The notes under the pieces: generated by a model
What the model saw: only the letters and a program-made list of their open reading frames with translations
The model's database searches: none
What the model was told of the DNA's origin: nothing
Program-made: the position numbers and the translations under genes
Origin: Escherichia phage T7
Sequence record: LR745706
Direction: 5' to 3' (one strand)
Length of the DNA stretch: 38,449 bases
In this document: positions 1 through 38,449 of the stretch, in pieces
Numbering within the stretch: position 1 is the stretch's first letter
Layout: each line of letters starts with the position of its first letter

Positions 1-33500: not shown

Positions 33501-34552
33501 TAGGGACCTTGAAGTATTCAACACAGGAACTGGCTGCTCGCTCTCCGTGGACTAAGCTACTGAACGGAACCACTAACTACCTTCTGGATGCTGCGCGTCA
33601 AGGTATGCTTGGGGATGTTATTAGTGCCACCCTAACAGGTAAGACTACCCGCTGGGAGAAAGAAGGCTTCCTTCGTGGTGCCTCCGTAACTCCTGAGCAG
33701 ATGGCTGGCATCAAGTCTCTCATCAAGGAACATATGGTACGCGGTGAGGACGGGAAGTTTACCGTTAAGGACAAGCAAGCGTTCTCTATGGACCCACGGG
33801 CTATGGACTTATGGAGACTGGCTGACAAGGTAGCTGATGAGGCAATGCTGCGTCCACATAAGGTGTCCTTACAGGATTCCCATGCGTTCGGAGCACTAGG
33901 TAAGATGGTTATGCAGTTTAAGTCTTTCACTATCAAGTCCCTTAACTCTAAGTTCCTGCGAACCTTCTATGATGGATACAAGAACAACCGAGCGATTGAC
34001 GCTGCGCTGAGCATCATCACCTCTATGGGTCTCGCTGGTGGTTTCTATGCTATGGCTGCACACGTCAAAGCATACGCTCTGCCTAAGGAGAAACGTAAGG
34101 AGTACTTGGAGCGTGCACTGGACCCAACCATGATTGCCCACGCTGCGTTATCTCGTAGTTCTCAATTGGGTGCTCCTTTGGCTATGGTTGACCTAGTTGG
34201 TGGTGTTTTAGGGTTCGAGTCCTCCAAGATGGCTCGCTCTACGATTCTACCTAAGGACACCGTGAAGGAACGTGACCCAAACAAACCGTACACCTCTAGA
34301 GAGGTAATGGGCGCTATGGGTTCAAACCTTCTGGAACAGATGCCTTCGGCTGGCTTTGTGGCTAACGTAGGGGCTACCTTAATGAATGCTGCTGGCGTGG
34401 TCAACTCACCTAATAAAGCAACCGAGCAGGACTTCATGACTGGTCTTATGAACTCCACAAAAGAGTTAGTACCGAACGACCCATTGACTCAACAGCTTGT
34501 GTTGAAGATTTATGAGGCGAACGGTGTTAACTTGAGGGAGCGTAGGAAATAA
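30596..34552 (+). CDS. 16: Internal virion protein D (gp16) with N-terminal lytic transglycosylase domain
   Basis: ORF track 1318 aa; N-terminal SLT-like motifs (TESRFVPTAKSKTGPLGMMQF...AYNQGEG). Confidence 0.97.
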   Translation: MDKYDKNVPSDYDGLFQKAADANGVSYDLLRKVAWTESRFVPTAKSKTGPLGMMQFTKATAKALGLRVTDGPDDDRLNPELAINAAAKQLAGLVGKFDGDELKAALAYNQGEGRLGNPQLEAYSKGDFASISEEGRNYMRNLLDVAKSPMAGQLETFGGITPKGKGIPAEVGLAGIGHKQKVTQELPESTSFDVKGIEQEATAKPFAKDFWETHGETLDEYNSRSTFFGFKNAAEAELSNSVAGMAFRAGRLDNGFDVFKDTITPTRWNSHIWTPEELEKIRTEVKNPAYINVVTGGSPENLDDLIKLANENFENDSRAAEAGLGAKLSAGIIGAGVDPLSYVPMVGVTGKGFKLINKALVVGAESAALNVASEGLRTSVAGGDADYAGAALGGFVFGAGMSAISDAVAAGLKRSKPEAEFDNEFIGPMMRLEARETARNANSADLSRMNTENMKFEGEHNGVPYEDLPTERGAVVLHDGSVLSASNPINPKTLKEFSEVDPEKAARGIKLAGFTEIGLKTLGSDDADIRRVAIDLVRSPTGMQSGASGKFGATASDIHERLHGTDQRTYNDLYKAMSDAMKDPEFSTGGAKMSREETRYTIYRRAALAIERPELQKALTPSERIVMDIIKRHFDTKRELMENPAIFGNTKAVSIFPESRHKGTYVPHVYDRHAKALMIQRYGAEGLQEGIARSWMNSYVSRPEVKARVDEMLKELHGVKEVTPEMVEKYAMDKAYGISHSDQFTNSSIIEENIEGLVGIENNSFLEARNLFDSDLSITMPDGQQFSVNDLRDFDMFRIMPAYDRRVNGDIAIMGSTGKTTKELKDEILALKAKAEGDGKKTGEVHALMDTVKILTGRARRNQDTVWETSLRAINDLGFFAKNAYMGAQNITEIAGMIVTGNVRALGHGIPILRDTLYKSKPVSAKELKELHASLFGKEVDQLIRPKRADIVQRLREATDTGPAVANIVGTLKYSTQELAARSPWTKLLNGTTNYLLDAARQGMLGDVISATLTGKTTRWEKEGFLRGASVTPEQMAGIKSLIKEHMVRGEDGKFTVKDKQAFSMDPRAMDLWRLADKVADEAMLRPHKVSLQDSHAFGALGKMVMQFKSFTIKSLNSKFLRTFYDGYKNNRAIDAALSIITSMGLAGGFYAMAAHVKAYALPKEKRKEYLERALDPTMIAHAALSRSSQLGAPLAMVDLVGGVLGFESSKMARSTILPKDTVKERDPNKPYTSREVMGAMGSNLLEQMPSAGFVANVGATLMNAAGVVNSPNKATEQDFMTGLMNSTKELVPNDPLTQQLVLKIYEANGVNLRERRK

Positions 34553-34572
34553 TACGACTCACTATAGGGAGA
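34550..34572 (+). promoter_or_regulatory. T7 promoter phi17 (class III), here driving trxA
   Basis: taatacgactcactatagggaga followed by the native gene 17 leader gaggcgaaataatcttctccctgtagtctcttagatttactttaaggaggtcaaATG. Confidence 0.92.
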
Positions 34573-34624
34573 GGCGAAATAATCTTCTCCCTGTAGTCTC
34601 TTAGATTTACTTTAAGGAGGTCAA

Positions 34625-34954
34625 ATGAGCGATAAAATCATTCACCTGACCGATGACTCTTTTGATACCGACGTGCTGAAAGCTGATGGTGCAATTCTGG
34701 TTGATTTCTGGGCAGAGTGGTGCGGCCCTTGCAAAATGATCGCTCCAATCCTGGACGAAATTGCGGACGAATATCAGGGTAAGCTGACTGTGGCCAAACT
34801 GAACATTGACCAGAACCCTGGCACCGCACCGAAATACGGTATCCGTGGCATCCCAACTCTGCTGCTGTTCAAAAACGGTGAAGTGGCAGCAACCAAAGTA
34901 GGCGCTCTGTCTAAAGGCCAACTGAAAGAGTTCCTGGACGCCAACCTGGCTTAA
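34625..34954 (+). CDS. trxA: Thioredoxin 1 (E. coli TrxA protein), at the position normally occupied by tail-fibre gene 17
   Basis: ORF track 109 aa, [109 protein letters not shown], which I recognise as E. coli thioredoxin with the WCGPC active site. It uses the gene 17 promoter and ribosome-binding site. No gp17-like ORF exists anywhere in the window. Confidence 0.97.
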
Positions 34955-35015
34955 TGATTGGTAAATCACAAGGAAAGACGTGTAGTCCACGGATGGACTC
35001 TCAAGGAGGTACAAG

Positions 35016-35219
35016 GTGCTATCATTAGACTTTAACAACGAATTGATTAAGGCTGCTCCAATTGTTGGGACGGGTGTAGCAGATGTTAGTGCTCGACTGT
35101 TCTTTGGGTTAAGCCTTAACGAATGGTTCTACGTTGCTGCTATCGCCTACACAGTGGTTCAGATTGGTGCCAAGGTAGTCGATAAGATGATTGACTGGAA
35201 GAAAGCCAATAAGGAGTGA
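35016..35219 (+). CDS. 17.5: Holin (gp17.5)
   Basis: ORF track 67 aa with a GTG start; MLSLDFNNELIKAAPIVGTGVADVSARLFFGLSLNEWFYVAAIAYTVVQIGAK, one hydrophobic segment. Confidence 0.9.
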   Translation: MLSLDFNNELIKAAPIVGTGVADVSARLFFGLSLNEWFYVAAIAYTVVQIGAKVVDKMIDWKKANKE

Positions 35220-35224
35220 TATGT

Positions 35225-35494
35225 ATGGAAAAGGATAAGAGCCTTATTACATTCTTAGAGATGTTGGACACTGCGATGGCTCAGCGTATGCTTGCGGACC
35301 TTTCGGACCATGAGCGTCGCTCTCCGCAACTCTATAATGCTATTAACAAACTGTTAGACCGCCACAAGTTCCAGATTGGTAAGTTGCAGCCGGATGTTCA
35401 CATCTTAGGTGGCCTTGCTGGTGCTCTTGAAGAGTACAAAGAGAAAGTCGGTGATAACGGTCTTACGGATGATGATATTTACACATTACAGTGA
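35225..35494 (+). CDS. 18: Terminase small subunit (gp18)
   Basis: MEKDKSLITFLEMLDTAMAQRM... in-frame ATG inside ORF 35216..35494; 89 aa. Confidence 0.88.
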   Translation: MEKDKSLITFLEMLDTAMAQRMLADLSDHERRSPQLYNAINKLLDRHKFQIGKLQPDVHILGGLAGALEEYKEKVGDNGLTDDDIYTLQ

Positions 35495-35495
35495 T

Positions 35496-35545
35496 ATACT
35501 CAAGGCCACTACAGATAGTGGTCTTTATGGATGTCATTGTCTATA
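35496..35545 (+). promoter_or_regulatory. RNase III processing hairpin R18.5
   Basis: atactcaaggccactacagatagtggtctttatggatg motif. Confidence 0.6.
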
Positions 35546-35588
35546 CGAGATGCTCCTACGTGAAATCTGAAAGTTAACGGGAGGCATT

Positions 35589-36020
35589 ATGCTAGAATTT
35601 TTACGTAAGCTAATCCCTTGGGTTCTCGCTGGGATGCTATTCGGGTTAGGATGGCATCTAGGGTCAGACTCAATGGACGCTAAATGGAAACAGGAGGTAC
35701 ACAATGAGTACGTTAAGAGAGTTGAGGCTGCGAAGAGCACTCAAAGAGCAATCGATGCGGTATCTGCTAAGTATCAAGAAGACCTTGCCGCGCTGGAAGG
35801 GAGCACTGATAGGATTATTTCTGATTTGCGTAGCGACAATAAGCGGTTGCGCGTCAGAGTCAAAACTACCGGAACCTCCGATGGTCAGTGTGGATTCGAG
35901 CCTGATGGTCGAGCCGAACTTGACGACCGAGATGCTAAACGTATTCTCGCAGTGACCCAGAAGGGTGACGCATGGATTCGTGCGTTACAGGATACTATTC
36001 GTGAACTGCAACGTAAGTAG
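35589..36020 (+). CDS. 18.5: i-spanin (Rz-like, gp18.5)
   Basis: ORF track 143 aa; N-terminal transmembrane segment then a charged coiled-coil-like region. Confidence 0.9.
   Translation: MLEFLRKLIPWVLAGMLFGLGWHLGSDSMDAKWKQEVHNEYVKRVEAAKSTQRAIDAVSAKYQEDLAALEGSTDRIISDLRSDNKRLRVRVKTTGTSDGQCGFEPDGRAELDDRDAKRILAVTQKGDAWIRALQDTIRELQRK
35704..35955 (+). CDS. 18.7: o-spanin (Rz1-like lipoprotein, gp18.7), embedded in gene 18.5 in another frame
   Basis: ORF track 83 aa with the lipobox-like LICVATISGCAS; fully nested within 18.5. Confidence 0.8.
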   Translation: MSTLRELRLRRALKEQSMRYLLSIKKTLPRWKGALIGLFLICVATISGCASESKLPEPPMVSVDSSLMVEPNLTTEMLNVFSQ

Positions 36021-36041
36021 GAAATCAAGTAAGGAGGCAAT

Positions 36042-37802
36042 GTGTCTACTCAATCCAATCGTAATGCGCTCGTAGTGGCGCAACTGAAAGGAGACTTCGT
36101 GGCGTTCCTATTCGTCTTATGGAAGGCGCTAAACCTACCGGTGCCCACTAAGTGTCAGATTGACATGGCTAAGGTGCTGGCGAATGGAGACAACAAGAAG
36201 TTCATCTTACAGGCTTTCCGTGGTATCGGTAAGTCGTTCATCACATGTGCGTTCGTTGTGTGGTCCTTATGGAGAGACCCTCAGTTGAAGATACTTATCG
36301 TATCAGCCTCTAAGGAGCGTGCAGACGCTAACTCCATCTTTATTAAGAACATCATTGACCTGCTGCCATTCCTATCTGAGTTAAAGCCAAGACCCGGACA
36401 GCGTGACTCGGTAATCAGCTTTGATGTAGGCCCAGCCAATCCTGACCACTCTCCTAGTGTGAAATCAGTAGGTATCACTGGTCAGTTAACTGGTAGCCGT
36501 GCTGACATTATCATTGCGGATGACGTTGAGATTCCGTCTAACAGCGCAACTATGGGTGCCCGTGAGAAGCTATGGACTCTGGTTCAGGAGTTCGCTGCGT
36601 TACTTAAACCGCTGCCTTCCTCTCGCGTTATCTACCTTGGTACACCTCAGACAGAGATGACTCTCTATAAGGAACTTGAGGATAACCGTGGGTACACAAC
36701 CATTATCTGGCCTGCTCTGTACCCAAGGACACGTGAAGAGAACCTCTATTACTCACAGCGTCTTGCTCCTATGTTACGCGCTGAGTACGATGAGAACCCT
36801 GAGGCACTTGCTGGGACTCCAACAGACCCAGTGCGCTTTGACCGTGATGACCTGCGCGAGCGTGAGTTGGAATACGGTAAGGCTGGCTTTACGCTACAGT
36901 TCATGCTTAACCCTAACCTTAGTGATGCCGAGAAGTACCCGCTGAGGCTTCGTGACGCTATCGTAGCGGCCTTAGACTTAGAGAAGGCCCCAATGCATTA
37001 CCAGTGGCTTCCGAACCGTCAGAACATCATTGAGGACCTTCCTAACGTTGGCCTTAAGGGTGATGACCTGCATACGTACCACGATTGTTCCAACAACTCA
37101 GGTCAGTACCAACAGAAGATTCTGGTCATTGACCCTAGTGGTCGCGGTAAGGACGAAACAGGTTACGCTGTGCTGTACACACTGAACGGTTACATCTACC
37201 TTATGGAAGCTGGAGGTTTCCGTGATGGCTACTCCGATAAGACCCTTGAGTTACTCGCTAAGAAGGCAAAGCAATGGGGAGTCCAGACGGTTGTCTACGA
37301 GAGTAACTTCGGTGACGGTATGTTCGGTAAGGTATTCAGTCCTATCCTTCTTAAACACCACAACTGTGCGATGGAAGAGATTCGTGCCCGTGGTATGAAA
37401 GAGATGCGTATTTGCGATACCCTTGAGCCAGTCATGCAGACTCACCGCCTTGTAATTCGTGATGAGGTCATTAGGGCCGACTACCAGTCCGCTCGTGACG
37501 TAGACGGTAAGCATGACGTTAAGTACTCGTTGTTCTACCAGATGACCCGTATCACTCGTGAGAAAGGCGCTCTGGCTCATGATGACCGATTGGATGCCCT
37601 TGCGTTAGGCATTGAGTATCTCCGTGAGTCCATGCAGTTGGATTCCGTTAAGGTCGAGGGTGAAGTACTTGCTGACTTCCTTGAGGAACACATGATGCGT
37701 CCTACGGTTGCTGCTACGCATATCATTGAGATGTCTGTGGGAGGAGTTGATGTGTACTCTGAGGACGATGAGGGTTACGGTACGTCTTTCATTGAGTGGT
37801 GA
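36042..37802 (+). CDS. 19: Terminase large subunit (gp19)
   Basis: ORF track 586 aa. Confidence 0.97.
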
Positions 37803-37883
37803 TTTATGCATTAGGACTGCATAGGGATGCACTATAGACCACGGATGGTCAGTTCTTTAAGTTACTGAAAAGACACGATAAAT

Positions 37884-37906
37884 TAATACGACTCACTATA
37901 GGGAGA
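37884..37906 (+). promoter_or_regulatory. T7 promoter phiOR
   Basis: attaatacgactcactatagggagag. Confidence 0.9.
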
Positions 37907-38060
37907 GGAGGGACGAAAGGTTACTATATAGATACTGAATGAATACTTATAGAGTGCATAAAGTATGCATAATGGTGTACCTAGAGTGACCTCTAAGAAT
38001 GGTGATTATATTGTATTAGTATCACCTTAACTTAAGGACCAACATAAAGGGAGGAGACTC

Positions 38061-38210
38061 ATGTTCCGCTTATTGTTGAACCTACTGCGGCATAGAGTCA
38101 CCTACCGATTTCTTGTGGTACTTTGTGCTGCCCTTGGGTACGCATCTCTTACTGGAGACCTCAGTTCACTGGAGTCTGTCGTTTGCTCTATACTCACTTG
38201 TAGCGATTAG
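38061..38210 (+). CDS. 19.5: gp19.5 small hydrophobic protein
   Basis: ATG after GGGAGGAG; 49 codons (MFRLLLNLLRHRVTYRFLVVLCAALGYASL...). Confidence 0.65.
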   Translation: MFRLLLNLLRHRVTYRFLVVLCAALGYASLTGDLSSLESVVCSILTCSD

Positions 38211-38269
38211 GGTCTTCCTGACCGACTGATGGCTCACCGAGGGATTCAGCGGTATGATTGCATCACACC

Positions 38270-38449
38270 ACTTCATCCCTATAGAGTCAAGTCCTAAGGT
38301 ATACCCATAAAGAGCCTCTAATGGTCTATCCTAAGGTCTATACCTAAAGATAGGCCATCCTATCAGTGTCACCTAAAGAGGGTCTTAGAGAGGGCCTATG
38401 GAGTTCCTATAGGGTCCTTTAAAATATACCATAAAAATCTGAGTGACTA
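38270..38449 (+). repeat. Right-end short repeat region (CCTAAAG / CCTAAGG / CCTATAG units) before the right terminal repeat
   Basis: tcctaaggtatacccataaagagcc...tatcctaaggtctatacctaaagataggcc...tcacctaaagagg; the window ends where the right terminal repeat would start. Confidence 0.7.

Follow-up and report, generated by a model that had tools for sequence, protein, structure and literature searches.

A T7 genome with a recoded trxA gene in place of tail-fibre gene 17 corresponds to a published laboratory-made phage, probably phAG_7

How did a T7 genome come to carry a thioredoxin gene where its tail-fibre gene should be? The question is raised by sequence record LR745706, a 38,449-nucleotide stretch of Escherichia phage T7 DNA that was analysed over its full length (the window). 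An initial annotation, made from the letters alone, had claimed that gene 17 is missing, that trxA sits in its place, and that the genome looks like a deliberately engineered host-range or biocontainment chassis. Alignment to LR745710, a wild-type T7 laboratory stock, bore out the claim of a clean substitution with T7 sequence on both flanks: identity was 100% over positions 1..34627 and 34957..38449, with a shared prefix of exactly 34627 nt and a shared suffix of exactly 3493 nt. The exchange runs precisely from the start codon to the stop codon of gene 17, replacing the 1662 nt of the wild-type gene (ATG to TAA) with 333 nt, and the net length difference is −1329 nt (333 minus 1662), an exact value for a shortfall that had been estimated at about 1.33 kb. 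No gp17 remnant was found in the window by tblastn with gp17 (best E=1.7), and a blastn-short search with gene 17 DNA returned only chance words of 13-17 nt. The T7 backbone outside the locus is unchanged relative to LR745710, with genes 11 and 12 intact and no further differences detected outside the swap, and both genomes differ from NC_001604 by an extra A at 1897 and a C>T change at 24158. The window is without the right terminal repeat copy, which was collapsed in a short-read SPAdes assembly.

Table 1. Features of the exchanged locus and its flanks (positions in the window).
Feature	Coordinates	Strand	Basis
Left homology arm HR1 of the HR1-trxA-HR2 g-block	34525..34624	+	g-block alignment; identical to LR745710
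T7 class III promoter phi17, TAATACGACTCACTATAGGGAGA	34550..34572	+	exact match to 23-mer consensus
Native gene 17 5′ leader	34567..34624	+	same as wild type through ATG
24-nt RBS+ATG block, GATTTACTTTAAGGAGGTCAAATG	34604..34627	+	single copy in window
Synthetic trxA with synonymous recoding (109 codons + TAA); product, E. coli thioredoxin 1	34625..34954	+	ORF, profile, identity
Second in-frame stop TGA (TAATGA double stop), right junction	34955..34957	+	comparison with wild-type junction
Right homology arm HR2	34958..35048	+	g-block alignment; Table S2 HR2 sequence; 100% identity with LR745710
Holin gene 17.5, GTG start at 35016, 67 aa, intact, native	35016..35219	+	ORF listing

The 333-nt insert consists of a 109-codon trxA ORF (34625..34954) and an additional stop codon (TAATGA). 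The A that closes this TGA (34955..34957) is also the base with which the native stop codon of gene 17 ends, so that the right junction reads ...CTGGCTTAATGATTGGTAAATC in the window versus ...AACGAGTAATTGGTAAATC in wild type. Downstream, as had been claimed, the spacer between genes 17 and 17.5 and then the holin gene follow in their native form, 100% identical to wild type; the counterpart of gene 17.5 in NC_001604 is CDS 36344..36547, annotated holin. Upstream, the phi17 promoter and leader were found to be retained, again as the initial annotation had it. The promoter overlaps the stop codon of gene 16 (34550..34552; ORF 30596..34552), and its transcription +1 is G 34567, whose counterpart in NC_001604, base 34566, is annotated as promoter phi17. 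Leader and RBS (...TTTAAGGAGGTCAA) are those of native gene 17 as far as the ATG at 34625; the Shine-Dalgarno sequence that they contain, TAAGGAGGT, now precedes trxA instead of gene 17. A predicted 5′ hairpin, GGGAGAGG...CUUCUCCC, is present in wild-type and engineered contexts alike, and the leader with the first codons had predicted folding energies of -24.1 (wild type) and -26.8 kcal/mol (engineered), with z scores of about -1.6 and -2.1, respectively. Both structures are modest and say little about access to the RBS, the function of which is shown instead by plaque data in print. A scan of the locus identified no new sigma-70 promoters or intrinsic terminators above chance.

The product of the ORF is, as claimed from the translation, E. 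coli thioredoxin 1. It is identical to E. coli TrxA at 109/109 residues (PDB 6n7w chain I; WP_001280776), contains the WCGPC active site, and scored 249.3 bits over residues 1-109 of 109 against the NCBIfam TrxA equivalog NF006898, for which the curated cut-off is 138 bits. Residues 2-109 are the mature 108-residue thioredoxin chain of 1t7p/1skr (chain B), and no residue separates the product from the thioredoxin chain of 6n7w and 1t7p, structures of the T7 replisome and polymerase, the gp5-binding surface included.

Despite encoding TrxA, the cassette does not match the native E. coli trxA DNA sequence. Nucleotide identity was 86.1% to the native gene in all of the complete E. coli genomes searched (5,426/5,426), with none closer. 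The 46 differences fall in 45 codons and are all synonymous (46 synonymous, 0 non-synonymous); the codon changes go in both directions, and GC content is unchanged. All-synonymous, bidirectional changes at constant GC content are the mark of synthetic recoding rather than divergence, and the gene is a synthetic recoding of E. coli trxA. The recoded gene was not found in a plasmid collection, in which only native trxA was matched, at 85-86% identity. Removal of cloning sites was ruled out as the purpose of the recoding, since both native and recoded genes are free of the sites tested (EcoRI, XbaI, SpeI, PstI, NotI, BsaI, BbsI, BsmBI and SapI). The synonymous recoding and the TAATGA double stop are the two features that the initial annotation had passed over.

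A construct of this structure is already known, having been published in 2020 (Grigonyte et al., Viruses 12:193; PMC7077284; sequencing project PRJEB35760), where it appears as a gene 17 knockout inside a proof-of-concept study of trxA-based selection and of tail-fibre engineering. We infer, with a probability of roughly 95%, that the accession analysed here is the laboratory-made T7 phage phAG_7 (T7 Δg17::trxA) of that study. The g-block in Fig. S7 of PMC7077284 aligned to window positions 34525..35048 at 520/524 positions, the remaining 4 being single-base dropouts and none a mismatch; 2 of the 4 would frameshift trxA, and the dropouts were therefore taken as machine-reading errors from the PDF. 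Both of its arms are native T7 sequence: the left one takes in the last part of gene 16, promoter phi17 and the leader of gene 17, and the right one the spacer between genes 17 and 17.5 plus the beginning of gene 17.5. The primers of Table S3 reproduce both junctions, the right-junction primer being ACGCCAACCTGGCTTAATGATTGGTAAATCAC, and the trxA g-block forward primers in the same table contain the 24-nt block GATTTACTTTAAGGAGGTCAAATG. Although Table S2 puts the RBS B0034 before trxA, B0034 is absent from the window and from LR745707. The wild type and four mutants were sequenced in that study, the fourth mutant being unnamed in the paper; additional SNVs are given for phAG_3, phAG_4 and phPM only, with none for phAG_7 in Table S6, and the window has no additional SNVs relative to LR745710. 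Parent polymorphisms, recoded trxA, junctions, g-block and absence of SNVs thus all agree between phAG_7 and the window, and no difference was detected. The direct phi17 leader-trxA junction had no match among the phage records searched.

The published design suggests how the genome would have been made and would work. The recoded ORF, flanked in a synthetic g-block by T7 arms of about 100 bp each, was cloned in pSB6A1 to give pAG29; T7 infecting pAG29-bearing cells would have recombined with the plasmid, so that trxA and the extra stop codon took the place of gene 17 from ATG to stop. Transcription of trxA would probably depend on T7 RNA polymerase at the class III phi17 promoter and on read-through from upstream promoters, and translation would probably start from the native gene 17 RBS. 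By a mechanism that is already known, phage-made thioredoxin would bind gp5, the T7 DNA polymerase, and make it processive, so that the recombinant could replicate in E. coli BW25113 ΔtrxA and be positively selected, a design that agrees with PMC7077284 and with the selection-marker role proposed for trxA from the sequence. In the absence of gene 17, progeny would be fibre-less unless gp17 came from a helper plasmid (pAG30/pAG31). A complemented particle, combining wild-type fibres with a fibre-less genome, would thus be expected to complete one infection and then to yield non-infective progeny if no helper were present.

Selection efficiency and complementation dependence are taken from PMC7077284; what we observed ourselves is how the sequence is arranged, that it matches the published design, that its product is E. 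coli TrxA and that the gene is recoded. In that study, the selection host was BW25113 ΔtrxA carrying pAG30/pAG31 with wild-type tail fibres (Methods 2.8), in line with the claim that gp17 must be supplied in trans; wild-type T7 progeny were undetected on ΔtrxA cells (a reduction of about 10^10-fold), correct mutants were recovered in 10/10 plaques (Table S5), and, when no helper was provided, every mutant except phPM was non-infective. Deliberate engineering, as read from the sequence at the outset, is upheld by this design. The biocontainment label fits an implication of the genotype; the authors do not use it, and it is not the purpose that they give.

The recoded trxA was 100% identical only to the cassettes of LR745707, LR745708 and LR745709 (Grigonyte et al. 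2020). The first two are T7 gp17 1-466::BPP-1 Mtd fusions and the third is the T7::Yep-phi gp17 fusion, phPM. Like the window, all three combine the T7 stock, the recoded trxA with TAATGA, and a downstream junction into the 17/17.5 intergenic region. In contrast, they keep a chimeric gene 17, after which trxA follows with another copy of the gene 17 RBS, whereas the window has no gene 17 and a single RBS. In LR745707, the block GATTTACTTTAAGGAGGTCAAATG accordingly occurs twice, at positions 34602 and 36687, as a direct repeat 2085 bp apart.

This arrangement raises the possibility that the window arose by spontaneous deletion in a chimeric tail-fibre phage (phAG_1, 2, 5 or 6) through the 24-bp repeats, a route that we consider improbable. 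Recombination between the two copies, of which one precedes gene 17 and the other trxA, would remove the chimeric gene, which would be dispensable while gp17 is supplied in trans. T7 is known to delete stretches enclosed by short direct repeats with ease, and under complementation a reduced genome length would carry no penalty. Moreover, the 24-bp repeats of LR745707 are perfect, and collapse between them gives exactly the window sequence. Deletion and the pAG29 cross thus have an identical end product, and sequence alone does not separate the two routes. However, a dedicated g-block and pAG29 are documented for precisely this structure, which was carried by 10/10 plaques, and none of the SNVs that mark phAG_3, phAG_4 and phPM, the chimeras that were sequenced, is present in the window. 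Were the deletion route true, an RBS copy and trxA placed downstream of gene 17 would be genetically unstable under trans-complementation, and the published cassette design would tend to lose its engineered fibre. We favour the documented cross with pAG29 as the origin of the genome.

An assembly artefact, in which T7 reads and reads from a trxA plasmid or the host were joined into a chimeric contig and gene 17 was dropped by mis-assembly, is still less probable. The genome is a short-read SPAdes assembly with a collapsed terminal repeat, but both junctions lie exactly at the designed positions, in agreement with the primers and the g-block, and the phage was checked by PCR and Sanger sequencing (PMC7077284). 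In addition, the host used was without trxA, and the plasmid insert already has the structure of the window. On these grounds we reject an artefact. Finally, natural capture of host trxA by illegitimate recombination with loss of gene 17, although the encoded protein is identical to host thioredoxin, redoxin genes sometimes occur in phages and T7 needs host thioredoxin, is rejected as vanishingly improbable by DNA that is 86.1% identical to trxA of all 5,426 E. coli genomes and closer to none, by its 46 synonymous and 0 non-synonymous changes in both codon directions at unchanged GC content, by the exact start-to-stop exchange with an added TGA, by the absence of an essential tail-fibre gene, which leaves a phage that cannot propagate in nature, and by the equality of the locus with the published synthetic g-block.

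The genome assigned here to phAG_7 also belongs among other engineered T7 phages. The trxA-replacement strategy for T7 gene 17 predates 2020 and comes from the Qimron laboratory, whose trxA marker knockouts of T7 genes 0.4, 11, 12 and 17 are outlined by way of PMC7077284. As described in PMC7077284 and PMC9981461, these knockouts resemble the window in that homologous recombination puts trxA in the place of the target gene, BW25113 ΔtrxA serves as the selective host, and a helper provides the tail proteins in trans. This resemblance extends to the transducing-particle chassis T7Δ(gp11-12-17) (Yosef et al. 2017 Mol Cell 66:721; Kiro et al. 2013; Auster et al. 2019), also used by Apjok et al. 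2023 (PMC9981461); unlike the window, it is missing genes 11 and 12 as well and packages plasmids. The ORACLE acceptor phage and T7Δgp17 (Huss et al. 2021, eLife 10:e63775, PMC8043750) likewise have the tail-fibre gene removed, with no plaques unless a gp17 helper plasmid is present and normal plaques when it is. The ORACLE locus differs in having lox71/lox66 around an sfGFP-derived fixed sequence, yeast assembly with Cas9 counter-selection, and no trxA, whereas the window has no lox sites and carries the trxA marker. A study of T7/K1F chimeras (PMC8234382) was rejected as the source of the genome; its strategy is alike, but it is a separate study.

The biological significance of this locus is small: what was built, why, and how it behaves have been in print since 2020. 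The genome is useful as a positive control for scans, its engineered origin having been correctly recognised from raw sequence. It also provides a simple and general signature of synthetic origin: a host protein with 100% amino acid identity whose gene reaches only 86% nucleotide identity with each natural allele, differs from these by synonymous codon changes alone, in both directions, replaces its target exactly from start to stop, and ends in two stop codons. Such a signature could flag synthetic inserts in deposited ‘phage’ records and so avoid their confusion with natural host-gene capture.

The window was aligned by BLAST to the T7 reference NC_001604, the wild-type T7 laboratory stock LR745710 and the engineered sibling LR745707, three complete genomes, and each comparison gave two aligned blocks. 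With LR745710 both blocks were 100% identical (1..34627 to 1..34627 and window 34957..38449 to 36286..39778), and direct comparison gave a common prefix of 34,627 nt, ATG included, and a common suffix of 3,493 nt, with 0 differences outside the swap. The clean substitution between T7 flanks described in the initial annotation is thus borne out, and its length deficit of about 1.33 kb is exactly 1,329 nt, the difference between the window and LR745710. An insert of 333 nt (trxA including its TAA, plus TGA) stands in place of the 1,662 nt of gene 17, and at the right junction the window has …CTGGCTTAATGATTGGTAAATC where wild type has …AACGAGTAATTGGTAAATC. Gene 17 is missing, as had been claimed: the best tblastn match of gp17 to the whole window had E=1.7, short-word blastn with gene 17 DNA returned only 13-17 nt chance matches, and the window's ORF list contained no long tail-fibre-like ORF. 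The class III promoter phi17 and the native gene 17 ribosome binding site (RBS) are intact directly ahead of trxA, and a scan of the locus detected no terminator-like or promoter-like element brought in by the swap.

Features of the locus at which trxA replaces gene 17
Feature	Position	Strand	Source
phi17 promoter TAATACGACTCACTATAGGGAGA	34550..34572	+	read in 34300..35500
gene 17 leader and Shine-Dalgarno (…TTTAAGGAGGTCAA)	up to ATG at 34625	+	sequence read
trxA ORF, 109 codons	34625..34954	+	ORF list
holin gene, 67 aa, GTG start	35016	+	ORF list; next gene after trxA ORF
gene 18, 18.5/18.7, 19	beyond holin gene		ORF list

The two departures of LR745710 from NC_001604 were also present in the window. 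The additional A at 1897, within the region of gene 0.6B (GGACAAGAG > GGAACAAGAG), is a stock polymorphism or reference error and not engineering, because the wild-type stock carries the same A. The C>T change at 24158 (GAGCAATAA > GAGTAATAA), likewise in LR745710, converts the last Gln codon of 10B to a stop and cuts one residue off the frameshift-extended capsid protein; the LR745710 annotation has the 10B CDS end at 24160. The window opens at T7 base 1 and ends at NC_001604 39777, immediately ahead of the 160-bp terminal repeat on the right. As in LR745710 (39,778 bp), only the first repeat copy (1..160) is represented, which is an assembly convention and not a deletion. Six exact copies of the 23-nt class III promoter consensus, all native and unaltered, occur at window 18529, 21849, 22888, 27258, 34550 and 37884; five are annotated in NC_001604 as phi6.5, phi9, phi10, phi13 and phi17, and that at 37884 is phiOR by coordinate offset.

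The product of the inserted ORF is E. coli thioredoxin, as initially reported. It matched the NCBIfam model NF006898 'thioredoxin TrxA' over its full length at 249.3 bits (cut-off 138 bits), was identical to PDB 6n7w chain I at 109/109 residues, and matched the thioredoxin chain in the T7 DNA polymerase complexes 1t7p and 1skr. The DNA encoding it was only 80-90% identical to trxA in every one of 5,426 complete E. coli genomes (top 86.1%), and the plasmid collection held only native alleles at 85-86% identity. Compared codon by codon with one native allele, the proteins are identical and 46 nucleotide differences fall in 45 of 110 codons, all 46 synonymous. Codons are swapped both ways (e.g., three cases each of GAC>GAT and GAT>GAC), the GC content stays the same (50.6% versus 50.3%), and the longest native-identical run is 32 nt. 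This pattern is a synonymous shuffle such as gene-synthesis design tools produce; natural divergence or host-gene capture as the source of the DNA was excluded by it. None of nine common cloning sites was removed by recoding, all being absent from native and recoded trxA alike. The main text of PMC7077284 does not mention codons and the paper does not state a purpose; the recoding may have arisen incidentally when the g-block was designed, or it may have been aimed at limiting homology with native trxA.

Among 50,697 phage records, only LR745707, LR745708 and LR745709 contained the recoded trxA at 100% identity; all three belong to Grigonyte et al. (PMC7077284). Their annotation describes T7 whose tail fibres are chimeric, with gp17 residues 1-466 fused to BPP-1 Mtd or Yep-phi gp17, each fibre gene being followed by 'trxA: thioredoxin TrxA'; the phi17 leader joined directly to trxA was found in none of the 50,697. 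The supplement of that paper was decisive for provenance. Its Figure S7 prints an 'HR1-trxA-HR2 g-block' that agreed with window 34525..35048 at 520 of 524 positions, with 0 mismatches and four single-base dropouts, which we treated as reading errors because the PDF text was machine-read and two of the four would frameshift trxA. Table S3 primers match both junctions (…GATTTACTTTAAGGAGGTCAAATGAG and ACGCCAACCTGGCTTAATGATTGGTAAATCAC…). The authors sequenced the wild type along with four mutants and list extra SNVs only for phAG_3, phAG_4 and phPM (PMC7077284). From these sequence matches we infer that, at the accession level, the window corresponds to phAG_7, the published T7 with gene 17 replaced by trxA. 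The published design supports engineering, as the initial annotation proposed, although 'biocontainment' was its own label and not the authors'. Table S2 places 'RBS (B0034)' ahead of trxA and disagrees with the deposited sequences: B0034 (AAAGAGGAGAAA) is absent from the window and LR745707, in the primers and deposited genomes its place is taken by a copy of the gene 17 RBS of T7 (window 34604..34624), and B0034 occurs in the primer set only for the pAG_30 helper plasmid.

One alternative to a designed cross is spontaneous collapse of a chimeric sibling. The sibling trxA cassette has its own gene 17 RBS copy, creating a perfect 24-bp direct repeat (RBS plus ATG) that flanks the chimeric gene 17 (LR745707 34602..34625 and 36687..36710, 2,085 bp apart; window counterpart 34604..34627), and recombination between the copies would yield the window's exact sequence with loss of the engineered fibre. 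We consider this origin highly improbable, since a dedicated g-block and plasmid exist for this structure and the window has none of the SNVs seen in the three siblings that were sequenced. The repeat nevertheless points to a possible instability of the sibling design that could delete the engineered fibre. We rate an assembly artefact as very unlikely: each junction is the one that was designed, and PCR and Sanger sequencing confirmed the mutants (PMC7077284). Four features refute the idea that T7 picked up trxA from its host in nature: the gene is recoded, it replaces gene 17 exactly from start codon to stop codon, an extra stop follows it, and the sequence agrees with a synthetic design.

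T7 DNA polymerase gp5 requires E. coli thioredoxin as its processivity factor, a requirement supported by solved polymerase complexes because they contain this same protein. Wild-type T7 gave no detectable progeny on BW25113 ΔtrxA, a ∼10^10-fold reduction, and recombinants were selected on ΔtrxA cells with pAG30/pAG31 as the source of wild-type fibres; without complementation all mutants except the T7/Yep-phi fusion were non-infective (PMC7077284). In the designed replacement, trxA mRNA would arise from phi17 and by read-through from upstream T7 promoters, and complemented particles would be able to deliver the genome once, progeny from a helper-less host lacking fibres. RNA folding of the leader and new ORF was uninformative.

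The trxA-replacement strategy predates the published phage: trxA replacement with ΔtrxA selection had already served to knock out genes 0.4, 11, 12 and 17, according to the introduction of PMC7077284, which cites Yosef et al. 2017, Kiro et al. 2013 and Auster et al. 2019. T7 chassis that lack fibres and are complemented in trans are routinely used, among them T7Δ(gp11-12-17), which serves for transducing particles (PMC9981461), and the ORACLE acceptor phage and T7Δgp17, which form no plaques without helper and normal plaques with it but have lox sites plus a stuffer derived from sfGFP instead of trxA (PMC8043750). The engineered construct itself is already published, and what is new here is confined to three small additions: the synonymous recoding of trxA, the B0034 discrepancy in Table S2, and a 24-bp direct repeat in the sibling design through which the engineered fibre could be deleted.

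Follow-up and report, generated by a model that had tools for sequence, protein, structure and literature searches.

A T7 Genome with a Recoded trxA Marker in the Place of Gene 17: Match to the Published phAG_7 Design

How does a phage come to keep the gene for a replication cofactor behind the promoter of a late structural gene? In the 38,449 nucleotides analysed here (sequence record LR745706, the whole of which we call the window), the thioredoxin gene trxA of Escherichia coli lies behind the class III promoter phi17 of bacteriophage T7, and we argue that it was put there by people. With a probability that we would set at about 96%, the window is an engineered T7 whose sequence is indistinguishable from the phAG_7 design (vector pAG29) of Grigonyte et al. 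(2020, Viruses 12:193). That attribution rests on identity of design together with a stock-specific SNP, not on a match of accessions.

A preliminary description of this DNA had treated the arrangement as a piece of phage biology. In that it was mistaken: the placing of trxA under a late promoter comes from a published cloning design, and the man-made marker swap is recognisable from its match to a printed g-block, from the recoding of its codons and from arms that belong to a laboratory stock. Below, we describe the cassette and the genome around it, weigh the ways in which it might have arisen and then take up the question of whether thioredoxin supplied in this manner would come too late for replication.

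The cassette and the genome that carries it

The window spans all of T7 and includes the 160-bp terminal repeat once. By blastn, its positions 1-34627 correspond to 1-34626 of the reference NC_001604, with one 1-bp insertion and one substitution, and its positions 34957-38449 correspond exactly to 36285-39777 of the reference; both arms are 100% identical to LR745710, the Warwick laboratory wild-type T7. The sole gross change in the genome lies where T7 34624-36285 has become window 34625-34957, that is, where the 1662-bp open reading frame (ORF) of gene 17, which encodes the tail fibre, has been swapped from ATG to stop for 333 bp consisting of trxA with its TAA and an extra TGA. The features that the argument needs are these:

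14354-16468, plus strand: gene 5 (T7 DNA polymerase), placed by the annotation of the identical parent LR745710
24164-24211, plus strand: Tphi, the sole T7 RNA polymerase terminator, a hairpin followed by a T-run (CTAGCATAACCCCTTGGGGCCTCTAAACGGGTCTTGAGGGGTTTTTTG), annotated in NC_001604
27258-27280, plus strand: class III promoter phi13, an exact copy of the consensus, annotated in NC_001604
34550-34572, plus strand: T7 class III promoter phi17 (-17 to +6), matching the consensus at 23 of 23 positions and identical to wild type
34567-34624, plus strand: native leader of the gene 17 mRNA, kept as wild-type T7 sequence up to the ATG
34625-34954, plus strand: synthetic, synonymously recoded E. 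coli trxA ORF (109 amino acids and TAA), occupying precisely the site of the gene 17 ORF
34955-34957, plus strand: extra TGA from the synthetic cassette, giving a TAATGA double stop; the right junction to native T7 falls at 34957/34958
34958-35219, plus strand: native 17/17.5 intergenic region and gene 17.5 (holin, 35016-35219), 100% identical to LR745710 from its position 36287

The promoter is beyond dispute. A scan of the window with the 23-bp T7 promoter consensus finds TAATACGACTCACTATAGGGAGA at 34550-34572 with no mismatches; exact copies number six in the window against a chance expectation of zero, and the remaining ones coincide with phi6.5, phi9, phi10, phi13 and phiOR as annotated in NC_001604. 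The feature "T7 promoter phi17" of that record, at 34566, falls on window position 34567, which is thus the +1 of the transcript. The flanks of phi17 are wild type as well, and the promoter sits between gene 16 and the start of gene 17, 3' of Tphi. Here, the preliminary description, which had placed a phi17-driven trxA downstream of Tphi at 34550-34954, was exact: those coordinates hold the promoter and the trxA ORF, with Tphi upstream. The leader also retains its parts, a 5' hairpin at 34567-34591 (by folding) and the Shine-Dalgarno sequence AAGGAGG at 34614-34620, unchanged from wild type. The swap keeps phi17, the leader and the ribosome-binding site, and trxA thus takes over the expression signals of gene 17.

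At the far end, the wild-type sequence ...GAGTAATTGGTAAATCAC is replaced in the window by ...GCTTAATGATTGGTAAATCAC, and the same TAATGA junction is found in LR745709 and in the published g-block. Gene 17.5 now follows directly 3' of trxA on a common phi17 transcript; as a side effect, the extra TGA has lengthened the 17/17.5 intergenic spacer by 3 bp relative to wild type.

Has gene 17 simply been moved elsewhere? It has not: two T7 arms and the 333-bp cassette cover all 38,449 bases, and with every base assigned, a tail-fibre gene is absent from the entire window. A phage lacking gene 17 makes fibreless particles, so that its progeny are infectious only when gp17 is provided in trans. That trxA stands in the place of an essential gene is a point that the preliminary description had left unmentioned.

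What the cassette encodes is the thioredoxin of the host. The product of the ORF at 34625-34954 is identical to E. coli TrxA (WP_001280776) at 109 of 109 residues, carries the WCGPC active site, scores 249.3 bits against the NCBIfam TrxA equivalog NF006898 (cutoff 138) over residues 1-109 of 109 and matches the thioredoxin chain of the T7 DNA polymerase complexes 1t7p and 1skr (E = 2.5e-70). From this identity and the literature, one would expect the encoded TrxA to bind gp5 and confer processivity on it. The nucleotides tell of a different history. Compared with native E. coli trxA DNA, that of the window has 46 differences spread over 45 of 110 codons, and all 46 are synonymous (none is non-synonymous). 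Against all 5426 complete E. coli genomes, the identity of the trxA DNA falls in the range of 80-90% (the best is 86.1%), and the copies in Salmonella stand at ~84%. In the phage collection, a trxA with 100% identical DNA is found only in LR745707, LR745708 and LR745709, in all three of which it is annotated as trxA. A natural trxA allele as the source can be set aside, given these values for E. coli and Salmonella and the exact match to the g-block. The paper of Grigonyte et al. (2020) contains no rationale for recoding the codons (the word "codon" occurs in it 0 times).

A few details of the backbone deserve a place here. The left 160 bp (1-160) are present, the right terminal repeat is missing and the end of the window at 38449 is T7 position 39777; the right repeat is missing from the sibling assemblies too (LR745710 has 39778 bp). 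This is probably a collapse in short-read assembly, and the packaged genome would then be ~38.6 kb. At 1897, in the region of gene 0.6B, the window has one extra A relative to NC_001604/V01146, common to AY264774 and the LR7457xx records; it is a known difference between reference and stock and no new mutation. At 11062-11063, in gene 3.5 (lysozyme), the window, like NC_001604 and the Warwick stock, has TG against the GT of AY264774, a difference among reference records that has nothing to do with trxA.

Where the construct came from

The most direct evidence is a printed sequence. Figure S7 of Grigonyte et al. gives the "HR1-trxA-HR2 g-block", and its 522-nt text copy, aligned with window 34525-35048, shows not one mismatch and only four 1-base gaps, gaps of a kind consistent with bases dropped when the text of the PDF was read by machine. 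Searched against the phage collection, the junction region finds as its best match a sibling construct, at 83% query cover.

A single base ties the backbone to the same laboratory. At 24158, the window has T where NC_001604 and AY264774 have C, and among 50,697 phage records, that T occurs in four, LR745707 to LR745710, all from the same project. Since it is confined to these four Warwick records, the T is a stock-specific marker. It changes the last sense codon of the frameshifted gene 10B from CAA to TAA, so that gp10B is one residue shorter, at a site just upstream of Tphi.

That the records and the paper belong together follows from yet another base. LR745709 is phPM, a T7/Yep-phi fusion, and it has G at 26042 (gene 12), where the window and wild type have A; this matches, offset by one, the entry "phPM 26041 A>G, I>M" in Table S6. 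The paper (PMC7077284; project PRJEB35760) describes the use of trxA as a marker for the selection of T7 tail-fibre mutants. Sequencing covered the wild type and four mutants, which are not named, and the paper gives SNPs for only three mutants (phAG_3, phAG_4 and phPM); such a list fits with a fourth mutant free of SNPs, as the window is. Recombinants were selected on BW25113 deleted for trxA and carrying pAG30 or pAG31 to provide wild-type fibres, and 10 of 10 phAG_7 plaques screened were recombinant; on BW25113 deleted for trxA, wild-type T7 plates with an efficiency of ~1e-10. The assembly primers for pAG30 apparently put g17 behind a T7 promoter (Grigonyte et al. 2020).

Set beside phAG_7 (pAG29), the window shows the same ORF-precise swap of g17 for trxA, the same recoded trxA and the same HR1/HR2 junctions, including TAATGA. 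Its SNP at 24158 is that of the parental stock of the phAG_7 project, and no difference from the phAG_7 design was detected.

How would such a phage work? In the published design, trxA serves as a positive selection marker, codon-recoded and set in place of gene 17 from ATG to stop. Thioredoxin is, according to the literature, a host factor that T7 cannot do without, being a subunit of the gene 5 DNA polymerase on which processivity depends, and in BW25113 deleted for trxA wild-type T7 fails to replicate. In the scheme that we propose, the recombinant would produce TrxA for itself, by way of phi17, phi13 and read-through, once T7 RNA polymerase had internalised the region; phage-made TrxA would bind gp5, and replication would proceed. 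Tail fibres would come from the host plasmid pAG30, with its T7 promoter, and the progeny would be infectious for one further round and would not propagate on hosts lacking the plasmid. The position of trxA, we infer, was set by the choice of gene 17 as the target of the knockout, and any effect on timing would be a by-product.

Could a wild T7 lineage instead have taken up the trxA of its host and evolved its expression from a late promoter? Some natural phages do have thioredoxin genes (TrxA-like ones, at <60% identity, are present in 150 phage records), and the idea is in that sense a reasonable one to raise. Yet capture would have had to replace an essential gene precisely from ATG to stop, with a double stop added; it would have had to leave the protein exactly that of the host while altering 45 of 110 codons synonymously, so that no E. 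coli genome reaches 90% identity in DNA; and it would have had to happen between flanks that show zero divergence from a laboratory stock, to give a sequence that is also in print as a synthetic g-block. Among T7 records in the phage collection, moreover, any trxA at all, and this recoded one in particular, is confined to the three engineered siblings. A natural phage-borne thioredoxin would have natural relatives, would have diverged from that of the host and would replace no essential gene, and the one in the window shows none of this. We regard natural acquisition as next to impossible.

Slightly less improbable, though still very unlikely in our judgment, is that the sequence is an artefact of assembly or a design that existed only in silico, with no real phage genome behind it. 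Outside the cassette, the sequence is that of the parent, and the right terminal repeat is absent, as often happens in short-read assemblies; both points would fit with such an artefact. The sibling records, however, lack the repeat likewise, and a collapsed repeat at the end of the genome leaves the trxA junction unaffected. Grigonyte et al. (2020) report confirmation by PCR and Sanger sequencing, whole-genome sequencing of mutants, assembly with SPAdes and polishing with pilon, all of which speak for a phage that was made and sequenced.

Late supply of thioredoxin and the timing of replication

The preliminary description had reasoned that thioredoxin is needed at the time of the middle genes, that a trxA-deficient host would leave the first rounds of replication dependent on late or read-through transcription and that a delayed or reduced burst should be the result. 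The dependence is real. Because trxA has no promoter of its own, the polymerase cofactor in a trxA-deleted host has to come from class III or read-through transcription: the gene is read from phi17 and from transcripts that arrive from upstream. Of the upstream promoters whose transcripts also cross trxA, phi13 is the closest, and from phi13 through phi17 to the right genome end, the annotation of NC_001604 has no terminator. The cassette lies ~10 kb downstream of Tphi, and genes 3' of Tphi do receive read-through transcripts.

The size of the problem is where the earlier reasoning gives way. The class II product of gene 5 depends on TrxA as a subunit for processivity, and from gene 5 to trxA is a distance of 20.3 kb; at 37 °C, T7 RNA polymerase draws the DNA into the cell at ~15-22 kb/min, from which we compute an entry time of ~55-81 s for that distance. 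A re-analysis of RNA-seq data (PMC6938266) found that every T7 gene is expressed by 5 min at 37 °C, roughly uniformly except for a drop after Tphi (a drop, no stop), with similar patterns for class II and class III. In the same study, class III transcripts at 10 min stood below those of class I and class II when the temperature was 30 °C, and class III is described in the literature as predominating late in infection. The separation between middle and late genes is therefore less sharp than had been assumed. Given an entry time of about 1 min and expression of the whole genome by 5 min (37 °C), the expected lag in TrxA is small.

Translation may add something of its own. In folds of the mRNA from 34567 to 34690, the mean probability that the Shine-Dalgarno sequence is unpaired is 0.19 with trxA in place versus 0.38 with gene 17; pairing is thus predicted to increase with trxA, and this modest gap might lower translation somewhat. 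These folds are purely in silico, and we have set them aside as evidence for impaired initiation.

Would the late wiring of trxA, then, delay replication to a degree that matters biologically and lower the burst on hosts deleted for trxA? We lean against it. On the side of a delay, one can count the position of trxA, without a class II promoter, 20.3 kb beyond gene 5 and past Tphi, where transcript levels drop; the lower class III transcripts at 30 °C; the somewhat lower accessibility predicted for the ribosome-binding site; and the advantage of a trxA+ host, which holds pre-made TrxA and need synthesise none. Against these stand the early and similar expression of class II and class III genes at 37 °C, the brevity of the entry lag and the plain success of the construct, in that phages that carry trxA in the gene 17 site or directly behind it plaque on trxA-deleted hosts and are selected efficiently. 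A small delay is plausible. Our search of the literature found no growth-curve, burst or latent-period data for trxA-marked T7 on trxA-deleted hosts.

One-step growth on plain wild-type versus trxA-deleted hosts, the check that had been proposed, is unworkable, since the phage has no gene 17. The comparison would have to be made in a trxA-deleted host that complements gp17, and there, T7 DNA synthesis might begin measurably later and the burst be smaller than on a trxA+ host, or than for a phage with a class II trxA, a possible outcome that we do not quite expect. If it were nevertheless true, the construct would be a ready-made tool for asking how the timing and dosage of a cofactor limit T7 replication.

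Other trxA phages and the meaning of the arrangement

The siblings of the window are its nearest kin. LR745707, LR745708 and LR745709 are T7 phages with chimeric tail fibres followed by trxA, and their trxA marker, 3' junction and backbone are identical to those of the window. The difference is in gene 17. In LR745709, the chimeric gene 17 is kept and trxA comes after it, as in all of the chimeric mutants (Table S4 footnote, Grigonyte et al. 2020), whereas the window has no gene 17; and trxA in LR745709 has a ribosome-binding site of its own, TTAAGGAGGTAACCCATG, whereas that of the window uses the gene 17 site directly.

The idea has also been realised independently. A T7 g17<>trxA made by lambda Red recombineering (Antibiotics 2020;9:805, PMC7697293) embodies the same concept in a separate construct: like the phAG_7 design, it exchanges essential g17 for trxA, is selected on a trxA-deleted host and relies on gp17 supplied in trans, but there, a lambda pL cassette in the host chromosome, and no plasmid, provides gp17. 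A further T7 with E. coli trxA, in gene 3.8, resembles the window in carrying trxA and in growing on trxA mutant hosts, and differs in that its trxA sits among the class II genes (DNA metabolism) and gene 17 is kept; it is the natural comparator for the effect of marker position on timing. Earlier knockouts of genes 0.4, 11, 12 and 17 by trxA replacement are reportedly work of the Qimron laboratory. These knockouts are cited by Grigonyte et al. (2020) as their refs 16-18.

True phage thioredoxins look quite different. Burkholderia phages BcepSauron and FLC9 and Streptomyces phages share with the window the possession of a thioredoxin-fold protein, but theirs are ≤55% identical to TrxA and reside in unrelated, mostly large genomes; none is a T7-like marker swap.

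What does all of this mean for T7? A host replication cofactor under the promoter of a structural gene is an odd regulatory layout, and here it is the scar of a published piece of engineering, a caution that synthetic constructs in public databases can pass for biology. The effect of the position of the marker on the kinetics of T7 may be of interest to phage engineers who use trxA selection; the understanding of T7 itself is unchanged.

Follow-up and report, generated by a model that had tools for sequence, protein, structure and literature searches.

A synonymously recoded trxA in place of gene 17 in an engineered T7 genome

The sequence record LR745706 (Escherichia phage T7, 38,449 nucleotides, referred to as the window at its full length) carries an open reading frame for thioredoxin in the slot of the tail-fibre gene, and the nucleotide sequence of this trxA is not that of Escherichia coli K-12. 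The initial annotation, made from the letters alone, offered two sources for such an allele, a synthetic gene or the trxA of a close relative, and these raise the further question of why the codons differ. The evidence collected below leaves little doubt that the window is an engineered T7, phAG_7 or an isogenic construct, in which the gene 17 ORF was swapped for a chemically synthesised and recoded trxA, with the recoding probably as a by-product of the design.

Exact replacement of gene 17

BLAST of the whole window against the T7 reference NC_001604 gave two collinear blocks, with window positions 1-34627 corresponding to T7 1-34626 and positions 34957-38449 corresponding to T7 36285-39777. 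T7 34627-36284 had no counterpart in the window; thus, the gene 17 CDS is absent and the genome is otherwise a complete T7. According to the annotation of NC_001604, the slot occupied by trxA is filled in wild-type T7 by tail-fibre gene 17, the ORF of which spans T7 34624-36285. Comparison of the junctions with NC_001604 indicated that the swap is exact, start codon for start codon, and that the last codons of the insert, GCT TAA TGA, are followed by T7 36286 (TTGG...). The sum of the lengths also closes: 39937 of the reference, minus 160 for the right terminal repeat, plus 1 for an extra A, minus 1662 for gene 17, plus 333 for the insert, gives 38449.

The cassette end TAATGA is a double stop typical of synthetic design. 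It was joined directly to T7 36286 (TTGGTAAATC) in the window and in the deposited genomes LR745707 and LR745709, compared with GAGTAATTGG in wild-type T7, and the junction TAATGATTGG was common to the same three sequences. The features of the locus are listed in Table 1, together with the homology arms HR1 and HR2 of a published DNA fragment discussed below. HR1 is itself T7 sequence, and therefore the crossover point within this arm is invisible. The phi17 promoter is a perfect match to the T7 promoter and lies 52 nt upstream of the trxA ORF; the gene would be transcribed from phi17 and translated from the ribosome-binding site of gene 17, as judged from this arrangement. When the cassette was scanned for a sigma-70-like promoter or an intrinsic terminator brought in with it, neither was found. 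On the minus strand, a 143-aa ORF with a TTG start (34607-35038) runs antisense across the entire trxA insert; the frame is almost certainly open by chance.

Table 1 Features of the trxA locus in the window
Feature	Position	Strand	Evidence
Upstream neighbour, unmodified T7 gene 16 (internal virion protein D)	30596..34552	+	ORF list; collinearity with NC_001604 extends to reference position 34626
HR1, left homology arm of the published g-block	34525..34624	+	Alignment of the g-block of Fig. S7 (PMC7077284) starts at 34525; bases identical to NC_001604
T7 class III promoter phi17 TAATACGACTCACTATAGGGAGA, now expected to drive trxA	34550..34572	+	Exact match; phi17 at 34566 of NC_001604, which the +1 shift places at window 34567
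Native gene 17 ribosome-binding site AAGGAGGT, presumably reused for trxA	34614..34621	+	Direct read; identical to the T7 reference through the ATG
Synonymously recoded, synthetic trxA ORF, ATG to TAA, 109 aa; positive-selection marker	34625..34954	+	ORF list; comparison with K-12; LR745707-9; g-block
Second stop TGA; last insert-specific triplet before T7 36286	34955..34957	+	Junction comparison with NC_001604
HR2, right homology arm of the g-block, T7 36286 onward	34958..35048	+	HR2/g-block text; alignment ends at 35048; collinear with NC_001604 36285-39777
T7 gene 17.5 (holin), unmodified downstream context	35016..35219	+	ORF list; annotation of NC_001604 and LR745707

Codon pattern of the insert and the purpose of the recoding

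The trxA of MG1655 (b3781, NC_000913.3 3965761-3966090) was used as the K-12 reference. The translation of the window trxA was identical to MG1655 TrxA (NP_418228) at 109 of 109 residues, including the WCGPC redox motif of the active site at residues 32-36, whereas the DNA differed at 49 of 330 positions (85.2% identity). These differences were located at the third codon position in 46 cases, at the first in two, and at the second in one; they affected 48 of the 110 codons and changed no amino acid. The initial annotation had stated both that the protein is exactly that of E. coli and that the gene departs from K-12 at many third positions, and it was right on both counts. Even the two strings that it had set side by side, ATC ATT CAC CTG ACC GAT GAC TCT for the window and ATT ATT CAC CTG ACT GAC GAC AGT for K-12, were exact in the window and in MG1655, respectively.

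The synonymous changes include AGT to TCT at Ser12 and TTG to CTG at Leu100. The switch between the two serine codon boxes needs a non-synonymous intermediate, and accordingly goes beyond natural synonymous drift. Of random single-base changes, roughly one in four is synonymous; 49 changes without a single replacement would be expected with a probability of about 0.25^49, and chance cannot account for them.

The figures derived from the weights for the codon adaptation index (CAI; Sharp & Li 1987) and from the codon frequencies (Kazusa table) are approximate. On this basis the CAI rises from 0.563 in the native gene to 0.654 in the window, and the GC content is unchanged (50.9% vs 50.3%). Nine native codons have a weight below 0.1, and eight of them (AGT, ACG, three CTC, GGG, GTC, and TTG) were replaced by good codons; all 13 leucine codons are now CTG. 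The remaining pattern is one of exchange. Aspartate usage is kept at five GAT and six GAC though six of the 11 codons were flipped, the glutamine codons CAA and CAG exchange positions, and GGT and GGC, ATT and ATC, and GAT and GAC replace each other in both directions. Of the four CCG codons, one was kept and the others became CCA or CCT. Altogether, the codon weight went up in 27 of the 48 changes and down in 21. A frequency-weighted random back-translation is expected to change 54-59 codons (standard deviation about 4.5-4.7) compared with the 48 of 105 degenerate codons changed here, and the probability of 48 or fewer is about 0.01-0.12 depending on the codon-frequency cut-off.

Two simple designs were also considered. 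A design with one best codon for each amino acid was rejected: the window agrees with it at 59 of 105 degenerate codons and the native gene at 58, and although such a design would change 47 codons, it would do so in a different pattern. Removal of cloning sites was not supported as a reason either, as the native gene is free of EcoRI, XbaI, SpeI, PstI, NotI, BsaI, BbsI, BsmBI, and SapI sites; the only site lost by the recoding is one RsrII/AvaII site in the CGPC region. The codon pattern fits the output that a gene-design program would give when sampling a high-expression codon table, rather than a maximal-divergence or a best-codon design. A program of this kind would have dropped the poorest codons and re-dealt the other synonymous codons with overall usage kept.

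The reduced identity to the chromosomal copy had also been proposed to limit homologous recombination with the host. As a physical effect this is reasonable, since the longest perfect runs shared with K-12 trxA are 32, 23, and 14 nt, but as the purpose of the recoding the proposal did not gain support. The minimal segment for RecBCD-dependent recombination is reportedly roughly 23-27 bp, a figure said to go back to work of Shen and Huang in 1986. Deliberate recoding to minimise homology to the chromosomal trxA, so that marker and host could not recombine, would explain why the identity is broken into runs near or below this length. It would also account for the many quality-neutral two-way swaps and for the 21 changes that lower the codon weight, which pure optimisation would not introduce. 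However, a design for maximal divergence would alter nearly all of the degenerate codons rather than fewer than half of them, the number of changes is at or slightly below the mean of random back-translation, and the 32-nt run was left intact. Furthermore, the host used for selection and recombination in the published work, BW25113 delta-trxA732::kan, has no trxA ORF to recombine with (PMC7077284). The same paper states no such purpose: its main text contains neither the word 'codon' nor the words 'recombination with', it gives no reason or method for the choice of the trxA codons, and the sole item described as 'codon optimised' is the g17 helper plasmid pAG_31 (PMC7077284). Taken together, these findings make a deliberate reduction of homology unlikely. 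A homology-breaking design that, in addition, measurably stabilises the marker on trxA+ hosts, without gene conversion or abortive recombination between phage and chromosome, is slightly less likely still; if this were true, phage engineering would gain in such recoding a useful general rule for markers taken from host genes. We infer instead that the recoding was a by-product of design software and not a measure against recombination.

Distance of the allele from natural trxA genes

The allele was searched by sensitive blastn against 5,426 complete E. coli genomes, 72,556 records of a plasmid collection, which includes mislabelled enterobacterial chromosomes, and 50,697 phage records. All 5,426 E. 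coli genomes contained trxA, and every copy was 80-90% identical to the window allele, the closest reaching 86.1%; full identity to a native trxA of E. coli, which would have spoken for a plain native insert, was thus absent from these genomes. The best matches in the plasmid collection were from Enterobacter (85.8%), E. coli (85.8%), Salmonella (84.5%), Citrobacter (84.1%, with 97% of the query covered), and Klebsiella (82.1%). Over the full ORF, the identity was 84.2-84.5% for Salmonella, 85.2-85.8% for Enterobacter, 82.1% for Klebsiella, and 83.3% for Citrobacter. Only three records in the phage collection matched at more than 85%, namely LR745707, LR745708, and LR745709, each at 100% (330/330). 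Apart from these three engineered T7 records, nothing above 86.1% was found in the E. coli, plasmid, and phage collections, and a 60-nt piece of the allele had no exact match in a viral contig collection. A protein-guided scan of species-representative genomes returned, among the matches listed, mostly distant relatives and added two close alleles.

A natural trxA from a close relative of E. coli (Escherichia, Salmonella, or Citrobacter) with an identical TrxA would also explain an unchanged protein, and identity of the protein alone indeed does not point to E. coli, because Salmonella Infantis and Citrobacter sp. TSA-1 encode the same 109-aa TrxA. Their alleles, however, are 84.2% and 83.3% identical to the window allele, respectively, yet 91-93% identical to that of E. 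coli. In a pairwise matrix of eight natural alleles from six genera, the alleles were 85-99% identical to one another, with values of 90-93% between E. coli and the other genera. The window allele, in contrast, was 82-86% identical to all natural alleles, including that of Buttiauxella, and hence equally distant from every lineage. Moreover, it carried 25 private bases that none of the eight natural alleles shares, compared with 0-11 per natural allele. This pattern of distances and private bases is the signature of in-silico back-translation and not of descent, a conclusion that needs no support from the literature. Together with the match to a published synthetic g-block, these results exclude, for all collections searched, the second source named in the initial annotation, and a natural origin of the allele is highly improbable.

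Sequencing or assembly artefacts, or passage mutations, in an originally native insert can be set aside as more improbable still: nothing speaks for them, although T7 engineered with native trxA does exist (PMC7697293), and against them 49 all-synonymous changes are not obtainable by error or by neutral drift in a few passages, only two positions in the rest of the 38-kb window depart from the T7 reference, and unaltered copies of the 330 nt are present in three genomes that were assembled independently, as well as in the published design.

Provenance, selection scheme, and relation to other trxA-marked T7 phages

Grigonyte et al. 2020 (Viruses 12:193; PMC7077284; project PRJEB35760) described the Warwick T7 engineering series. 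The 'HR1-trxA-HR2 g-block' given in their Fig. S7 aligned with window positions 34525-35048 with no mismatch and four single-base dropouts, three of which lie inside TTT, CCC, and AAA runs, as expected for text machine-read from a PDF. The supplement also lists 'trxA g-block' primers (PMC7077284). The match of the allele to this g-block, base for base, and its 100% identity in LR745707-9 confirm the first of the two sources named at the outset, a synthetic gene. The annotation of LR745707-9 describes T7 with chimaeric tail fibres, in which trxA comes after a fusion of T7 gp17 1-466 with either BPP-1 Mtd or Yep-phi gp17.

Outside the insert, positions 1-2500 and 23900-24400 of the window agreed in every base with LR745708 and LR745709, and these stretches include two differences from NC_001604; from trxA to the end, the window was identical to LR745707 and LR745709. 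Of this series, the phage collection contained just the three sister genomes and no record of the window itself. Based on the shared variants and the description of the design, the window is very probably phAG_7 or an isogenic construct derived from the same stock and the same assembly pipeline.

Of the two differences from NC_001604, one is an extra A at window position 1897 (CAAGGAACAAGAG vs CAAGGACAAGAG) in the gene 0.6B region, which shifts the downstream frame so that the ORF at 1781-1999 reads through to ...LANTLNAIS followed by a stop. Being present in LR745708 and LR745709 as well, it is a difference of the stock or of the reference and not a product of engineering. The other, C to T at 24158, replaces the final CAA (Gln) codon of capsid protein 10B, the frameshift product, with TAA and makes 10B one residue shorter; the site lies just upstream of the Tphi terminator, and the change is common to LR745708 and LR745709. 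At the end of the window (38449, T7 39777), the 160-bp right terminal repeat is missing, whereas the left copy occupies positions 1-160. The final base is the same in LR745707 and LR745709, and the missing repeat is also common to LR745708. This is probably a collapse of the direct terminal repeat in short-read assembly and not a real deletion.

The leader before trxA in LR745707 (3449-3500 of the extracted stretch) is the reused gene 17 leader GATTTACTTTAAGGAGGTCAA, and that in LR745709 (3395-3500 of the extracted stretch) is ATTAAGGAGGTAACCC. Both are unlike what we take to be the sequence of the BioBrick ribosome-binding site B0034. Table S2 lists B0034 for plasmids of the LR745707 and LR745709 type (PMC7077284). 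In the same table, pAG_29, the phAG_7 plasmid for the replacement of g17, is worded in the same way as the mtd-fusion plasmids (PMC7077284). No mtd sequence was present in the window, which indicates that one of the two tables of the paper is imprecise. Searches of literature full texts found no mention of the accession LR745707 or of an 18-nt string of the allele, and neither the recoded nor the native 5' end of trxA was found in the supplements of the related Warwick paper PMC8234382.

The phage was very probably made as follows. The gene was designed in silico and synthesised rather than amplified from the chromosome, which led to the synonymous recoding. It was then delivered as the HR1-trxA-HR2 g-block with T7 homology arms of about 100 bp and recombined into T7, and E. 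coli BW25113 delta-trxA providing gp17 in trans served to select the recombinants.

Host thioredoxin is the processivity factor that T7 DNA polymerase gp5 requires, and consequently growth on a trxA-deleted host is restricted to phages with a trxA of their own. On such a host, the plating of T7 drops roughly 10^10-fold (PMC7077284). Since replacement of gene 17 removes the tail fibres, plaques were raised on cells in which pAG_30 or pAG_31 provides gp17 (PMC7077284). Dependence on gp17 in trans and growth on a trxA-deleted host were reported both for phAG_7 (PMC7077284) and for T7 g17<>trxA (PMC7697293).

The recoded trxA is therefore real, was rightly read as synthetic, and was already documented in the literature of 2020. 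The recoding shows that the genome was built in the laboratory and is not that of a natural phage with a captured host gene, and the exact allele links it to a single published engineering series, that of Warwick in 2020. Phage-genome mining for 'auxiliary host genes' should leave out this sequence. There is no new biology in the insert, as the thioredoxin dependence of T7 and the use of trxA as a marker are long established.

Compared with native K-12 trxA, the source of the Trx tag, the window gene thus encodes the same protein with different codons, and it also differs in its setting: the native gene is situated in the rhlB-trxA-rho region, whereas the window gene lies behind a phage late promoter. 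With phAG_7 and its g-block it shares the trxA nucleotides, the TAATGA end, the downstream junction, the backbone variants, and the collapsed terminal repeat. The sister genomes LR745707-9 keep a chimaeric gene 17 upstream of trxA, with a separate ribosome-binding site for the latter; the window, unlike them, has no gene 17, and its trxA sits directly on the promoter, leader, and start position of gene 17.

Replacement of T7 genes 0.4, 11, 12, and 17 by native trxA is a published method of the Qimron laboratory (cited in PMC7077284), and Jensen et al. 2020 constructed T7 g17<>trxA with trxA amplified from the chromosome, using a primer that carries the native 5' sequence ATGAGCGATAAAATTATTCACCTGACTGAC (PMC7697293). 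These constructs follow the same principle at the same locus, in that gene 17 is exchanged for trxA, selection relies on a trxA-deleted host, and gp17 is given in trans. The phage of Jensen et al. was nevertheless rejected as the source of the window, because its primers are of native sequence and its right junction retains part of gene 17 (PMC7697293). The difference can be read directly from the two ends of the gene: primers ARP356 and ARP357 contain the native ...AAAATTATTCACCTGACTGAC and, for the 3' end, the native TTACGCCAGGTTAGCGTCGAGGA, respectively, whereas the window has the recoded ...AAAATCATTCACCTGACCGAT and ...CTGGACGCCAACCTGGCTTAATGA.
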